Source of the DNA: a phage
Strand: one strand, 5' to 3'
Length of the DNA stretch: 47,086 nucleotides
Assembly: GCA_020364185.1 (NCBI GenBank)
Contig: GCA_020364185.1_4846.1
The position numbers were made by a program, and so were the translations under genes. Position 1 is the first letter of the stretch, and each line of letters begins with the position of its first letter. The notes under the pieces were generated by a model. That model saw only the letters and a program-made list of their open reading frames with translations, searched no databases and was not told the origin of the DNA. Shown piece after piece: positions 1 through 47,086 of this stretch.

Positions 1-94
1 AAAAAAAATTTTCGTCAAGGTATTGCGTTTACCAACACGTTGACGTATCTTTAAGTCACACCAGCGATATGCTGAGTTAAATCGAGAGGACACT

Positions 95-937
95 ATGAGC
101 TTATCAATGATTCAAAAACCAAAACCAGCAGCGCCAATCATAACATTGGTTGGTACTCCAGGTGTAGGCAAGACAACTCTTGCGGCGCTATTCCCAAACC
201 CAGTGTTTATTCAGGCTGAAGAGATCACTGGTGTTTTTGATGACTGGGATGATGAAAAGAAACCAGATTCATTTCCTGTACTGAAGCGAGCTGATGCTAA
301 ACGCAAAACAAGCACAAAGGATGATTTGCTGTCACAGCTACGCGCATTAATTACTGAGGAACATAATTACAAAACGCTTGTAATTGACTCAATCACAAGC
401 CTGCATTCAATGTTTGAGCATGAGGTTTGTGAAAATTACGGTGTTGACAACGTAGGTTCTGCGGCTGGTGGTTACAACAAAGGATATATTGTTGTTTCTG
501 AAATGCACGCTGAAATAATAAATGCATGTAAGTATCTTCGCAAAGAAAAAGGGATGAGCATTATTTATCTTGCACACGCAGGTGTTAAAAAGATGAAAAA
601 TCGCCCTGATGCTGATGAATACACTGTTTACACACTTGACATGCATGATGCTTCTGTTTCTGGCTATGTGAATCTTAGCGATGCTGTTATTTACATCAGG
701 AATGAGGAGTTCGTTAAAGGAACTGAGACTGATAAGAAAGGGCAGGTGACCAAGTTTGGAAAGGTTGTTCAGACTGGTCAGCGAGTTCTTATTACATCTG
801 GCGATGGTAGAGTTGGATATGTTAATGCAAAAAACAGATACAACCTTGAGCCTGAAATTCCTTTTGAAAAAGGTGAGAACCCACTTTTGAGTGAGATTAA
901 ATATTATGCATCTCTACGAGATAACCAAGCAGCTTAA
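95..937 (+). CDS. Sak4-like recombination ATPase (AAA_24 / RecA-like P-loop)
   Basis: 280-aa ORF with Walker A GTPGVGKTT near N-terminus and hydrophobic strand followed by D (Walker B-like LVIDSITS); ATG at 95 preceded by GAGAGGA RBS; first gene of a replication operon. Confidence 0.8.
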   Translation: MSLSMIQKPKPAAPIITLVGTPGVGKTTLAALFPNPVFIQAEEITGVFDDWDDEKKPDSFPVLKRADAKRKTSTKDDLLSQLRALITEEHNYKTLVIDSITSLHSMFEHEVCENYGVDNVGSAAGGYNKGYIVVSEMHAEIINACKYLRKEKGMSIIYLAHAGVKKMKNRPDADEYTVYTLDMHDASVSGYVNLSDAVIYIRNEEFVKGTETDKKGQVTKFGKVVQTGQRVLITSGDGRVGYVNAKNRYNLEPEIPFEKGENPLLSEIKYYASLRDNQAA

Positions 938-944
938 TGAACTG

Positions 945-1385
945 ATGGCGATGGAGGATATTCCACGGGAGCAGATTGAAGATACCATCAATCTTATTGA
1001 AGAGGAGTTTGAAGGAAAAGCTGAAATGGTCGCTGCTTACATTCGTGAGCTTGAAGCTGATGAAGCTGGACTTAAATCCGAGATTGACCGTCTTTCTGAG
1101 CGTAAGCGTGTTTTAGTTGCGAAGATTGATAACCTTAAAGATTATCTTCGTCAGAACATGATGGCGTCAGGAAAGACAAATATCAAAGGTAAGTTGTTCA
1201 GTATCACTCTTGGCAAAATGTCACCAGTTCTTGATGTGTTTGTCCCTGTTGAACAGCTTCCTGAGCAGTACCGCGTTGTGAAAGTGTCGGCAGATAACGC
1301 AGCAATTAAAAATGCGATAAAAGCCGGGATTGAAATTAAGGGTTGTGCCATCACCGACGGCAAACCAAAACTGATCATCAAATAA
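945..1385 (+). CDS. Gp157-family-like coiled-coil protein (Sak4-associated); start ambiguous (track start 891 overlaps upstream gene)
   Basis: ORF immediately after Sak4-like gene; charged coiled-coil N-terminal half (EEEFEGKAEMVAAYIRELEADEAGLKSEIDRLSERKR); ATG at 945 is first in-frame ATG after upstream stop at 935-937. Confidence 0.45.
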   Translation: MAMEDIPREQIEDTINLIEEEFEGKAEMVAAYIRELEADEAGLKSEIDRLSERKRVLVAKIDNLKDYLRQNMMASGKTNIKGKLFSITLGKMSPVLDVFVPVEQLPEQYRVVKVSADNAAIKNAIKAGIEIKGCAITDGKPKLIIK

Positions 1386-1402
1386 ATCGAGAGGACACAA
1401 AA

Positions 1403-1924
1403 ATGGGTTTCTGGAATCTTTCTGACGGTAAAGCTGTTGAATCTAAATCTGAATTTGAACTGGGTGGTGGTTTCGAAGTAATTCCTGATGGTAGTCGTGT
1501 TCTTGCTGCCGTTGAAGAATGTAAAGACGACCAGTGGGAAGGTGAGCGATTCTTCAATCTTAAGTGGCGAATCCTTGAGGGTGAGTATAAAAATCGCATC
1601 ATCTTTCAGAAGCTGAAAGTATTTAGCTCAAAAGAAAAGCAGCGCGACAATGCTATCACTATGCTTGCAGCAATTGACGCAAACGCCGGTGGCAAGCTGA
1701 TGGCTTCAGGTAAAGAGCCGACTGATTTTGCTATTGCCAGTGCGCTTGCAAATCGCCCAATGATTCTTCTTCTTCGCGTTTGGGAGTCTGAGGATAAGCA
1801 AAAAACTGGTAACTATGTGGCTGGTGTTTTCAGTCGTCAACAGACAAAAGCATCACCTACTCCTAAGCAATCAGCGCCATCTAACGAGCCTCCGATGGAT
1901 TTCGAAGAAGACGTTCCGTTTTGA
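1403..1924 (+). CDS. SSB-like protein with E. coli SSB-type acidic C-terminal tail (putative ssDNA-binding protein)
   Basis: ATG at 1403 preceded by AAATCGAGAGGACAC leader; C-terminus ...SAPSNEPPMDFEEDVPF closely resembles the E. coli SSB tail ...SNEPPMDFDDDIPF (recalled from memory); N-terminal body not obviously canonical. Confidence 0.55.
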   Translation: MGFWNLSDGKAVESKSEFELGGGFEVIPDGSRVLAAVEECKDDQWEGERFFNLKWRILEGEYKNRIIFQKLKVFSSKEKQRDNAITMLAAIDANAGGKLMASGKEPTDFAIASALANRPMILLLRVWESEDKQKTGNYVAGVFSRQQTKASPTPKQSAPSNEPPMDFEEDVPF

Positions 1925-1940
1925 TTTGGATTAGAATTAC

Positions 1941-1966
1941 GGGGCCATTCGTGGCCCTTTTTTATT
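1941..1966 (+). terminator. intrinsic terminator / attenuator between SSB-like gene and helicase
   Basis: GGGCCA-ttcg-TGGCCC perfect 6-bp stem followed by TTTTTTTAT. Confidence 0.55.
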
Positions 1967-1978
1967 CGAGAGGACACT

Positions 1979-3847
1979 ATGAAAGTACAGCTTAGAACAT
2001 ACCAACAAGAAGCTGTTGATTCTGTTATATGTCATATTCGTTCAAGCGTTTCATCGTGCATGATCATCTTGCCTACAGGGTCTGGGAAAAGCGTTGTTGT
2101 TGCATCAATCGCCGATTGGGTATTTAAAAATACTGGCAAGCGCGTTCTGTGCGTTGCCCCAACAAGCGAGTTAGTTGTACAAAACAGGCAGCGTTTTCTT
2201 TCTCTTACCGGCGAGCCAGCCAGCATGTTCAGTGCAAAGGCTGGCCCCAAAAACCTGCGTCACCCGGTAGTGTTTGGTTCACCAGTTACAATCAAGAACT
2301 CAATAGAGATGTTTGGTGATAAGTATGGTGCTGTCATTATTGATGAATGTGATGGAATAACGCCAACCATTAAATTCATTATTAATGAGATGAAGCGTCG
2401 CAATCCAAAACTGCGTGTTATTGGAATGACCGCTACGCCTTACCGCCTTGGAACTGGATACATCTACAAAGAGCATTACCTCGACGGTCCTACAGATGAA
2501 GAAACAGCCATAGACCCATATTACGACAAAGTCGTTTATGAGCTTGAAGCTAAATTTCTCATCGAAAACGGATACCTTACTCCGCCAGTAACAGAGCCTG
2601 TTTTTGACGAGTATGATACGTCTTGTCTTGAAAAGGATAAGTTGGGTCGGTACACGATAGCTTCAGTTGAAAAGGCGATGGTTGGAAAAGGAAGAAAAAC
2701 ATCACGTATTGTTGAAGATATTATCCGTCGCTCTGTTAATCGGCGAGGAACGATGATTTTTGCCAGCACCAAGAAACACGCTATGGAGATAATGGAGTCA
2801 CTTCCTCCCGGTTCTTATAGTTATGTTTTTGGTGATATGCCGACAACGGAACGCAATAAGGCAATATCAGACTTCAAGGCGCAAAAAGTTAAATACATCG
2901 TTAACCAAAATATCCTTACTGTAGGGGTTGATGTTCCTCATTGTGATCACATAGCAGTAATGAGAGCCACAGAATCACCAAGGCTCTATCAGCAAATAAT
3001 TGGCAGGGGGACGCGTCTTTATGAAGGAAAGGAAGATTTTCTTGTCAGCGATTACGCAGGCAACATTCAGCGCCACTTTTCTGCGACTGGGGACTTATTC
3101 ACTCCAGAAATAAAAGCAACAAGGAAAAAACCATCCGTGCCAATGGATGTCAAATGCCCTCTTTGTGGCTTTATTAATGAATTTGGCGTGCGCCCAAATC
3201 CTGAAAATCTTGAAGTTGACAATGAGGGGTACTGGCTTGATCTGGCTGGTGACAGGGTTATGATTGACATTTTTGATAAATCAGGTGAAAAAGTTGGAAG
3301 AAAGCCAATGCCAGCTCATTTTGGCAGGAGGTGTAAAAACTATGTTATGCAAGGACCATTAAGAGAAATGCACAGATGCACTTATAAATGGTCGGTAAAA
3401 GAATGTCCTGATTGTGGATTTGAAAATGATATAGCGGCAAGAAACTGCACATCATGCGGATCTGAAATCATTGACCCAAACCAAAAGCTAAAAGAAGAAG
3501 CTGACAGGCTTGATTCTTCTCCTTATGCAACCAAGCAATCAAGTGTAACCATGATGAATATCATGAAGCATTACGTTTCAAGCGGAGAAGACTTGGTGCA
3601 CGTGAAATTTGCTATTGAGCACAAGCCATTTTTTGTTAGCAAGTTCTACAATCCAAACTCTGAGAAGGAATGGATGAGGAAGGAGTGGGAAGAGTTTTGC
3701 AGTAAGTGCTTTGATGAATCTGACATGTCAATTGATGATGCAATAGCAAAAAGAGATGAGGCTGTCGCGCCATCAGTGATTATGTTCAGAAGAGATAAGG
3801 GTAGTAAATATTTCAACGTTAAAGGCATGTATTGGGGGGTATTATGA
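1979..3847 (+). CDS. SF2 DEAD/DEAH-box DNA helicase with C-terminal Zn-ribbon motifs
   Basis: 622-aa ORF; Walker A LPTGSGKS, DEAD-box-like IIDECD, SAT-like MTATP; two CxxC pairs (CPLCG, CPDCG / CTSCG) in C-terminal region. Confidence 0.8.
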   Translation: MKVQLRTYQQEAVDSVICHIRSSVSSCMIILPTGSGKSVVVASIADWVFKNTGKRVLCVAPTSELVVQNRQRFLSLTGEPASMFSAKAGPKNLRHPVVFGSPVTIKNSIEMFGDKYGAVIIDECDGITPTIKFIINEMKRRNPKLRVIGMTATPYRLGTGYIYKEHYLDGPTDEETAIDPYYDKVVYELEAKFLIENGYLTPPVTEPVFDEYDTSCLEKDKLGRYTIASVEKAMVGKGRKTSRIVEDIIRRSVNRRGTMIFASTKKHAMEIMESLPPGSYSYVFGDMPTTERNKAISDFKAQKVKYIVNQNILTVGVDVPHCDHIAVMRATESPRLYQQIIGRGTRLYEGKEDFLVSDYAGNIQRHFSATGDLFTPEIKATRKKPSVPMDVKCPLCGFINEFGVRPNPENLEVDNEGYWLDLAGDRVMIDIFDKSGEKVGRKPMPAHFGRRCKNYVMQGPLREMHRCTYKWSVKECPDCGFENDIAARNCTSCGSEIIDPNQKLKEEADRLDSSPYATKQSSVTMMNIMKHYVSSGEDLVHVKFAIEHKPFFVSKFYNPNSEKEWMRKEWEEFCSKCFDESDMSIDDAIAKRDEAVAPSVIMFRRDKGSKYFNVKGMYWGVL

Positions 3848-4299
3848 TTTTTCCAGAAGGCGTTAAGGTATATGGTGATTTAGATTACAGAAACAAAAAA
3901 TGCCCGTCAGAAGATGCTGAGCTGGAGACTTTTGTTAATCAGATAAGGAAGATATATCCTGACTTTGCAAGGGTTATGATTCATGTTCCAAATGAAGGCA
4001 AGCGCAAGGGATATGAAGTTGAAAATCTTAAGAAGAAGGGCGCGTTAAATTTCGGAGCATCAGACATTATCATTAACGGAAAGCAATCATTCGTTATGGA
4101 GATGAAGAGAATGGATCATACTTTATCAAAATGGCAGCCCGGTCAAATGGCATACCTAAAGGCGGCAAAAGAATTAGGTTCCTTCGCGTGTGTATGCCTT
4201 GGTTGGGAGGCTGCAATGATGGCATTTAACGACTGGAGAGCAATGAATTACCCAAACTATAAAAAACCATCAGAGCCATTGATATTTGATGGTTTTTAG
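3844..4299 (+). CDS. VRR-NUC domain nuclease (PD-(D/E)xK)
   Basis: ATG at 3844 overlaps helicase stop (ATGA); preceded by GGGGGG; motif GASDIIINGK...FVMEMKR fits D...E-x-K nuclease core; ends with TAG (amber) at 4297-4299. Confidence 0.7.
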   Translation: MIFPEGVKVYGDLDYRNKKCPSEDAELETFVNQIRKIYPDFARVMIHVPNEGKRKGYEVENLKKKGALNFGASDIIINGKQSFVMEMKRMDHTLSKWQPGQMAYLKAAKELGSFACVCLGWEAAMMAFNDWRAMNYPNYKKPSEPLIFDGF

Positions 4300-4419
4300 C
4301 AACAACGCCAGCAATCAGGCCAGCAACCGCAACGACAGCAGCAACAGCGATCAAAACAACAAAGCCCACAAATAGGCAATGAGCCTCCGGTTGGTTTTGA
4401 TGATTCAATACCCTTCTGA
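4300..4419 (+). other. in-frame 39-codon extension after amber stop encoding an SSB-type C-terminal tail (QQRQQSGQQPQRQQQQRSKQQSPQIGNEPPVGFDDSIPF*)
   Basis: direct translation of frame continuing from VRR-NUC TAG; no internal ATG; ends GNEPPVGFDDSIPF then TGA. Confidence 0.4.
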
Positions 4420-4430
4420 TGATAAAACTA

Positions 4431-4458
4431 ACCCCGCCGAAGCGGGGTTTTTGTTGTT
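4431..4458. terminator. bidirectional intrinsic terminator between convergent replication operon and tail module
   Basis: ACCCCGC-cgaa-GCGGGGT stem-loop followed by TTTTTGTTGTT on plus strand and a U-rich tract on minus strand. Confidence 0.65.
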
Positions 4459-4464
4459 ATAATA

Positions 4465-6609
4465 TTAATCAGCGTAAAACATCAAGAACATAATAAGCTC
4501 ATCATAGCGTATTCCGTACCTTACTCCAGCTGGTTTAACCGTTACAACTTCCTCTAACGTTTCTGGATTAATGCTTCTTTCAGAAGATTCTTCCCACTCG
4601 TCCTTGCACCAGAATGCGTAATCCTCTGGTTTAAGTCCATGCTTTGTTAGGATAGAACCAACGGTTTGCGCACCAACACCGAAGTGTGTCCGTGCAGACT
4701 CTTTTCCCTTAAGTTCTATAGCGTCAGTAAACTTATAGCGAATAATATTCTTGCGAATTTCATTGGCCGCTTCCCTTTCCGCACTCTCGTTTGTTGCCTG
4801 GGCTTTTACCTTCAGCGTTTCATCCGATGTGCTTATTGTGCCCGTGGCAGCATAGACAACAGACCATCTATTTGATGTATATCCTAATACGGTCGCATTG
4901 TCTGTATCAGGCATGAATCCATTGTATCCACTAATCTTAAGGTCGCCATTTGGGTTTCCTGATGATGTTTTACCATCATGGCTGGTCAGGGTTACTCCTT
5001 TTGTCCCGGTAGCGGTTGTTATCAAGATACCGGCGTGGGTAGCACCCAGAAGCTGAATTTCGCTATTATCGTTGCGTAAATCCTGCGCAGGTGCCTCTAG
5101 CACAGATGACGTGAATTTCCATTTCGTATCAGAAAAAAGTTCGACCGGTTGTACGCCATCCTTCTGATACATAATGGCTTTAACCCCGGAGTCCTTGCGT
5201 CTTACACCGATGGCATTTGGTTGCGACCCGGACCAGTTAGACGCGAAAGTAAACCCGTCAAATTCCACCAATGACTCATAAGGATTGCTGGTATCGTTAT
5301 TGATGGGTTCTGTAATAAAAATCCATCCCCAGTCGAAATAGTTATTATAAGTCCCTACGTTAGCATCTATCTGATACGCCCGGGTGCATACCCCCCCATA
5401 GTAACCGTAGAATCTCAGGTTCCCGGCAACTTGTGAGTCGGAGCTTACGGTTTTAACCACGCGCACACCACACGGCACATCTGCGGGACCCGTCGTTTTG
5501 GTTATATTCTCACAAGAGCCGCCAAACACCCGAAGTGAGTCCGTGCTTTCAATCCAGAACGCACAGTTTCCCGTTACGTGAACTGGGTTGTAAATAGTGA
5601 TTCTGGTATTGTTGTTGTCACCTGAAACACTCCGATTGAATCTAAACCCGCAGTCAACGTTTTCAAATACTGGATTTTTTATGGTGTGGTAATACGCGCC
5701 GCTGTTAGCCCCAGAAACTGTTGGTCCTGGTTGCAGTAACACCCCTACAGACACGTCTGTCGCTTTTGGGTTGTTAAGCTGACAAAACTGTTGCGATACA
5801 CGCGTAGTAGTTTGTGTAAGATCTTCTGGGCTTATTGCGTATGCCACTACCTCTGTGAAACCATCTGGATTTATTACCGCAGGGTTGGTTACGATACAGA
5901 AATCATGACTCATTCGTAGACATGTTATGCCAGAAGCTCCTGCTACGATTGTCGTACCAGTGAAATCAATATACCTTGTAGATGTAACATCCTGCGTATA
6001 CGAGCCATCGAACTTCATCACAAGACTTTGTGTTATGCGATATCTCGCACCTACTCTTCCTGTTAATTTACCAAACGGCACCCCTTCCAACCACGACAAT
6101 GCCGCCAGCATCGCGGAGGTATCATTAGTTACCCCGTCGCCAATGGCACCGAACTCTTCAAATGACTTTATTGTCGTAACTCGATGGGCAATCTGGTCAA
6201 TTGTTGCACCATGCTTTGTTAGATCAGTTCTAATAGACGCATCACCAACACTAACCCACGCTCCCAGACCAATGCCACCGGAAGTTTCAGGAGCTGAGCC
6301 AGATGGTACGGTTTTAGGAAACGCACCATCCCAACGGTAATATTCTCCGGTAGCTTCATAACGCAAAACCTGATTTGGTAGTGTCAGTGTCGCCCCATCT
6401 TCAAAGCTATCCATTGTTATGTAGCCATAATTACGGATAGCCTCTTCTGCGGTGTACTGAAAACCAGCAATTGTCCAGCGGCGTACACCGAATCGGTCGG
6501 TGTAGTAATGCGCGTCAGAGTTGACAACTTCGTCAATTTTCCCTGCATTAAATTTCAGGTCTCGCGGGTCTTCTGACGGAATTGGTTTATTGGTTGGTGT
6601 GGTAGACAT
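4465..6609 (-). CDS. tail fibre / tailspike with C-terminal intramolecular chaperone (peptidase S74-like) domain
   Basis: 714 aa from ATG at 6609 (AAGGAG RBS 9 nt upstream); Gly/Ser/Thr-rich beta-rich body; C-terminal region ...SNRWSVVYAATGTISTSDETLKVKAQ...IRYKFTDAIELKG... resembles autocleaving chaperone of endosialidase-type fibres. Confidence 0.7.
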   Translation of the reverse strand: MSTTPTNKPIPSEDPRDLKFNAGKIDEVVNSDAHYYTDRFGVRRWTIAGFQYTAEEAIRNYGYITMDSFEDGATLTLPNQVLRYEATGEYYRWDGAFPKTVPSGSAPETSGGIGLGAWVSVGDASIRTDLTKHGATIDQIAHRVTTIKSFEEFGAIGDGVTNDTSAMLAALSWLEGVPFGKLTGRVGARYRITQSLVMKFDGSYTQDVTSTRYIDFTGTTIVAGASGITCLRMSHDFCIVTNPAVINPDGFTEVVAYAISPEDLTQTTTRVSQQFCQLNNPKATDVSVGVLLQPGPTVSGANSGAYYHTIKNPVFENVDCGFRFNRSVSGDNNNTRITIYNPVHVTGNCAFWIESTDSLRVFGGSCENITKTTGPADVPCGVRVVKTVSSDSQVAGNLRFYGYYGGVCTRAYQIDANVGTYNNYFDWGWIFITEPINNDTSNPYESLVEFDGFTFASNWSGSQPNAIGVRRKDSGVKAIMYQKDGVQPVELFSDTKWKFTSSVLEAPAQDLRNDNSEIQLLGATHAGILITTATGTKGVTLTSHDGKTSSGNPNGDLKISGYNGFMPDTDNATVLGYTSNRWSVVYAATGTISTSDETLKVKAQATNESAEREAANEIRKNIIRYKFTDAIELKGKESARTHFGVGAQTVGSILTKHGLKPEDYAFWCKDEWEESSERSINPETLEEVVTVKPAGVRYGIRYDELIMFLMFYAD

Positions 6610-6648
6610 TATAATAAATGCTCCTTTGTGAATTTGATGCATATTGTA

Positions 6649-9977
<3,329 letters not shown>

Positions 9978-9989
9978 TTATACCTCTCG

Positions 9990-11360
9990 TCAGATGTTGA
10001 ATTTTATTGTTGTGATGTACTTACTACCCCACGCAGAATCAGCTTGCGGGATAGTCGCGTAATCATCTACAGACGGAACGTTTACCACAGTTCCGTCGGA
10101 ATAGGTAATGTCAATGCTTGTTGCGCCATTCATTACTACTTTTGCTGATGTCGTTGGTCTGATTACCGGTGACGCCTCTGTTACTATCGGGGATGTGGCA
10201 AACGGTGATTTTTCTATTTGCATCGCGCACGCTAATATCCCGCTAACCCCGTCACCGGCGAATGAAGCAACAGCTGAGTTGTTGTATACCCATGACGCTA
10301 AAAGCAGAGAAGACGCGCCGCCCGGGCGTATAACTACCGTTTCTGTAAATCGATACCAACCATCACCAAGCTCTGTTATATCGCTACCAGAGCCGCCCGC
10401 GTAAATAGTCCCGGTCGATAAACCAGCAACACAATCCGCGATAAACCCCGCATCATCAGCGGCGCGAAGTCTCGCATAATTATAACCATAAGCCTTAGCA
10501 ACGTAACTGAGGGTGTATACATCACCATCCGCAAAAGCAGAAGACACTGATTGTTGTACGATATGGTTGCCATTTGTCGCGGTCGGAACTAGTGAGAACG
10601 TACCGCCGTTTAGAATTCCGTCAACTGCGTCTGACACTGTTGTGCTAGTTTTTGACCACGATGCGTCGGATAATTTCGACGATTTAATCAGGATATTGCT
10701 GGATGCAGGTTCCGGCGGCACGCGCCCAACGGCAACCCCATCAATAAACGTAAGAGGCCATTCATTAGTGGCGGACTGCACAAGATTGCCGTTGCGGTTG
10801 ATGTAGTATACCTGCGGACCATCGTAAACAATGCGACTATCAAGCGTAGATGACAGCATGTTAATTGGCATATGCAGTATCGGTGTCATATAGACTTGCG
10901 GGAGTTCACGGTTAACAACTTCGTCAAGCCAGCTATACCATCTGTAATCCAGTTCGACAAGAACATCATCGAACTCATCCATCGTGTTATTGAGTTTCTT
11001 GGCGATGACATTGCCGGTCCACGTCACTACGCCGCCATCAATGCTGGTCTGTACAGGGTAATCGGTAAAGTGCAGCGTCTGCTCCTGCAATCCGCTGCCG
11101 CCGAGGTCAATCATCATGGTGAACCAGTTATTACATTTGTTGAGGTAACTCGGACTACGCAACCACTGGATAAATGCACGCTCCTCCGCCAGTGTAAAAA
11201 TCCACGTCAGACTCCATGTGGCTGCAATGTCAGTCGTTAATTTTTGAAATATCGGCGCCCCAACGGCTGGGGTATCCTTCCTGAAAGGGGTCTGAAACGT
11301 AAGGTTTTTGCTAGATCTTTGCGCCAAAGGCAGCCAGTCAGGGTATTTGATGATAGCCAT
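9990..11360 (-). CDS. minor tail protein (distal tail-like)
   Basis: 456-aa ORF immediately downstream of tape measure gene (start codon shares a base with the TMP stop codon at 11360). Confidence 0.45.
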   Translation of the reverse strand: MAIIKYPDWLPLAQRSSKNLTFQTPFRKDTPAVGAPIFQKLTTDIAATWSLTWIFTLAEERAFIQWLRSPSYLNKCNNWFTMMIDLGGSGLQEQTLHFTDYPVQTSIDGGVVTWTGNVIAKKLNNTMDEFDDVLVELDYRWYSWLDEVVNRELPQVYMTPILHMPINMLSSTLDSRIVYDGPQVYYINRNGNLVQSATNEWPLTFIDGVAVGRVPPEPASSNILIKSSKLSDASWSKTSTTVSDAVDGILNGGTFSLVPTATNGNHIVQQSVSSAFADGDVYTLSYVAKAYGYNYARLRAADDAGFIADCVAGLSTGTIYAGGSGSDITELGDGWYRFTETVVIRPGGASSLLLASWVYNNSAVASFAGDGVSGILACAMQIEKSPFATSPIVTEASPVIRPTTSAKVVMNGATSIDITYSDGTVVNVPSVDDYATIPQADSAWGSKYITTIKFNI

Positions 11361-13735
11361 TATTCGGTTGCTCTCCGGTTTGCTGAGTAGTTGCGGCTAA
11401 TGCTTTGCCCAATGGGGCCGTTGTTTTCTATGTCACTAACGATAGTCTCAATTGTCACGCTGCCATCACCATTATCTCTGGCGCTGCTGCTGACCTGAGC
11501 GGAGCTATTGTTGATAACGCTATTATAAACCACAACGCCACTACCACCTCCGGTAATGTCTTTGTTGCTGATAACTGAGCCATCGTTGCCTGGAATCATG
11601 TACTGGCGACCGTTGGACGCCTGGAATATCTCAGGCAAGCCATTCTCTCCCACTTCGTACATGCTTCCGGCACTAACAGGGCCACCATTTTTACGCTTGC
11701 CAGCGATACCCATCGCTAGTGCCCCTAGAACGGCACCTACCCCAATTGCAGCCGCTCCACCGAATGAGCCGATTGATGCTACGATTGCTGCCGGAGTCCA
11801 TGCTGCGGTAGTGGTTGCTGCCGCCGCCGTGGATGCTGCTGTTGTGGTTGCCAGTCCTGCCGTTTGCGCCGCTGTGGTTGTCGCTGTGGCTGCAACCTGT
11901 GCAGTCTGCCCCATAACCGCAGATTTTACCCACTGCACGCCCATTTCGACGAAGCTGTTTACCAGCGAGTTAAGCACCGTAGAGCCGAGGCTACGCATGG
12001 CATCCTGAACGCTCATTGTACCTGTCAGCAATCCGGTAATACTGTTTGAGGCTGTGCTCATCGCGGAATCCAGTGCGGTTCCGAACAGTTGCGCTCCGAG
12101 GCTTTGCTGCTGCCATTCAGCCCACATGGCATCCATTCTCTGCTGGCGGTATTGTGCTTCAATGGACGCGCGAGTCTGTTCAATCTCTGTAATTTTTTGC
12201 GGGTACGCAGCAGCATAGGCTTCAAGGTCAGCCATGCGTTGCTGGTATTCGCTATCAATGCCAGACGTTGGCGATGCAATGGCGCGCAGTCCCTGATATG
12301 ATTTTTCTACACGCTGCCTTTCCTTCTCCGCTTCTGCCTGCTCCTTCAACGCATTCTTCTGGTCCCAAATCTTAGCGGCGTATTCTCCAGCCAGCTTTAT
12401 CTGCTCCTGAGTTGCCGCCTTGCCAAGTGATTGCTGAGCATTGAGAATGGCTTGTTCACGGGATAGTTCGCTGGTAGATGTAGCATTAAGCATGGTCTGC
12501 TGGCGTAACTTCTCCAGCTTTTCAGCGATTGATTCAGCTTGTCGTTCTTCGGCGCTTTTTCCCTTTCCTTTGCCTTTTTTGTCTTTGGTTGGTGCTTGTG
12601 CAATCTTCAGGTGTTTTGTTGCTTCAGCCTGCTTCTTTGTCTGCTCGTAACCTTCAGCGGATGCCTTAACAAATCGCTCAACCTGATCGTTGTATTGTTT
12701 TTGCTTTTCAATGTCGTCATCACCGAAAAGCGCATCCACCCCCATCTGAGCCCATGCGCCGGGGTTTAATTTCGAAATTACGGTTGCAAGAGAGAGAATC
12801 TTATCGCTTGTGCTGGTTGATTTATCGCCGAGAAAATCAATGTATTTTGCCAGTTGGTCGATAATCTCTACCGCTGTTTTTGATGCACCAGTAGCATCGT
12901 TAACGGCAACCACAAGTTTTGAGAATGAAACTTCAAGCGAGCCAACAGCCTGATCCATTGTGCGAGGGAGTTTTTCAAACTCAGCATTAACGACGCTTGT
13001 CCTGTCCTGAATGGCATTTAACGCATCCTCAGCAGTCAGTTTCCCGTCGAGCATTCTGGCGCGGAGTTCACCCATTGAAATGCCAAGTCCCGCTGCAATC
13101 TGGCGAGCAAGTTCCGGCATCTGTTCAAGGATAGAGTTAAATTCTTCGGCGCGGATTGTGCCAGAAGCGATTGACTGACCGAACTGACGCAGTGCGTTCG
13201 CCATTTCCTCAGTTGAAGAGCCTCCGATTCGACCTATTTTTTGTAGTGTATCGGTGAGGTTAAGCACCTGCGCATTCGTCGCGCCAGCCTCTTTCAGTGA
13301 TGATGTTAACGTTTCCCATAACTTCGTTGTATCACTGAGGCTTGCGCCAGTCGTTGATGCGATATTTGCCAGTGAGCTAAATGTTTCGTTCGCAGTTTTT
13401 GCATCAGTTGACAGGCGAGCAATTCTTGCCTGAAGCTGTGTCATGTTATCAGCAACCTCAAGGAATCTTTTCCCCCATTCGATAATCAACGACACGGATA
13501 TTGCACCAGCCAACATGGATATGCTGGTTTTAAGCCCTGAAGCTGCACCGCCAGCATTCTTCATTCCGCTGCCAGCATTGCGTGCGCCTTTGTCCAGTTT
13601 GTTAAGCTCACCAGTGGTTTTATTCAGTGATGATTCAAGGTCATCCAGAGTCTTGTTGGCTGTTGTCGCGCCAGCTTTCAGGCCTTTAACATCCATCCCA
13701 ACTTCATAAACAATTCCGCCGACTTCTTCAGCCAT
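11360..13735 (-). CDS. tail tape measure protein
   Basis: 791 aa, long alpha-helical/coiled-coil N-terminal two thirds, Ala/Gly/Thr-rich hydrophobic segment (AATATTTAAQTAGLATTTAASTAAAATTTAAWTPAAIVASIGSFGGAAAIGVGAVLGAL); between chaperone and minor tail genes. Confidence 0.8.
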   Translation of the reverse strand: MAEEVGGIVYEVGMDVKGLKAGATTANKTLDDLESSLNKTTGELNKLDKGARNAGSGMKNAGGAASGLKTSISMLAGAISVSLIIEWGKRFLEVADNMTQLQARIARLSTDAKTANETFSSLANIASTTGASLSDTTKLWETLTSSLKEAGATNAQVLNLTDTLQKIGRIGGSSTEEMANALRQFGQSIASGTIRAEEFNSILEQMPELARQIAAGLGISMGELRARMLDGKLTAEDALNAIQDRTSVVNAEFEKLPRTMDQAVGSLEVSFSKLVVAVNDATGASKTAVEIIDQLAKYIDFLGDKSTSTSDKILSLATVISKLNPGAWAQMGVDALFGDDDIEKQKQYNDQVERFVKASAEGYEQTKKQAEATKHLKIAQAPTKDKKGKGKGKSAEERQAESIAEKLEKLRQQTMLNATSTSELSREQAILNAQQSLGKAATQEQIKLAGEYAAKIWDQKNALKEQAEAEKERQRVEKSYQGLRAIASPTSGIDSEYQQRMADLEAYAAAYPQKITEIEQTRASIEAQYRQQRMDAMWAEWQQQSLGAQLFGTALDSAMSTASNSITGLLTGTMSVQDAMRSLGSTVLNSLVNSFVEMGVQWVKSAVMGQTAQVAATATTTAAQTAGLATTTAASTAAAATTTAAWTPAAIVASIGSFGGAAAIGVGAVLGALAMGIAGKRKNGGPVSAGSMYEVGENGLPEIFQASNGRQYMIPGNDGSVISNKDITGGGSGVVVYNSVINNSSAQVSSSARDNGDGSVTIETIVSDIENNGPIGQSISRNYSANRRATE

Positions 13736-14450
13736 TATGTATTCCTCGCTTTTTCGCTTTGCGTTCAGCCAGTGCCTTCATGCGCTCCCGGTCTGCTTTA
13801 GCCTGATCGTACTCTGCCGCGCGCTCTTCTTTTGTCAGCCCTTTCGGCTCAGGATATTTATTCTTAATCATCATCTGAAACTCTGTCATGGACAGATTCT
13901 CTGCCTCATCGCGCGACATATCGAAATGCGTGCGTGCCGAGATGATGTATTGCGACGCATGAAACTCGTTTGTGGTTTTCTTGCCCTGCTCCTCCAGACG
14001 CTCAGGCACCTTGAGTGGTGACTTGCCAATGATGCCGTGCTGCATCAGGTTGCGCGCAATAATAATAATGTCGCTCACTGGCATGATGCCTGGAACGTAT
14101 CGCACTCCGCGCGGTGTTGGTTTCCAGCCACCAATCAGCACGGAAGCATCATCTTCACAGCATGACTGCATGACGATATAGGCAGCACTCAGCACGTGGC
14201 GACCATAAGCAGGCTTGCTGATGGTCTTCATAACCTGCATCTGTGCGCCAAATGGCAGGTATTCGACGTGCTGCAATGGCGCAACATAATCAATGCCATT
14301 GAGCTTAGCGTACACCTCGACGATTTCCTTTGGTGTGCCAATTTCGTTCATGGCGCGGAATGATGGCTTAAAGAAAAAACTCTTATCAGCCAGCGAGATG
14401 CGCATCTCCCCGATTTCTGTTAGTGGCGTGCGATTGCTCATGTTTTGCAT
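13728..14450 (-). CDS. tail assembly chaperone (putative)
   Basis: 240-aa ORF between major tail protein side and tape measure gene; basic/acidic C-terminal tail; no frameshift partner examined. Confidence 0.4.
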   Translation of the reverse strand: MQNMSNRTPLTEIGEMRISLADKSFFFKPSFRAMNEIGTPKEIVEVYAKLNGIDYVAPLQHVEYLPFGAQMQVMKTISKPAYGRHVLSAAYIVMQSCCEDDASVLIGGWKPTPRGVRYVPGIMPVSDIIIIARNLMQHGIIGKSPLKVPERLEEQGKKTTNEFHASQYIISARTHFDMSRDEAENLSMTEFQMMIKNKYPEPKGLTKEERAAEYDQAKADRERMKALAERKAKKRGIHNG

Positions 14451-14490
14451 CCTGAATTTGACTGATGTTGATTATATCATCTCAGTGGTG

Positions 14491-14519
14491 TTGACACCTG
14501 CGGGGAGGTGATGTAGATT
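14491..14519 (+). promoter_or_regulatory. sigma70-like promoter (TTGACA - 17 bp - TAGATT) for plus-strand moron cassette
   Basis: TTGACA at 14491-14496, 17-bp spacer, TAGATT at 14514-14519, then GAGGTGAG RBS and ATG at 14555. Confidence 0.5.
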
Positions 14520-14554
14520 CAATTCATCGAAACGAGATATGAATGAGGTGAGTT

Positions 14555-14749
14555 ATGGATGTTGTTATTTTGTTGTTTTTCGCTGGGTTGGTGATATTTG
14601 CTTATCTTCTCCAATCATTTGTGGCATTGCAAAGAAAGCACACAAATACGACCGCAATCTGTGTGCTGAATATTCTTGTAGGGTGGAGCTTTATTGGGTG
14701 GGTTGCAGCACTTGTTTGGTCATTAGTTAACAGTGGCGACAAGAAATGA
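14555..14749 (+). CDS. small membrane protein resembling superinfection-immunity (Imm-type) proteins
   Basis: 64 aa, two hydrophobic helices; motif NILVGWSFIGWVAALVWSL resembles conserved GW-x-IGW core recalled for small Imm-like membrane proteins. Confidence 0.45.
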   Translation: MDVVILLFFAGLVIFAYLLQSFVALQRKHTNTTAICVLNILVGWSFIGWVAALVWSLVNSGDKK

Positions 14750-14889
14750 ACGAACAAACAAAAGCTGACCTGATTTTCTACACTGATTTGTATGTCGATG
14801 CAGGTTACGATTACGAAGAAGCAGAGCGCATGGCCAAAGACTTGCTTCGTGTGATTGGTGTGATTTTTGATAAGGATAAGGTGATATGA
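14746..14889 (+). CDS. hypothetical protein (47 aa), translationally coupled
   Basis: hand-translated ORF MNEQTKADLIFYTDLYVDAGYDYEEAERMAKDLLRVIGVIFDKDKVI; ATG overlaps upstream stop and its stop overlaps downstream ATG. Confidence 0.3.
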   Translation: MNEQTKADLIFYTDLYVDAGYDYEEAERMAKDLLRVIGVIFDKDKVI

Positions 14890-15230
14890 AAAATTATGAA
14901 GACATGAGTGATTTTGAGATTAACTGCGAAGTACTTGCATTGTTTGAGCCAGATGTTAATCACATGTGCCTTAGTGAAAGTAAGGGGTATTTCTATGACT
15001 GTGGACCAGTAGGTGATGGGTGGCATCAAATAGATATCCCTGACTACTGCAATAACCCGGAATACGCATTACCGATTATTTTAGCCAATCGAATTGGAAT
15101 GCTGCCATCAGAAATGAAGTGCAAAGAGCAGTGGATTTCAACTTCTGGTAAGGGCCAGTTCGAATATCATGAGAACCCTTTACGCGCCGCCATGATCGTC
15201 TTCCTGAAAATGAATGAGGATAAATTATGA
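14886..15230 (+). CDS. hypothetical protein
   Basis: 114-aa ORF in plus-strand cassette; ATGA overlaps with flanking ORFs. Confidence 0.45.
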   Translation: MKNYEDMSDFEINCEVLALFEPDVNHMCLSESKGYFYDCGPVGDGWHQIDIPDYCNNPEYALPIILANRIGMLPSEMKCKEQWISTSGKGQFEYHENPLRAAMIVFLKMNEDKL

Positions 15231-15427
15231 GCCAGTGGATTAAGTGCAGTGATAGGATGCCTGAAGAAGGTCAAATGGTTCTCACGTCGTTTCGTGGTGT
15301 TGTTAGAACAGCAGTATGCAAAACAGTCGATGGAATTGGAAGCAAGATATTTGTTAGTGAATTAGACCGCTGTCACGGCATTCCAGCTACCCATTGGGCC
15401 AATACACCAGAGCCACCACAAGAATAA
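15227..15427 (+). CDS. DUF551-like small protein
   Basis: 66 aa with W-x-K/C-x-D-x-MPEE...VL...THWA..PEPP pattern, paralogous in style to 19864-20127 (WIDVNDELPE...VL...THWMYLPELP). Confidence 0.45.
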   Translation: MSQWIKCSDRMPEEGQMVLTSFRGVVRTAVCKTVDGIGSKIFVSELDRCHGIPATHWANTPEPPQE

Positions 15428-15430
15428 AAC

Positions 15431-15457
15431 AAAGCCCCTTTCGGGGCTTTTTCTTTA
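15431..15457. terminator. bidirectional intrinsic terminator
   Basis: AAGCCCC-tttc-GGGGCTT stem-loop followed by TTTTCTTTAT; sits between plus-strand cassette end and minus-strand major tail gene end. Confidence 0.65.
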
Positions 15458-16174
15458 TCAGGATACGGTGCAAGCCGTGCTGATGATAATTTCCGGGTCA
15501 GTAGATGAGTCCGTGACCGTGACGGTATACACGCCAGCGGTAGGGCTTGCCAGTGTTGCGCCAGACTCACCACCAACAACTACGCCATCTTTGCGCCATA
15601 CATAAGTGTAAGGAGCGACGCCACCCTCAACAGCAACGGTTAACGGGCTGCCAGTGCTGCCAGTTGATTGCAGGTCGGTAGTGAACGTCAGAGGTTCAAG
15701 GCTTTCTACGGTAACGCTATCTGAATCGTAAACCTTGAACTCAAGGCTGCCGGTTACGATGTCGTTTGTGCCGCCTTCGTAGCTGATGCTGGTAATGTTA
15801 CAGTACGCAGTAACGATAGTCGCGCCAGTTACTTCACGCACCCACAAGGAAGGCTGGCGACGCGCTTTCAGTTCAGTGGCGTAAATCTCAACCAGACGAT
15901 GGAAGCCAAACTCATCGCTAGGGTCATTCTTGCGGATTTCAACCTCTGCGCTGATGGTCATATCAGAGCTGGTAACGAGAGTGGAAACAAAGCCACCAGC
16001 GGTATCCGCTTCCGACGTGGTGGTCTGCGGAGAGTAGTCAACGCCTTTACTGGTGGTTGATCCTAAATACTTCCAGTCTCCTGCTTCCGGAACTGCGTCG
16101 CCGCACCCTTCAGCAAGGAACAGTCGGGTCATGCGACCGACCAGAACGCCTTTATCATTTGCACAAATAGCCAT
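15458..16174 (-). CDS. major tail protein with C-terminal Ig-like domain
   Basis: 238 aa; C-terminal segment PLTVAVEGGVAPYTYVWRKDGVVVGGESGATLASPTAGVYTVTVTD is a typical phage Ig-like domain signature; located upstream of chaperone/TMP as expected. Confidence 0.6.
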   Translation of the reverse strand: MAICANDKGVLVGRMTRLFLAEGCGDAVPEAGDWKYLGSTTSKGVDYSPQTTTSEADTAGGFVSTLVTSSDMTISAEVEIRKNDPSDEFGFHRLVEIYATELKARRQPSLWVREVTGATIVTAYCNITSISYEGGTNDIVTGSLEFKVYDSDSVTVESLEPLTFTTDLQSTGSTGSPLTVAVEGGVAPYTYVWRKDGVVVGGESGATLASPTAGVYTVTVTDSSTDPEIIISTACTVS

Positions 16175-16225
16175 TTCGATCTCCGAATTGTGTTAGCTGC
16201 TAACGTGGTGATTATATCACAGGTG

Positions 16226-16254
16226 TTGACAGTGATTATTTTGTGGTGTAGATT
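16226..16254 (+). promoter_or_regulatory. sigma70-like promoter (TTGACA - 17 bp - TAGATT) heading the tRNA-containing plus-strand unit
   Basis: TTGACA 16226-16231, 17-bp spacer, TAGATT 16249-16254; region homologous to the 14467-14519 promoter cassette. Confidence 0.5.
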
Positions 16255-16520
16255 AAGATTTAACAGAGATTGGCTCCCTGATTTCATTTAATTACATCCA
16301 ATCCTTCAATTACAATTAGCGGTCGAAAGGCGCCGGACGCGTAACCGGCATACAACAGGTAAGAGCATTGGCGCATATCAGCGGAACTCGAACCCATTGC
16401 GCAGGCGACACAGACGTGTGTTTCAGTGTTCTTTCCGTTGTGGTAATGCCATATTGATTATTTGGATAGGTTTGCATCCATTGTTATGCCAGTTTCAGTT
16501 AATCGCGAAACGCCACAACA

Positions 16521-16586
16521 CTTAATATCCAGCATTATCGCAATCATATGTAGGGGTATGTATGGGTTACGGCGCTGGATATTAAG
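16521..16586. repeat. perfect 13-bp inverted repeat (CTTAATATCCAGC / GCTGGATATTAAG) enclosing a 40-nt loop
   Basis: read directly: left arm 16521-16533, right arm 16574-16586, in ORF-free leader upstream of the tRNA. Confidence 0.6.
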
Positions 16587-16620
16587 AAAGCACGCTGGCA
16601 ATGCTTAAACCAGCACTTAT

Positions 16621-16697
16621 GGACGCGTAGCTTAATTGGTTAAAGCAACCGACTCATAATCGGCTGATTGAAGGTTCAAATCCGTCCGTGTCCACCA
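16621..16697 (+). tRNA. tRNA-Met (anticodon CAU; could be initiator/elongator Met or lysidine-modified Ile2)
   Basis: manual fold: 7-bp acceptor stem (one G-U), U8, D-arm GCTT/AAGC with GG in loop, anticodon loop CUCAUAA, T-loop TTCAAAT, discriminator A and encoded CCA; two stem mismatches. Confidence 0.6.
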
Positions 16698-16702
16698 AAT
16701 TA

Positions 16703-16730
16703 AAAGCCGCTTCATGCGGCTTTATTTATT
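16703..16730. terminator. intrinsic terminator after tRNA (also at 3' end of convergent minus gene)
   Basis: AAGCCGC-ttcat-GCGGCTT stem-loop followed by TATTTATTT. Confidence 0.55.
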
Positions 16731-17133
16731 TCACGACCCGCAAAAGCAACTCATGCACAGGCCGCTTCTCTTCCGTCAACATCGGCCTCCCGAGTGGTGC
16801 CTGCAACTGGATGTAGTTAGCGCATGAATCAATCGGATGTGTCTTGATGTATTCGATAATCTCATTGGCTTTATCGTCAACATCCGACACGTTATACTGC
16901 CCATGTTTGCCGACAATATACAATGAGAAATAGAAGTCACCGCCGAGGCCATCCATCACCTGCGTGCCACCATTGGATTGCAGAACAATAAATTGCTCGT
17001 TGCCATCTCCGGTGTCACTCCAGAACTGTAGCTGCGATGTCCAACCATCATACAATCCCGCATCCTGAAGATATGCGTCAACCAGTTCAAGCGTGTTCAT
17101 ATTAAACCCCAATATTGCAATATCGATGCACAT
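16726..17133 (-). CDS. putative tail completion / neck protein; start uncertain (ATG at 17133 or 17100; track start 17142 is GTG)
   Basis: ORF between HK97 gp10-like gene and major tail gene; function by position only. Confidence 0.35.
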   Translation of the reverse strand: MCIDIAILGFNMNTLELVDAYLQDAGLYDGWTSQLQFWSDTGDGNEQFIVLQSNGGTQVMDGLGGDFYFSLYIVGKHGQYNVSDVDDKANEIIEYIKTHPIDSCANYIQLQAPLGRPMLTEEKRPVHELLLRVVK

Positions 17134-17272
17134 ATCATACACTACCTATGTCACGTAGGCGTGGAACCCGAAACGACACACAAGCAACAATGAATTTAAC
17201 GCCCTTGTCAGTATGGTTTTGTTGCAACCATGTTCCACCTGACAGGGGCGTTACCTTTTTGGAGGCGAGTAA

Positions 17273-17764
17273 ATGATTTCAGAGCGTGATTACATAGCAA
17301 TCGCGTCAAGAGTTAAATACGACCCGATTACCGGATTGTTCACCTGGGCTGTAAGTTGCGGGAAAATATCAAAAGGTGATATTGCAAACTATCACAACGA
17401 CGCAGGATACATAACCCTTGGGAAGAAAAGATTAAGGGCGCACCGAGTGGCTTGGTTTATCCATTATGGATATGTCCCTGAGCATGAAATTGATCACATA
17501 AACAATATTCGTGATGACAATAGAATTTCAAATCTGAGGGAGGCCAGTGACTGCGAGAACGCAAGGAACACAAAGATATCTAAATCAAACACGTCTGGAT
17601 ATAAAGGAGTTCATTTTTGCAAGTGCACTGGGAAATGGAGAGCCACGGTAAAGATGCATGGGAAAACCTATCATCTTGGTAGGTTTTCAGACAAAGAAGC
17701 AGCCCATAAAGCCTATTGCAAAAAAGTAGATGAACTGTTTTTGGAGTTCGCAAACCACGGCTAA
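17273..17764 (+). CDS. HNH homing endonuclease with AP2-like DNA-binding domain
   Basis: GGAGG RBS then ATG 17273; motifs RLRAHRVAWFIHYGYVPEHEIDHINNIRDDNRISNLREAS (HNH) and SGYKGVHFCKCTGKWRATVKMHGKTYHLGRFSDKEAAHKAY (AP2-like); opposite strand to surrounding structural genes. Confidence 0.75.
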   Translation: MISERDYIAIASRVKYDPITGLFTWAVSCGKISKGDIANYHNDAGYITLGKKRLRAHRVAWFIHYGYVPEHEIDHINNIRDDNRISNLREASDCENARNTKISKSNTSGYKGVHFCKCTGKWRATVKMHGKTYHLGRFSDKEAAHKAYCKKVDELFLEFANHG

Positions 17765-18159
17765 ATCTTCATTTCTTTTTTTACCACTGAATCAACGAGG
17801 CTGCGAGTTTTATCGGCAGCCTTTGTTAAGAATCTAGGTTCAGCATTCGGCGACCAGTACGTGCTATTGCCATTGCTGCGCGGTTTACCTGCAAGTTTTC
17901 CGCTGGCGTTATGGACGTACAGTGCATATTTCGCAGAATAACCAACTTTGCCGGTGATTCGCGTCCCGTTAACTTCCACGGTATCAAACTGACTGTTAAT
18001 CAGCGTTGAAGTATCAATTGGCGTTAACGTGGCTGATTCGGTGCGGATGATGTGTGTCGCTGACTTCAGGGCGCGCACAGCTTTTGTGGCGATTATCTCA
18101 TCCACAATTTGCGAAGTTCTCTCTACGGCCTGCCTGACACCTCTTAATTTCGCTGGCAT
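17761..18159 (-). CDS. HK97 gp10-family tail component
   Basis: 132 aa; motif GKVGYSAKYALYVHNASGKLAGKP...YWSPNAEPRFLTKA matches the conserved core recalled for HK97 gp10-family proteins. Confidence 0.5.
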   Translation of the reverse strand: MPAKLRGVRQAVERTSQIVDEIIATKAVRALKSATHIIRTESATLTPIDTSTLINSQFDTVEVNGTRITGKVGYSAKYALYVHNASGKLAGKPRSNGNSTYWSPNAEPRFLTKAADKTRSLVDSVVKKEMKI

Positions 18160-18500
18160 TATGTCACCAGTGCAAAGTCAGGTGGCTCAGCGCGATTGAA
18201 CGTATTGCCGTAGTTAATCACATTCAGAATCTGGTTTGCACCAGCCGCCAGCGGGTCAGCTTCTGTCACTGTGCCAATCATGATGTAATCACCAACATTA
18301 GCGCCAGTGTACTCTGTCCAGAAGGTATTCTTCTGCACAATCTCATTACCTTTCGCATCGGTAGATACATCATCATTAAAGCCGTAATCACACATAATGC
18401 CCACTGGCGCGTCAAAAGTTGGCTTGCCGTACTTGTCAGTGCCGCCTTTGTGCCAGATGGTGCATGGTTGAGTGTAGGAGAACCGAGCCAGCGAAGTCAT
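18159..18500 (-). CDS. putative head closure / head-tail joining protein
   Basis: ATG at 18500 overlaps upstream stop (ATGA); small protein in connector gene block. Confidence 0.4.
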   Translation of the reverse strand: MTSLARFSYTQPCTIWHKGGTDKYGKPTFDAPVGIMCDYGFNDDVSTDAKGNEIVQKNTFWTEYTGANVGDYIMIGTVTEADPLAAGANQILNVINYGNTFNRAEPPDFALVT

Positions 18501-18889
18501 TTGCACTTGCTCCCGCGCACAACCGCAAACCACGGCTTTCCGCTTCCGTCAGGGTCTTCCACCAAATCGCCAGTGCATCCGGCTGTATCCAGTAGCTTCA
18601 TCTGATTGTACAGTGCCACCCACGGCTTACTGCCATACGCGAATGATTGAGATGCCCCAGATGGTGCGCTCTGACTGGTAACGTAGCGCCCTGCGGTATT
18701 TGCGCTAATCAGGATGGAAGCCCACAGCATGATCGCATTTTGTCGGCATTCATCATCAGGATAGTTCAGCTCAAGGCAATCGCTGATTGATGCCACAAGG
18801 CACAGAATGCCAGACGCATCCGTCGTTGTGATGGTCATCCCGCGCGACGCCATCTGACTGACCAGTTCTTCAGGTGTTGGTGCTGCCAT
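18497..18889 (-). CDS. putative head-tail adaptor
   Basis: ATG at 18889 preceded by GGGAG; N-terminus MAAPTPEELVSQ...; position within connector block. Confidence 0.4.
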   Translation of the reverse strand: MAAPTPEELVSQMASRGMTITTTDASGILCLVASISDCLELNYPDDECRQNAIMLWASILISANTAGRYVTSQSAPSGASQSFAYGSKPWVALYNQMKLLDTAGCTGDLVEDPDGSGKPWFAVVRGSKCK

Positions 18890-19154
18890 TTTTCTTTGAC
18901 TCCCGGACTTTCCACCACATTTCAAACAGATTCTTTATCACCAGAGACAGAGCGCCGAGGATTGACGCTACTGCCGCCCACTCTGTCAGGCTGTGTGGAA
19001 TCATAGTCTCAAAATAAGATTGCGTGACAGGTGTTTGCTCTGCAACTTTTAGGCCAATGCCGGTTCCAATAGAAGCATATCCAGCCTTATCAATCACCTG
19101 CCCTGTCGTCCCGCTTATAATCTGCTCTGCGACTTGTCTTAGTGCTCCGTTCAT
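18870..19154 (-). CDS. hypothetical protein with C-terminal hydrophobic helix
   Basis: 94 aa; segment EWAAVASILGALSLVIKNLF is a probable transmembrane helix. Confidence 0.35.
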   Translation of the reverse strand: MNGALRQVAEQIISGTTGQVIDKAGYASIGTGIGLKVAEQTPVTQSYFETMIPHSLTEWAAVASILGALSLVIKNLFEMWWKVRESKKNGSTNT

Positions 19155-19186
19155 TGCGTGTCTCGCTGATGATATGTTTCCAGCAC

Positions 19187-19627
19187 TTATAGATTTGAAT
19201 CAGCGAAAAAACAATGGCGACCACGCCAAGAATAATGTCCAATTTCGCCGCCCCATTTAAAAGTGATGGAAAGGATGAACAGATGGATGCCGATAATAAT
19301 AAATGCGTACTGCGCATGAAGCGGCGTTTCTACAGGCGTGATAAATTCCCATACGAATGACTCTATCGCAACCAGCCATTCGTAAAGGCTCATCGTCAGC
19401 ACGCAGAGCGCCATCTTTGTATTTTTGCGCAGCGCAATAGCCGGAAACAACCAGACCATAGACTGCGCAAGGTAATACAGATATTCGGCGGGAAATGAAT
19501 CAACAAGCACCCATCCAAGATACACAGACATCACCATTGCCGGAATGAACACCAGAAAAGCGACCATGCCCGTGCAGGCAAAACCAAGCACATACATGAT
19601 CATGATGGAAATGTCTGCGCCGAACAT
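19187..19627 (-). CDS. multi-pass membrane protein
   Basis: 146 aa with at least four long hydrophobic segments; preceded by a 39-aa basic ORF (19629-19748, hand-translated). Confidence 0.45.
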   Translation of the reverse strand: MFGADISIMIMYVLGFACTGMVAFLVFIPAMVMSVYLGWVLVDSFPAEYLYYLAQSMVWLFPAIALRKNTKMALCVLTMSLYEWLVAIESFVWEFITPVETPLHAQYAFIIIGIHLFILSITFKWGGEIGHYSWRGRHCFFADSNL

Positions 19628-19793
19628 TATTTCTTACCGCGCGATGGTGAGCGGGTGGAACCGTTTGGCTTCACTGCGCCAGTTTTGCCACCAGTTTTGG
19701 TGTTGCCAGTGGCTCGTGAACGAGACGGACCGTTTGTTGAACCCATGTTTAAATCTCCTGTTGTTTGATTAGCATGATTTTAGCATATTCCTG

Positions 19794-19823
19794 TTGACGT
19801 AGATTGATGAGGTGTTTATAGTT
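19794..19823 (+). promoter_or_regulatory. promoter (TTGACG - 17 bp - TATAGT) with embedded TTGACGTAGATT motif
   Basis: TTGACGTAGATT at 19794-19805, TATAGT about 17 bp downstream of the -35; followed by conserved GAGGTGATAAAAATG leader and ATG 19864. Confidence 0.45.
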
Positions 19824-19863
19824 AGTGGCGTAGAAACAACAATAAATGTTAGAGGTGATAAAA

Positions 19864-20127
19864 ATGGAAATGCGATGGATTGATGTAAACGACGAATTGC
19901 CAGAATCGAAAGACGACTCCGTATTGGTATGCTCTGTTGATGGAAGCAAATACGATGAGAATGGTTTCCCGGAGGGCGGCATTGATATGGTTCATATCCA
20001 AGACTATTTTGATGATATTACTGCTGGTCTTGATGAAAACGGCAATCAGCTTTATACGAAGCGTTACATCGAAATGGGGATAACACATTGGATGTATCTT
20101 CCTGAGTTGCCAGTTTCTGTGAAGTGA
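19864..20127 (+). CDS. DUF551-like small protein
   Basis: 87 aa from ATG 19864 (GAGGTGA RBS); WIDVNDELPE ... VLVC ... THWMYLPELP pattern. Confidence 0.5.
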   Translation: MEMRWIDVNDELPESKDDSVLVCSVDGSKYDENGFPEGGIDMVHIQDYFDDITAGLDENGNQLYTKRYIEMGITHWMYLPELPVSVK

Positions 20128-20149
20128 TAATAAATATTGAGGTGATGAA

Positions 20150-20410
20150 ATGTTTGATATTGATAACCCAAGTGATGACAAAGCCAAGCTGATTGATGCG
20201 GTCGCTTGCAGTTTCGCATCTTGCCAGACAGAAGGTGAATATCAGGTTGTAAAAATGTGCATTGTTGAGTTCTTCTCAGCAATCAACATTCCTGATGATG
20301 AGGCTGTTGATATTCTGCTTAGTGCCGCTGGTAATTGCGCTGAGGCGGACGAATGCATTGATGAACTCGTTGAAGAGTTTGGCGGCATTTTTCAGGGTGA
20401 TGAGGAATAA
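20150..20410 (+). CDS. highly acidic small protein (candidate DNA mimic)
   Basis: 86 aa with about 22 Asp/Glu and 3 Lys; ATG 20150 preceded by GAGGTGATG. Confidence 0.5.
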   Translation: MFDIDNPSDDKAKLIDAVACSFASCQTEGEYQVVKMCIVEFFSAINIPDDEAVDILLSAAGNCAEADECIDELVEEFGGIFQGDEE

Positions 20411-20413
20411 ACA

Positions 20414-21223
20414 ATGAAAACACTAAGCAAAATCTATTCAGACAAAGAAACGCGCAACGGCATCGCTGTGAACAAAACCTATCTCGTGCCAGTTGAACAA
20501 ATCTATCTTGAGCCTGGATACAACATCCGTGAAGCAGATGAGCAGCACGTTGAATATTTCGCGCAGTGCTGGGAATCAGGTCAGCCATTGCCAGCGCTAA
20601 CAGTTATTCCTGATGAGAAAGGAATCCGCATTCTTGATGGTCAGCATCGTTATCTCGGTGCATTGCGTGCCATTGAGCGTGGAGCGCCAATCGTTCGCAT
20701 TGAGTGTAAGGACTTCACTGGCGATGAGGCTGACAAAATTGCTTTCATGGTGTCATCTAGCCAGGGTAAGCAGCTTGACCCGTTTGAACGTGCAAAGGCA
20801 TATACCAGACTGAAAGGCTTTGGCTGGACTAACGAAGAAATCGCCAAGAAGGTAGGCCGCTCAGTATCCGATGTGCAGATGCACCTGTCATTGGGTGATG
20901 TGCCAGCGGAAGTTAAAGCGCGAATCAATGCCGGGCAAATCAGTTATGCAAATGCCGTTGCGGTAACGCGTGAGCATGGCGATGATGCGGTTAAAGTTAT
21001 CGACGAGGCAGTGGAAGAAGCCAAAGCGCAAGGCAAAGATAAAGTCACGGCAAAAGTGCTTAAGTCGAAAAAGGTTAAGCCGGTTGACCGTCTTATTGAG
21101 TTACTCAAACTAGCAGACCATGTGATTCTTCCCGCTGGTCATGTAGTGGCAGAGGATGAGGAATTTATTCAGATTCCTGTTGCTGATATTCACGAGGTTA
21201 TGGCAATTCTGGAGAAGATGTGA
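20414..21223 (+). CDS. ParB-like nuclease domain protein with HTH
   Basis: 269 aa; ParB N-terminal domain signature IRILDGQHRYLGALRA and a central helix-turn-helix-like segment (TNEEIAKKVGRSVSDVQMHL). Confidence 0.7.
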   Translation: MKTLSKIYSDKETRNGIAVNKTYLVPVEQIYLEPGYNIREADEQHVEYFAQCWESGQPLPALTVIPDEKGIRILDGQHRYLGALRAIERGAPIVRIECKDFTGDEADKIAFMVSSSQGKQLDPFERAKAYTRLKGFGWTNEEIAKKVGRSVSDVQMHLSLGDVPAEVKARINAGQISYANAVAVTREHGDDAVKVIDEAVEEAKAQGKDKVTAKVLKSKKVKPVDRLIELLKLADHVILPAGHVVAEDEEFIQIPVADIHEVMAILEKM

Positions 21224-21426
21224 TGAATGAGCGTGATGACAAGTTAATTGCAGGATGGGGCGACCCACTACTGTCTAAGAAGGTTCACTATTTCCGCGAC
21301 GGGAAAATTATCAGTGAATGTGGTAAGTGGATGTTTGGCGGAGGAAGAGAAGATATATCAGCATGGAAGCCTGATGCAATATGCAAACAATGCCTAAGGA
21401 AATTTGAGAAGATGGAGAAGATTTGA
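21220..21426 (+). CDS. hypothetical protein (possible Cys-rich Zn-binding)
   Basis: 68 aa; ATGA overlap with ParB-like gene; Cys spacing ...ECGKW...CKQC. Confidence 0.4.
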   Translation: MMNERDDKLIAGWGDPLLSKKVHYFRDGKIISECGKWMFGGGREDISAWKPDAICKQCLRKFEKMEKI

Positions 21427-21599
21427 TGACGCCAGAACAATTCATCGAAAAACACCTCCGCGTAAAGCTGCCTGACATAGACCAGATGGCAATTGATGCG
21501 GCAATCCAGTATTACAAGCGCAATCAGAGCGCAAAGAAGGGTGGCATTTTTGAAGAATGCCTTAAGGTTGCAAAACAGCACATGATTAAGGTGAAGTGA
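21426..21599 (+). CDS. hypothetical protein (57 aa), translationally coupled
   Basis: hand-translated MTPEQFIEKHLRVKLPDIDQMAIDAAIQYYKRNQSAKKGGIFEECLKVAKQHMIKVK; start codon shares a base with the upstream stop (TGATG at 21424-21428) and its stop TGATG-overlaps the downstream ATG (21597-21601). Confidence 0.3.
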   Translation: MTPEQFIEKHLRVKLPDIDQMAIDAAIQYYKRNQSAKKGGIFEECLKVAKQHMIKVK

Positions 21600-22138
21600 T
21601 GAAACTAAAAATCAGCAAATTATTACTTGAATCAGCATTAATATTTCAGGCGCGCAATGATGTGCGTTACTACCTGAATGGTATCTGCTTCATGCCTGAT
21701 GGCCGCATTGCCTCAACTGACGGTCATCGCGCATTTATTGGTGGCAGCCATGACAACGAGATTGCTGAAAATATAATTGTAAAGGTAAGCAAGTCTCCGA
21801 CAAAGAAATATAACCATGCGATCATCGATACAAAATCTGGAATCGTTACTTATCATTTCGGTCATATAGACACAATGGTTGGTGCTGGTATCTGCGAAGA
21901 GATTGACGGAAGATTCCCTGATATTGATCGCGTGATACCAAAGGAAACGAAAGCAGCAGAGGAAATTGGCTTCAATGCTGGCTATCTGGTTGATATTGAG
22001 AAAGTGGCGAAGCTGTTTAATCCTAAGTTCTGTGGAGTAAAATTTGAACTGAATGGGAACACAAATGCTGCAGTTTGCTGTCTTAGTGCGCCATCTGGCG
22101 AGGCTGCGAAGATTGTTGTTATGCCGATGCGTCTGTAG
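21599..22138 (+). CDS. truncated DNA polymerase III beta sliding-clamp (DnaN) homologue lacking domain I and the middle of domain III
   Basis: 179 aa; colinear matches to E. coli DnaN C-terminal two thirds: NDVRYYLNGICF, STDGHRAF, IDGRFPDIDRVIPK, KFCGVKF and terminal IVVMPMRL (host protein ends YVVMPMRL, from memory). Confidence 0.65.
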   Translation: MKLKISKLLLESALIFQARNDVRYYLNGICFMPDGRIASTDGHRAFIGGSHDNEIAENIIVKVSKSPTKKYNHAIIDTKSGIVTYHFGHIDTMVGAGICEEIDGRFPDIDRVIPKETKAAEEIGFNAGYLVDIEKVAKLFNPKFCGVKFELNGNTNAAVCCLSAPSGEAAKIVVMPMRL

Positions 22139-22143
22139 CAATA

Positions 22144-22172
22144 AAAAGCCCCTTCACGGGGCTTTGTTTTTA
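22144..22172. terminator. bidirectional intrinsic terminator
   Basis: AAGCCCC-ttcac-GGGGCTT stem-loop followed by TGTTTTTAT; between plus operon end (22138) and minus gene end (22173). Confidence 0.65.
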
Positions 22173-23021
22173 TCACGCCAGATAAGTATCATCCTCAAAC
22201 CACGAGACATACGCATTGATATTCTGCGTCGAAGTATCCAGTGATGTTATGCGAAGCAGATACGTCGTATTTGGTGCCATGATAATTTGCTCGCCGAGTT
22301 TCGCCTGCGAGTTACCCTGCCCTTGATTCGATGCGTTACCCTCGCTATATGTTGCTGCGACCGTAAGCTGCCCGATGTTTGTCACAGTAGCGCCAGTAAG
22401 TAGCTGCGCTGTAGCTGCCTGCGGCGTTATGTCGTTTGGGTTGTTAATCTCTGCCGCCGTACCTCCGGTGACAACTGCGCCGCGATAGATTGACGCAATA
22501 ACACCTTTCCCTGTATAACCAATGATGCGCTGGTTGAATATCACCTGTTTTGTTCCGGTGATAAAGATGCTGTCAAGGTTTGAGCCACCTGCAACATCAG
22601 TTACTCTGCGCGACGCGGTGAATAGCTTTCCTTGCTTGTTGGCGCGCTCAATATATGATTGCGTGGTTATATCGCTTAGCGCCACATCAGGATGAAGGTT
22701 TACTACCGATTGCGGAGACACACCAGCGCGCCACACCGAAACGCGCAGCGAGTTTACTGCGGCTGGCAATTCCGTTTTGATTATCTTCAGGCGCAGCGCT
22801 ACGCCGTAATAATTATTATTGTTGACGTCAATCCAGTAGTTGCCAGATTCAAATGGCGACACCTTCACGGACACGGTTCCGCTAACCAATGGCGTGTATG
22901 CACCAGATGAATCAAGTGGCATCACGTTAACCTGCAGCGCCGTCCAGTCAGCAGACATCAGTTCATCAAGCATCACCTCGCCGTCATCCCGCGTGGTGAA
23001 TATGTCGTATCTTACAGCCAT
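22173..23021 (-). CDS. putative virion structural protein (Ser/Thr/Asn/Gly-rich)
   Basis: 282-aa ORF downstream of capsid gene block, flanked by terminators; composition typical of beta-rich structural proteins. Confidence 0.4.
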   Translation of the reverse strand: MAVRYDIFTTRDDGEVMLDELMSADWTALQVNVMPLDSSGAYTPLVSGTVSVKVSPFESGNYWIDVNNNNYYGVALRLKIIKTELPAAVNSLRVSVWRAGVSPQSVVNLHPDVALSDITTQSYIERANKQGKLFTASRRVTDVAGGSNLDSIFITGTKQVIFNQRIIGYTGKGVIASIYRGAVVTGGTAAEINNPNDITPQAATAQLLTGATVTNIGQLTVAATYSEGNASNQGQGNSQAKLGEQIIMAPNTTYLLRITSLDTSTQNINAYVSWFEDDTYLA

Positions 23022-23030
23022 AGAACCCCC

Positions 23031-23056
23031 AATAAAAAACCCGCATAATGCGGGTT
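23031..23056 (-). terminator. intrinsic terminator / attenuator directly upstream of the 282-aa gene RBS
   Basis: 8-bp stem AACCCGCA-taa-TGCGGGTT followed on minus strand by UUUUAUU. Confidence 0.5.
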
Positions 23057-23060
23057 CAGT

Positions 23061-23258
23061 TTACTCTGTTTTCTTTTTCTTTGTCGTCTTTTGTTGTGGT
23101 GTTGCGACTTCGAAAGACTTTTCCAGCTCTGGCATGATGCGCAGCTTTGGTAGCAGATGCTCGTCTGGTTCGGTAATCACCTCGCCAAGCTGCAACTCAC
23201 GAATCTTGCCTTTCTCTTTAACAAAGATTCCGCGAGCGATGACTTCGTATTTAGCCAT
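23061..23258 (-). CDS. hypothetical small protein
   Basis: 65-aa ORF with Lys-rich C-terminus, GAGGTG RBS before ATG at 23258. Confidence 0.35.
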   Translation of the reverse strand: MAKYEVIARGIFVKEKGKIRELQLGEVITEPDEHLLPKLRIMPELEKSFEVATPQQKTTKKKKTE

Positions 23259-23279
23259 TATTCACCTCAAATTCATAAA

Positions 23280-23298
23280 GGGGCTTTCGCCCCTTTTT
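23280..23298. terminator. GC stem-loop with T-run immediately 3' of capsid gene
   Basis: GGGGC-tttc-GCCCC followed by TTTTT on plus strand; on minus strand lies just after the capsid stop codon. Confidence 0.45.
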
Positions 23299-23299
23299 A

Positions 23300-24370
23300 T
23301 TACTGCGGAGTTTGCGTACCGTAGCCGTTGAACACTTTGGACTTGCCAGTAAAATCCTTACGTACCTGGAGGCCAAAAGCAGACCATACCATAAAGTTAA
23401 AGTTATCGTGCGGATTGTCACGGGCTGCCGCGTAGGTGGAAACAGGCTGAGCAACACGCGGTCGGATGTACATGTCGTTGCGAACGTAGCCAACGAAATG
23501 GTTACCAGTCAGCAGGAAGTTGGTGCCAATCTTGCCGATGCGACCATTACCAAACTGCGTGATGTACTGCTCAACTGTGCCACCTTTGAAGCCTGCCGCA
23601 TCAGAATACGGACGCATGAAGCTGCGACGTACTGCCGGGGAAACCCACAGAGTCACCTGCTCAAATACGTTCTGCGCATCAAGAATAGCCTGGAAATCCT
23701 GATTGAAGAATGTCACGATTTCATCTGGCGTTGCAGTTTGCAGGTCGATATTCAGACCACCGGAAGCATTCAGGTTAACCTGAACAGTGTTTGGGTGGTT
23801 GGTGATACCGTAGCCAGTGTAAACGCCGTTCACGTTCAGAGTCTGGTCGCCAGTCAGCAGGTACTGAGCCATGTCGGAACGCAGGTTAAAGGTGACGTTA
23901 GCCTGATCGTCCAGCAGTGGGTCAAAACCTTCAGACTGCATACCCAGCAGTTCGCGCCATTCGCGGCTGTAGCCAGTTTTGAAGATTGGAATCACATCGC
24001 CAGTGTAATCGTAGCGAGTTTTATCCAAATCTTCCGGCTCCTGACCAGACAGAGTGCGGACGACCTTGCCAGCATCGGAAGCAATGCGGCTGATTGCCAC
24101 AGTCTTACCAATGTTGATGTTTGCCGCGATACCCATCAGGTCAGCCATCATGTCCTGACCAGCTTCGTTACGAAAAACTCGGGTGGTGACGTTGTCCACG
24201 TCGCGCCAGTAATCTTTCGTTACCAGAGCGGTGGCGTTAACGCCATAAGTTTTCGCCAGTTCAGCTTCTGCATTGCAGAACACCTTGCGGTCGATGGTGA
24301 GATGTTTCCACTGGTCAGCCACTACTGCGGAGTTAGCTACCAGGTCTTTGGTAAAAATAATCTTTTCCAT
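23300..24370 (-). CDS. major capsid protein (putative)
   Basis: 356-aa ORF following scaffold-like and decoration-like genes and followed by a stem-loop; assignment by size and position only. Confidence 0.55.
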   Translation of the reverse strand: MEKIIFTKDLVANSAVVADQWKHLTIDRKVFCNAEAELAKTYGVNATALVTKDYWRDVDNVTTRVFRNEAGQDMMADLMGIAANINIGKTVAISRIASDAGKVVRTLSGQEPEDLDKTRYDYTGDVIPIFKTGYSREWRELLGMQSEGFDPLLDDQANVTFNLRSDMAQYLLTGDQTLNVNGVYTGYGITNHPNTVQVNLNASGGLNIDLQTATPDEIVTFFNQDFQAILDAQNVFEQVTLWVSPAVRRSFMRPYSDAAGFKGGTVEQYITQFGNGRIGKIGTNFLLTGNHFVGYVRNDMYIRPRVAQPVSTYAAARDNPHDNFNFMVWSAFGLQVRKDFTGKSKVFNGYGTQTPQ

Positions 24371-24372
24371 TA

Positions 24373-26126
<1,754 letters not shown>

Positions 26127-26462
26127 CGCGTAGCTCCACGGTTAGTTTGTGGTCGAATTATAACACAGGGAGATATAGCACCATGAGGCGGTAGCCAGTG
26201 CAAATAATGGCGAATCAGTGAGCGCGTATAGCGTGAGAAAGTAAGTGATAGGGATTATGTTCATGGGCCACCTCCTGCTTAAATGATAGCAGCCCATGAT
26301 GAACAAAAGATATACAGTGTTAGTCTGAAATCACATCATCCATGAATGCGAGTGCGGCACCTGAAAGACAAAACAGAGCGCCATAGCAAATCATCTGGTA
26401 CAGAGTATCAGCCTCAAATACCCTCGCGAATGCGTAGGCTGATAATATCCACAGCAATGGAA

Positions 26463-26651
26463 TCATGGTCTACCCCTGTTTTCTTTGTAGAGTGCATCGC
26501 AGATTTTTTGATACTCCCTCTGAAACCAGTCTATGTTCCTGTTGTAATCACTGCCTATTGCCTCAATCTTCTTTGTCGCCATTGCACTTGCTGCATTAAT
26601 CAATGCAACCTGAACCTCAACAGGAAGCTCTGGAAATTTTGGGGTGTTCAT
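26463..26651 (-). CDS. hypothetical protein
   Basis: 62-aa ORF in minus-strand small-gene block, overlapping stop/start with neighbour. Confidence 0.3.
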   Translation of the reverse strand: MNTPKFPELPVEVQVALINAASAMATKKIEAIGSDYNRNIDWFQREYQKICDALYKENRGRP

Positions 26652-26974
26652 AACCCAGCCTCCTGTTTTGCGCGATGCACGTATGACATAAACTTGCCAA
26701 TAGGCATTTCCTTGCGTATTTGCGCCAGAATCGCCCCGTGAAGCACCCTTTCCTCACCAAAATACAGCTTATCGAGTCGCGTTTTGATGAGTGCTCGCGT
26801 GCGCTTCATGTGGTCGCGTGCTTTAAGTGCTTTCTCATGCCAGACGCGATCATTCTTCTTATCCGCATATTGCAGTTGGCGCTCAACGGTTTCGATTTCA
26901 AACGCCAGTTGCATGTCATAATCTTCAAGCTGAATGATGTCCGCTTTCATAATGTCGTTTAACTGGATAATCAT
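26648..26974 (-). CDS. hypothetical protein
   Basis: 108-aa ORF, ATGA overlap with neighbours. Confidence 0.4.
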   Translation of the reverse strand: MIIQLNDIMKADIIQLEDYDMQLAFEIETVERQLQYADKKNDRVWHEKALKARDHMKRTRALIKTRLDKLYFGEERVLHGAILAQIRKEMPIGKFMSYVHRAKQEAGL

Positions 26975-27222
26975 TTTTTCACCTTTAAGTTGTGTTTTGT
27001 TAATTCATCAATGACATCATTTTGATCGCACAGCAGCAAATGCATATTGCTTAGGTCAACCTCAATTGCTGCACGGGATGCCTGCCACGCCATCCATGCG
27101 AGATTTGTTTGATGGCATTTGTACTGCTGGTCATCCCATTCAGTCATTGGATATTCCGTGCGCCATAAATCAAATCCTGTTTCTTCCTTAATCCACTTTT
27201 CAAACTGCTCTCTACTCGTCAT
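26971..27222 (-). CDS. hypothetical protein
   Basis: 83-aa ORF, overlapping stop/start coupling. Confidence 0.4.
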   Translation of the reverse strand: MTSREQFEKWIKEETGFDLWRTEYPMTEWDDQQYKCHQTNLAWMAWQASRAAIEVDLSNMHLLLCDQNDVIDELTKHNLKVKK

Positions 27223-27445
27223 CTTCTAAATCCTCATCATCTCCTTCTAAATTTACAGTCCATCCATACTCGTCACACCACATGCAAGTATAATGAATGT
27301 AAGGCCATCCTCCGCTGCTAACCCACTCGTGGTCACACTCAACTTCCTCCACTATCCAGCCCATCTTTCTACGGTTATTGGCAATAAACTCATCCGATGT
27401 TTCAAACAGAGTTCTGCCGGATTTGTGCTTAATAGCCCATCTCAT
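27212..27445 (-). CDS. hypothetical protein with acidic C-terminus
   Basis: 77-aa ORF ending ...EGDDEDLEDDE. Confidence 0.4.
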   Translation of the reverse strand: MRWAIKHKSGRTLFETSDEFIANNRRKMGWIVEEVECDHEWVSSGGWPYIHYTCMWCDEYGWTVNLEGDDEDLEDDE

Positions 27446-27570
27446 TTAGTACGTCCTCAGCAAGTTTGCGGAACATAATTTGCACTCTTGCCACCTTTCG
27501 CCACTCCGCCTCGGTGAGAATCACATCCTCCCGTTGCGGCATTCCTGACATTTCGCATGGTGGTAGCGGT

Positions 27571-28059
27571 TCATACTCTTGCTTCTTGCGTTTGGCTTTT
27601 CCCATGCTGACCTCTTGCGCTGCGAAGGAGTGAATTAAACAGTTTGCTCACGTTTACTTCCTGCTCCTGCCATGAGTAACGCCATAGCTTCTTGTGGTGG
27701 TCATAGCTTCGCGTCGCATCGCCGTTATGAAACATGATGCGGATGCGGCTTTTCACGATGCGGTAATCCAATCCAGTGGCTGCGCTAATTTCTTTCACCT
27801 CTGCGCCAGCGTTATCAATCAGGTGACACTTGATTGCATCATCAATTCCTGCAGAATCATCGGAGATGAAATACTTGTACTGCCACTTGCCGCCGCGAAT
27901 CACCGACTTCTCTCGGCGAATGAAGCCAAGAGCAAGCATCTCATGCAAACGATGCGTTGTGGTGCTTGAATGCTTACCGCCGCAATGCTTTTCAATATAT
28001 GCACGCGTTGCTCCGGGATGGTTGAGAATCACGCGCATGATTTGCGATTTATAGTCCAT
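27571..28059 (-). CDS. putative DNA-binding protein; start uncertain
   Basis: ORF downstream of HNH gene; basic helical N-terminal region; start at ATG 28059 chosen to avoid long overlap with HNH gene. Confidence 0.35.
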   Translation of the reverse strand: MDYKSQIMRVILNHPGATRAYIEKHCGGKHSSTTTHRLHEMLALGFIRREKSVIRGGKWQYKYFISDDSAGIDDAIKCHLIDNAGAEVKEISAATGLDYRIVKSRIRIMFHNGDATRSYDHHKKLWRYSWQEQEVNVSKLFNSLLRSARGQHGKSQTQEARV

Positions 28060-28570
28060 AATCGCGCTCCGCTGCTGCCTGATTGAAGTCGTCGGCGGTG
28101 TAGAGGTGTCCGTGATTCTGAAATTCACCTTGTATTTTGTTTCTGTATTCTATCAATGCATTAATTGCTTGTTCTTTTGTTTTAAAGTAACCAAGCGTCT
28201 TTCTCATACAGTCTGCACGCCATTTCATTCGCTTTTGTACAAACCTTACTCCTTTTGCTCCTGATTTATTTGAGGATGGCTGTGGCTTATTCCATTCATT
28301 TTGACTTCTTGTTGCCTTTCTCAGATTGCAAATTCTGTTGTCATCCTTTACACCGTTAATGTGATCTATTTCATGTTCAGGCCATTCACCGTAAACATAA
28401 AACCATGCCAATCTATGAGCCAATCTCTTTTTTCCTAGCAGCCTTATGTGTATATATCCACTGGATGTTTTTGTTCCGCATGCATTACCGTTCTTTCTCC
28501 TAAACTCACCTGTGTCCGTATTATAGTGAATTAACTGTAATACAGTATCGTGATTAAGATCGCATTTCAT
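28049..28570 (-). CDS. HNH homing endonuclease with AP2-like DNA-binding domain (paralogue of 17273-17764)
   Basis: KKRLAHRLAWFYVYGEWPEHEIDHINGVKDDNRICNLRKATRSQNEWN (HNH) and SGAKGVRFVQKRMKWRADCMRKTLGYFKTKEQA (AP2-like). Confidence 0.75.
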   Translation of the reverse strand: MKCDLNHDTVLQLIHYNTDTGEFRRKNGNACGTKTSSGYIHIRLLGKKRLAHRLAWFYVYGEWPEHEIDHINGVKDDNRICNLRKATRSQNEWNKPQPSSNKSGAKGVRFVQKRMKWRADCMRKTLGYFKTKEQAINALIEYRNKIQGEFQNHGHLYTADDFNQAAAERDYGL

Positions 28571-28806
28571 TAGTATTCACCCTCAAAATCACTATCTTTA
28601 TAAGTAAACCCCCCTCTTGTATTCCATGACTTCACCGCCGAATCTGCGTGAAGCCACTCATCAGTACCGCACCCGCACTGCGAACAAGCAACGTAATAGC
28701 CATGAATATTTTTGTCATTGTAAGCATCGTTGCAGCCACAGAATGGGCACTCCAGCAATCCTTCATCATTCATCATCGGCATATGTGGCGCTGTCATTTT
28801 AACCAT
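28570..28806 (-). CDS. Lar-family restriction alleviation-like protein
   Basis: 78 aa; LECPFCGC...HGYYVACSQCGCGTDEW...AVKSWNTRGG resembles the Zn-ribbon pattern recalled for Lar-type restriction alleviation proteins. Confidence 0.55.
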   Translation of the reverse strand: MVKMTAPHMPMMNDEGLLECPFCGCNDAYNDKNIHGYYVACSQCGCGTDEWLHADSAVKSWNTRGGFTYKDSDFEGEY

Positions 28807-29012
28807 TCTCCTAGGTTGTTAAATTTAGGCGTATCGCCAGACCAGTCGATAACATCCTTCTGCTGACTGCGCTTGCATTGCAGGCGGTTGCGCACCTCGC
28901 GAAGTTCGCACTCCAGCCATTCGCGTGTGCGCTCAACTTCATTCAGTCGCTGAATTAACGATTTTTCGTACAGTTCATCAGTTGTCATTGTGTGCTCCTC
29001 AAAATTTACCAA
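28794..29012 (-). CDS. hypothetical protein
   Basis: 72-aa ORF in minus-strand block. Confidence 0.35.
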   Translation of the reverse strand: MVNFEEHTMTTDELYEKSLIQRLNEVERTREWLECELREVRNRLQCKRSQQKDVIDWSGDTPKFNNLGEWLK

Positions 29013-29232
29013 CCGTTGCCATTCTCAGCAGTTCAGGAAGCACCCCGGTCGAGTAATCTACCCGCCCCTGATGATACCCTTCAAGGACCGCGTTTGTGAG
29101 ATGCGTAAGACACAGGTCAATGTCTTCAGCGCTTAATCCGCGAGCTTCAAGCATGGAGCGTAAATACTCACATCTTTCTGCTATTACTTTTTCTGCACTC
29201 ATTTCCACATCACCTTTTTCGTTGTGGTACAA
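28999..29232 (-). CDS. hypothetical protein
   Basis: 77-aa ORF, first gene downstream of divergent promoter region. Confidence 0.35.
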   Translation of the reverse strand: MYHNEKGDVEMSAEKVIAERCEYLRSMLEARGLSAEDIDLCLTHLTNAVLEGYHQGRVDYSTGVLPELLRMATVGKF

Positions 29233-29270
29233 TCTACGTCAATAAGTATTGACTAAATGATGTAGATTGG
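29229..29270. promoter_or_regulatory. divergent promoter/operator region carrying TTGACGTAGATT (minus) and TGATGTAGATT (plus)
   Basis: AATCTACGTCAA at 29231-29242 and TGATGTAGATTGGTCAA at 29258-29274 between divergently oriented ORFs. Confidence 0.45.
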
Positions 29271-29302
29271 TCAACAATAATTTTCGAGAAGGAGTAGTAA
29301 AT

Positions 29303-29512
29303 ATGCCAAGACCACGACGCGAGCCGATGGACATTATCACCAGCATTGTGGAGAAGCGGCAGCCGCTGACACTCCGTGATGTTCGCTACTTTGCCCGTTG
29401 CTATGTGGCGCTGGCTGATATGCCTAAAGATGAGATGTATGATTTGATTCGTGAGAATTTTAATGTTGATGAGTATAACCGCGTCACAATGCCGCGACGC
29501 GAAAATGATTAA
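29303..29512 (+). CDS. hypothetical protein
   Basis: 69 aa from ATG 29303 with AAGGAG RBS. Confidence 0.4.
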   Translation: MPRPRREPMDIITSIVEKRQPLTLRDVRYFARCYVALADMPKDEMYDLIRENFNVDEYNRVTMPRREND

Positions 29513-29524
29513 GTGGAGAAAGTG

Positions 29525-30016
29525 ATGAGTAATTGGGAATATCTGAAGGGTTGCGAGAAGGATTTTGATGGTCATAAAACGGCTTCCGTCGTAGTTAAGT
29601 CAGGACTCACAGGTATAATTTACTACCTGAGTCACTATTACGTAGGGAAAGTCAGCACCATCGAAGGTGCAGGAGATATCGTAATTGCTATTCGCATACC
29701 GGTGAGTGACGAACAAGACCTCAACGATTGCATTGGCGCGCCGGAAGCTGATGCAACAGAGCAACTCATCACCGAACGCGGCAACCGTTACGGCAAATTC
29801 AAAGACGGCGCCGCAATCATGCAGGAACTGAAATTTGTCATGCGCGAAGTTGACGGCTGGCACAACCTGACGCCAAGTCAGCGGGAAGCGCTCGACATGA
29901 TTCAGCACAAGATTGGTCGCATCCTGAATGGCGACCCGGCTTATGATGATAGCTGGAAGGATATTGCTGGCTATGCGACGTTAATTGTTAATGAACTGAA
30001 TGGAGAGATTAAATAA
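29525..30016 (+). CDS. hypothetical protein
   Basis: 163 aa from ATG 29525 (GGAG RBS). Confidence 0.45.
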   Translation: MSNWEYLKGCEKDFDGHKTASVVVKSGLTGIIYYLSHYYVGKVSTIEGAGDIVIAIRIPVSDEQDLNDCIGAPEADATEQLITERGNRYGKFKDGAAIMQELKFVMREVDGWHNLTPSQREALDMIQHKIGRILNGDPAYDDSWKDIAGYATLIVNELNGEIK

Positions 30017-30324
30017 TGGCATTCTGCGACATCACAATCGCGCAACGAAACGCGAACTATACCAACATTGCTGACACATCAGCGCAACTGGTATCACTGA
30101 ACAGCGACGGTAGCGCAGTGCTGAAAATTGGCACCGAAACAGCACAGTTCATCGTGCAGAATCTGTCGCAGGCGAACGCGAAACAGGTGCTGATTAGCAC
30201 GGGCAGCGTTCTGTTTCTGGCTGGTAATTACAATGCGCCGAACCTTGAGTGTTCACTGGTGCGCATCGTTGAAACTGCGGTCGAGGAATCTGTTGATGAG
30301 TCAGCGACCTTGCCAGCAGAGTGA
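30016..30324 (+). CDS. hypothetical protein
   Basis: 102-aa ORF whose start codon overlaps the upstream stop (TAATG). Confidence 0.4.
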   Translation: MAFCDITIAQRNANYTNIADTSAQLVSLNSDGSAVLKIGTETAQFIVQNLSQANAKQVLISTGSVLFLAGNYNAPNLECSLVRIVETAVEESVDESATLPAE

Positions 30325-30451
30325 GCCACCAAAACCATCGGCATGGTGTGAGCAAATGGAGCGCAATGCGAAAGATGGTGATGAGGCGTATACTTATTTT
30401 CAGCTGAAACAGATGTGGAAGCAGAGAGAAAACTCAGAGCAAGCCAATTAA
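30296..30451 (+). CDS. hypothetical protein (51 aa)
   Basis: ATG 30296 preceded by GAGGA; overlaps upstream ORF end; followed by terminator. Confidence 0.3.
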   Translation: MSQRPCQQSEPPKPSAWCEQMERNAKDGDEAYTYFQLKQMWKQRENSEQAN

Positions 30452-30454
30452 AAA

Positions 30455-30482
30455 CAAGCCCCATTACGGGGCTTTTTTATTG
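30455..30482. terminator. bidirectional intrinsic terminator
   Basis: AAGCCCC-attac-GGGGCTT followed by TTTTTAT. Confidence 0.65.
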
Positions 30483-30955
30483 CGTAATGAGTTGTACTGC
30501 GCCTCACACATCAATCCCGCCTCCCTTGCCCTGTCAGCGTAATCTGCCAGCTGTCGATTTCTTTCGACAGATTTGCTGAGCACGTCTCCAAGCAAAACCC
30601 CGGTTTCTGCGGCTGGATTGCCAATGGACTCAGCGGCGGAATATCCGACGAGCTGCTTGCGGATGTTTGCGAGTTGTTGCTGCAACCTGCCAGACTTAGC
30701 AGCAGCGTTAACAGCATCATTACGCGCAGCATCAACCCTTTGCTGGGCGTCGGCCTGAATCTTCTGTAGTTCCGCATTGCGTCGTTGCTCCTCTTTCTCG
30801 TTGGCAGCCTTTTGTTCGGCTACAGCCGTTGCGTACCCGTCGTTATATCTCCGCTCGCCATAGCTGGATACCTTGTTGACAACCCACAACGCGCAGATAG
30901 CGACAATTATAATAATTGCCAGCGGTCGCCAGTATTTAATGAGAGTTGCCATCAT
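30464..30955 (-). CDS. i-spanin (Rz-like)
   Basis: 163 aa; N-terminal TM helix (WRPLAIIIIVAICALWVV) then charged coiled-coil periplasmic domain; contains embedded Rz1-like ORF. Confidence 0.6.
   Translation of the reverse strand: MMATLIKYWRPLAIIIIVAICALWVVNKVSSYGERRYNDGYATAVAEQKAANEKEEQRRNAELQKIQADAQQRVDAARNDAVNAAAKSGRLQQQLANIRKQLVGYSAAESIGNPAAETGVLLGDVLSKSVERNRQLADYADRAREAGLMCEAQYNSLRNKKAP
30511..30732 (-). CDS. o-spanin (Rz1-like lipoprotein) embedded in alternate frame of Rz-like gene
   Basis: signal MLRVMMLLTLLLSLAGC with lipobox L-A-G-C, Pro-rich mature part; entirely within 30464-30955 in another frame. Confidence 0.5.
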   Translation of the reverse strand: MLRVMMLLTLLLSLAGCSNNSQTSASSSSDIPPLSPLAIQPQKPGFCLETCSANLSKEIDSWQITLTGQGRRD

Positions 30956-31175
30956 CGCGCAGCCTCCGGTTTTCTTTGCGCATCACGTTCATCTTGCCGA
31001 GGATGCCAACCAGCATGATGGAGTAGCTCACGCCTTTAACCACGATTGGCGGTAGCGCCGCTTTCAGGTCGTCAGGCATCATTACCCACACATGCATCAT
31101 TGCATCTGGCCATAGCTGCAACAGCGAGCAGAATGAAATCCACGCACCGAGCAGCCAGTTGCTTAGCTTTTTCAT
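30936..31175 (-). CDS. putative class II holin
   Basis: 79 aa with two hydrophobic helices and charged C-terminus; ATGA overlap with endolysin stop. Confidence 0.45.
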   Translation of the reverse strand: MKKLSNWLLGAWISFCSLLQLWPDAMMHVWVMMPDDLKAALPPIVVKGVSYSIMLVGILGKMNVMRKENRRLRDDGNSH

Positions 31176-31636
31176 GCCACAGCCCCGCCAGCCTCTTTGT
31201 ATACCTGAATCAGCTTATCCAGCTTCTGCTCGTGCTGACCATAACCAGCACCCGGCAATGAAGCCCAGCGGGAGCGGCATTTATGGATGGCATCAGCAAT
31301 GCGCCCAGCCTCAATATCTGCGGTTGCTTTGCATTCACGGATTAGCTGCATTGCAATAGCGTCCTGCGATGCGGGGGAGAAGTCAGGCAGGCGCAGTTGC
31401 TTTTTGTACGCATCGTAAAACTTAGCCAGCACCTGATAGCGTCCGGCGGCAGTGGATTTGATACCCAGCTTAGGCAGGCTGACCAGCTTTCGCGGGTGGT
31501 CGGAATAATCAGTAAACAGCGAGCCACCAACAATCACATCGTAGCCATGATTATTGGTCTTCTGCCTGCCATTGTCCGTACCCTCACTGTACGCCAGCAT
31601 ATCCAGAAACGCTTTCATGTTTTTGCTAATAGCCAT
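31172..31636 (-). CDS. endolysin, lambda R-like lytic transglycosylase
   Basis: from ATG 31636 (AAGAGG RBS): KAFLDMLAYSEGTDNGRQKTNNHGYDVIVGGSLFTDYSDHPRKLV...AGRYQ...WASLPGAGYGQHE closely matches lambda R as recalled. Confidence 0.8.
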   Translation of the reverse strand: MAISKNMKAFLDMLAYSEGTDNGRQKTNNHGYDVIVGGSLFTDYSDHPRKLVSLPKLGIKSTAAGRYQVLAKFYDAYKKQLRLPDFSPASQDAIAMQLIRECKATADIEAGRIADAIHKCRSRWASLPGAGYGQHEQKLDKLIQVYKEAGGAVA

Positions 31637-31904
31637 ACCAGTAAACCTCTTTTTCAGCTTTGCGTTTTGCTTTATCGCCAGTCTTCTCTCCCCACACGAT
31701 GAAATGCGCAACAGCACATGAGAAGCAGCGAAGGTTATGTTTCTTCAGAAGTGTTGATTTACGGAACACGTCAATGCCAATGTCGGTGGCAAGACTTGTC
31801 AGTGCATCAAACTGATTCTGTGTTGTCTCGGTAGTGATGTAAGGCGATATATCTACGGCATCGGTGACGCCAAGCGTCTCAGAGCCGCGTTGCGATAGTT
31901 TCAT
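31626..31904 (-). CDS. hypothetical protein upstream of endolysin
   Basis: 92-aa ORF, not convincingly hydrophobic; first gene after promoter region. Confidence 0.4.
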   Translation of the reverse strand: MKLSQRGSETLGVTDAVDISPYITTETTQNQFDALTSLATDIGIDVFRKSTLLKKHNLRCFSCAVAHFIVWGEKTGDKAKRKAEKEVYWYGY

Positions 31905-31932
31905 ACTGCCTCCTGTTCAAACAATAATTAAT

Positions 31933-31988
31933 TCTATCACAATGGCTATTGACGTAGATTGAGTGGTGGTGCATAGTATCTACATCAA
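31933..31988. promoter_or_regulatory. divergent promoter region (plus TTGACGTAGATT; minus TGATGTAGATA and extended -10 TGATAGAAT)
   Basis: TTGACGTAGATT 31949-31960; ATCTACATCA 31978-31987; ATTCTATCA 31931-31939. Confidence 0.45.
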
Positions 31989-32009
31989 ATGATGAGTGAG
32001 GTGATAAAA

Positions 32010-32171
32010 ATGAATCCGCGTGACGTTACTTTTTGCAGTGAGTCAAATCCGAAGGCTGCGAAGGTTGCCAACAGAAAGGCAAAGGTGAAGCAATTGATGG
32101 ACGCCGGTCACACCAAGAAAGCAGCTCAACGCATGGTCAAAGAAATGAAATGGATGAGTGCAAAATGGTAA
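32010..32171 (+). CDS. hypothetical basic protein
   Basis: ATG 32010 preceded by GAGGTGATAAAA leader identical to that at 19852-19866. Confidence 0.35.
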   Translation: MNPRDVTFCSESNPKAAKVANRKAKVKQLMDAGHTKKAAQRMVKEMKWMSAKW

Positions 32172-32308
32172 TGGTCAAATTCAAAGAAAACGGACGCTGC
32201 TCAGTGTTAAGCCTTGAGCAAATCAAAATCCGTCCGTGCGGTAAAGTGGTTGCGCCATTTGGTCTGGTGCAGATGCGTGAAGTTGAGATTATTGAATATA
32301 TTAAGTGA
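32171..32308 (+). CDS. hypothetical protein (45 aa)
   Basis: hand-translated ORF coupled by TAATG overlap. Confidence 0.3.
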   Translation: MVKFKENGRCSVLSLEQIKIRPCGKVVAPFGLVQMREVEIIEYIK

Positions 32309-32316
32309 GGTTGGTG

Positions 32317-32607
32317 ATGGAAGAATTTAAAGGTACGCCGGGTCCGTGGTTTTTTGATGAGGCATTTAATGTTTATGAAGGTGACAGGGATGGACACATT
32401 TGCACTGTCACGTCATGGCTTGATGAGCCAACTGCGGATGCTAATGGCTTCTTGCTTGCGGCATCTCCTGACCTGTTATCCTCGCTCCAGCAGCTTCTGG
32501 AAATCTACGACGACCACTCCGGCAAAGTCTGGACAACATCAAGCAAGCGCCGCGCTCTGGATAATGCGCGTGCGGCGGTTAATAAGGCATTGGGAGAAAC
32601 AAAATGA
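32317..32607 (+). CDS. hypothetical protein
   Basis: ATG 32317 after GAGG RBS; ATGA overlap with next gene. Confidence 0.4.
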   Translation: MEEFKGTPGPWFFDEAFNVYEGDRDGHICTVTSWLDEPTADANGFLLAASPDLLSSLQQLLEIYDDHSGKVWTTSSKRRALDNARAAVNKALGETK

Positions 32608-33176
32608 AACTTATCGACCTGTTAGTTCAAGAATTACCTAAGCGTGGCGGGTGGCCTGATGGTGCAATTTATATCTGCACAGAAAAAGATGGCACTCCAC
32701 GCATTGTTGGTTCTGGTTGGCACGATAATAAATCATTATCATCATTTAAAGTTAATGATGACAAAAGCATAATTGACTTCGATCAATACGAGTCTGCGCT
32801 CGCCGCATCGCAAAAGCAGACATGGAACGGCGAAGGCCTGCCTCCGGTTGGGTGTGAGTGTGAATATCTCGACAACAACGGCAAGTGGTATCCGGTAACA
32901 ATTAAATACGCGTCAAACCAACTGGTTGTTATTTCTGGAATAACTAAAATCCTCGGCGTAGAGCAGGGCACGGAAATAGCAAAAGATATCATCATCGACA
33001 AACCGCAGTTCCGCCCACTACGCACAGAATCAGAGAGGAGGCATGAGGCTGTACTTGAATCTATCTGCGCGGTATTAGAGATGGCAGATCAGGATTACAA
33101 GCGCAGAGATGAGGCCAAACTCATTTATGAAGCCATCGCGGCAGGCAAGATTCCCGGCGTGAAACTGGATGATTAA
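32604..33176 (+). CDS. hypothetical protein
   Basis: 190-aa ORF, last gene of plus cassette before terminator. Confidence 0.45.
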   Translation: MKLIDLLVQELPKRGGWPDGAIYICTEKDGTPRIVGSGWHDNKSLSSFKVNDDKSIIDFDQYESALAASQKQTWNGEGLPPVGCECEYLDNNGKWYPVTIKYASNQLVVISGITKILGVEQGTEIAKDIIIDKPQFRPLRTESERRHEAVLESICAVLEMADQDYKRRDEAKLIYEAIAAGKIPGVKLDD

Positions 33177-33253
33177 AACAATATTCAGCATCCTAGAGAT
33201 ATTGTGCTATGCGATAATAATATTTGTTCTGTGTATGCTGATAAGATAAAACC

Positions 33254-33282
33254 AAGCCCTCACTTCGAGGGCTTTTTGTTTA
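33254..33282. terminator. intrinsic terminator
   Basis: AGCCCTC-acttc-GAGGGCT followed by TTTTTGTTT. Confidence 0.6.
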
Positions 33283-34210
33283 CCGATTGCCATGCTTCAC
33301 GCTGCTTATCAAGTCTTTCCTGCGACGACTCAAGAATGACTGGTCTACCATCCATTAATAACGCAGGAGTTTGTGCGCAATGACAATTATATCTGTTGCC
33401 ATTCTCGCTATAGAACGTGTCAATCTCTTCTGGCGTATAAAACCGTCCGTGTCGCGCCGCGTGCGTCTGGCGGGTTGTGCGCATCAATGCTGACTGCCAC
33501 AGCATCACCGTCTCAATACCTAATTCCTCGCGTGCCTCAATGACTTCCCGCCTGTTAGCCTGCCGCAGTGTTCCGGTGATTTCAGTCTGCGCCAGCTGCT
33601 TAGCGTAGCTGTGAGACACATCGACACGCTTAACGATATCAGCTTCAACATCACGAGGATTAGCGCCACGGGCAATACCTTCCATAATGACAGATGCCAG
33701 TTGCTGGCGGGAATAGTCGCTCAATCCGCGCCAGTCGGAATAGCCAGCGGCATAGGCCAGCTGGAGTCGATTCAGGTAAGGCTCACTGTAGAGTATCGCG
33801 GCAATCGGCCTCTGCTCAGCATAAACCGGAGACAGGCTTGACAGTTCTGAGTTAGCCTTCTGTGTTCCGGCCTGATACGCATCACCGATGAACACATTAG
33901 CCCACATCCTGCCGTGACCGAAATCATCACCTTCCAGCAGAATCTCGTCAATCAGCGCCTGCAACTCATCCATGAAAGTAGCAGCCCGCGCGCTACTGAA
34001 ATCGTAGAAATACAATCCGCTCGATTCCGCGTTAGCCTGACTATGCGGAATGGTGCGGAACGACTCAAGCGCACGAGCCCTGAGTTGTTTGTATTTGCGC
34101 GTTATCACTTTGTCCATCTTTGACAGTCTGGTTGCAGCGCCCAGCGGGTCGGTCAGACTCTGCGATATGCGCGGTTGAGGTAGCCTTGCGTTAAACCGGA
34201 GTATCTTCAT
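33260..34210 (-). CDS. minor head (head morphogenesis) protein, Mu F / SPP1 gp7-like
   Basis: start moved to ATG 34210 (track N-terminal extension overlaps portal by 250 nt); C-terminal half matches the conserved region recalled for Mu F-like proteins (...AQTEITGT...[12 protein letters not shown]...NCHC...). Confidence 0.6.
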
Positions 34211-35603
34211 TTTCGTCTTCCGGCGGTGTGTCTTCGCGGTAGCTTTCGTCAAGTTCAATCGGCTCCATACCAACCATGCCGCGAGCCTCATCGACGCTAA
34301 GTAGCGCAGATTGACCAGCATCAAAGAATGACTTGTTCGCAGTGGCGAGTTTAGCCAGCAATTCAGCCTTATCCAGTTCAGATGGTGCCAGCAAGTCATC
34401 CCACTTAACCTTGTAGCCATTTTCCGGCGCTTTATCGACAATGCCGAACTGAATCATGCGTTCAACGAACATTGAAATAACATAGTCAACCCATGTTTCG
34501 CGGCGCTGCTTGGCGGTCATTGCCTCCTGCATCTTGTCTTCGTCGCTCGCAAGGCGTCCGGTTTGCTGACCAAAAATGACGGTGAAAGGAAGTGCCATTG
34601 ATGCAGCGAACTGGTTGGCGGCCACTTCCCATGTTGGTTTTGGGTCTGCCGGGGTTACAGCCAGAACCTTCGCATCGGCCCCCATCGTGAACATAGCGGC
34701 ATCAATCCCTGAGTTGAGAGCCTCAATGTTCTCATTCATGATGTCGGTGAGTTCTTCAATGTCGACACCCATCGACTGCGCAAGGCTTGCTGGCGTTACG
34801 TTATCCTTCGTGTAGTTAACCGCCAGCTGGCGACTGGCATTTTTCAGGAAGCCCTCCGCAGAGCTACCGGAAACCTTCGCCATGTCGATAAGGCTGTTGT
34901 AGCCAGCACGTAGCATCGGGATGCCACTGAACATGCTTCCATCAAAGCTACCCTCAGCCAGAATGATGATGCGGTCTGGATGAATCTGCACGGAACGCTC
35001 AGGCTTGCCGTCGCTGTCGAAGTCTTCCACGGCGCTCTCCTGATATTCGTACATCTCAGGCATTCCGTAGTCTTCGCTGGTTTCGTTGTTATTCCACGCA
35101 CTGACTTTGAGCTGCTCCTCCCATACCGGAATAAAGCGGACGATGGATTTATCTTTAATGCGGCGGGTTTTGGTGATATCTACCGGCTCACTCCACTTGC
35201 GACCATCCCGGATTTGCAGGATAACGGCGGAATAGCGGTTGATAGCATTGCGCTTATCGGCTTCCTTGATGAACGGGTAGGCGCGCTTCATCATGTTGTT
35301 GATGGACAACTCCCACGTCGTTGAGTTCTTGTCATCCTCGCCATCTTCGACCACTTCGGGGTATTTCTGCCAACATTTATTAATAATGCGGTTAATGCCA
35401 GCTGCGGCTGCTGGGTGCCGTTCGTAGGCATAGCGGAACATCTCAGCGGTGATTTCCTGCGGGTATCCGCATTCCTGCCACAACCTGTCATGTTTCTGGT
35501 CAAGATTCTTCCCTCCAGCGCAAAGCCGTTGTTGCTGAAGTGCCCGGTTATTGTTCGCCACGCGGTCGCGTATGTAGGCGTTTAGTGCATCAATTTTTGA
35601 CAT
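34191..35603 (-). CDS. portal protein (putative)
   Basis: 470-aa ORF between large terminase side and Mu F-like gene; acidic C-terminus; assignment by size and synteny. Confidence 0.55.
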
Positions 35604-35610
35604 ATGTCAC

Positions 35611-35640
35611 CAATAAAAATCCCATCACGTTGGATGGGAT
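35611..35640 (-). terminator. stem-loop / attenuator immediately upstream of portal RBS
   Basis: 8-bp stem ATCCCATC-6 nt-GATGGGAT followed on minus strand by UUUUAUUG. Confidence 0.45.
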
Positions 35641-35660
35641 TATAGCATTAACTAGTAAAT

Positions 35661-35888
35661 TTAATCTTCATCGTCGTCATCGTCGTCATCATAGTCGCAT
35701 CGTTCCATCAGCGGATTCATGCGAGTTGATACCGACCTTGCATATCCATTGCGGCATAAATTATGTAACACGCCGTAAATTTCAAACATTTCAGTTCTTT
35801 CATCTCCCACATCAAGATTACAAGCCAATGCGTGGCACTCTGCTGCGAGAGACGATATTTTTTGCATCAGTTCAATTTTATTCATCAC
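35661..35888 (-). CDS. small protein with poly-Asp C-terminal tail
   Basis: 75 aa ending DYDDDDDDDED. Confidence 0.4.
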   Translation of the reverse strand: MMNKIELMQKISSLAAECHALACNLDVGDERTEMFEIYGVLHNLCRNGYARSVSTRMNPLMERCDYDDDDDDDED

Positions 35889-36070
35889 TCCACCTTTTCC
35901 AGTTTATCAATGATAACGTCGTAGCCTTTTATTTCGTATTTTGCAACCAATTCGCAACCCAAAAACCAATCGAACGCTTCATTGGCGTTTGATGTCGTAG
36001 CTGTCGCGCAAACCTTAGTAACAACATCGCCGCCATCAAGCACCTCAGCATGAATAAAATAAACGCTCAT
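35885..36070 (-). CDS. hypothetical protein
   Basis: 61-aa ORF with ATGA overlaps on both sides. Confidence 0.35.
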   Translation of the reverse strand: MSVYFIHAEVLDGGDVVTKVCATATTSNANEAFDWFLGCELVAKYEIKGYDVIIDKLEKVE

Positions 36071-36237
36071 TGCTCAATCTCCTCGCCATCAACCCAGCGT
36101 TGCAGAACTTCGATTAGTTGCGTGGCTTGGTGTTTGTCGATAACTACAATGTGCGTATCTTGGCAAATCATGCCGCCATCAGTAACACCGCCGCACATAA
36201 CATCAATATCAGGATACTCTTCGCTTTCAATAATCAT
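36067..36237 (-). CDS. hypothetical protein (56 aa)
   Basis: hand-translated MIIESEEYPDIDVMCGGVTDGGMICQDTHIVVIDKHQATQLIEVLQRWVDGEEIEQ. Confidence 0.3.
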   Translation of the reverse strand: MIIESEEYPDIDVMCGGVTDGGMICQDTHIVVIDKHQATQLIEVLQRWVDGEEIEQ

Positions 36238-36241
36238 CACA

Positions 36242-36448
36242 TCACCCTCTCAAAAAATCATTCTTGCAGCAGATACCCTTGTACCCGCGCTTCTCTTGCA
36301 GGTTAACGAAAACATCATCCAGAACGCGCAGCAGGAAATCCTCGTCGATGCCATACCGACGGCAAATCACCTCATCAGGCACGCCAGCCCGTGCCAGTGA
36401 ATAAACCTGTTCTTTTTCCTCCTGTGTGAATCCTGCATAGCTGCGCAT
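36242..36448 (-). CDS. hypothetical protein
   Basis: 68-aa ORF, first gene after promoter cluster. Confidence 0.35.
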   Translation of the reverse strand: MRSYAGFTQEEKEQVYSLARAGVPDEVICRRYGIDEDFLLRVLDDVFVNLQEKRGYKGICCKNDFLRG

Positions 36449-36468
36449 AGTGATATCTCCGATAATCC

Positions 36469-36599
36469 TGATGTAGATATACTATGCGCTCGGTGTAGAT
36501 TGGTCAAGTGTGGTGATGCGGATTTATTAACAGTAATAATAAATGTTGACGTAGATATCTACCGGTCGTAACATGAGTGATGTAGATATGAGAAAGGAG
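36469..36599 (+). promoter_or_regulatory. cluster of four GTAGAT-core motif copies plus RBS in front of PAPS-reductase-like gene
   Basis: TGATGTAGATAT 36469-36480, GTGTAGATTGGTCAA 36493-36507, TTGACGTAGATAT 36546-36558 (GTAGATATCTAC palindrome), TGATGTAGATAT 36578-36589, AAGGAG 36594-36599. Confidence 0.45.
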
Positions 36600-36607
36600 C
36601 GATGGAT

Positions 36608-37483
36608 ATGAATCAAGTTATTAGCTTTTCAGGCGGCAGGACTTCAGCGTTTATGACACTTGAGGTGCTAAAGATACACCCAGAAGCAGAGGTTATCTTT
36701 ATGGACACTGGAGCAGAGCACCCAAAAACGTATGAGTTTATTCGCAACTTCGCAAAGCACTTCAATGTCGCCGTGACATGTCTTCGTGTGGTGCCAAATC
36801 ATGAGATGCGCAAAGCAAGTACGTATGAGCAGTTAACCGTCGATGAGATTGGCCCGGACCTTGAGCCATGGCGTAGAATGTTGCGCAAGTACGGTCACCC
36901 ATATGTTGGTGGGGCGTTCTGCACTGACCGCATGAAAACAGTCCCATTCACAAAATACTGCAATGAAAAATACGGGAAGAGCAATTATGAGAGATGGCTT
37001 GGTATCAGGGTTGATGAACAAAATCGGTTAAAGAATAGAGGTGACGGTTTTCATTACCTTGCAGACATCAGTGACTTTGAAAAGCAGGATATCCTTGACT
37101 GGTGGTCAATGCAAGAGTTCGACCTTGGCATTAAGGAGCATCTTGGCAATTGCGTTTTCTGCATCAAGAAGAGTCTGCAGAAGGTTGCGCTTGCTGCAAA
37201 GGATGAGCCTGAACTTGCCGCTGAATTTTGGCAGATGATTCAGGCTGAAGATAAAAAATCAGACAAGATAATGTATCGTTCAAACAGAAGCCTTGGCGAC
37301 GTTATAGCTTTATTTAACGATGCAAGCAGGGATGAACTGGCATCACGGATGACGTCAATGCGCCAGTACGATACTGGCTCATGCAGTGAGAGCTGCGAGG
37401 CGTTTGGTGGGACCGAGAATTCAATGAAGCATTACTTAAATGACGCTGGTGATGATTATGAAAATCGTGGCGATGACTCATGA
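36608..37483 (+). CDS. PAPS reductase-like PP-loop ATPase family protein
   Basis: N-terminal ISFSGGRTSA PP-loop; start at ATG 36608 (8 nt after AAGGAG) preferred over 36602. Confidence 0.7.
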   Translation: MNQVISFSGGRTSAFMTLEVLKIHPEAEVIFMDTGAEHPKTYEFIRNFAKHFNVAVTCLRVVPNHEMRKASTYEQLTVDEIGPDLEPWRRMLRKYGHPYVGGAFCTDRMKTVPFTKYCNEKYGKSNYERWLGIRVDEQNRLKNRGDGFHYLADISDFEKQDILDWWSMQEFDLGIKEHLGNCVFCIKKSLQKVALAAKDEPELAAEFWQMIQAEDKKSDKIMYRSNRSLGDVIALFNDASRDELASRMTSMRQYDTGSCSESCEAFGGTENSMKHYLNDAGDDYENRGDDS

Positions 37484-37698
37484 ACAACGAAAAGCACGAC
37501 GATGGCTCCATTTCTATAGATACCAATGATGGAAGGCATTTCTTTGCTCATTTCATTAATGGCTCATACAACTTAATAGAGGTTGTATCTGGTGGTTGCG
37601 TGGGAATCGGCAGAATTGAAGATGAGGGAAGCATTAATCACATAATATTGAGGTGGATTGAACTTAATCCAGTGGCCCCAAGCGCCGAACTATTCTAA
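37480..37698 (+). CDS. hypothetical protein
   Basis: 72-aa ORF, ATGA-coupled to upstream gene. Confidence 0.4.
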   Translation: MNNEKHDDGSISIDTNDGRHFFAHFINGSYNLIEVVSGGCVGIGRIEDEGSINHIILRWIELNPVAPSAELF

Positions 37699-37703
37699 AA
37701 ACA

Positions 37704-37730
37704 AGCCCTCATTCGAGGGCTTTATTTTTA
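37704..37730. terminator. bidirectional intrinsic terminator
   Basis: AGCCCTC-attc-GAGGGCT followed by TTTATTTTTAT. Confidence 0.65.
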
Positions 37731-39152
37731 TCTCCTGCGCCTGATTAGCATTCCGCTGCCGCGCTGGACGATGTGGTCATTAAGTGCGTAGCGAACCGCA
37801 TCCCAGTAATGGTTAAATGCATCAACAATATCTGTCAGCACATTGCCAGTCAGCTTATCCACCTTATAGCTGTACATTGCGGCCTCATTCTGCATTTCCT
37901 TGCATCTGTCATGAATAATGATACTGTCGCAGCCACGAAGCCACGTCACACCATCCTCAACGCTTCCCGGCCATTTTGTGCATGGATGAATATCGAATCC
38001 AGAGCGCTTGATGTGGCTGATGGTTTCAGGTCGAGCGCAGTCTGCATACCATCGCGCGCGCTTAGCCATCGGGAATGATTGCTCCATCGCGGCTGGTGTA
38101 TCGGTAATTTCAAGCCCCACCTTGCCGTACTCGCGATTAATATAAATGTTGCGTCGCCCGCCCGGTAATTCTTCGATGTAAACCTCAACCATTGCGGTAG
38201 GATCGGTGGAAAAACCAAAATCCATCCCGAAGTATGGGCCGTGCCATTCAGGTTTGACCTCAAAGTTATCAATGCGCCACTTGCCTCCGAAGACCTGCTC
38301 GTCGCTGCGTTTGTTAAATTTTCCTTCCCATATCCACATGTAGCGATCGAAATCGACGCGCTTCATTTGCTCCATAGCAGACGGCAGAGGTGTATCCCAG
38401 AACCACGGATTGTCTGAATAGTTACATTCGATAATCAGGATTTCATCATTTTCGAATATGCCATCAACCATCTGTGAGTGATATGGGGCAATCCAGTTTT
38501 TCCATGTTGGGTCTGTATCTTTGTTGGGGTTGAATGAGCACCACAATTCGGAATTGGCAGCACGGATGGTAGGAACGAGAATATCCCAGCTTGTCTGGCT
38601 GACGTTCTCTGCTTCCTCTACCCAGCCGACGGTAATGCCAGCAAAACCCTTAACGGTTGTCTGATTGCGATACAGCCCCTTAAAGCGAAATTTAGCCTTA
38701 GTCTTCTTGTGTGTTATCTCGTTGTTGATAACGCGAAACTCTGCCGATTCGCCCTTGCGCGCTATTTCGTCGCACAATTCCTGGTAGCTTGAGTCTTCAA
38801 TGGATTGCTGAATCTCACGAAAGCAGGCAAAGCGGTCAGGTCGAAACCTTGCACGTTCAGTAAGTATAGTGATAATAGTTCTCGTCTTCCCTGACCCACG
38901 GCCGCCGTAGACAAACTTAAAACGCTTCGGGTAAAGCAGTCGCTCCAGCTTTGCGGGAATCAGGTGGTCGGCATCGGTGGTTGCGTTGGTTACGTCATCA
39001 ACGCCAGTGGCTGTCATCCTTAACCGCTTGATGACGTTTTTCTGCATGTCACAGATACCAAAAATGGCAGACTCTGCAACATCCGTCATCGCATCATCAA
39101 TCTGAGCTTCCAGTTTTTCAATTGCCAGAGCGGATAGGCGTTTACGAGCCAT
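37728..39152 (-). CDS. terminase large subunit
   Basis: Walker A FVYGGRGSGKT near N-terminus, about 475 aa, acidic nuclease-type C-terminal half; ATG 39152 chosen (track start 39170 is TTG). Confidence 0.8.
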   Translation of the reverse strand: MARKRLSALAIEKLEAQIDDAMTDVAESAIFGICDMQKNVIKRLRMTATGVDDVTNATTDADHLIPAKLERLLYPKRFKFVYGGRGSGKTRTIITILTERARFRPDRFACFREIQQSIEDSSYQELCDEIARKGESAEFRVINNEITHKKTKAKFRFKGLYRNQTTVKGFAGITVGWVEEAENVSQTSWDILVPTIRAANSELWCSFNPNKDTDPTWKNWIAPYHSQMVDGIFENDEILIIECNYSDNPWFWDTPLPSAMEQMKRVDFDRYMWIWEGKFNKRSDEQVFGGKWRIDNFEVKPEWHGPYFGMDFGFSTDPTAMVEVYIEELPGGRRNIYINREYGKVGLEITDTPAAMEQSFPMAKRARWYADCARPETISHIKRSGFDIHPCTKWPGSVEDGVTWLRGCDSIIIHDRCKEMQNEAAMYSYKVDKLTGNVLTDIVDAFNHYWDAVRYALNDHIVQRGSGMLIRRRR

Positions 39153-39297
39153 GACGCGAAGTCCCAACAATAGTAATTATTGTCGCCGTCAGCATGAACA
39201 TGCATCCCCATATCGCGAAAGCGGTAGCTCCTGAAATACCACCAGCGATAAACATCAACATTGCAAGCGCCATGCTTGAGAGTGCCAGCTTAAGCAT
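39142..39297 (-). CDS. small hydrophobic ORF (51 aa), possible membrane peptide
   Basis: hand-translated MLKLALSSMALAMLMFIAGGISGATAFAIWGCMFMLTATIITIVGTSRHGS between terminase genes. Confidence 0.25.
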   Translation of the reverse strand: MLKLALSSMALAMLMFIAGGISGATAFAIWGCMFMLTATIITIVGTSRHGS

Positions 39298-39300
39298 TAT

Positions 39301-39426
39301 TCACCTCGGCTTAAATTGAGAATAAATAGCCATTGACAGAACAAACAGCCAACAAATGACATGTGAGATGATGTTGTCCGCGGCAAAGAATCCAGCCATT
39401 GCCATCATGCCGCCAATAGTAAACAT
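39301..39426 (-). CDS. small hydrophobic ORF (41 aa), possible membrane peptide
   Basis: MFTIGGMMAMAGFFAADNIISHVICWLFVLSMAIYSQFKPR from internal ATG of track ORF 39301-39561. Confidence 0.25.
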   Translation of the reverse strand: MFTIGGMMAMAGFFAADNIISHVICWLFVLSMAIYSQFKPR

Positions 39427-39430
39427 AAAG

Positions 39431-39850
39431 TCACGCATTCTGCTGCTCCAGCAATTTCTCCAGTCGCTCAAGTCGCGCGGCGAGTTCGGTAACTTCGGCG
39501 ATATCCAGTCCTGTCCTGATAACTTCAGCAAATGTCTTGCCAATGTCCACAGGTATAACACCAGCGGCTATACCACGAATGACGGCATCAATCTTCTGCA
39601 CTGGAGTTCCGTCATCAGGGAAGTCAACCTCAAAAACTGGGGCCACCGGTTTAGGTAGCGGACTGAATCGAACGATTAGTTCCTTCATCATCGCCGTGTC
39701 ACGTTCAATCATCGCCATCTCGACGATGGTGTCATAGAGCTTTTCCTCACTAAATCCCTTTCTCTCAAGAGCCTCAACGAGCAACTTGCGCTTATCTTTC
39801 CCGCGTTTGTTTTGCGGTTGATTTTCTTTACTGAATAGCTTTTTAGCCAT
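39431..39850 (-). CDS. terminase small subunit (putative)
   Basis: 139-aa ORF upstream of large terminase; basic N-terminus, C-terminal coiled coil; positional inference. Confidence 0.4.
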   Translation of the reverse strand: MAKKLFSKENQPQNKRGKDKRKLLVEALERKGFSEEKLYDTIVEMAMIERDTAMMKELIVRFSPLPKPVAPVFEVDFPDDGTPVQKIDAVIRGIAAGVIPVDIGKTFAEVIRTGLDIAEVTELAARLERLEKLLEQQNA

Positions 39851-40330
39851 AGATAAAACCTATCAATATTCCGCTATTTTTCCGTTATTCGATATTGTAA
39901 CAGATTCTACACCATGGCGTTAATGGCAAAAAAGAACCCGCACAAGGCGGGTAAAAGGTTGAGTGATGATATGAGTGAAAGCAATGGTGGTTATGTGCTT
40001 ATTGTACACCATCATTATCACGCTTGCCAGCATAGCACCATGCGTTTTCTGTTCGCGTCTGCACATGGACGATTTCAAGCGCATCAGGGAATGTCTTTGC
40101 TACCTTCGCGATAAAATCGTCCAATTCGTGCTGCTTTGCGAGCTGCCAGACTTTCTGTTTAGTGGTTTGCATTATCAAAAGCCCTCGTTGAGCACATGTA
40201 CTTAATGTCGTGCACGCCGTTATCCGGAACAACTTCAATGCGATTACTGAGCTGCACCATCATGTAATGACAGGTCATCATGCCGTCCCAGTAACGTTTC
40301 CACATGAATTCCATTGCCTCATTGATATCG

Positions 40331-40702
40331 TCAAACATAATGCTTCCACTCCCTTTTAACCCACGCTATGCGATTCTTGTTGGTGTGAATTGCTCCGTTA
40401 ATAGATTCCAAACGATATGAGTTATCTGCGTTATTAAACGGGTAATCACGGCTGAGTCCGGCCTTAATGAATTGCGATTTCATTAACTGCAACGCCATAT
40501 CACTTATCGGGAATTTGCAACCCTTGATTGCAAGGTATGAACATAAAGAGCCGCAAAGCCCGACGCGACGACTAAATGGCTCTCGCTCTGGCGCTCCGGA
40601 ATCAATCCAGTCGGAATATGCTTCATAAAACTCAGCTAATTGATTAAACATAATGCACAACTCCCGCAATAGCTGCCACCAATGACAGCACATATACGAC
40701 AA
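40331..40702 (-). CDS. hypothetical protein
   Basis: 123-aa ORF in minus-strand small-gene block. Confidence 0.35.
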   Translation of the reverse strand: MSYMCCHWWQLLRELCIMFNQLAEFYEAYSDWIDSGAPEREPFSRRVGLCGSLCSYLAIKGCKFPISDMALQLMKSQFIKAGLSRDYPFNNADNSYRLESINGAIHTNKNRIAWVKREWKHYV

Positions 40703-40743
40703 GAAAGATTTTAGCGCCAGTGGTGTATCGGCGTCGTTGGTAT

Positions 40744-41127
40744 TTAGTAATCATCGCTATCATCATCATTGTATTCGATGAACTTTCCAAGGCGCTGCAA
40801 TTCTGCGCCAGCCATGAAGTAACCAAGCGCTTCAGCTCGCTCCGAGTCACTCTTAAATTCAGAAAGCGGATAACGCTCGTAGAATTTGTTAATCAAAAAC
40901 GCCTGGTCGAATTTAGTTGCGTCGTACTTTTCTTCGTCATTCTCCCGCCCGAGGTATGAAAGAGATGTAACTGCTGAGGCTATGAAGCCATCACGATTTA
41001 TTAAACTTTTAAGCACCTCAAGGTCTTCTTGTGATTTAATCCTGAAGTTAAGCTGCGCAATTCCTGACATTGAAGCTGCACCACCTCTTGTTACAGCGTG
41101 GTAATGATAAACATATCTGTTATTCAT
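40744..41127 (-). CDS. hypothetical protein with acidic C-terminus
   Basis: ORF ending ...EYNDDDSDDY; start at ATG 41127 assumed. Confidence 0.35.
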   Translation of the reverse strand: MNNRYVYHYHAVTRGGAASMSGIAQLNFRIKSQEDLEVLKSLINRDGFIASAVTSLSYLGRENDEEKYDATKFDQAFLINKFYERYPLSEFKSDSERAEALGYFMAGAELQRLGKFIEYNDDDSDDY

Positions 41128-41190
41128 GCATACATCTCCCACAAAGCGTGCGCCACGTAGAGCGCACTGATAATTAAGATGAACGGGTAG

Positions 41191-41538
41191 CTATTCACTT
41201 TTCAGGCACTCTACGCAAGTGCCATTGATGAAGTGATGCTTGTGGTTGCTTAGGCTTTCAAATTGCTGCGCGGTAGTATCAAACTGAACCAGTTTAACTA
41301 CATCATCAAACAGAACGAAGTCACCATCATTGTCTTCAGTCATGTCAGCGCCACAATCCTGACCGCACGAGTCACAACCACCCATATCAAGTTCGTATCG
41401 CTTGAGTTTTGCGATATCTGATAAATTCAGCGCCAGTACAGCTAGGTCATAAACCTCGTCAGCGGTATAGCCTGCACCATGCCCATACATTTCAATGCGG
41501 GATATGATTTCTTCTACACGTTGTTTTGTGATTGTCAT
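41191..41538 (-). CDS. hypothetical Cys-rich protein
   Basis: 115-aa ORF with CDSCGQDCG and CVEC motifs. Confidence 0.4.
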   Translation of the reverse strand: MTITKQRVEEIISRIEMYGHGAGYTADEVYDLAVLALNLSDIAKLKRYELDMGGCDSCGQDCGADMTEDNDGDFVLFDDVVKLVQFDTTAQQFESLSNHKHHFINGTCVECLKSE

Positions 41539-41783
41539 ACCCTTACCCCCATAATTTCTTCGTAATAACCATCTTCTTCAAACTCAATCTTAGCGATTTT
41601 CATCGCATCCTCATCAGTGATGTCAACCGCTTTGAATTTGCACTTTGCCAGCACCATGCATCCTGATAGCAATAGCCACTTGTTCCACCAGCATGCTCGC
41701 TTGATTGTTCTTGACGAGTACATTTTGTTTTGCACAAACCAGTACTCGTATTTTTTTACTTTTGCCACATCATCACCAGTCAA
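41535..41783 (-). CDS. hypothetical protein (possible lipoprotein signal LLSGC)
   Basis: 82-aa ORF; internal segment KWLLLSGCMVLA resembles a lipobox context. Confidence 0.3.
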   Translation of the reverse strand: MTGDDVAKVKKYEYWFVQNKMYSSRTIKRACWWNKWLLLSGCMVLAKCKFKAVDITDEDAMKIAKIEFEEDGYYEEIMGVRV

Positions 41784-42420
41784 AATAAACGCGCTGAATC
41801 GAGGTCAGAACACAATAATCAGCTCATCCATTACTCTTCGCTTGCCTTCACCGTTAAACACACGCACAACACGATTTACGCGGATAGATTTCATTGCATT
41901 GCGCGCCTTCTTGCTCATAAAGTTCTGCGCGCCAACGTGACCGAGTTCCGGCTCCAGTTTCTCGCGACGATAGATAGTTTTTGCCATGTATTATTTCTCC
42001 ACGTGCACCTGATACATTGCTTGCCAGATTAACACAACAGCATCGCTTAGCTCATCATCAGTAAGGTAGTCGATATCGAAGTTTTCAATAACTTCACGAA
42101 TACCCGCCTCAATCATTTCTTCTGTTGGTTGGATTGGTTTGTTGCTCATTTTGTTACTCCTTATACCCTGATTTAGAAACTGCCACTGCGATAATGATGA
42201 ATGCCACGATAACCAGACTGGCGATAAGTTCGAATGTTGCGCCTGTCATTTGCTTAACCCATACGCTGAGATTAAAGCCTGCATTGCTGCGTTCCAGAAT
42301 GCTTCTGCGGGAATGCTGTTGTTGGTGCGCTCAACTGCAATGCGTGCCATAGCCTGTGCATCTTCAAATTCTTCACGTTCTTTGATTTTCATATCTTCAC
42401 CCTCGTTTGTTTCGATGAAT

Positions 42421-42451
42421 TCAATCTACATCAATGAAGATTCTACGTCAA
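42421..42451 (-). promoter_or_regulatory. promoter region with TTGACGTAGAAT and TGATGTAGATT on minus strand
   Basis: GATTCTACGTCAA 42439-42451 and TCAATCTACATCA 42421-42433. Confidence 0.45.
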
Positions 42452-42479
42452 TATACAGAGAAAGAAAAAACACAACCAA

Positions 42480-42660
42480 ATGTTAGTGTACGCTAGCTAA
42501 CATATATAGTTACATATATTACTAATAGTAACCTTTGTTTATTAACTCTATAAAGTATATTAAGATCTTCTTTATATTTATTATAGATATTAACACCTTA
42601 CGCTACAGAAACACGAAAACCAGCAATTAAGCTGGTTTATTTGTTAATGAATTTAGTTAA
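42480..42660. other. AT-rich low-complexity region (possible DNA-unwinding element)
   Basis: runs such as CATATATAGTTACATATATTACTAATAGTAACC and TTTATATTTATTATAGATATTAAC; no ORF of 60 aa or more. Confidence 0.4.
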
Positions 42661-42674
42661 TTTTGAATCCCAAG

Positions 42675-42940
42675 TTATCGGGAAGCCAAATTCCTTTTGT
42701 TTTCAGTATTTTCCGTTCGCTTCCCAGCTTCCCGAAAATACCCCACCCTTTTTTTTATGATGAGCTTTTGTTTATCCATTTTTTTTGACTCGGGAAGCGA
42801 ACACCTAAACTATTGATTTTGCTTAATATTGGCTTCCCGAGAATTTTTCTCATTTACCTGTATACTATTGAAAGATAAAGGAAAAATTAAGCTCTGAAAT
42901 ATTAATACGCTTTTTCGGGAAGCGTGTCAACTCAGGAAGC
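42675..42940. repeat. iteron-like array: five copies of TCGGGAAGC in alternating orientation plus two degenerate copies
   Basis: TCGGGAAGC at 42678-42686, 42790-42798, 42915-42923; GCTTCCCGA at 42727-42735, 42832-42840; degenerate at 42719-42727 and 42932-42940. Confidence 0.6.
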
Positions 42941-43046
42941 AAAGTATGTAGGTTGCTATTAAGTGTTGCTTCTCTTACTTGCTGAATTATAGAAAAGTTG
43001 ATATATTAAATTGAGTTTACTGCTAATTGATTGTCTGGAGGTTGTC

Positions 43047-43262
43047 ATGTACAGGTTTGGTAGCGCAATGGCTGAGGTGTATGAGTTTGTTAGCGGGATG
43101 TCGATTGGAGAGGTGCGATTTTTTGTGGTAGATGATTTCCGTGCCAATAACAGTATTGAAAAATTCAGGGCGAGCCTGTGCTGTGTTGCGAAAGATAATT
43201 CGTGGCTTTTTGTAACCAGAAAGATGGAAGAAGGCGAAGTGTCTGTTCGGAGGATTAAATGA
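43047..43262 (+). CDS. hypothetical protein
   Basis: 71 aa from ATG 43047 (GGAGG RBS); stop overlaps primase start (ATGA). Confidence 0.4.
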   Translation: MYRFGSAMAEVYEFVSGMSIGEVRFFVVDDFRANNSIEKFRASLCCVAKDNSWLFVTRKMEEGEVSVRRIK

Positions 43263-45592
43263 TGATTGGTTATGAAGATTACCGCAAATGTGGCTTCCCT
43301 ATTATTGGAATCCATGCAATGGATATCGACCGCAATTGCACATGCGGTGATCCAGAATGCAATGCTGCCGGTAAGCATCCGGTTATGAGTAACTGGCAGC
43401 TTGGAGTTATATGGGCTGATGACCAGATTGAAAATATGGCTGAATATGGTCAATTGCAGTCATTCGGTGTCCTTGTGAATGGTTATCTGGTAGTTGATAT
43501 TGATCCACGCAACGGAGGTAATGATGGATATGAATCACTTTGTGATGCCTTAGACGTAGAGCTTGCTGACGAAGCTGGCTTTACTGTTAAGACTGGTGGT
43601 GGTGGTCGCCACATCTATTACAAACTTCCTGAAGGAATAAAGCTGCGCTCTCATGACAGAAGGTTTAAGGGTATTGACTTTAAATCATCTGGTTTTGTTG
43701 TTGGCTGCGGCTCATTCCATAAGTCAGGTAACTTTTATGAAGCTGAGCATGGCTCTCCTTCAGAGATAACTGAATGCCCTTCTGAACTTATTGAGCTTTT
43801 GTTGCGTCCTGAGAGAACGGAAGACGAGGTTTTCACGCTTGATAGTAAAAATTACAGCATTGCCGAAATGGAGGATATGCTCAAATACATCAAAGATGGT
43901 GATGAGTATGACCCATGGCTTCATGTGGGCATGGCTATCCACGAAGCTACAGAAGGCAATGGTTTTGAACTTTGGGATAGGTGGTCATCGCAGTTCAGCA
44001 AGTACAGAGCTGAAGAAATGGACGCAAAATGGCATTCCTTTGGAAAGGACGGTGTTAACGAAAAGATAACCGAAGCAACGCTGGTTTATCTCGCGCAAGA
44101 GGGAGGGTGGGTAAGGCAAGTAACTTTTGAGGCTACTCCAGAGGAAATTGAGAAACTTGAGTCTTTCGAACGAGAGATGGCAATGGGTGTTGGTGAATGC
44201 CCTGTAGAGTACAAAAGTGTTGATGTCCGTTATCCGCCTGGATTTGTTGGTCGCCTTACGGCGTGGATTAATAAGAACTGTGCAGAGAAGCGAGAGAATA
44301 TTGCAGCACTTGCTGCATTGCACGCTGCATCCATGATTTGTGGGGCGTCATCTGATATTTATCTTACAAACAGGAAAGCCTTACCAAACCTGTTTGCTGT
44401 TGGTATAGCTGGTTCAGGTTCAGGTAAGGGTGATGTCCTTGCTGCGCTACAAAAGATAATTGATTGCTCAGGATTGAGTAAGACTGTCGCCGGTAAGATA
44501 CGTTCAGAGCGTGCGATATATGAAGGTCTTTGCGCTAACCAGATGTTTAATATCATCATGGATGAGATTGGGATAAAACTTGGGAGTGTTGTTGGTCAGA
44601 AAGTAAGCGAGTACAACATGGCAACCGCTGGTGCGATCATGGAGGCTTACACGTCAGAAGTTCTTTATTGTGACCAGCGGGTTACTGAGGATTTCATTAA
44701 GTCTTTCGAAAAGAGAAAGGCTATGCTGTTGATGGCTATTGAGGAAAATGAGATACAGGCAGACCCCGTTGACATTAAGTGTCAGTTTGATGATGTGATA
44801 AACAGAATTGACGGAGCTATAAGGAATCCATTTTTTTCAATCTTTGGTGTGTCTACTGATGATCAGTTTAAGCGACTTATTACTGAAGAAAACATTAAGT
44901 CAGGTCTTATGGGTCGTGCAATGATTATGCAGGAGTTACAGGAGATTGCTGACGAAAACGAAAACGTCAACTACTGTGATCTACCTATGGATATGCAACT
45001 GACCATAAAAACAATAATAAATGGAGGAACAGCTGGGCACAAAAACTGGACAGACTCAATAATCAGTCAAAAAGAAAGACGGATTATAAAAGCTACGCCT
45101 GAAGTTTCTCAGCTCGCTAAGGAGTTCTTCTCATGGATTAAAACCGTTGCAAGAAAGCATGTAGAAAATGGTACTGGTTATCACCCATTGATAAACAGAT
45201 GCGCCGTGAAGGTGGCAAAGATTGCTGGCATTCTCGCGTGCGATACTGGCGTCATAACCATGGAGCACTTGAGGTATGCGGTAGCATTAACAATTAAATC
45301 AACAAGCGATCTGATGATGCGTGCTGACAGTATCGCCGGAGCGAAGTCTAAAGCTATGGAAGAACGAATTGAAGGTATTTTCTCCATGGTTAAAGAATAT
45401 GTGAAGCGTGGAATGACCAAAACAGCAATGGTTAGAGGGGTAGCAAAAGAAGGTGGGTATAAACGTGCTGATGTCGAGAGGTGCGTAGAGAAGTTGTTAT
45501 CAGATGGTATTATTTGCATTGATGAAAATGCAAAAAGAACATCTCACAACGTAATAATTTACAAATTAACAAATGATGAGGTTGAGATATGA
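43259..45592 (+). CDS. primase-polymerase (AEP-type) replication protein with central P-loop NTPase region
   Basis: 777 aa; N-terminal Prim-Pol-like motifs (VVDIDPRNGG, TVKTGGGGRHIYYKLP, GIDFKSSGFVVGCGSFHKSGNFYE), PriCT-like WLHVGMAIH...LWDRWS, Walker A GIAGSGSGKG. Confidence 0.65.
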   Translation: MMIGYEDYRKCGFPIIGIHAMDIDRNCTCGDPECNAAGKHPVMSNWQLGVIWADDQIENMAEYGQLQSFGVLVNGYLVVDIDPRNGGNDGYESLCDALDVELADEAGFTVKTGGGGRHIYYKLPEGIKLRSHDRRFKGIDFKSSGFVVGCGSFHKSGNFYEAEHGSPSEITECPSELIELLLRPERTEDEVFTLDSKNYSIAEMEDMLKYIKDGDEYDPWLHVGMAIHEATEGNGFELWDRWSSQFSKYRAEEMDAKWHSFGKDGVNEKITEATLVYLAQEGGWVRQVTFEATPEEIEKLESFEREMAMGVGECPVEYKSVDVRYPPGFVGRLTAWINKNCAEKRENIAALAALHAASMICGASSDIYLTNRKALPNLFAVGIAGSGSGKGDVLAALQKIIDCSGLSKTVAGKIRSERAIYEGLCANQMFNIIMDEIGIKLGSVVGQKVSEYNMATAGAIMEAYTSEVLYCDQRVTEDFIKSFEKRKAMLLMAIEENEIQADPVDIKCQFDDVINRIDGAIRNPFFSIFGVSTDDQFKRLITEENIKSGLMGRAMIMQELQEIADENENVNYCDLPMDMQLTIKTIINGGTAGHKNWTDSIISQKERRIIKATPEVSQLAKEFFSWIKTVARKHVENGTGYHPLINRCAVKVAKIAGILACDTGVITMEHLRYAVALTIKSTSDLMMRADSIAGAKSKAMEERIEGIFSMVKEYVKRGMTKTAMVRGVAKEGGYKRADVERCVEKLLSDGIICIDENAKRTSHNVIIYKLTNDEVEI

Positions 45593-46011
45593 TCAATTAC
45601 AAGTATCTGGTGATGAGAGGTTTGTATGACTATTTTGAGTCAGAAAATCCTGAGCGCGCACATGATAACGCAATATCCATGATGACAGGGAAACACCTGA
45701 TGGAAGTTTACTACTGGAAAATGCCCGTATTCCGCTGCAATATGGGTATCTGCATTGATGATGACGTACTGTTTTGTCGAATACAATATGAAAACAATGT
45801 AGGTATAGTGACAGCATCGTACAGGGATGTTGCAAGAAAATCCGGGAACTGGCATCCAAGCGAAGTTTTTGCGGGTGACGCACTATTTAATTTCTGTAAG
45901 GCGTTTGGTGTTTTGTATGAGGATGTAAGCAAAGAGTATAGCGGAAGGCGTGAGAAAGATAGCTTGAGTTCTAAAGGTGTTACTAACTACAAGGATAAAA
46001 ACCATGTGTAA
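45589..46011 (+). CDS. hypothetical protein
   Basis: 140-aa ORF, ATGA overlap with primase gene. Confidence 0.4.
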   Translation: MINYKYLVMRGLYDYFESENPERAHDNAISMMTGKHLMEVYYWKMPVFRCNMGICIDDDVLFCRIQYENNVGIVTASYRDVARKSGNWHPSEVFAGDALFNFCKAFGVLYEDVSKEYSGRREKDSLSSKGVTNYKDKNHV

Positions 46012-46207
46012 CACAATGAGAACAATATCAGGCGAACTTTGCCGCTCAGAAGGTTCATGGCATTTCAGACCGCATGGTTATTCGACGTGGTTTTTCTGGA
46101 GTGGGATTAACAAAGTATGGCTTCGCTCTAATTACCACGAGCTTGATGATTACTGGCACAGATTTTGTGTTGGTCAAGTTGATATTTCAAAGTTGATGAT
46201 TAAGTGA
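46004..46207 (+). CDS. hypothetical protein
   Basis: 67 aa from ATG 46004 overlapping upstream stop. Confidence 0.35.
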   Translation: MCNTMRTISGELCRSEGSWHFRPHGYSTWFFWSGINKVWLRSNYHELDDYWHRFCVGQVDISKLMIK

Positions 46208-46217
46208 GGGTAAGGAA

Positions 46218-46472
46218 ATGGATGTGAAGGATAAAGTTTTATATGTGATGAGAAAGAGAAAATCTATTGAGGAGGAACTTGGGATTTGTGGCAAGTTCTC
46301 CGTGGCTACGTGGAGTTTGCGTCTATCTATGGTGAATGAATTTCCTGATGATGAATGGACAGCAGCAAAGTTACGGAAGGTTCTGATTTCTCTTTGTAAT
46401 GATGGGGTTGTATCAAATGATTTAAATAATAGTCGTATTGGTAATTCAGTTTGGGTTCTGGAGGAAAACTGA
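46218..46472 (+). CDS. hypothetical protein (possible winged-helix)
   Basis: 84-aa ORF with GGTAAGG RBS. Confidence 0.4.
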   Translation: MDVKDKVLYVMRKRKSIEEELGICGKFSVATWSLRLSMVNEFPDDEWTAAKLRKVLISLCNDGVVSNDLNNSRIGNSVWVLEEN

Positions 46473-46777
46473 TGGCTAACTTGCAACTTGCCGTAAAAGG
46501 TGAATACTTCGATGCCATGATTCGCGGGGAGAAAACGGAAGAGTATCGCCTTTTCAATGACTACTGGAAGAAACGCCTTATTAACTTTAAAGATAGCGGA
46601 CAGATTGGAAGGAAGTACGAAAGGTTAATTATCACAAAAGGATATCCAAAGAAGGACGATAAATCCAGGCGTATTGATATACCATACGATGGATGGACGG
46701 TTAAAACCATCACACACCCTCACTTCGGCCCTAACCCAGTGGAAGTGTTCGCAATAAAAGTTAACATCAAAGCATAA
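46472..46777 (+). CDS. ASCH/PUA-like domain protein (tentative)
   Basis: 101 aa from ATG 46472 (GGAGGA RBS); pattern L.VKGEYFDAMIRGEKTEEYR....W.KRL resembles ASCH-like small beta-barrel proteins. Confidence 0.4.
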   Translation: MANLQLAVKGEYFDAMIRGEKTEEYRLFNDYWKKRLINFKDSGQIGRKYERLIITKGYPKKDDKSRRIDIPYDGWTVKTITHPHFGPNPVEVFAIKVNIKA

Positions 46778-46782
46778 CAAAA

Positions 46783-46810
46783 AGCCCGCAAACGCGGGCT
46801 TTATTATTTA
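46783..46810. terminator. bidirectional intrinsic terminator
   Basis: AGCCCGC-aaac-GCGGGCT followed by TTATTATTT. Confidence 0.6.
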
Positions 46811-47076
46811 ACAATCCATTTTGTGACAGCTGGCCTTAAATCTTCCTTTCTGAAAACTCCACCAGTAAGCGCCTCGGCATCAATTGCTGCTGTAGCGCTA
46901 ATTCTGCCTCTTGACACCCACTGATTAACAGCCTGTTTTGACACACCAAGAAACCTTGCCAGTTGTGATTGCCCTCCAACATAATCAATCAGCTCTGACA
47001 GCTTCGTCTGTTCCATTTCTCTTATCTGTTCTGCGATGCTTTTCATGTGTTTACCTCTGCTATCTGTATGCAGCAA
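46804..47076 (-). CDS. Cro/YdaS-family helix-turn-helix DNA-binding protein
   Basis: 90 aa; LIDYVGGQSQLARFLGVSKQAVNQWVSRGRIS is a classic HTH with downstream ...GVFRKEDLRP as recalled for YdaS/Cro-like proteins. Confidence 0.55.
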   Translation of the reverse strand: MLHTDSRGKHMKSIAEQIREMEQTKLSELIDYVGGQSQLARFLGVSKQAVNQWVSRGRISATAAIDAEALTGGVFRKEDLRPAVTKWIVK

Positions 47077-47086
47077 TAATGAACTC

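Follow-up and report, generated by a model that had tools for sequence, protein, structure and literature searches.

A lambda NinC-family PP-loop gene and a small partner ORF as a two-gene cassette in a variable slot of an enterobacterial phage

NinC, one of the phage lambda genes in the original 1982 sequence, belongs to an old and widespread family, homologues of which occur in 543 of about 50,700 phage records and in 1918 database clusters, with many of the genes located in prophages. Literature searches disclosed no reported biochemical activity or function of any NinC protein, and returned only an essentiality screen and a vibriophage preprint. Lambda NinC (Nin290, lambdap64) is a protein of 290 aa, whose gene stands downstream of the replication genes, in the nin region, overlaps translationally with the small ORF that comes next and encodes the Cys-rich NinD, and is dispensable (PMC10695390). 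Another described member is p0018 of Vibrio phage 44E38.1, a NinC::Dam fusion, of which the 75E35.1 copy is 100% identical; its PAPS domain is of the NinC type and is 59% identical to lambda NinC. Transfer of p0018 together with p0019 enabled a phage to infect a host that carries Dnd (Piel et al., bioRxiv 10.1101/2021.05.05.442762). Because the two genes were moved together and a Dam fusion was used, the share of the PAPS domain in this anti-Dnd activity is unproven. JSS1_004, another anti-Dnd protein that we considered, is a kinase unrelated to NinC.

Beyond the family itself, a PP-loop ATP-pyrophosphatase core and conserved cysteines are common to NinC and to SspD, BrxP and DndC. Annotation pipelines label proteins of this kind PAPS/APS reductase, and virome studies commonly name their genes 'cysH' and place them in sulfur metabolism. 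Here we describe a NinC-family gene and a coupled small ORF that form a plus-strand unit, with a predicted promoter and terminator of its own, in a 47-kb enterobacterial phage; by the window we mean the whole stretch of 47,086 nucleotides that was analyzed.

Membership of the NinC family

The preliminary description of this DNA had recognized in the larger ORF a PP-loop protein of the PAPS reductase family, and this is borne out: SFSGGRTSA occupies residues 8-16, and the PF01507 match reaches 41.8 bits against a gathering cut-off of 22.5, placing the protein in the PAPS_reduct superfamily. Profile searches among the PP-loop subfamilies led to the lambda NinC family, and not to CysH or DndC. 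The PHROG matches are to phrog_33262 (5e-101) and phrog_424 (2e-65), and in tblastn residues 3-270 align with lambda positions 41082-41918, the ninC gene, at 47% identity (1e-76). On these alignments the window protein is a member of the phage lambda NinC family, and it adds a new member to that known family, an assignment that had previously been missed. Its homology with lambda NinC extends over the full length (47-48% identity), with the same SFSGGRTSA, T-G-x-E-H, R-x-D-E, GNCxFCxKK and CSESCE motifs and a similar size (291-293 aa versus 290 aa). In both cases a small ORF comes next and overlaps translationally, and both are non-essential accessory genes (PMC10695390). They differ in their place, the window gene being plus-strand cargo between the terminase and portal genes of a non-lambdoid siphophage; in the downstream partner, which is here a 72-aa protein unrelated to NinD; and in the promoter and terminator that the window gene has to itself, unlike lambda ninC. 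The window protein also has an extra acidic C-terminal tail (~25 aa), which is absent from lambda NinC and is not conserved.

The PP-loop, S8-F-S-G-G-R-T-S15, and five cysteines (C107, C184, C187, C261 and C265, which include a CxxC and a CxxxC) show no variation among 48 homologues, nor in a seven-member set that includes lambda NinC, 44E38.1 p0018 and the distant Chi gp42 (28% identity), in the alignment of which the C-terminal GNCxFCxKK and CSESCE motifs are likewise invariant. The catalytic-type residues of the PP-loop, the loss of which would have spoken against the preliminary description, are intact in both sets. In the AF2 model the PP-loop comes after strand 4-8, in keeping with the intact SGGxxS that marks PP-loop ATP pyrophosphatases; C261 and C265 fall in a low-confidence segment. 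From cysteine conservation only, we infer a putative Fe-S cluster in NinC, for which the point of comparison is the [4Fe-4S]-dependent PP-loop enzymes of the APS reductase, TtuA and LarE type, where three or four conserved cysteines serve as ligands. The true start of the ORF is probably the second ATG, at 36608, because AAGGAG sits 8 nt 5' of it and most homologues begin with M..VISFSGG.

Could the protein nevertheless be a genuine CysH-type PAPS/APS reductase, encoded by an auxiliary metabolic gene with which the phage raises assimilatory sulfate reduction in the infected host? It does contain the Pfam PAPS_reduct domain, its closest matches among solved folds are APS and PAPS reductases (PDB 2goy, 6vpu, 1sur), and the PHROG family is labeled 'phosphoadenosine phosphosulfate reductase'. 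We nonetheless hold this to be hardly credible. The scores fall far under the curated NCBIfam cut-offs (21.4 versus 165.1 for TIGR00434, 28.6 versus 154 for NF002537 and 19.6 versus 254.2 for TIGR02057), and hhalign aligns only 64 N-terminal columns of the NinC profile with E. coli CysH. The ATP-binding loop, kept as SFSGGRTSA in NinC, is degenerate in E. coli CysH, where it reads SSSFGIQAA. PAPS reductases are defined by a C-terminal ECGLH motif, which is absent from the sequence of the window protein, and the C-terminal half of NinC, with its CxxC and CxxxC, differs from that of CysH and is family-specific. NinC keeps company with genes for DNA replication and recombination and with Dam, rather than with cys or other sulfur-assimilation genes. 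A CysH role was rejected on the score thresholds and the state of the PP-loop; together with the Dam and recombination neighbors, these disfavor the metabolic cysH label, which is likely wrong, and a nucleic-acid or counter-defense role fits better.

The cargo slot and the two-gene cassette

The features of the locus are collected in Table 1. The coupled 72-aa ORF noted earlier is present, and so is the strong terminator downstream, which moreover is bidirectional: its folding energy is -14.9 kcal/mol on the plus strand (z = -5.0) and -17.2 kcal/mol on the minus strand (z = -5.8), and it is common to the cassette and the convergent large terminase gene. An Rfam search of positions 35500-39300 gave no match. 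The unit had further been described as inserted between the large terminase and portal genes. As to the flanks this is correct, with four small minus-strand ORFs (35661-36448) separating the cassette from the portal gene, but a simple insertion it is not, the slot holding different cargo in related phages.

Table 1. Features of the cassette and its surroundings (positions in the window)
Feature	Position	Strand	Remarks
Portal gene (flank)	34191..35603	-	
Conserved 68-aa gene (flank)	36242..36448	-	phrog_13301; first gene read from P(-)
Divergent promoter region, 68-aa gene versus cassette	36449..36601		about 36449-36558 is conserved backbone
Motif copy TGATGTAGAT	36469..36478	+	exact 10-mer
Sigma-70-like promoter P(-), TTGACC-17-TAGTAT	36479..36507	-	predicted by consensus scan; kept in relatives
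Motif copy GTAGATTGGTCAA	36495..36507	+	GTAGAT abuts P(-) -35; identical 13-mer at 29262-29274
Sigma-70-like promoter P(+), TTGACG-17-TAACAT	36546..36574	+	consensus scan; predicted for cassette
Motif copy TGACGTAGAT running into palindrome GTAGATATCTAC	36547..36562		
Motif copy TGATGTAGAT	36578..36587	+	exact 10-mer; just downstream of P(+) -10
Ribosome-binding site AAGGAG	36594..36599	+	putative, read from sequence; 8 nt before ATG 36608
NinC-family PP-loop (PAPS-reductase-like) protein	36602..37483	+	293 aa, or 291 aa from ATG 36608
72-aa partner ORF	37480..37698	+	ATGA overlap with stop of NinC ORF
Bidirectional intrinsic terminator	37703..37722	both	8-bp stem, 4-nt loop, T runs on both strands
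Large terminase gene (flank)	37728..39170	-	PF04466 and PF17288

Homology to the relatives is interrupted at 36558 and picks up again at 37703. The interval 36559-37702 is cargo, filling an accessory ('moron') slot that is hypervariable in this phage group and is situated between the terminase gene and the 68-aa gene, with a conserved promoter on one side and, as the right-hand boundary, the conserved bidirectional terminator on the other. The 68-aa gene, the homologue of which is annotated in AB4P2 as an InsA C-terminal domain protein, adjoins the slot in every relative examined. At this position nine related genomes (viral contig L007 and eight named phages) are either empty or carry one of five other sets of cargo; the contents include NinC alone, a 198-aa ORF, and small ORFs singly or in pairs. 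AB4P2 represents the type with NinC only, STGO-35-1 a type with other cargo and DS8 the type with an empty slot. Such an organization, an autonomous promoter-gene-terminator unit present in some relatives and not in others at one fixed place flanked by conserved genes, is that of a moron. The GC content of the cargo, 0.447 versus 0.462 ± 0.034 genome-wide, gives no sign of foreign origin. The locus is a convenient test system: the two genes of the cassette come with a promoter and a terminator of their own, and the phages that carry NinC alone, other cargo or nothing in the slot provide natural near-isogenic comparators.

Relatives of the small ORF (82-97% identity) come directly after a NinC gene in 6/6 places examined, distributed over two phage backbones, the second of which has a different terminase and portal; viral contig L007 has a diverged 61-aa homologue (43% identity). 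Since the small ORF trails NinC everywhere examined, including an unrelated backbone, the two genes move as a cassette. The AF2 model of the 72-aa protein (pLDDT 92.5) has five strands and one helix. The ORF found no match in Pfam, NCBIfam, PHROG or PADLOC, nor by tblastn in 50,697 phage records, and a full-library phmmer search returned one real cluster, weak matches to long repeat proteins being judged uninformative. No match to the cassette was obtained in complete E. coli genomes.

Promoters and the GTAGAT motif

The region upstream of the cassette had been singled out for the densest cluster of GTAGAT motifs in the window, and the four plus-strand copies (36473, 36495, 36551 and 36582) are indeed there, along with a fifth on the minus strand (36557) that forms the second half of the palindrome GTAGATATCTAC. 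These five copies lie within 115 bp; when the window was simulated 300 times under a first-order Markov model, no 120-bp stretch exceeded three. P(-) is predicted to read towards the 68-aa gene, the small ORFs and the portal gene, and has GTAGAT both in its spacer (36495-36500) and just beyond its -10 (36473-36478). The -35 of P(+) is part of TTGACGTAGAT, which also occurs at 19794, 29242(-) and 31949, and transcripts from P(+) are predicted to begin near 36581-36583. More generally, GTAGAT is the core of a promoter-associated 10-mer, TGAYGTAGAT, found in all six divergent intergenic regions of the window: besides the present one, it lies at 14509, 19795, 29241/29258, 31950/31987 and 42433/42450, at -35 or -10 positions.

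A dense cluster immediately upstream of a gene might be taken for a cassette-specific operator that arrived with the PAPS-reductase gene and regulates that gene in particular, and a link between motif and cassette had been implied earlier. Comparison with related phages leaves such an operator next to no probability, and we rejected it. The stretch from 36449 to ~36558 is near-identical in the alignment of AB4P2, STGO-35-1 and swi2 regardless of cargo, with about 95% conservation of the motif-bearing region in STGO-35-1 and swi2, whose cargo is different; the same NinC and small-ORF cassette stands in another backbone with no motif upstream; and AB4P2 has 13 copies of TGAYGTAGAT genome-wide. 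Because it is kept with other cargo, is absent upstream of the same cassette elsewhere and recurs at every divergent promoter region, the GTAGAT motif is a promoter motif of the phage backbone, not of the cassette. As a by-product, this defines a promoter motif that organizes the many divergent transcription units of this phage group.

Candidate functions of the cassette

By HMM comparison, the closest relatives of NinC in defense systems are SspD and BrxP. The SspD HMM is matched by 7/7 diverse NinC members (best E 4e-16) and the BrxP HMM by 6/7; DndC models are matched weakly by 1/7 (E about 0.004), and by the window protein not at all at E <= 1. The window protein itself matches SspD at 2.1e-12 over model positions 2-122 of 277 only, and BrxP at 3.6e-7 over model positions 136-283 of 779, the likeness being restricted to the N-terminal ~120-165 residues and the C-terminal half being NinC-specific. 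No DndA/D/E- or SspA/B/C-like partner (cysteine desulfurase, ATPase, DNA-recognition protein) is encoded by the cassette or elsewhere in the window. The other window ORFs scanned include a helicase, an AAA ATPase, a ParB-like protein, a primase and an HNH protein, none of which adjoins the cassette. A functional link with the ParB-like gene (20414-21223), in the manner of an IbrA/IbrB-type pairing, was rejected: it lies 15 kb away, and because a ParB-like gene is annotated at the corresponding place in AB4P2, it looks like backbone rather than part of the cassette.

Elsewhere NinC has genes of replication and recombination around it, in the nin regions of lambdoid phages. A PF05869 Dam methylase gene stands directly up- or downstream of NinC (0-127 bp) in 7/26 lineages sampled (80 viral loci), with adjacent Dam absent in 19/26; in Salmonella phage Oslo it is immediately upstream. 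No Dam or DUF6475 homologue occurs in the window. Over its residues 3-268 the window protein shares 53% identity with the PAPS domain of 44E38.1 p0018, and each is the product of an accessory gene that passes between phages that are close relatives; the window protein, unlike p0018, lacks a Dam domain, and the partner proteins differ. The repeated adjacency to or fusion with Dam and the anti-Dnd vibriophage homologue are compatible with the role in nucleotide or DNA modification that had been suggested from the letters of this locus. In phage Chi the neighbors of the NinC-like gene serve nucleotide metabolism (a nucleoside 2-deoxyribosyltransferase is adjacent and ThyX close by), and a nucleotide-pool role for NinC fits that context equally well.

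We propose that the unit is a mobile cassette of NinC and the 72-aa ORF in a backbone slot, specifying an ATP-using enzyme that acts on nucleic acid in counter-defense, and give this proposal about an even chance; that it is used against DNA-based immunity of the host, rather than for sulfur metabolism, is probable. The steps envisaged are: 1) NinC would adenylate a substrate using ATP. 2) A cysteine or Fe-S center would perform sulfur or redox chemistry, as in SspD, BrxP, DndC, TtuA and LarE. 3) The target would be nucleic acid, most likely DNA. 4) NinC would either mark the phage DNA or interfere with phosphorothioate-based immunity of the Dnd/Ssp/BREX-4 type. 5) The 72-aa protein may be a partner or specificity subunit of NinC. 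6) The counter-defense role would be expressed from a host-RNA-polymerase promoter, with timing that we infer.

In a stronger form, NinC and its small partner might be a minimal, self-sufficient module that gives phage DNA a sulfur-containing (phosphorothioate-type) or other ATP-dependent mark, which we consider distinctly improbable. Host sulfur-trafficking proteins such as IscS would then have to suffice, with no DndD/E or SspB/C machinery, and in the versions linked to Dam the methylase would supply the targeting. Were it true, phage DNA would look 'self' to immunity of the Dnd/Ssp/BREX-4 type, and lambda NinC would finally have an assigned function.

It is also conceivable, if unlikely, that this PP-loop enzyme has no anti-defense role and works on RNA or free nucleotides, tuning translation or the nucleotide pool (for instance by tRNA thiolation of the TtcA/TtuA type or by modification of nucleotide precursors). 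The neighbors of its fold include TtuA, NcsA, TilS, ThiI, GMP synthase and QueC, the phage encodes its own tRNA-Met, and the genes around NinC in Chi point the same way. Against this stand SspD and BrxP, the closest HMM relatives outside the family, which are PAPS-reductase-like parts of DNA phosphorothioation systems, and the recurrent association with a DNA adenine methylase; the sole genetic data, too, point to DNA-based defense (bioRxiv 10.1101/2021.05.05.442762).

The PADLOC matches to SspD and BrxP, the moron-like behavior of the slot and the many NinC genes in prophages might instead suggest a host-protecting or superinfection-exclusion module, in which a minimal SspD/BrxP-like defense component excludes competitor phages. 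This we regard as very improbable. In lambdoid phages NinC belongs to the nin region, which is part of the early lytic genes and not of the set that a prophage expresses; the closely related AB4P2 has no annotated integrase, which disfavors a prophage-expressed role; and a restriction or effector partner is lacking. In the vibriophage experiment, finally, it was the infecting phage that benefited (bioRxiv 10.1101/2021.05.05.442762).

Architecture of the NinC cassette and its cargo slot

The window is a siphophage genome of 47,086 bp, and its conserved parts are 84-91% identical in nucleotide sequence to Salmonella phage STGO-35-1 (Caminolopintovirus), Escherichia phage swi2 (Swiduovirus), Shigella phage DS8 and Salmonella phage SeSz-2. 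Its relatives also include AB4P2 (OR544125.1, 'Acinetobacter phage vB_AbaM_AB4P2'), labelled an Acinetobacter myovirus; as its DNA is about 89% identical to the window and to the Salmonella, Escherichia and Shigella siphophages (NinC, 93-96%), this host or morphotype label looks doubtful. The preliminary description had placed a PAPS-reductase-like gene, a coupled 72-aa ORF and a strong downstream terminator between the large terminase and portal genes. The coupled ORF and the terminator were both recovered, and both head genes do flank the region, but four small minus-strand ORFs also separate the cassette from the portal gene.

Features of the cassette and its surroundings (window positions)
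Feature	Position	Strand	Remarks
Portal	34191-35603	-	flank of cassette
Four small ORFs	35661-36448	-	between portal and cassette
P(-)	36507-36479	-	promoter, TTGACC-17-TAGTAT; reads to 68-aa gene and portal
P(+)	36546-36574	+	promoter, TTGACG-17-TAACAT; reads to cassette
Enzyme ORF (NinC family)	36602-37483	+	293 aa; SFSGGRTSA = residues 8-16
Small ORF	37480-37698	+	72 aa; overlaps enzyme ORF in ATGA
Terminator	37703-37722	both	-14.9 and -17.2 kcal/mol, z = -5.0 and -5.8
Large terminase	37728-39170	-	flank of cassette
TGAYGTAGAT copies	14509, 19795, 29241(-), 29258, 31950, 31987(-), 36469, 36547, 36578, 42433(-), 42450(-)		

The cassette is an autonomous unit of promoter, ribosome-binding site, two genes and terminator, lodged in a cargo slot between the large terminase gene and a conserved 68-aa gene (36242-36448, -). 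Translation of the enzyme likely begins at the second ATG (36608), since AAGGAG lies 8 nt upstream and most homologues open with M..VISFSGG. In the relatives the slot holds nothing (DS8, 76 bp between the genes), one 50-aa ORF (LPSTLL, Segz_1), two small ORFs (swi2, SeSz-2, Bas80), a 198-aa ORF (STGO-35-1), NinC alone (AB4P2), or a small ORF, NinC and a 61-aa ORF (the related viral contig L007). The PHROG-assigned alternative cargos, with the Segz_1 and SeSz-2 ORFs left out, fall into five families of unknown function; the LPSTLL ORF received no PHROG assignment. Homology with the relatives stops in the promoter spacer, at 36558, and restarts at 37703, where the terminator stem begins; these breakpoints indicate that cargo is exchanged while the promoter on one side and the terminator on the other are conserved. 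In GC content the cargo does not stand out.

The 72-aa protein found no family match in Pfam, NCBIfam or PHROG, and phage records searched by tblastn contained no match either; a search of 5.8 billion proteins recovered four that are closely related (82-97% identity) and one, from an Escherichia coli record of NCBI, that is identical, while the cassette is absent from every complete E. coli genome of the collection. The small gene begins at or overlaps the NinC stop in each of the six places examined. Two of these (contigs L087 and L088) belong to another phage backbone, characterised by Terminase_6N, a DUF4055 portal and Mu F, so that the pair constitutes a mobile two-gene cassette, and the 72-aa protein is, to judge from gene order, a partner travelling with NinC. 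In L007 the corresponding position is taken by a 61-aa homologue (43% identity), and an extra small ORF precedes NinC. AB4P2 is devoid of the small ORF; the window exceeds it here by about 290 bases (37406-37694), which comprise the variable acidic NinC tail and the small ORF. The lambda NinC gene is likewise overlapped, by 4 nt, by a small ORF, the Cys-rich NinD, which is unrelated to the 72-aa ORF (L100 1201-2243), and in phage Chi (gp42-gp41, L099 2477-3834) a NinC-like gene overlaps that of a nucleoside 2-deoxyribosyltransferase. Hence, NinC genes often have a coupled downstream partner, of differing kinds.

Family, conserved residues and fold of the enzyme

The proposed membership of the PAPS reductase family was confirmed (PF01507, PAPS_reduct, 41.8 bits against a cut-off of 22.5), and the suggested profile placement among PP-loop subfamilies led to NinC: the enzyme belongs to phrog_33262 (5e-101) and phrog_424 (2e-65), tblastn matched it to 543 phage records, many annotated NinC, and lambda ninC (41082-41918) is 47% identical over residues 3-270. 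An alignment of 48 sequences showed an invariant PP-loop (S8, S10, G11, G12, R13, S15) and the further invariant motifs D35-T-G-x-E-H, R136-x-D-E, G182-N-C184-x-F-C187-I-K-K and C261-x-x-S-C265-E. C107, C184, C187, C261 and C265 also stayed invariant in a smaller set that adds lambda NinC, phage Oslo gp65, vibriophage p0018 and Chi gp42 (28% identical). By these alignments, the ATP-binding loop and the cysteine motifs of the family are under strong conservation.

A CysH identity was rejected, as the NCBIfam scores (21.4, 28.6 and 19.6) missed the respective curated cut-offs of 165.1, 154 and 254.2. Profile comparison with E. coli CysH aligned only 64 N-terminal columns, and that protein has a degenerate SSSFGIQAA where NinC retains SFSGGRTSA; a genuine CysH activity is most improbable. 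Among similar enzymes of DNA phosphorothioation defence systems, the SspD model was matched by all seven diverse NinC members tried (best 4e-16) and the BrxP model by six of them, whereas DndC was matched weakly and by only one; these matches are restricted to the N-terminal half. The AlphaFold2 model is confident (pLDDT 85), with low confidence in the tail from residue 257. Its nearest fold neighbours, APS and PAPS reductases, are followed by [4Fe-4S] LarE, GMP synthase, TilS, TtuA and NcsA; the alignment is limited to the PP-loop core, the C-terminal 100 or so residues being family-specific.

Genomic company of NinC and its proposed function

A Dam methylase gene (PF05869) lies directly upstream or downstream of NinC (0-127 bp) in about 25 of 80 viral-contig loci, representing seven of the 26 lineages into which these loci fall at 90% identity. 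Salmonella phage Oslo has the order NinB-Dam-NinC-NinD, and in Vibrio phage 75E35.1 a 479-aa protein joins a NinC domain to Dam, with a DUF6475 protein encoded ahead of it. This fusion and p0018 of phage 44E38.1 are 100% identical. Transfer of p0018 and p0019 to a sister phage allowed it to infect a Dnd-carrying Vibrio host, a joint effect in which the PAPS domain is not separable from Dam or p0019 (Piel et al., bioRxiv 10.1101/2021.05.05.442762). No Dam or DUF6475 homologue was found in the window. Elsewhere, NinC occurs in lambdoid nin regions among the replication and recombination genes NinB, NinE, NinG/Rap and RusA; ninC of lambda is dispensable (PMC10695390).

Like its PP-loop relatives, NinC would hydrolyse ATP, adenylating a substrate, and its sulfur or redox chemistry would proceed at a cysteine or Fe-S centre. 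DNA is the probable substrate, in view of the Dam neighbours and fusion of NinC, its place in nin regions and its resemblance to SspD and BrxP. ThyX is encoded near the Chi gene pair, and an action on RNA or the nucleotide pool is a lesser possibility, to which we give perhaps one chance in five. The vibriophage anti-Dnd result suggests that the cassette probably serves in counter-defence against modification-dependent immunity; that it is instead a host-protecting or exclusion module appears quite unlikely. We consider the combined reading, a cargo-slot unit with ATP- and cysteine-dependent chemistry on DNA in the service of counter-defence, an even proposition, with the doubt falling nearly all on function. 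NinC genes have been recognised since lambda was sequenced, and annotating them is routine; what is new, and modest, is a cassette in which NinC has a small partner of its own, a hypervariable slot that a promoter and a terminator delimit, and a Dam linkage that recurs and can be set beside the likeness to SspD and BrxP. The locus is worth somewhat more as a way into the function of NinC, still unsolved, than as a finding.

Promoter motifs and neighbouring variable regions

The dense upstream GTAGAT cluster proved larger than the four copies described earlier: five lie within 36473-36587, against a maximum of three per 120-bp stretch in 300 Markov simulations, and the window has 27 copies where shuffles gave 15.4 ± 4.0. 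The hexamer forms the core of TGAYGTAGAT, of which six exact copies read TGATGTAGAT and four TTGACGTAGAT, far above shuffles, and which is present in every one of the genome's six divergent intergenic regions. In one sigma-70-like form the -35 element lies within TTGACGTAGAT and the -10 follows 17 nt later; in the other, TTGACA or TTGACG precedes by 17 nt a -10 that lies within TGATG-TAGATT. The two are combined in a single promoter, spaced 17 bp, at 42450/42433 and in STGO-35-1 and L007. The local GTAGAT density is thus explained by two motif-type promoters back to back, P(-) and P(+). Relatives with other cargo conserve the motif region, the AB4P2 genome contains 13 copies, and the L087 backbone has none upstream of the same cassette; TGAYGTAGAT therefore belongs to the phage backbone. 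It may be a plain promoter consensus or the operator of a phage regulator, for which the adjacent 68-aa protein is a candidate.

The terminator, bidirectional by virtue of T runs on both sides, separates the terminase from the portal genes, so that the head-gene block appears split into two transcription units, its portal side apparently restarting from P(-). Between the 68-aa gene and the portal, the small minus-strand ORFs number from none to six across relatives (window 35661-36240; L002, L003, L093-L097), which makes this interval, next to the cargo slot, a second variable region. The large terminase of Segz_1 (L097 2145-4664) is annotated at 2520 bp, compared with about 1422 bp in every relative, which suggests an intervening element (intein or homing-endonuclease insertion) or a fused annotation.

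A motif variant, TGGTGTAGAT, lies at 16244, about 370 bp upstream of a tRNA-Met (CAT; 16621-16697, +), within some 550 bp (16175-16725) without a convincing ORF. At 17273-17764 (+), an endonuclease with HNH_3 and AP2 domains is encoded on the opposite strand within a minus-strand gene block, as is typical of homing endonucleases; the HNH genes of relatives sit near the terminase instead.

Follow-up and report, generated by a model that had tools for sequence, protein, structure and literature searches.

Where the large terminase gene (terL) of a Skatevirus-like siphophage begins, two very small genes, here called ORF1 and ORF2, stand in tandem; the phage is represented by a window of 47,086 nucleotides (the whole stretch of DNA that was analysed). 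Sequence comparison with relatives indicates that both are protein-coding genes under purifying selection, and their products are almost wholly hydrophobic micro-proteins that are predicted to be helical. The place they occupy is an exchangeable slot, which holds other cassettes in some relatives and nothing in others, and we consider it highly probable that they are real, dispensable membrane micro-protein genes residing in a swap slot. Their products are most likely small inner-membrane accessory proteins, possibly serving exclusion or host takeover.

Organisation of the terminase region

The genes and signals of the region are listed in Table 1. The identity of terL was clear from matches of its product to Pfam Terminase_3 (1.6e-34) and Terminase_3C (1.7e-11). 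The gene upstream of the slot had been put forward as the small terminase in the preliminary description, an identity that was not established: its 139-aa product had no family match in Pfam, NCBIfam or the PDB and fell into PHROG 9747 ('unknown function'), and every naming source calls it a 'hypothetical protein'.

The four genes would form one operon, with a promoter-like site upstream and a terminator after terL, and would be read by translational coupling. The promoter candidate is a match to the consensus, and promoter-like sites in the region did not exceed the expectation from shuffled sequence. The bidirectional hairpin that closes the operon also serves a convergent PAPS-reductase-like gene. 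Consensus-only scans revealed no promoter-like or terminator-like site within 39142..39438, and none of the Rfam models matched within the slot, the sole Rfam match in the whole window being a tRNA.

Table 1. Genes and sequence signals around the terL start, in window coordinates
Feature	Position	Strand	Remarks
139-aa gene	39431..39850	-	Upstream of the slot; small terminase by position only
ORF1 (cassette family A)	39301..39438	-	45 aa + stop, MRDFMFTIGGMMAMAGFFAADNIISHVICWLFVLSMAIYSQFKPR
ORF2-directed Shine-Dalgarno motif, GAGGTG	39302..39307	-	In the final codons and stop of ORF1
ORF2 (cassette family B)	39142..39297	-	51 aa + stop, MLKLALSSMALAMLMFIAGGISGATAFAIWGCMFMLTATIITIVGTSRHGS
terL (large terminase gene)	37728..39152	-	474 aa; Pfam Terminase_3 and Terminase_3C
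Promoter candidate, sigma-70-like	39894..39923	-	TTAACG, 18 nt, TACAAT, TG upstream; precedes the four-gene operon
Terminator-like hairpin	39952..39936		Just upstream of the promoter candidate
Terminator-like hairpin, intrinsic, bidirectional	37703..37722	.	8-bp stem, T-runs on both strands, abuts the terL stop

Start codons and gene junctions

Both ORFs are present on the minus strand, and ORF2 has exactly the 51 aa first described. ORF1, originally read as 41 aa from the ATG at 39426, is probably a 45-aa protein (MRDF...), its true start most likely being the ATG at 39438, 12 nt further upstream. This assignment is made because the upstream ATG has the stronger Shine-Dalgarno (SD) sequence, a GGAG 7 nt ahead of it (duplex dG -5.6 vs -2.4 for 39426), because all slots with small ORFs in the relatives have their start here, because public assemblies call the 45-aa form, and because the Met at 39426 is not kept, being replaced by Ala or Val in relatives. 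In annotation, ORF1 should be given as its start the ATG overlapping the stop codon of the upstream gene.

Both the GGAG (39449..39446) and the ATG of ORF1 fall in the terminal codons of the 139-aa gene, and with the corrected start the two genes overlap by 8 nt (ATGCGTGA). Between ORF2 and terL the overlap is 11 nt (ATGGCTCGTAA), a sequence that contains the terL start codon, so that the initial claim that each ORF overlaps its neighbours holds for these two junctions; between ORF1 and ORF2, however, there is no overlap, the junction reading TGA-ATA-ATG within one frame. A fusion of ORF1 and ORF2 by read-through in this shared frame was considered and rejected, since in the relative L040 a 1-nt deletion breaks the frame relation and leaves ORF2 intact. 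The SD of ORF2 is strong (duplex dG -10.3 kcal/mol against the 16S 3' end) and is conserved in L005, L040, L044 and L045. The start codon of terL, which lies within the 3' end of ORF2, has a weak SD-like motif of its own (GGGA, dG -3.9).

Evidence that both ORFs are coding

Variable sites in the alignments fell mainly at third codon positions (7/3/22 at the three positions in ORF1 and 10/10/22 in ORF2). Values of pN/pS were 0.04-0.27 for ORF1; for ORF2, close relatives gave 0.23-0.37, and comparison with variants from Klebsiella phages gave mostly 0.2-0.5. Families B and C likewise gave a purifying pattern across 43 loci. Public assemblies contain at least 13 distinct intact sequences of ORF1 and about 20 of ORF2, on many contigs. 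With their frames kept in relatives, the two ORFs thus bear out the suggestion that they could be real small proteins. Interrupted frames in close relatives had been named beforehand as a sign of the opposite, and these were encountered only marginally: indels occurred in ORF1 in two of the four close relatives aligned with the window (L040 and L045, both metagenome assemblies), one of them in a T-run, and ORF2 was without indels in these close relatives. Two further aberrant variants of ORF1, P0019 from a chimeric contig and P0018 from a contig with fragmented gene calls, were excluded as evidence of decay.

The length of the ORFs carries no significance by itself, because 11% of the shuffles that preserve dinucleotides gave, in that frame, a stretch of 297 nt interrupted by no more than one stop, and 33% did so when any sense frame was allowed. 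Their hydrophobicity does exceed what composition predicts, with a GRAVY of 1.14 against 0.56 +/- 0.23 in the shuffles, of which 0.45% reached the observed value (p ~0.005). Hydropathy was above 1 across both proteins and the GRAVY of the 51-aa ORF2 product was 1.34, in agreement with the first impression of nearly all-hydrophobic ORFs. The proposal that they are by-products of a GC-skewed spacer did not stand, as the slot has an ordinary GC content (0.45 vs 0.462 for the window, 39th percentile) and is occupied in other relatives by an ORF that is acidic and hydrophilic, which means that the position does not force hydrophobicity.

The AF2 model of ORF1 consists of a single helix (residues 2-41, pLDDT 86), so a hairpin topology is unsupported for this protein, the model drawing one 40-residue helix. 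For ORF2, helices were predicted at residues 2-19 and 23-49, arranged as a helical hairpin (pLDDT 76). No similarity between ORF1 and ORF2 was detectable.

Neither ORF1 nor ORF2, nor any of the alternative small ORFs of the slot, had a significant match to a known family in Pfam, PHROGs, NCBIfam or PADLOC; for ORF1 and ORF2, nothing fell below an E value of 0.01 in Pfam, and the PADLOC models of anti-phage defence gave no match at E values up to 1. These searches and a deep HMM search likewise detected no homology to characterised proteins. The ORF2 family comprised 13 cluster representatives, all of 50-51 aa, and when 1.84 billion representatives were searched in depth with its profile, only about five true relatives were recovered, the rest being low-complexity noise. 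In the collection of GenBank phage records, the ORF1 family matched a single record, in which it is unannotated; records of the ORF2 family carry it as 'hypothetical protein' or unannotated, several having only the terL feature under the match. Literature searches covering Skatevirus and membrane proteins encoded between terminase genes gave no account of either ORF.

An exchangeable slot at the terL start

Roughly 180 relatives are present in GenBank. Comparison of 43 relatives identified an exchangeable slot where the 139-aa gene meets terL. It is empty in some relatives; in others it contains a member of family A, B or C, a tandem (A+B or C+B), an acidic ORF of 48 aa, or an HNH endonuclease, and up to two of the three tiny hydrophobic ORF families thus occupy one slot. 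In GenBank phage records (1 for family A, 25 for B, 14 for C and 15 for D) the families were always found in one place, adjoining terL; the BASEL isolates Bas77-80 have family C. The slot is empty in L025, which is the cultured phage Seszw_1. The empty junction is CAGAATGGCTCGTAA (in a relative with an empty slot it reads ...CTGGAGCAGCAGAATGGCTCGTAA), where a GGAG within the 3' end of the upstream gene serves the ATG of terL. In a filled slot, as far as junctions were read, the first small ORF uses the GGAG and ATG that belong to terL in the empty-slot phage, and codons 2-3 of this small ORF provide the stop of the upstream gene (ATGCGTGA, ATGGATAA or ATGTTTAA). Members of families B, C and D share the ending ...ATGGCTCGTAA, by which the terL start is recreated in their final codons; family A ends differently, with a stop of its own. 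The small ORFs of the slot have tight start/stop overlaps, and an SD-like G-rich motif lies ahead of the terL ATG.

The 139-aa gene occurs in the relatives in three allele classes (about 99, 54 and 44% amino acid identity). Alleles of the flanking genes are reassorted around the slot, and the type of cassette is independent of them. In profile-profile comparisons family A was unrelated to B and C, and the comparison of B with C gave a probability of 56% that is partly forced by their shared C-terminus overlapping terL. Judged from these profiles, hydrophobic families appear to have entered the slot at least twice independently (A being unrelated to B and C, which are possibly distant kin). Since the slot may also stand empty or contain a soluble protein, ORF1 and ORF2 would be accessory genes and not components of the packaging motor. 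The remark in the preliminary description that membrane peptides are not expected in a terminase operon was overstated, given the spanin genes 18.5 and 18.7 of phage T7 and the general use of this slot for accessory genes in the clade.

Possible functions of the micro-proteins

Taking the evidence together, the explanation that we favour, with some confidence, is that ORF1 and ORF2 encode accessory membrane micro-proteins, kept by purifying selection in a swap slot. The peptides would insert into the host inner membrane, where ORF2 would probably form a hairpin with both termini inside (N-in/C-in), and our best guess is that their target lies in a membrane of the infected cell. Possible actions would be to block the DNA entry of competing phages, or to neutralise or modulate a host function located in the membrane. 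Exclusion or host takeover specifically is a possible but rather doubtful assignment. Exclusion proteins of virulent phages are usually early, and the terminase operon is expected to be late, which counts against exclusion. The window also has an Imm_superinfect gene (PF14373, 14555..14749, E value 1.4e-15), and a phage already owning a gene of the Imm family is a further point against this role for ORF1 and ORF2.

A precedent is gp15 of phage HK97, a YebO-like moron product and small inner-membrane protein that confers superinfection exclusion by blocking the DNA entry of other phages; its gene, inserted within a late morphogenetic operon, is described as a horizontally spread addition (PMC3594210). 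By the features that define morons (Juhala/Hendrix; Cumby et al., PMC3594210), ORF1 and ORF2 are present or absent at the same position, the slot being empty in L025 and filled with alternative cassettes elsewhere. Unlike morons, they showed no promoter and terminator of their own in the consensus-only scan, sharing overlapping starts and stops within an operon, and their composition is not atypical (GC 0.45 vs 0.462). They differ from HK97 gp15 further in having no Pfam family and in that relatives of the window phage are called lytic in the titles of papers. The Imm family of T4 resembles them in comprising small hydrophobic proteins of a virulent phage, but neither ORF matches PF14373.

A role in lysis timing, in which the peptides would join or antagonise the holin in the inner membrane in a holin-like or antiholin-like manner and would be made together with the late packaging genes, appears unlikely. 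Both peptides are small, hydrophobic and helical by prediction (hydropathy, AF2), and ORF2 in particular, with its two-helix hairpin and short positively charged N- and C-termini, recalls class II holins and pinholins such as S68 of phage 21. Lysis genes are also found around and between the terminase genes of the virulent coliphage T7, in which holin gene 17.5 is followed by the Rz/Rz1-like spanin genes 18.5 and 18.7, these two lying between genes 18 (small terminase) and 19 (large terminase). The window, however, contains a complete lysis cassette 7.5 kb away (endolysin, a holin of 79 aa at 30942..31178 and a spanin, 31904..30467), so ORF1 and ORF2 were rejected as the holin or spanin of this phage and have no linkage to an endolysin. 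Neither product has the charged, hydrophilic tail that holins typically carry at the C-terminus, the C-termini (SQFKPR and GTSRHGS) having 6-7 residues with 1-2 positive charges, and the ORFs are shorter than known holins. In addition, the slot can be empty or hold the soluble acidic ORF without visible change to the lysis cassette. The T7 spanins have 143 and 83 aa, one with a periplasmic domain and the other an outer-membrane lipoprotein, whereas ORF1 and ORF2 have only 45 and 51 aa and lack any soluble domain, and the window has a separate Rz-like spanin (30955..30467). At this size they lack the i-spanin combination of a transmembrane helix with a long periplasmic coiled coil, and reading of the sequences found no o-spanin lipobox; the sole cysteines (C29 in ORF1, C32 in ORF2) lie within the second hydrophobic segment, outside any lipobox context.

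A bolder reading, which we hold to be improbable, would make the junction of the 139-aa gene and terL a dedicated landing site, where unrelated micro-proteins of 45-52 aa were captured at least twice and took the ribosome-binding site of terL, making terL synthesis dependent on translation of a membrane peptide. If this were true, such micro-proteins could connect DNA packaging with the membrane, or they could keep out or disable competitors and defences located in the membrane; should the recurrent use of hydrophobic proteins be no coincidence, they may represent a new class of phage micro-proteins.

It is quite improbable that the ORFs are translational couplers only, kept open to let ribosomes travel from the upstream stop to the terL start while the peptides themselves are functionless. 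The tight overlaps, the G-rich motif before the terL ATG, the weak SD of terL in the window and the capture of the original terL ribosome-binding site by the first ORF of the slot would all suit such a function. Nevertheless, pN/pS well below 1 points to selection on the amino acid sequence and not merely on an open frame, the hydrophobicity exceeds composition, ORF2 has a strong SD of its own, and empty-slot phages manage without a coupler ORF.

A direct link to packaging, by which the peptides would anchor the terminase or procapsid to the inner membrane, regulate either of them there, or determine the proportion of the two terminase subunits, is very improbable. It would be consistent with the occurrence of the slot families at this junction only and never elsewhere in phage genomes, with the apparent repeated filling of the slot by hydrophobic families and with their presumed co-translation with terL. 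Viable relatives with the same classes of flanking alleles nevertheless have an empty slot, the acidic soluble ORF or the HNH endonuclease, and the fact that cassette types reassort without regard to the flanking alleles speaks against a co-adaptation to the terminase. That the ORFs arose by chance in a non-coding spacer, as the frequency of near-open stretches in the shuffles (11-33%) and the failure of either ORF to match a family might suggest, is scarcely credible, being effectively refuted by the third-position variation and low pN/pS and opposed by the correctly spaced SD motifs, the ordinary GC content and the dozens of intact variants.

For accessory membrane micro-proteins, small bacterial membrane regulators offer a comparison: AcrZ, MgrB and SgrT, whose binding to a membrane partner suggests a plausible way in which ORF1 and ORF2 could act, are similar in size (30-50 aa) and in their hydrophobic helices, but have no sequence relation to ORF1 and ORF2. 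Type I toxin-like peptides such as Hok and TisB do not fit, as the Rfam search gave no RNA element other than the tRNA and the ORFs are coupled in an operon. The annotation of the left end of phage T1, also considered for comparison, names no terminase genes there. The slot itself resembles sites of free-standing homing endonuclease insertion, in that some relatives carry an HNH_3/AP2 endonuclease and the flanking alleles are reshuffled, although ORF1 and ORF2 are not nucleases; seg/mob-type insertions in T4 and the hyperplastic regions of T4-like phages are the corresponding cases.

The finding by itself overturns nothing known. The locus constitutes a clean natural experiment, with one slot at the start codon of an essential gene, five interchangeable contents and an empty state. 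Klebsiella phages and the BASEL isolates Bas77-80, together with Seszw, are in culture and already cover most of the slot states, and the function of the phage membrane micro-proteins and the effect of a leader ORF on terminase expression are therefore directly testable.

Gene organisation upstream of terL

The minus strand of the window carries a 139-aa gene, two small hydrophobic ORFs (ORF1 and ORF2) and the large terminase gene terL, with zero non-coding gap between the frames. Overlaps with the outer neighbours, which the preliminary description had reported as a few nucleotides, measure 8 nt between the 139-aa gene and ORF1 (ATGCGTGA) and 11 nt between ORF2 and terL (ATGGCTCGTAA), but the overlap it also gave for ORF1 and ORF2 is in fact a 3-nt gap with identical frame on either side (TGA-ATA-ATG). 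A strong SD for ORF2, GAGGTG (dG -10.3), lies within the final codons of ORF1. Consensus scans placed promoter- and terminator-like sites at the two ends of this gene group and none within the ORF1-ORF2 stretch, a pattern by which the four genes look like a single operon. The hairpin after terL is common to terL and a convergent 293-aa gene.

Features of the window at and around the terL junction, with other genes referred to in the text
Feature	Coordinates	Strand	Description
139-aa gene	39850..39431	-	Upstream of slot
ORF1	39438..39301	-	45 aa, MRDF...KPR
ORF2	39297..39142	-	51 aa, MLKL...RHGS
terL	39152..37728	-	Terminase_3 (E 1.6e-34) and Terminase_3C matches
Promoter-like site	39923..39894		Upstream of 139-aa gene; consensus match; preceded by terminator-like hairpin
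Bidirectional terminator-like hairpin	37722..37703		After terL; consensus match
293-aa gene	36602-37483	+	N-terminal PAPS_reduct domain (E 1.5e-10)
Lysis cassette	31904..30467		154-aa endolysin, 79-aa holin (DUF7940), Rz-like spanin
92-aa ORF	31629-31904	-	Heads lysis cassette
64-aa hydrophobic protein	14555-14749	+	Imm_superinfect (PF14373, E 1.4e-15)
tRNA-Met (CAT)	16621-16697	+	Sole Rfam or ARAGORN match in window
Tiny hydrophobic ORF	28632-28739	-	35 aa; SD-like motif (simple scan)
Tiny hydrophobic ORF	39920-40033	-	37 aa; SD-like motif (simple scan)

ORF2 stands exactly as first described. The presence of ORF1 was likewise confirmed; its start, previously placed at the second ATG (39426, giving 41 aa), is better assigned to the first ATG at 39438, because GGAG lies 7 nt upstream of the latter (duplex dG -5.6 vs -2.4 kcal/mol for 39426), small ORFs at this junction in relatives always start at the equivalent position, gene callers give the 45-aa form in public assemblies, and the Met at 39426 is replaced by Ala or Val in relatives. 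With the ORF1 start and the overlaps amended, the original observation is essentially correct. Annotations of relatives also include a 35-aa 'membrane protein', located upstream of the 139-aa gene at a distance of a few hundred nt.

Evidence for coding and selection

The length of the ORFs is within chance: 11% of dinucleotide shuffles gave 297 nt with at most one internal stop in that frame, and 33% did so in any sense frame. Their hydrophobicity is not explained by composition, the GRAVY of 1.14 (0.56 +/- 0.23 in shuffles) being matched by 0.45% of shuffles. GC content at the junction is ordinary (0.45 vs 0.462), and the suggestion that the ORFs are by-products of a GC-skewed spacer is rejected. 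What decides the matter is comparison of the window with the four close relatives in which the two ORFs occur together, namely ECO111 5-P and three metagenomic contigs. Variable sites at the three codon positions numbered 7/3/22 for ORF1 and 10/10/22 for ORF2, with pN/pS of 0.04-0.27 and 0.23-0.37, respectively. In public assemblies, intact ORF1 sequences of 45 aa came in at least 13 distinct versions and intact ORF2 sequences of 50-51 aa in about 20, spread over tens of contigs. This variation pattern, the low pN/pS and the many intact variants argue that both ORFs are real genes, the other reading offered initially.

Frameshifts, named at the outset as counting against that reading, were found in ORF1 in two related loci, L040, which lacks 2 nt close to the 5' end, and L045, which has one extra nucleotide within a T-run, and in ORF2 in none of the assemblies aligned with the window; ORF1 may occasionally be lost. 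Two other odd ORF1 variants came from one chimeric and one fragmented contig. In a protein collection, exact ORF1 and exact ORF2 are both assigned to one cluster of 69 members, built at 90% identity, despite being dissimilar, one possible cause being a bridging gene call over the in-frame TGA-ATA-ATG. One source labels an ORF1 variant 'small-conductance mechanosensitive channel', a name that looks spurious.

Contents of the slot in related phages

Among enterobacterial phages the window represents a Skatevirus-like siphophage, most closely matched by Escherichia phage ECO111 5-P (64% of a 25-kb query aligned, at ~90% identity). The junction between the 139-aa gene and terL, hereafter the slot, was surveyed in 43 related loci, with both flanking genes located in each. 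The slot is empty in L025 (Salmonella phage Seszw_1), in which the flanking genes overlap by 11 nt, and a second group has only a 99-nt spacer, its terL resembling that of the window over the first 97 residues only. The family of ORF1 (A) is the sole occupant in L036 and L038, where the form present is 44-47% identical, and that of ORF2 (B) occurs alone in many Klebsiella phages. BS5 and the BASEL phages Bas77-80 carry a third hydrophobic ORF, of 51-52 aa (family C). Tandem arrangements comprise A+B (the window, ECO111 5-P, L040, L044 and L045) and C+B (L017, L026, L033 and Flyfo siphovirus Tbat1_6). Pairwise dN/dS across the 43 loci was mostly 0.05-0.5 in families B and C.

Family D is an acidic, hydrophilic ORF of 47-48 aa (MDDEANNYKSKCDEVLL...NGS) in L001, L007, L011, L024, L030, L031, L034, L041 and L043; 13 of its 15 GenBank phage records are Salmonella phages, and database profile searches matched it to no known family. 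Other relatives (L010, L012, L013, L016, L020 and L023, at ~2920-3530 in each) carry an HNH_3/AP2 endonuclease-like gene (Pfam) of 170-176 aa, whose stop overlaps the terL start (ATGGCTAG). This homing-endonuclease-like gene may drive mosaicism around terL.

Profile comparison showed no relation of family A to B or C. A distant relationship between B and C is possible (56% probability), some of the signal coming from the C-terminus that overlap with terL imposes, so that at least two unrelated hydrophobic families use one slot. Matches among 50,697 GenBank phage records (1 for A, 25 for B, 14 for C and 15 for D) all fell in a single place, adjoining terL, and a deep search with the family B profile across 1.84 billion representatives returned only ~5 true relatives; these families are restricted to this Skatevirus-like group and to the terL-adjacent position. 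Alleles of the 139-aa gene (~99, 54 and 44% amino acid identity; window 37728-39850 against L001-L043), alleles of terL (~98, 85, 80 and 60%) and cassettes combine freely, making the slot a recombination joint.

Anatomy of the insertion at the terL start

The empty-slot junction reads CTGGAGCAGCAGAATGGCTCGTAA, with the terL ATG within the final codons of the upstream gene, 7 nt past GGAG. In filled slots the small ORF starts at that same GGAG and ATG, and the upstream gene finds its stop in codons 2-3 of the small ORF (ATGCGTGA, ATGGATAA, ATGGATGA or ATGTTTAA), hence the repeated occurrence of MRD, MDK, MDD and MFK as N-termini. A common 3' end, ...ATGGCTCGTAA, in families B, C and D restores the terL start and accounts for their shared ...GS C-terminus; family A has its own end and, as sole occupant, has a stop that shares 1 nt with the terL ATG. 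The terL ATG is preceded at 9-13 nt by a G-rich SD-like motif within each small ORF (dG -3.9 to -9.0). An inserted small ORF thus captures the terL ribosome-binding site and passes ribosomes to terL, whose translation would then depend on coupling to it. This anatomy is neat and apparently undescribed.

Predicted proteins and possible functions

Both products are hydrophobic along their full length (11-residue hydropathy means mostly >1). The AF2 model of ORF1 is a single continuous helix (2-41, pLDDT 86), with conservation concentrated in the C-terminal segment (CWL..L..A..S.F..R). That of ORF2 has helices 2-19 and 23-49 with GGIS between (pLDDT 76); given K3 at the N-terminal end and R48/H49 at the other, the positive-inside rule makes an N-in/C-in hairpin likely. 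ORF1 and ORF2 are conserved, dispensable hydrophobic micro-protein genes inside the apparent terL-containing operon; their products would belong to a known kind, small phage accessory membrane proteins, here at a mosaic joint. Membrane proteins between terminase genes had been considered unexpected, yet T7 provides a precedent for the placement. A literature search, with coverage short of all journals, found no description of either ORF.

The products would enter the inner membrane of the host, where their target would be a membrane component of either host or phage. A role in exclusion or host takeover is tentatively suggested, the closest functional precedent being HK97 gp15, a small inner-membrane protein, inserted within a late operon, that blocks DNA entry by other phages (PMC3594210). 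Modulation of lysis timing seems unlikely. That the ORFs are translational couplers with functionless peptides is quite improbable, being countered by the pN/pS values. That the peptides are truly tied to packaging at the membrane is very doubtful, since the slot is empty or holds a soluble ORF in relatives and flanking alleles and cassettes reassort freely. Chance ORFs are scarcely credible. The locus would gain in significance if a functional link proved to underlie the repeated acquisition of hydrophobic micro-proteins at the start codon of terL.

Several identities were rejected. As lysis genes, the ORFs are set against a separate lysis cassette, and lack a charged C-terminal tail, periplasmic domain and lipobox. 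The Imm_superinfect match is a different gene, so the phage already carries a T4 Imm-type gene. Classical morons (as defined in PMC3594210) were dismissed for want of an own promoter or terminator and of a compositional difference (consensus scans, GC), defence proteins and known RNA elements because database searches gave no match, and essential packaging components because cultured relatives have the slot empty or with a soluble ORF. The 92-aa ORF heading the lysis cassette overlaps the start of the separate endolysin gene, and its match to Phage_lysozyme is confined to the C-terminal half of the profile (positions 55-114 of 125); this ORF may represent a split lysozyme or a remnant.

The 139-aa gene is called a small terminase by position only; its protein matched no family or structure in databases and is 'hypothetical' in every source naming it. 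The exact protein (P0028) occurs on 50 contigs, E. coli isolate assemblies included. The longest is 85.6 kb, well beyond the ~47-kb genome, and might reflect either assembly of a concatemer or a carrier state of some sort; in the relative Bas77, one gene carries the annotation of a ParB-like partition protein.

Follow-up and report, generated by a model that had tools for sequence, protein, structure and literature searches.

The initiators Rep and PriRep5 of the SaPI satellite islands are self-loading helicases that bind, by means of a C-terminal winged helix, 6-12 iterons opposed around an AT-rich centre (PMC9371898). SaPI origins carry at least two iterons on each side, in opposite directions, and are located next to the initiator gene (PMC9371898). 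The helicase of PriRep5 is fused to a primase and some SaPI Reps are of the MCM type (PMC9371898). The P4 alpha protein unites a DnaG-type primase, an SF3 helicase and a C-terminal winged-helix origin-binding domain in one polypeptide (PMC2777425). [quoted passage not shown] An essential cis region of pRN1 adjoins the gene (PMC2777425, PMC4234260).

The DNA analyzed here, referred to as the window (47,086 bp in total), derives from a lytic Sf11-like siphophage. Upstream of its gp1-primase operon, the window contains an array of short repeats (42678-42940). With a probability of roughly 0.65, these repeats are replication-origin iterons read by the C-terminal winged helix of the 777-aa primase-helicase encoded in the operon. 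While this iteron-origin design is familiar, it is yet to be described for this phage group; a literature search returned no paper on the replication of these phages.

Like SaPI, the window has several sites (seven) and a T-rich core at the centre of a dyad, together with a proposed initiator that is predicted to end in a winged helix and has an MCM-like AAA+ body. The T-rich core lies between inverted iterons, where SaPI origins have their AT-rich centre (PMC9371898). Unlike SaPI, the host replicon is a lytic enterobacterial siphophage instead of a satellite island, the initiator gave no sequence match among solved structures, and G/C homopolymer tracts bracket the core in relatives of this phage. 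In addition, the iterons measure 7-9 bp compared with 5-6 bp in SaPI, and the array is situated upstream of the operon in the window and immediately downstream in SaPI. The domain order primase, helicase, winged helix is shared with both P4 alpha and pRN1 ORF904. In contrast to P4 alpha, the protein carries an archaeo-eukaryotic-type Prim-Pol domain, PriCT_2 and DUF3987, and its best fold matches are to MCM. pRN1, on the other hand, is an archaeal plasmid whose SF3 helicase comes with D5_N; the cognate binding site has never been identified for it, nor is an iteron array like that of the window described. Because all repeat copies sit at one locus, no second crr-like site, as in P4 ori/crr, was found in the window. 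The short iterons of P4 (TGTTCACC) occur in both orientations.

Repeat array, dyad and core

The array is located in an intergenic region (42393-43046) flanked by divergent genes, a 48-aa gene on the - strand (ending at 42392) and gp1 on the + strand (starting at 43047). The following features were assigned to this region and its left border.

42423-42451, - strand: sigma-70-like promoter of the leftward early operon, TTGACG / 17 nt / TAGATT (promoter scan)
42482-42501, no strand: operator-like imperfect palindrome GTTAGTGTACGCTAGCTAAC (GTTAGTG...CTAAC), just 5' of the leftward promoter; putative function
42504-42600, no strand: AT-rich, non-coding block of ~100 bp, nearly invariant in an alignment of nine phages with differing adjacent arrays
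42617-42638, no strand: 8-bp hairpin AAACCAGC/GCTGGTTT with T-runs on both strands, bidirectional terminator-like (terminator scan of both strands)
42678-42686, + strand: iteron 1, TCGGGAAGC, outer left arm of the dyad
42719-42727, - strand: degenerate iteron CTGGGAAGC, in tandem with iteron 2
42727-42735, - strand: iteron 2, inner left arm
42736-42789, no strand: T-rich core of 54 bp (GC 0.30, T 0.50) between the inner inverted iterons, proposed melting/loading site
42790-42798, + strand: iteron 3, inner right arm
42806-42818, - strand: one IHF-consensus match, AATCAATAGTTTA, located between iterons 3 and 4; weak evidence
42832-42840, - strand: iteron 4, outer right arm
42915-42923, + strand: iteron 5, outside the dyad, toward the gp1/primase promoter
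42932-42940, + strand: degenerate iteron TCAGGAAGC, 39 bp 5' of the putative rightward -35
42979-43007, + strand: putative promoter of the gp1-primase operon, TTGCTG / 17 nt / TATATT, read from the sequence

The window contains exactly five copies of TCGGGAAGC, at 42678 (+), 42727 (-), 42790 (+), 42832 (-) and 42915 (+), compared with 0.28 exact copies expected by chance over its whole length. Five copies were obtained in 0 out of 100 dinucleotide-preserving shuffles. For the 7-mer core GGGAAGC, 6 of the 11 copies in the window fall inside the array region. A second GAAAACCAGC at 6459 lies inside a coding region and was attributed to chance.

In the first-pass annotation, five exact alternating copies and two degenerate ones had been reported beside an AT-rich stretch and the initiator/primase operon. 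These observations were confirmed: all seven sites lie within 42678-42940, the last of them 107 bp 5' of gp1, the first gene of the operon, and the GC content over 42400-42700 is 0.26 versus about 0.46 for the whole window. The orientation, described there as strictly alternating, does follow the order +,-,+,-,+, but is better seen as nested inverted repeats with a dyad near 42760. The outer arms of the inverted repeat (42672-42689 and 42829-42846, 18 nt) are 89% complementary and the inner arms (42715-42725 and 42792-42802, 11 nt) 100%. The AT-rich centre is flanked by at least two opposed repeats on each side, namely 42678, 42719 and 42727 to the left of the core and 42790 and 42832 to its right, while 42915 and 42932 are further sites beyond those flanking the core.

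The T-rich core includes CCCCACCC at 42741-42748. In relatives, the array has at its middle an AT-rich core of ~35 bp that is bracketed by homopolymer C or G tracts of 6-12 nt (L041, ~4532-4570; L042, ~4516-4566; L002, ~4444-4497; L027, ~6899-6952; L045, ~7936-7982). These tracts are inverted in some phages (a C-run followed by a G-run, or the reverse) and direct in others; the window has CCCCACCC as its only homopolymer tract and Sf11 has C8. As judged by eye, the IHF site is the same in L047 and L042, is replaced by a consensus-conforming variant in L004, and is absent from Sf11 and L041. A search of 42393-43046 for DnaA boxes (TTATCCACA-like) yielded none with at most one mismatch and one with two mismatches; a DnaA-box (oriC-type) origin was rejected, as this does not amount to a cluster of boxes.

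The intergenic region is 93% identical to that of Shigella phage Sf11, and the primase 99.7%. Terminase genes are located on the leftward operon, about 2.6 kb from the array; on the right are genes for a Cro-like protein and a RecA-like NTPase. The cumulative GC skew reaches its minimum at 42-43 kb, at the array; this is no independent evidence, because gene orientation switches there too.

Arrays in related phages

In close relatives, the intergenic region is conserved in its left part, the hairpin at 42617-42638 included, but other words stand to the right of the hairpin, with sites at offsets of about 50-68, 104-138, 175-215 and 217-281 nt from it. Conservation of the 9-mer in relatives had been suggested as a check. 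Arrays are indeed kept at this slot and the closest relatives share the layout, but the word itself differs. Words found at the slot among relatives were GCTTCCC, CTATTTGCC, CTAAATGCC, CTATTTCCCGT, GACTTTAGA and CTCTGTAAA, distributed as follows.

Sa179lw and L019: CTATTTGCC
YX3973: CTAAATGCC
gmqsjt-1 and ECO111 5-P: CTATTTCCCGT, in just two exact copies, accompanied by decayed GGGAAG-type sites
L004, ECO95 1-6-1 and L025: GCTTCCC, with different flanking bases
L041 and L042 (primase 71% identical): GCTTCCC
L040: CCTATTTRMC
L027, L009, L017 and L043: GACTTTAGA; in L027, L009 and L017 its copies alternate in orientation like those of the window
L008-type genomes: degenerate GACTTTAGA
L046: CTCTGTAAA (7-mer CTGTAAA 12 times) plus CGTTAGAAG

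Direct repeats also occur in relatives, as triplets spaced 9-11 bp (L001 and L019) or as runs spaced 8-12 bp (L046). The array of L046 (7700-8215) consists of two nested families, CGTTAGAAG-type copies outside and CTCTGTAAA-type copies inside, some of them in runs with that 8-12-bp spacing.

In relatives with primases of 59-76% identity, the array is located 3' of the primase operon and a terminator, still on the early-gene promoter side; in L027 and L043-L046 it lies directly 3' of the operon. The cro-primase-gp3 block (cro being absent in L046) is inverted relative to the early genes in L008-L017, L027-L032 and L043-L046, so that the array follows the primase operon rather than preceding it. 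L008-type genomes carry an inserted gene of 190 aa, on the - strand, beside the degenerate array.

In Skatevirus and Swiduovirus, the Prim-Pol gene is replaced by a stand-alone protein of 495-542 aa, the 495-aa version of which shows a distant relationship to the primase in its helicase part (24% identity, E 1e-11). Pfam searches with the module proteins of Skatevirus and swi2 gave no matches. In VSt472, KFS-SE2 and swi2, which possess this other helicase module, unrelated arrays flank an AT-rich stretch at the equivalent slot; the slot therefore travels with the replication module. These arrays are located 5' of a small gene and the 495-542-aa protein and are composed of TTATCC(C/G) or many copies of CCGGTAACT on both sides of the AT-rich stretch (L022, 2380-2880; L023, 6100-6610; L024, 6100-6630).

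A metagenome scan added eight loci and little new diversity. Contig L048 (P0007) is too short to reach the array slot, and no comparable intergenic slot was found near the primase in L049 (the P0016 locus).

The primase-helicase and the repeat word

The operon to the right of the array starts with the following features.

43047-43262, + strand: gp1, 71 aa, phrog_28700, overlapping the primase start
43259-45592, + strand: protein of 777 aa with Prim-Pol, PriCT_2, MCM-like AAA+ (DUF3987) and winged-helix parts (Pfam, PHROGs, AlphaFold2, Foldseek); proposed initiator, helicase and primase
45356-45589, + strand: C-terminal winged-helix coding region (aa ~700-777), proposed iteron reader

The 777-aa protein was modelled using AlphaFold2 with a pLDDT of 85. 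Its body matched MCM and ORC/Cdc6 in Foldseek, MCM being the best fold match, and its C-terminus is predicted to fold as a winged helix. An AAA+/P-loop helicase body is thus followed by a putative winged helix, and a candidate Walker A motif (GSGSGKG) and Walker B motif (IIMDE) were recognized by eye in the translation. Neither phmmer nor a 51-sequence profile gave a significant match for the initiator among all PDB chains, which presumably include the structures of P4 alpha (1ka8) and SaPI Rep/PriRep5, and no sequence homology to P4 alpha or SaPI Rep was found. As there is no relative in the PDB and the Pfam domains are Prim-Pol, PriCT_2 and DUF3987, the likeness to these systems is one of design (analogy), homology not being demonstrated. 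A protein search using the C-terminal 177 aa alone returned only three fragments.

Comparison with L002, L003 and L019 shows a mosaic primase: identity is 99-100% over residues 301-700, 86-92% over the N-terminal 300 residues and 83% over the C-terminal 77, which indicates recombination breakpoints within the gene. A second gene of 134-145 aa is found between gp1 and the primase in L002 (4979-5383), L004 (4567-5004) and L003 (~5007-5406). Its C-terminal half resembles gp1 (F.FD.F...R..L..V......V.R[IV]K), suggesting a duplicated small domain.

Among the sequences compared, only the last ~60 residues of the 777-aa protein track the repeat word. The helix YKR(A/S)DVER with the wing AKRTSHNVIIY accompanies GCTTCCC (window, L004, L041 and L042), the helix (E/D)DVKR with the wing SNAV accompanies CTAWWTGCC or CCTATTTRMC, and the helix AD(S/A)ERM with the wing SNRA accompanies GACTTTAGA. 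In gmqsjt-1, a helix of the YKR(A/S)DVER class is combined with an SNKA wing, and the word shares TTCCCG with the GCTTCCC class and CTATTT with the (E/D)DVKR class. The DNA of primase and gp3 is 89-100% identical between L002 and L003 except in two 100-nt windows covering the winged helix, where identity drops to 80% and 68%. Conversely, L041, L042 and L047 have N-terminal and middle parts that are 70-75% identical to those of the window and keep the helix, the wing and GCTTCCC-type arrays.

Using about 16 primases in six classes, of which class D rests on only two exact copies, winged-helix and middle-part identities were 82.9% and 82.6%, respectively, for same-class pairs (n = 20), versus 58.3% and 73.7% for different-class pairs (n = 100), i.e., 15 points lower for the winged helix. 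Permutation of the class labels gave 0 out of 5000, a statistic that ignores phylogeny. Furthermore, GCTTCCC was predicted from the winged helix of P0008 alone (74% identical overall), and its contig, L047, carries seven copies in the slot. Together, the co-variation of the classes, the drop in identity between L002 and L003, and this one confirmed prediction are strong, though indirect, evidence for specific recognition of the repeats by the winged helix.

Two comparisons count against this relation. The winged helices of L019 and L003 are identical, yet their words are CTATTTGCC and CTAAATGCC, respectively; two central positions would therefore go unread. Those of L027 and L008 are one substitution apart, with exact GACTTTAGA copies in the former versus a degenerate array in the latter.

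Several other candidate readers were rejected. TerS, considered as the binder of a pac site, is 98-100% identical across phages with three different words, and that of ECO111 5-P is 44% identical to TerS of the window, compared with 98% for its word-mate gmqsjt-1. The Cro-like HTH protein (46804-47046, - strand) is 99% identical across different words, and gp3 (140 aa) is almost the same in L002 and L003 despite their different words. Within the primase, the N-terminal 300 aa, including the Prim-Pol domain, do not track the class, and phages of three word classes share 99-100% identity over residues 301-700. The identity matrix of gp1 (71 aa) is discordant with word class. The product of this 71-aa ORF had been put forward in the first-pass annotation as a possible binder; this was not upheld, its phylogeny disagreeing with the repeat class.

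Proposed origin and alternative readings

Repeats, symmetry, replacement by other words, the predicted winged-helix fold and co-variation of word and winged helix were all observed, and from these we infer physical binding, origin activity and core melting. Each site of 7-9 bp, with GGGAAGC as its core, would be read by the C-terminal winged helix. Opposed sites flank the 54-bp T-rich core (42736-42789); two oligomers could assemble, one on each side, melt the core and then load themselves as helicases, after which the Prim-Pol domain would prime synthesis. Since the design matches that of SaPI Rep/PriRep5, P4 alpha and pRN1 ORF904, 42678-42840 is read as the putative origin proper, with the core as the likely site of melting and loading. 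The sites at 42915 and 42932, near the rightward promoter, may in addition serve to autoregulate the operon. This provides a concrete, testable candidate for the origin and for the determinant of initiator specificity in Cedarrivervirus, Buchananvirus and related lytic siphophages, a widespread group with hosts in Escherichia, Shigella, Salmonella, Klebsiella and Yersinia. The matched series of iteron words and winged helices constitutes a specificity table for domain swaps and orthogonal phage replicons, and can also be used to study initiator-origin co-evolution through concerted change of many copies.

Alternatively, the repeats might serve regulation only: bound by the primase winged helix or by some other factor of the phage, they would control the divergent early promoters, and replication would start elsewhere. 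We consider this unlikely, while leaving it some weight. The array does lie between two divergent promoter-like sites, with 42915 and 42932 situated 39-64 bp 5' of the putative rightward -35, and the arrays of relatives always adjoin the early-gene promoter side. However, no site overlaps a -35 or -10 hexamer, and in the relatives with 59-76% identical primases the array cannot be an operator of the primase promoter, because it lies downstream of the operon and its terminator. Moreover, dyad, T-rich core and flanking G/C tracts resemble the layout of an origin rather than that of an operator, and the sole co-varying partner is an initiator-type protein.

Binding of the repeats by a gp1-family protein, acting as a CopG/ORF56-type repressor of the replication operon, is quite improbable. 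Such a role would agree with the gp1-like gene that follows the array in phages having the gene order of the window and with the small repressor gene that precedes the replication protein gene in pRN1 (PMC4234260). Yet gp1 of the window is 84% identical to that of L001, which has CTATTTGCC, and 47-60% identical to those of L004, L041, L042 and L047, which share the core, while gp1 of L004 is 84% identical to that of L002 despite a different word. In the group with the other gene order, no gp1-like gene was called beside the array, and gp1 itself has no Pfam or NCBIfam domain.

We regard it as very unlikely that the array serves as a signal for packaging or for the genome ends, such as a pac site or the boundary of a terminal repeat. 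In favour of such a role, the terminase genes, to which the leftward operon leads, are about 2.6 kb away, and the Sf11 record (MF158038.1) has identical 335-bp ends that start inside the array, corresponding to 42780-43115 of the window. This overlap ends inside gp1, however, and may be an assembly overlap, and TerS identity is discordant with the repeat word instead of co-varying with it as for a pac site. The Sf11 ends (L033, 1-335 and L034, 2121-2455) are either a genuine terminal repeat or an overlap left by the assembly.

A structured RNA or DNA cruciform, formed by the inverted copies, as the functional unit (for example a single-strand initiation site or an sRNA) is hardly credible: although the region folds better than shuffled sequences (window, z = -4.5; L001, z = -2.9) and inverted copies stay complementary through the motif changes of relatives, many of the copies in relatives (such as those in L001, L019 and L046) are direct repeats, which pairing leaves unexplained, the best Rfam 15 scores were 23.2 and 21.5 bits versus gathering scores of 47 and 50, and no promoter-like site to drive transcription across the array was found. 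The folding z-scores were set aside as reflecting only the inverted repeats.

Returning to an origin read by the winged helix, a wider reading is put forward tentatively, as a possibility that we would not call probable. According to this reading, word and a ~200-bp winged-helix cassette are exchanged together, recognition is modular, and G/C clamps form a new origin element. The exchange may occur among otherwise nearly identical lytic phages. The recognition helix (ADVER vs DDVKR) may read the 3' half of the word (TTCCCG vs TTGCCA) and the wing (SHNV vs SN-A) its 5' half (GC vs CTAT); gmqsjt-1 looks like a natural hybrid of both helix/wing types. As for the G/C homopolymer clamps that enclose the ~35-bp core, they would represent an origin element not described previously. 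If true, replicons would fall into specificity groups resembling plasmid incompatibility groups, co-infecting relatives being unable to use each other's initiator.

An AT-rich unwinding element plus iterons had been proposed earlier as the origin architecture. Its iterons are retained here as those of the replication module, the words co-varying with the primase winged helix. An unwinding role of 42480-42660 is doubtful, because this stretch is filled by the palindrome, the nearly invariant block and the terminator-like hairpin; it is probably something other than an unwinding element, although it could still take part in origin function. The block at 42504-42600 contains no small ORF, has no copies elsewhere in the window and includes no consensus promoter, the only clear promoter nearby in the scan being that at 42423-42451. 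Its conservation exceeds that of the adjacent 48-aa gene, and it includes AAGATCTT. The hairpin is kept in position with different stems, AAAACCCGC..GCGGGTTTT in L040 and AAAAACCGG..CCGGGTTT in L047.

The core of the leftward promoter, TACGTCAA, and most of its remainder are invariant in an alignment of nine relatives, and the motif TTGACGTAGA marks the early-gene side also in relatives with 59-76% identical primases. The rightward promoter lies below the scan threshold and is for this reason termed putative; a similar arrangement is present in L001, L042 and L047. At a place equivalent to that of the imperfect palindrome, Skatevirus VSt472 has a perfect palindrome, GTTAGTGATCACTAAC (L022, ~2452-2472), and L040, L042, L043, L044 and L047 carry a different palindrome-like element, TAGACGTCTGGACGTCTA and variants.
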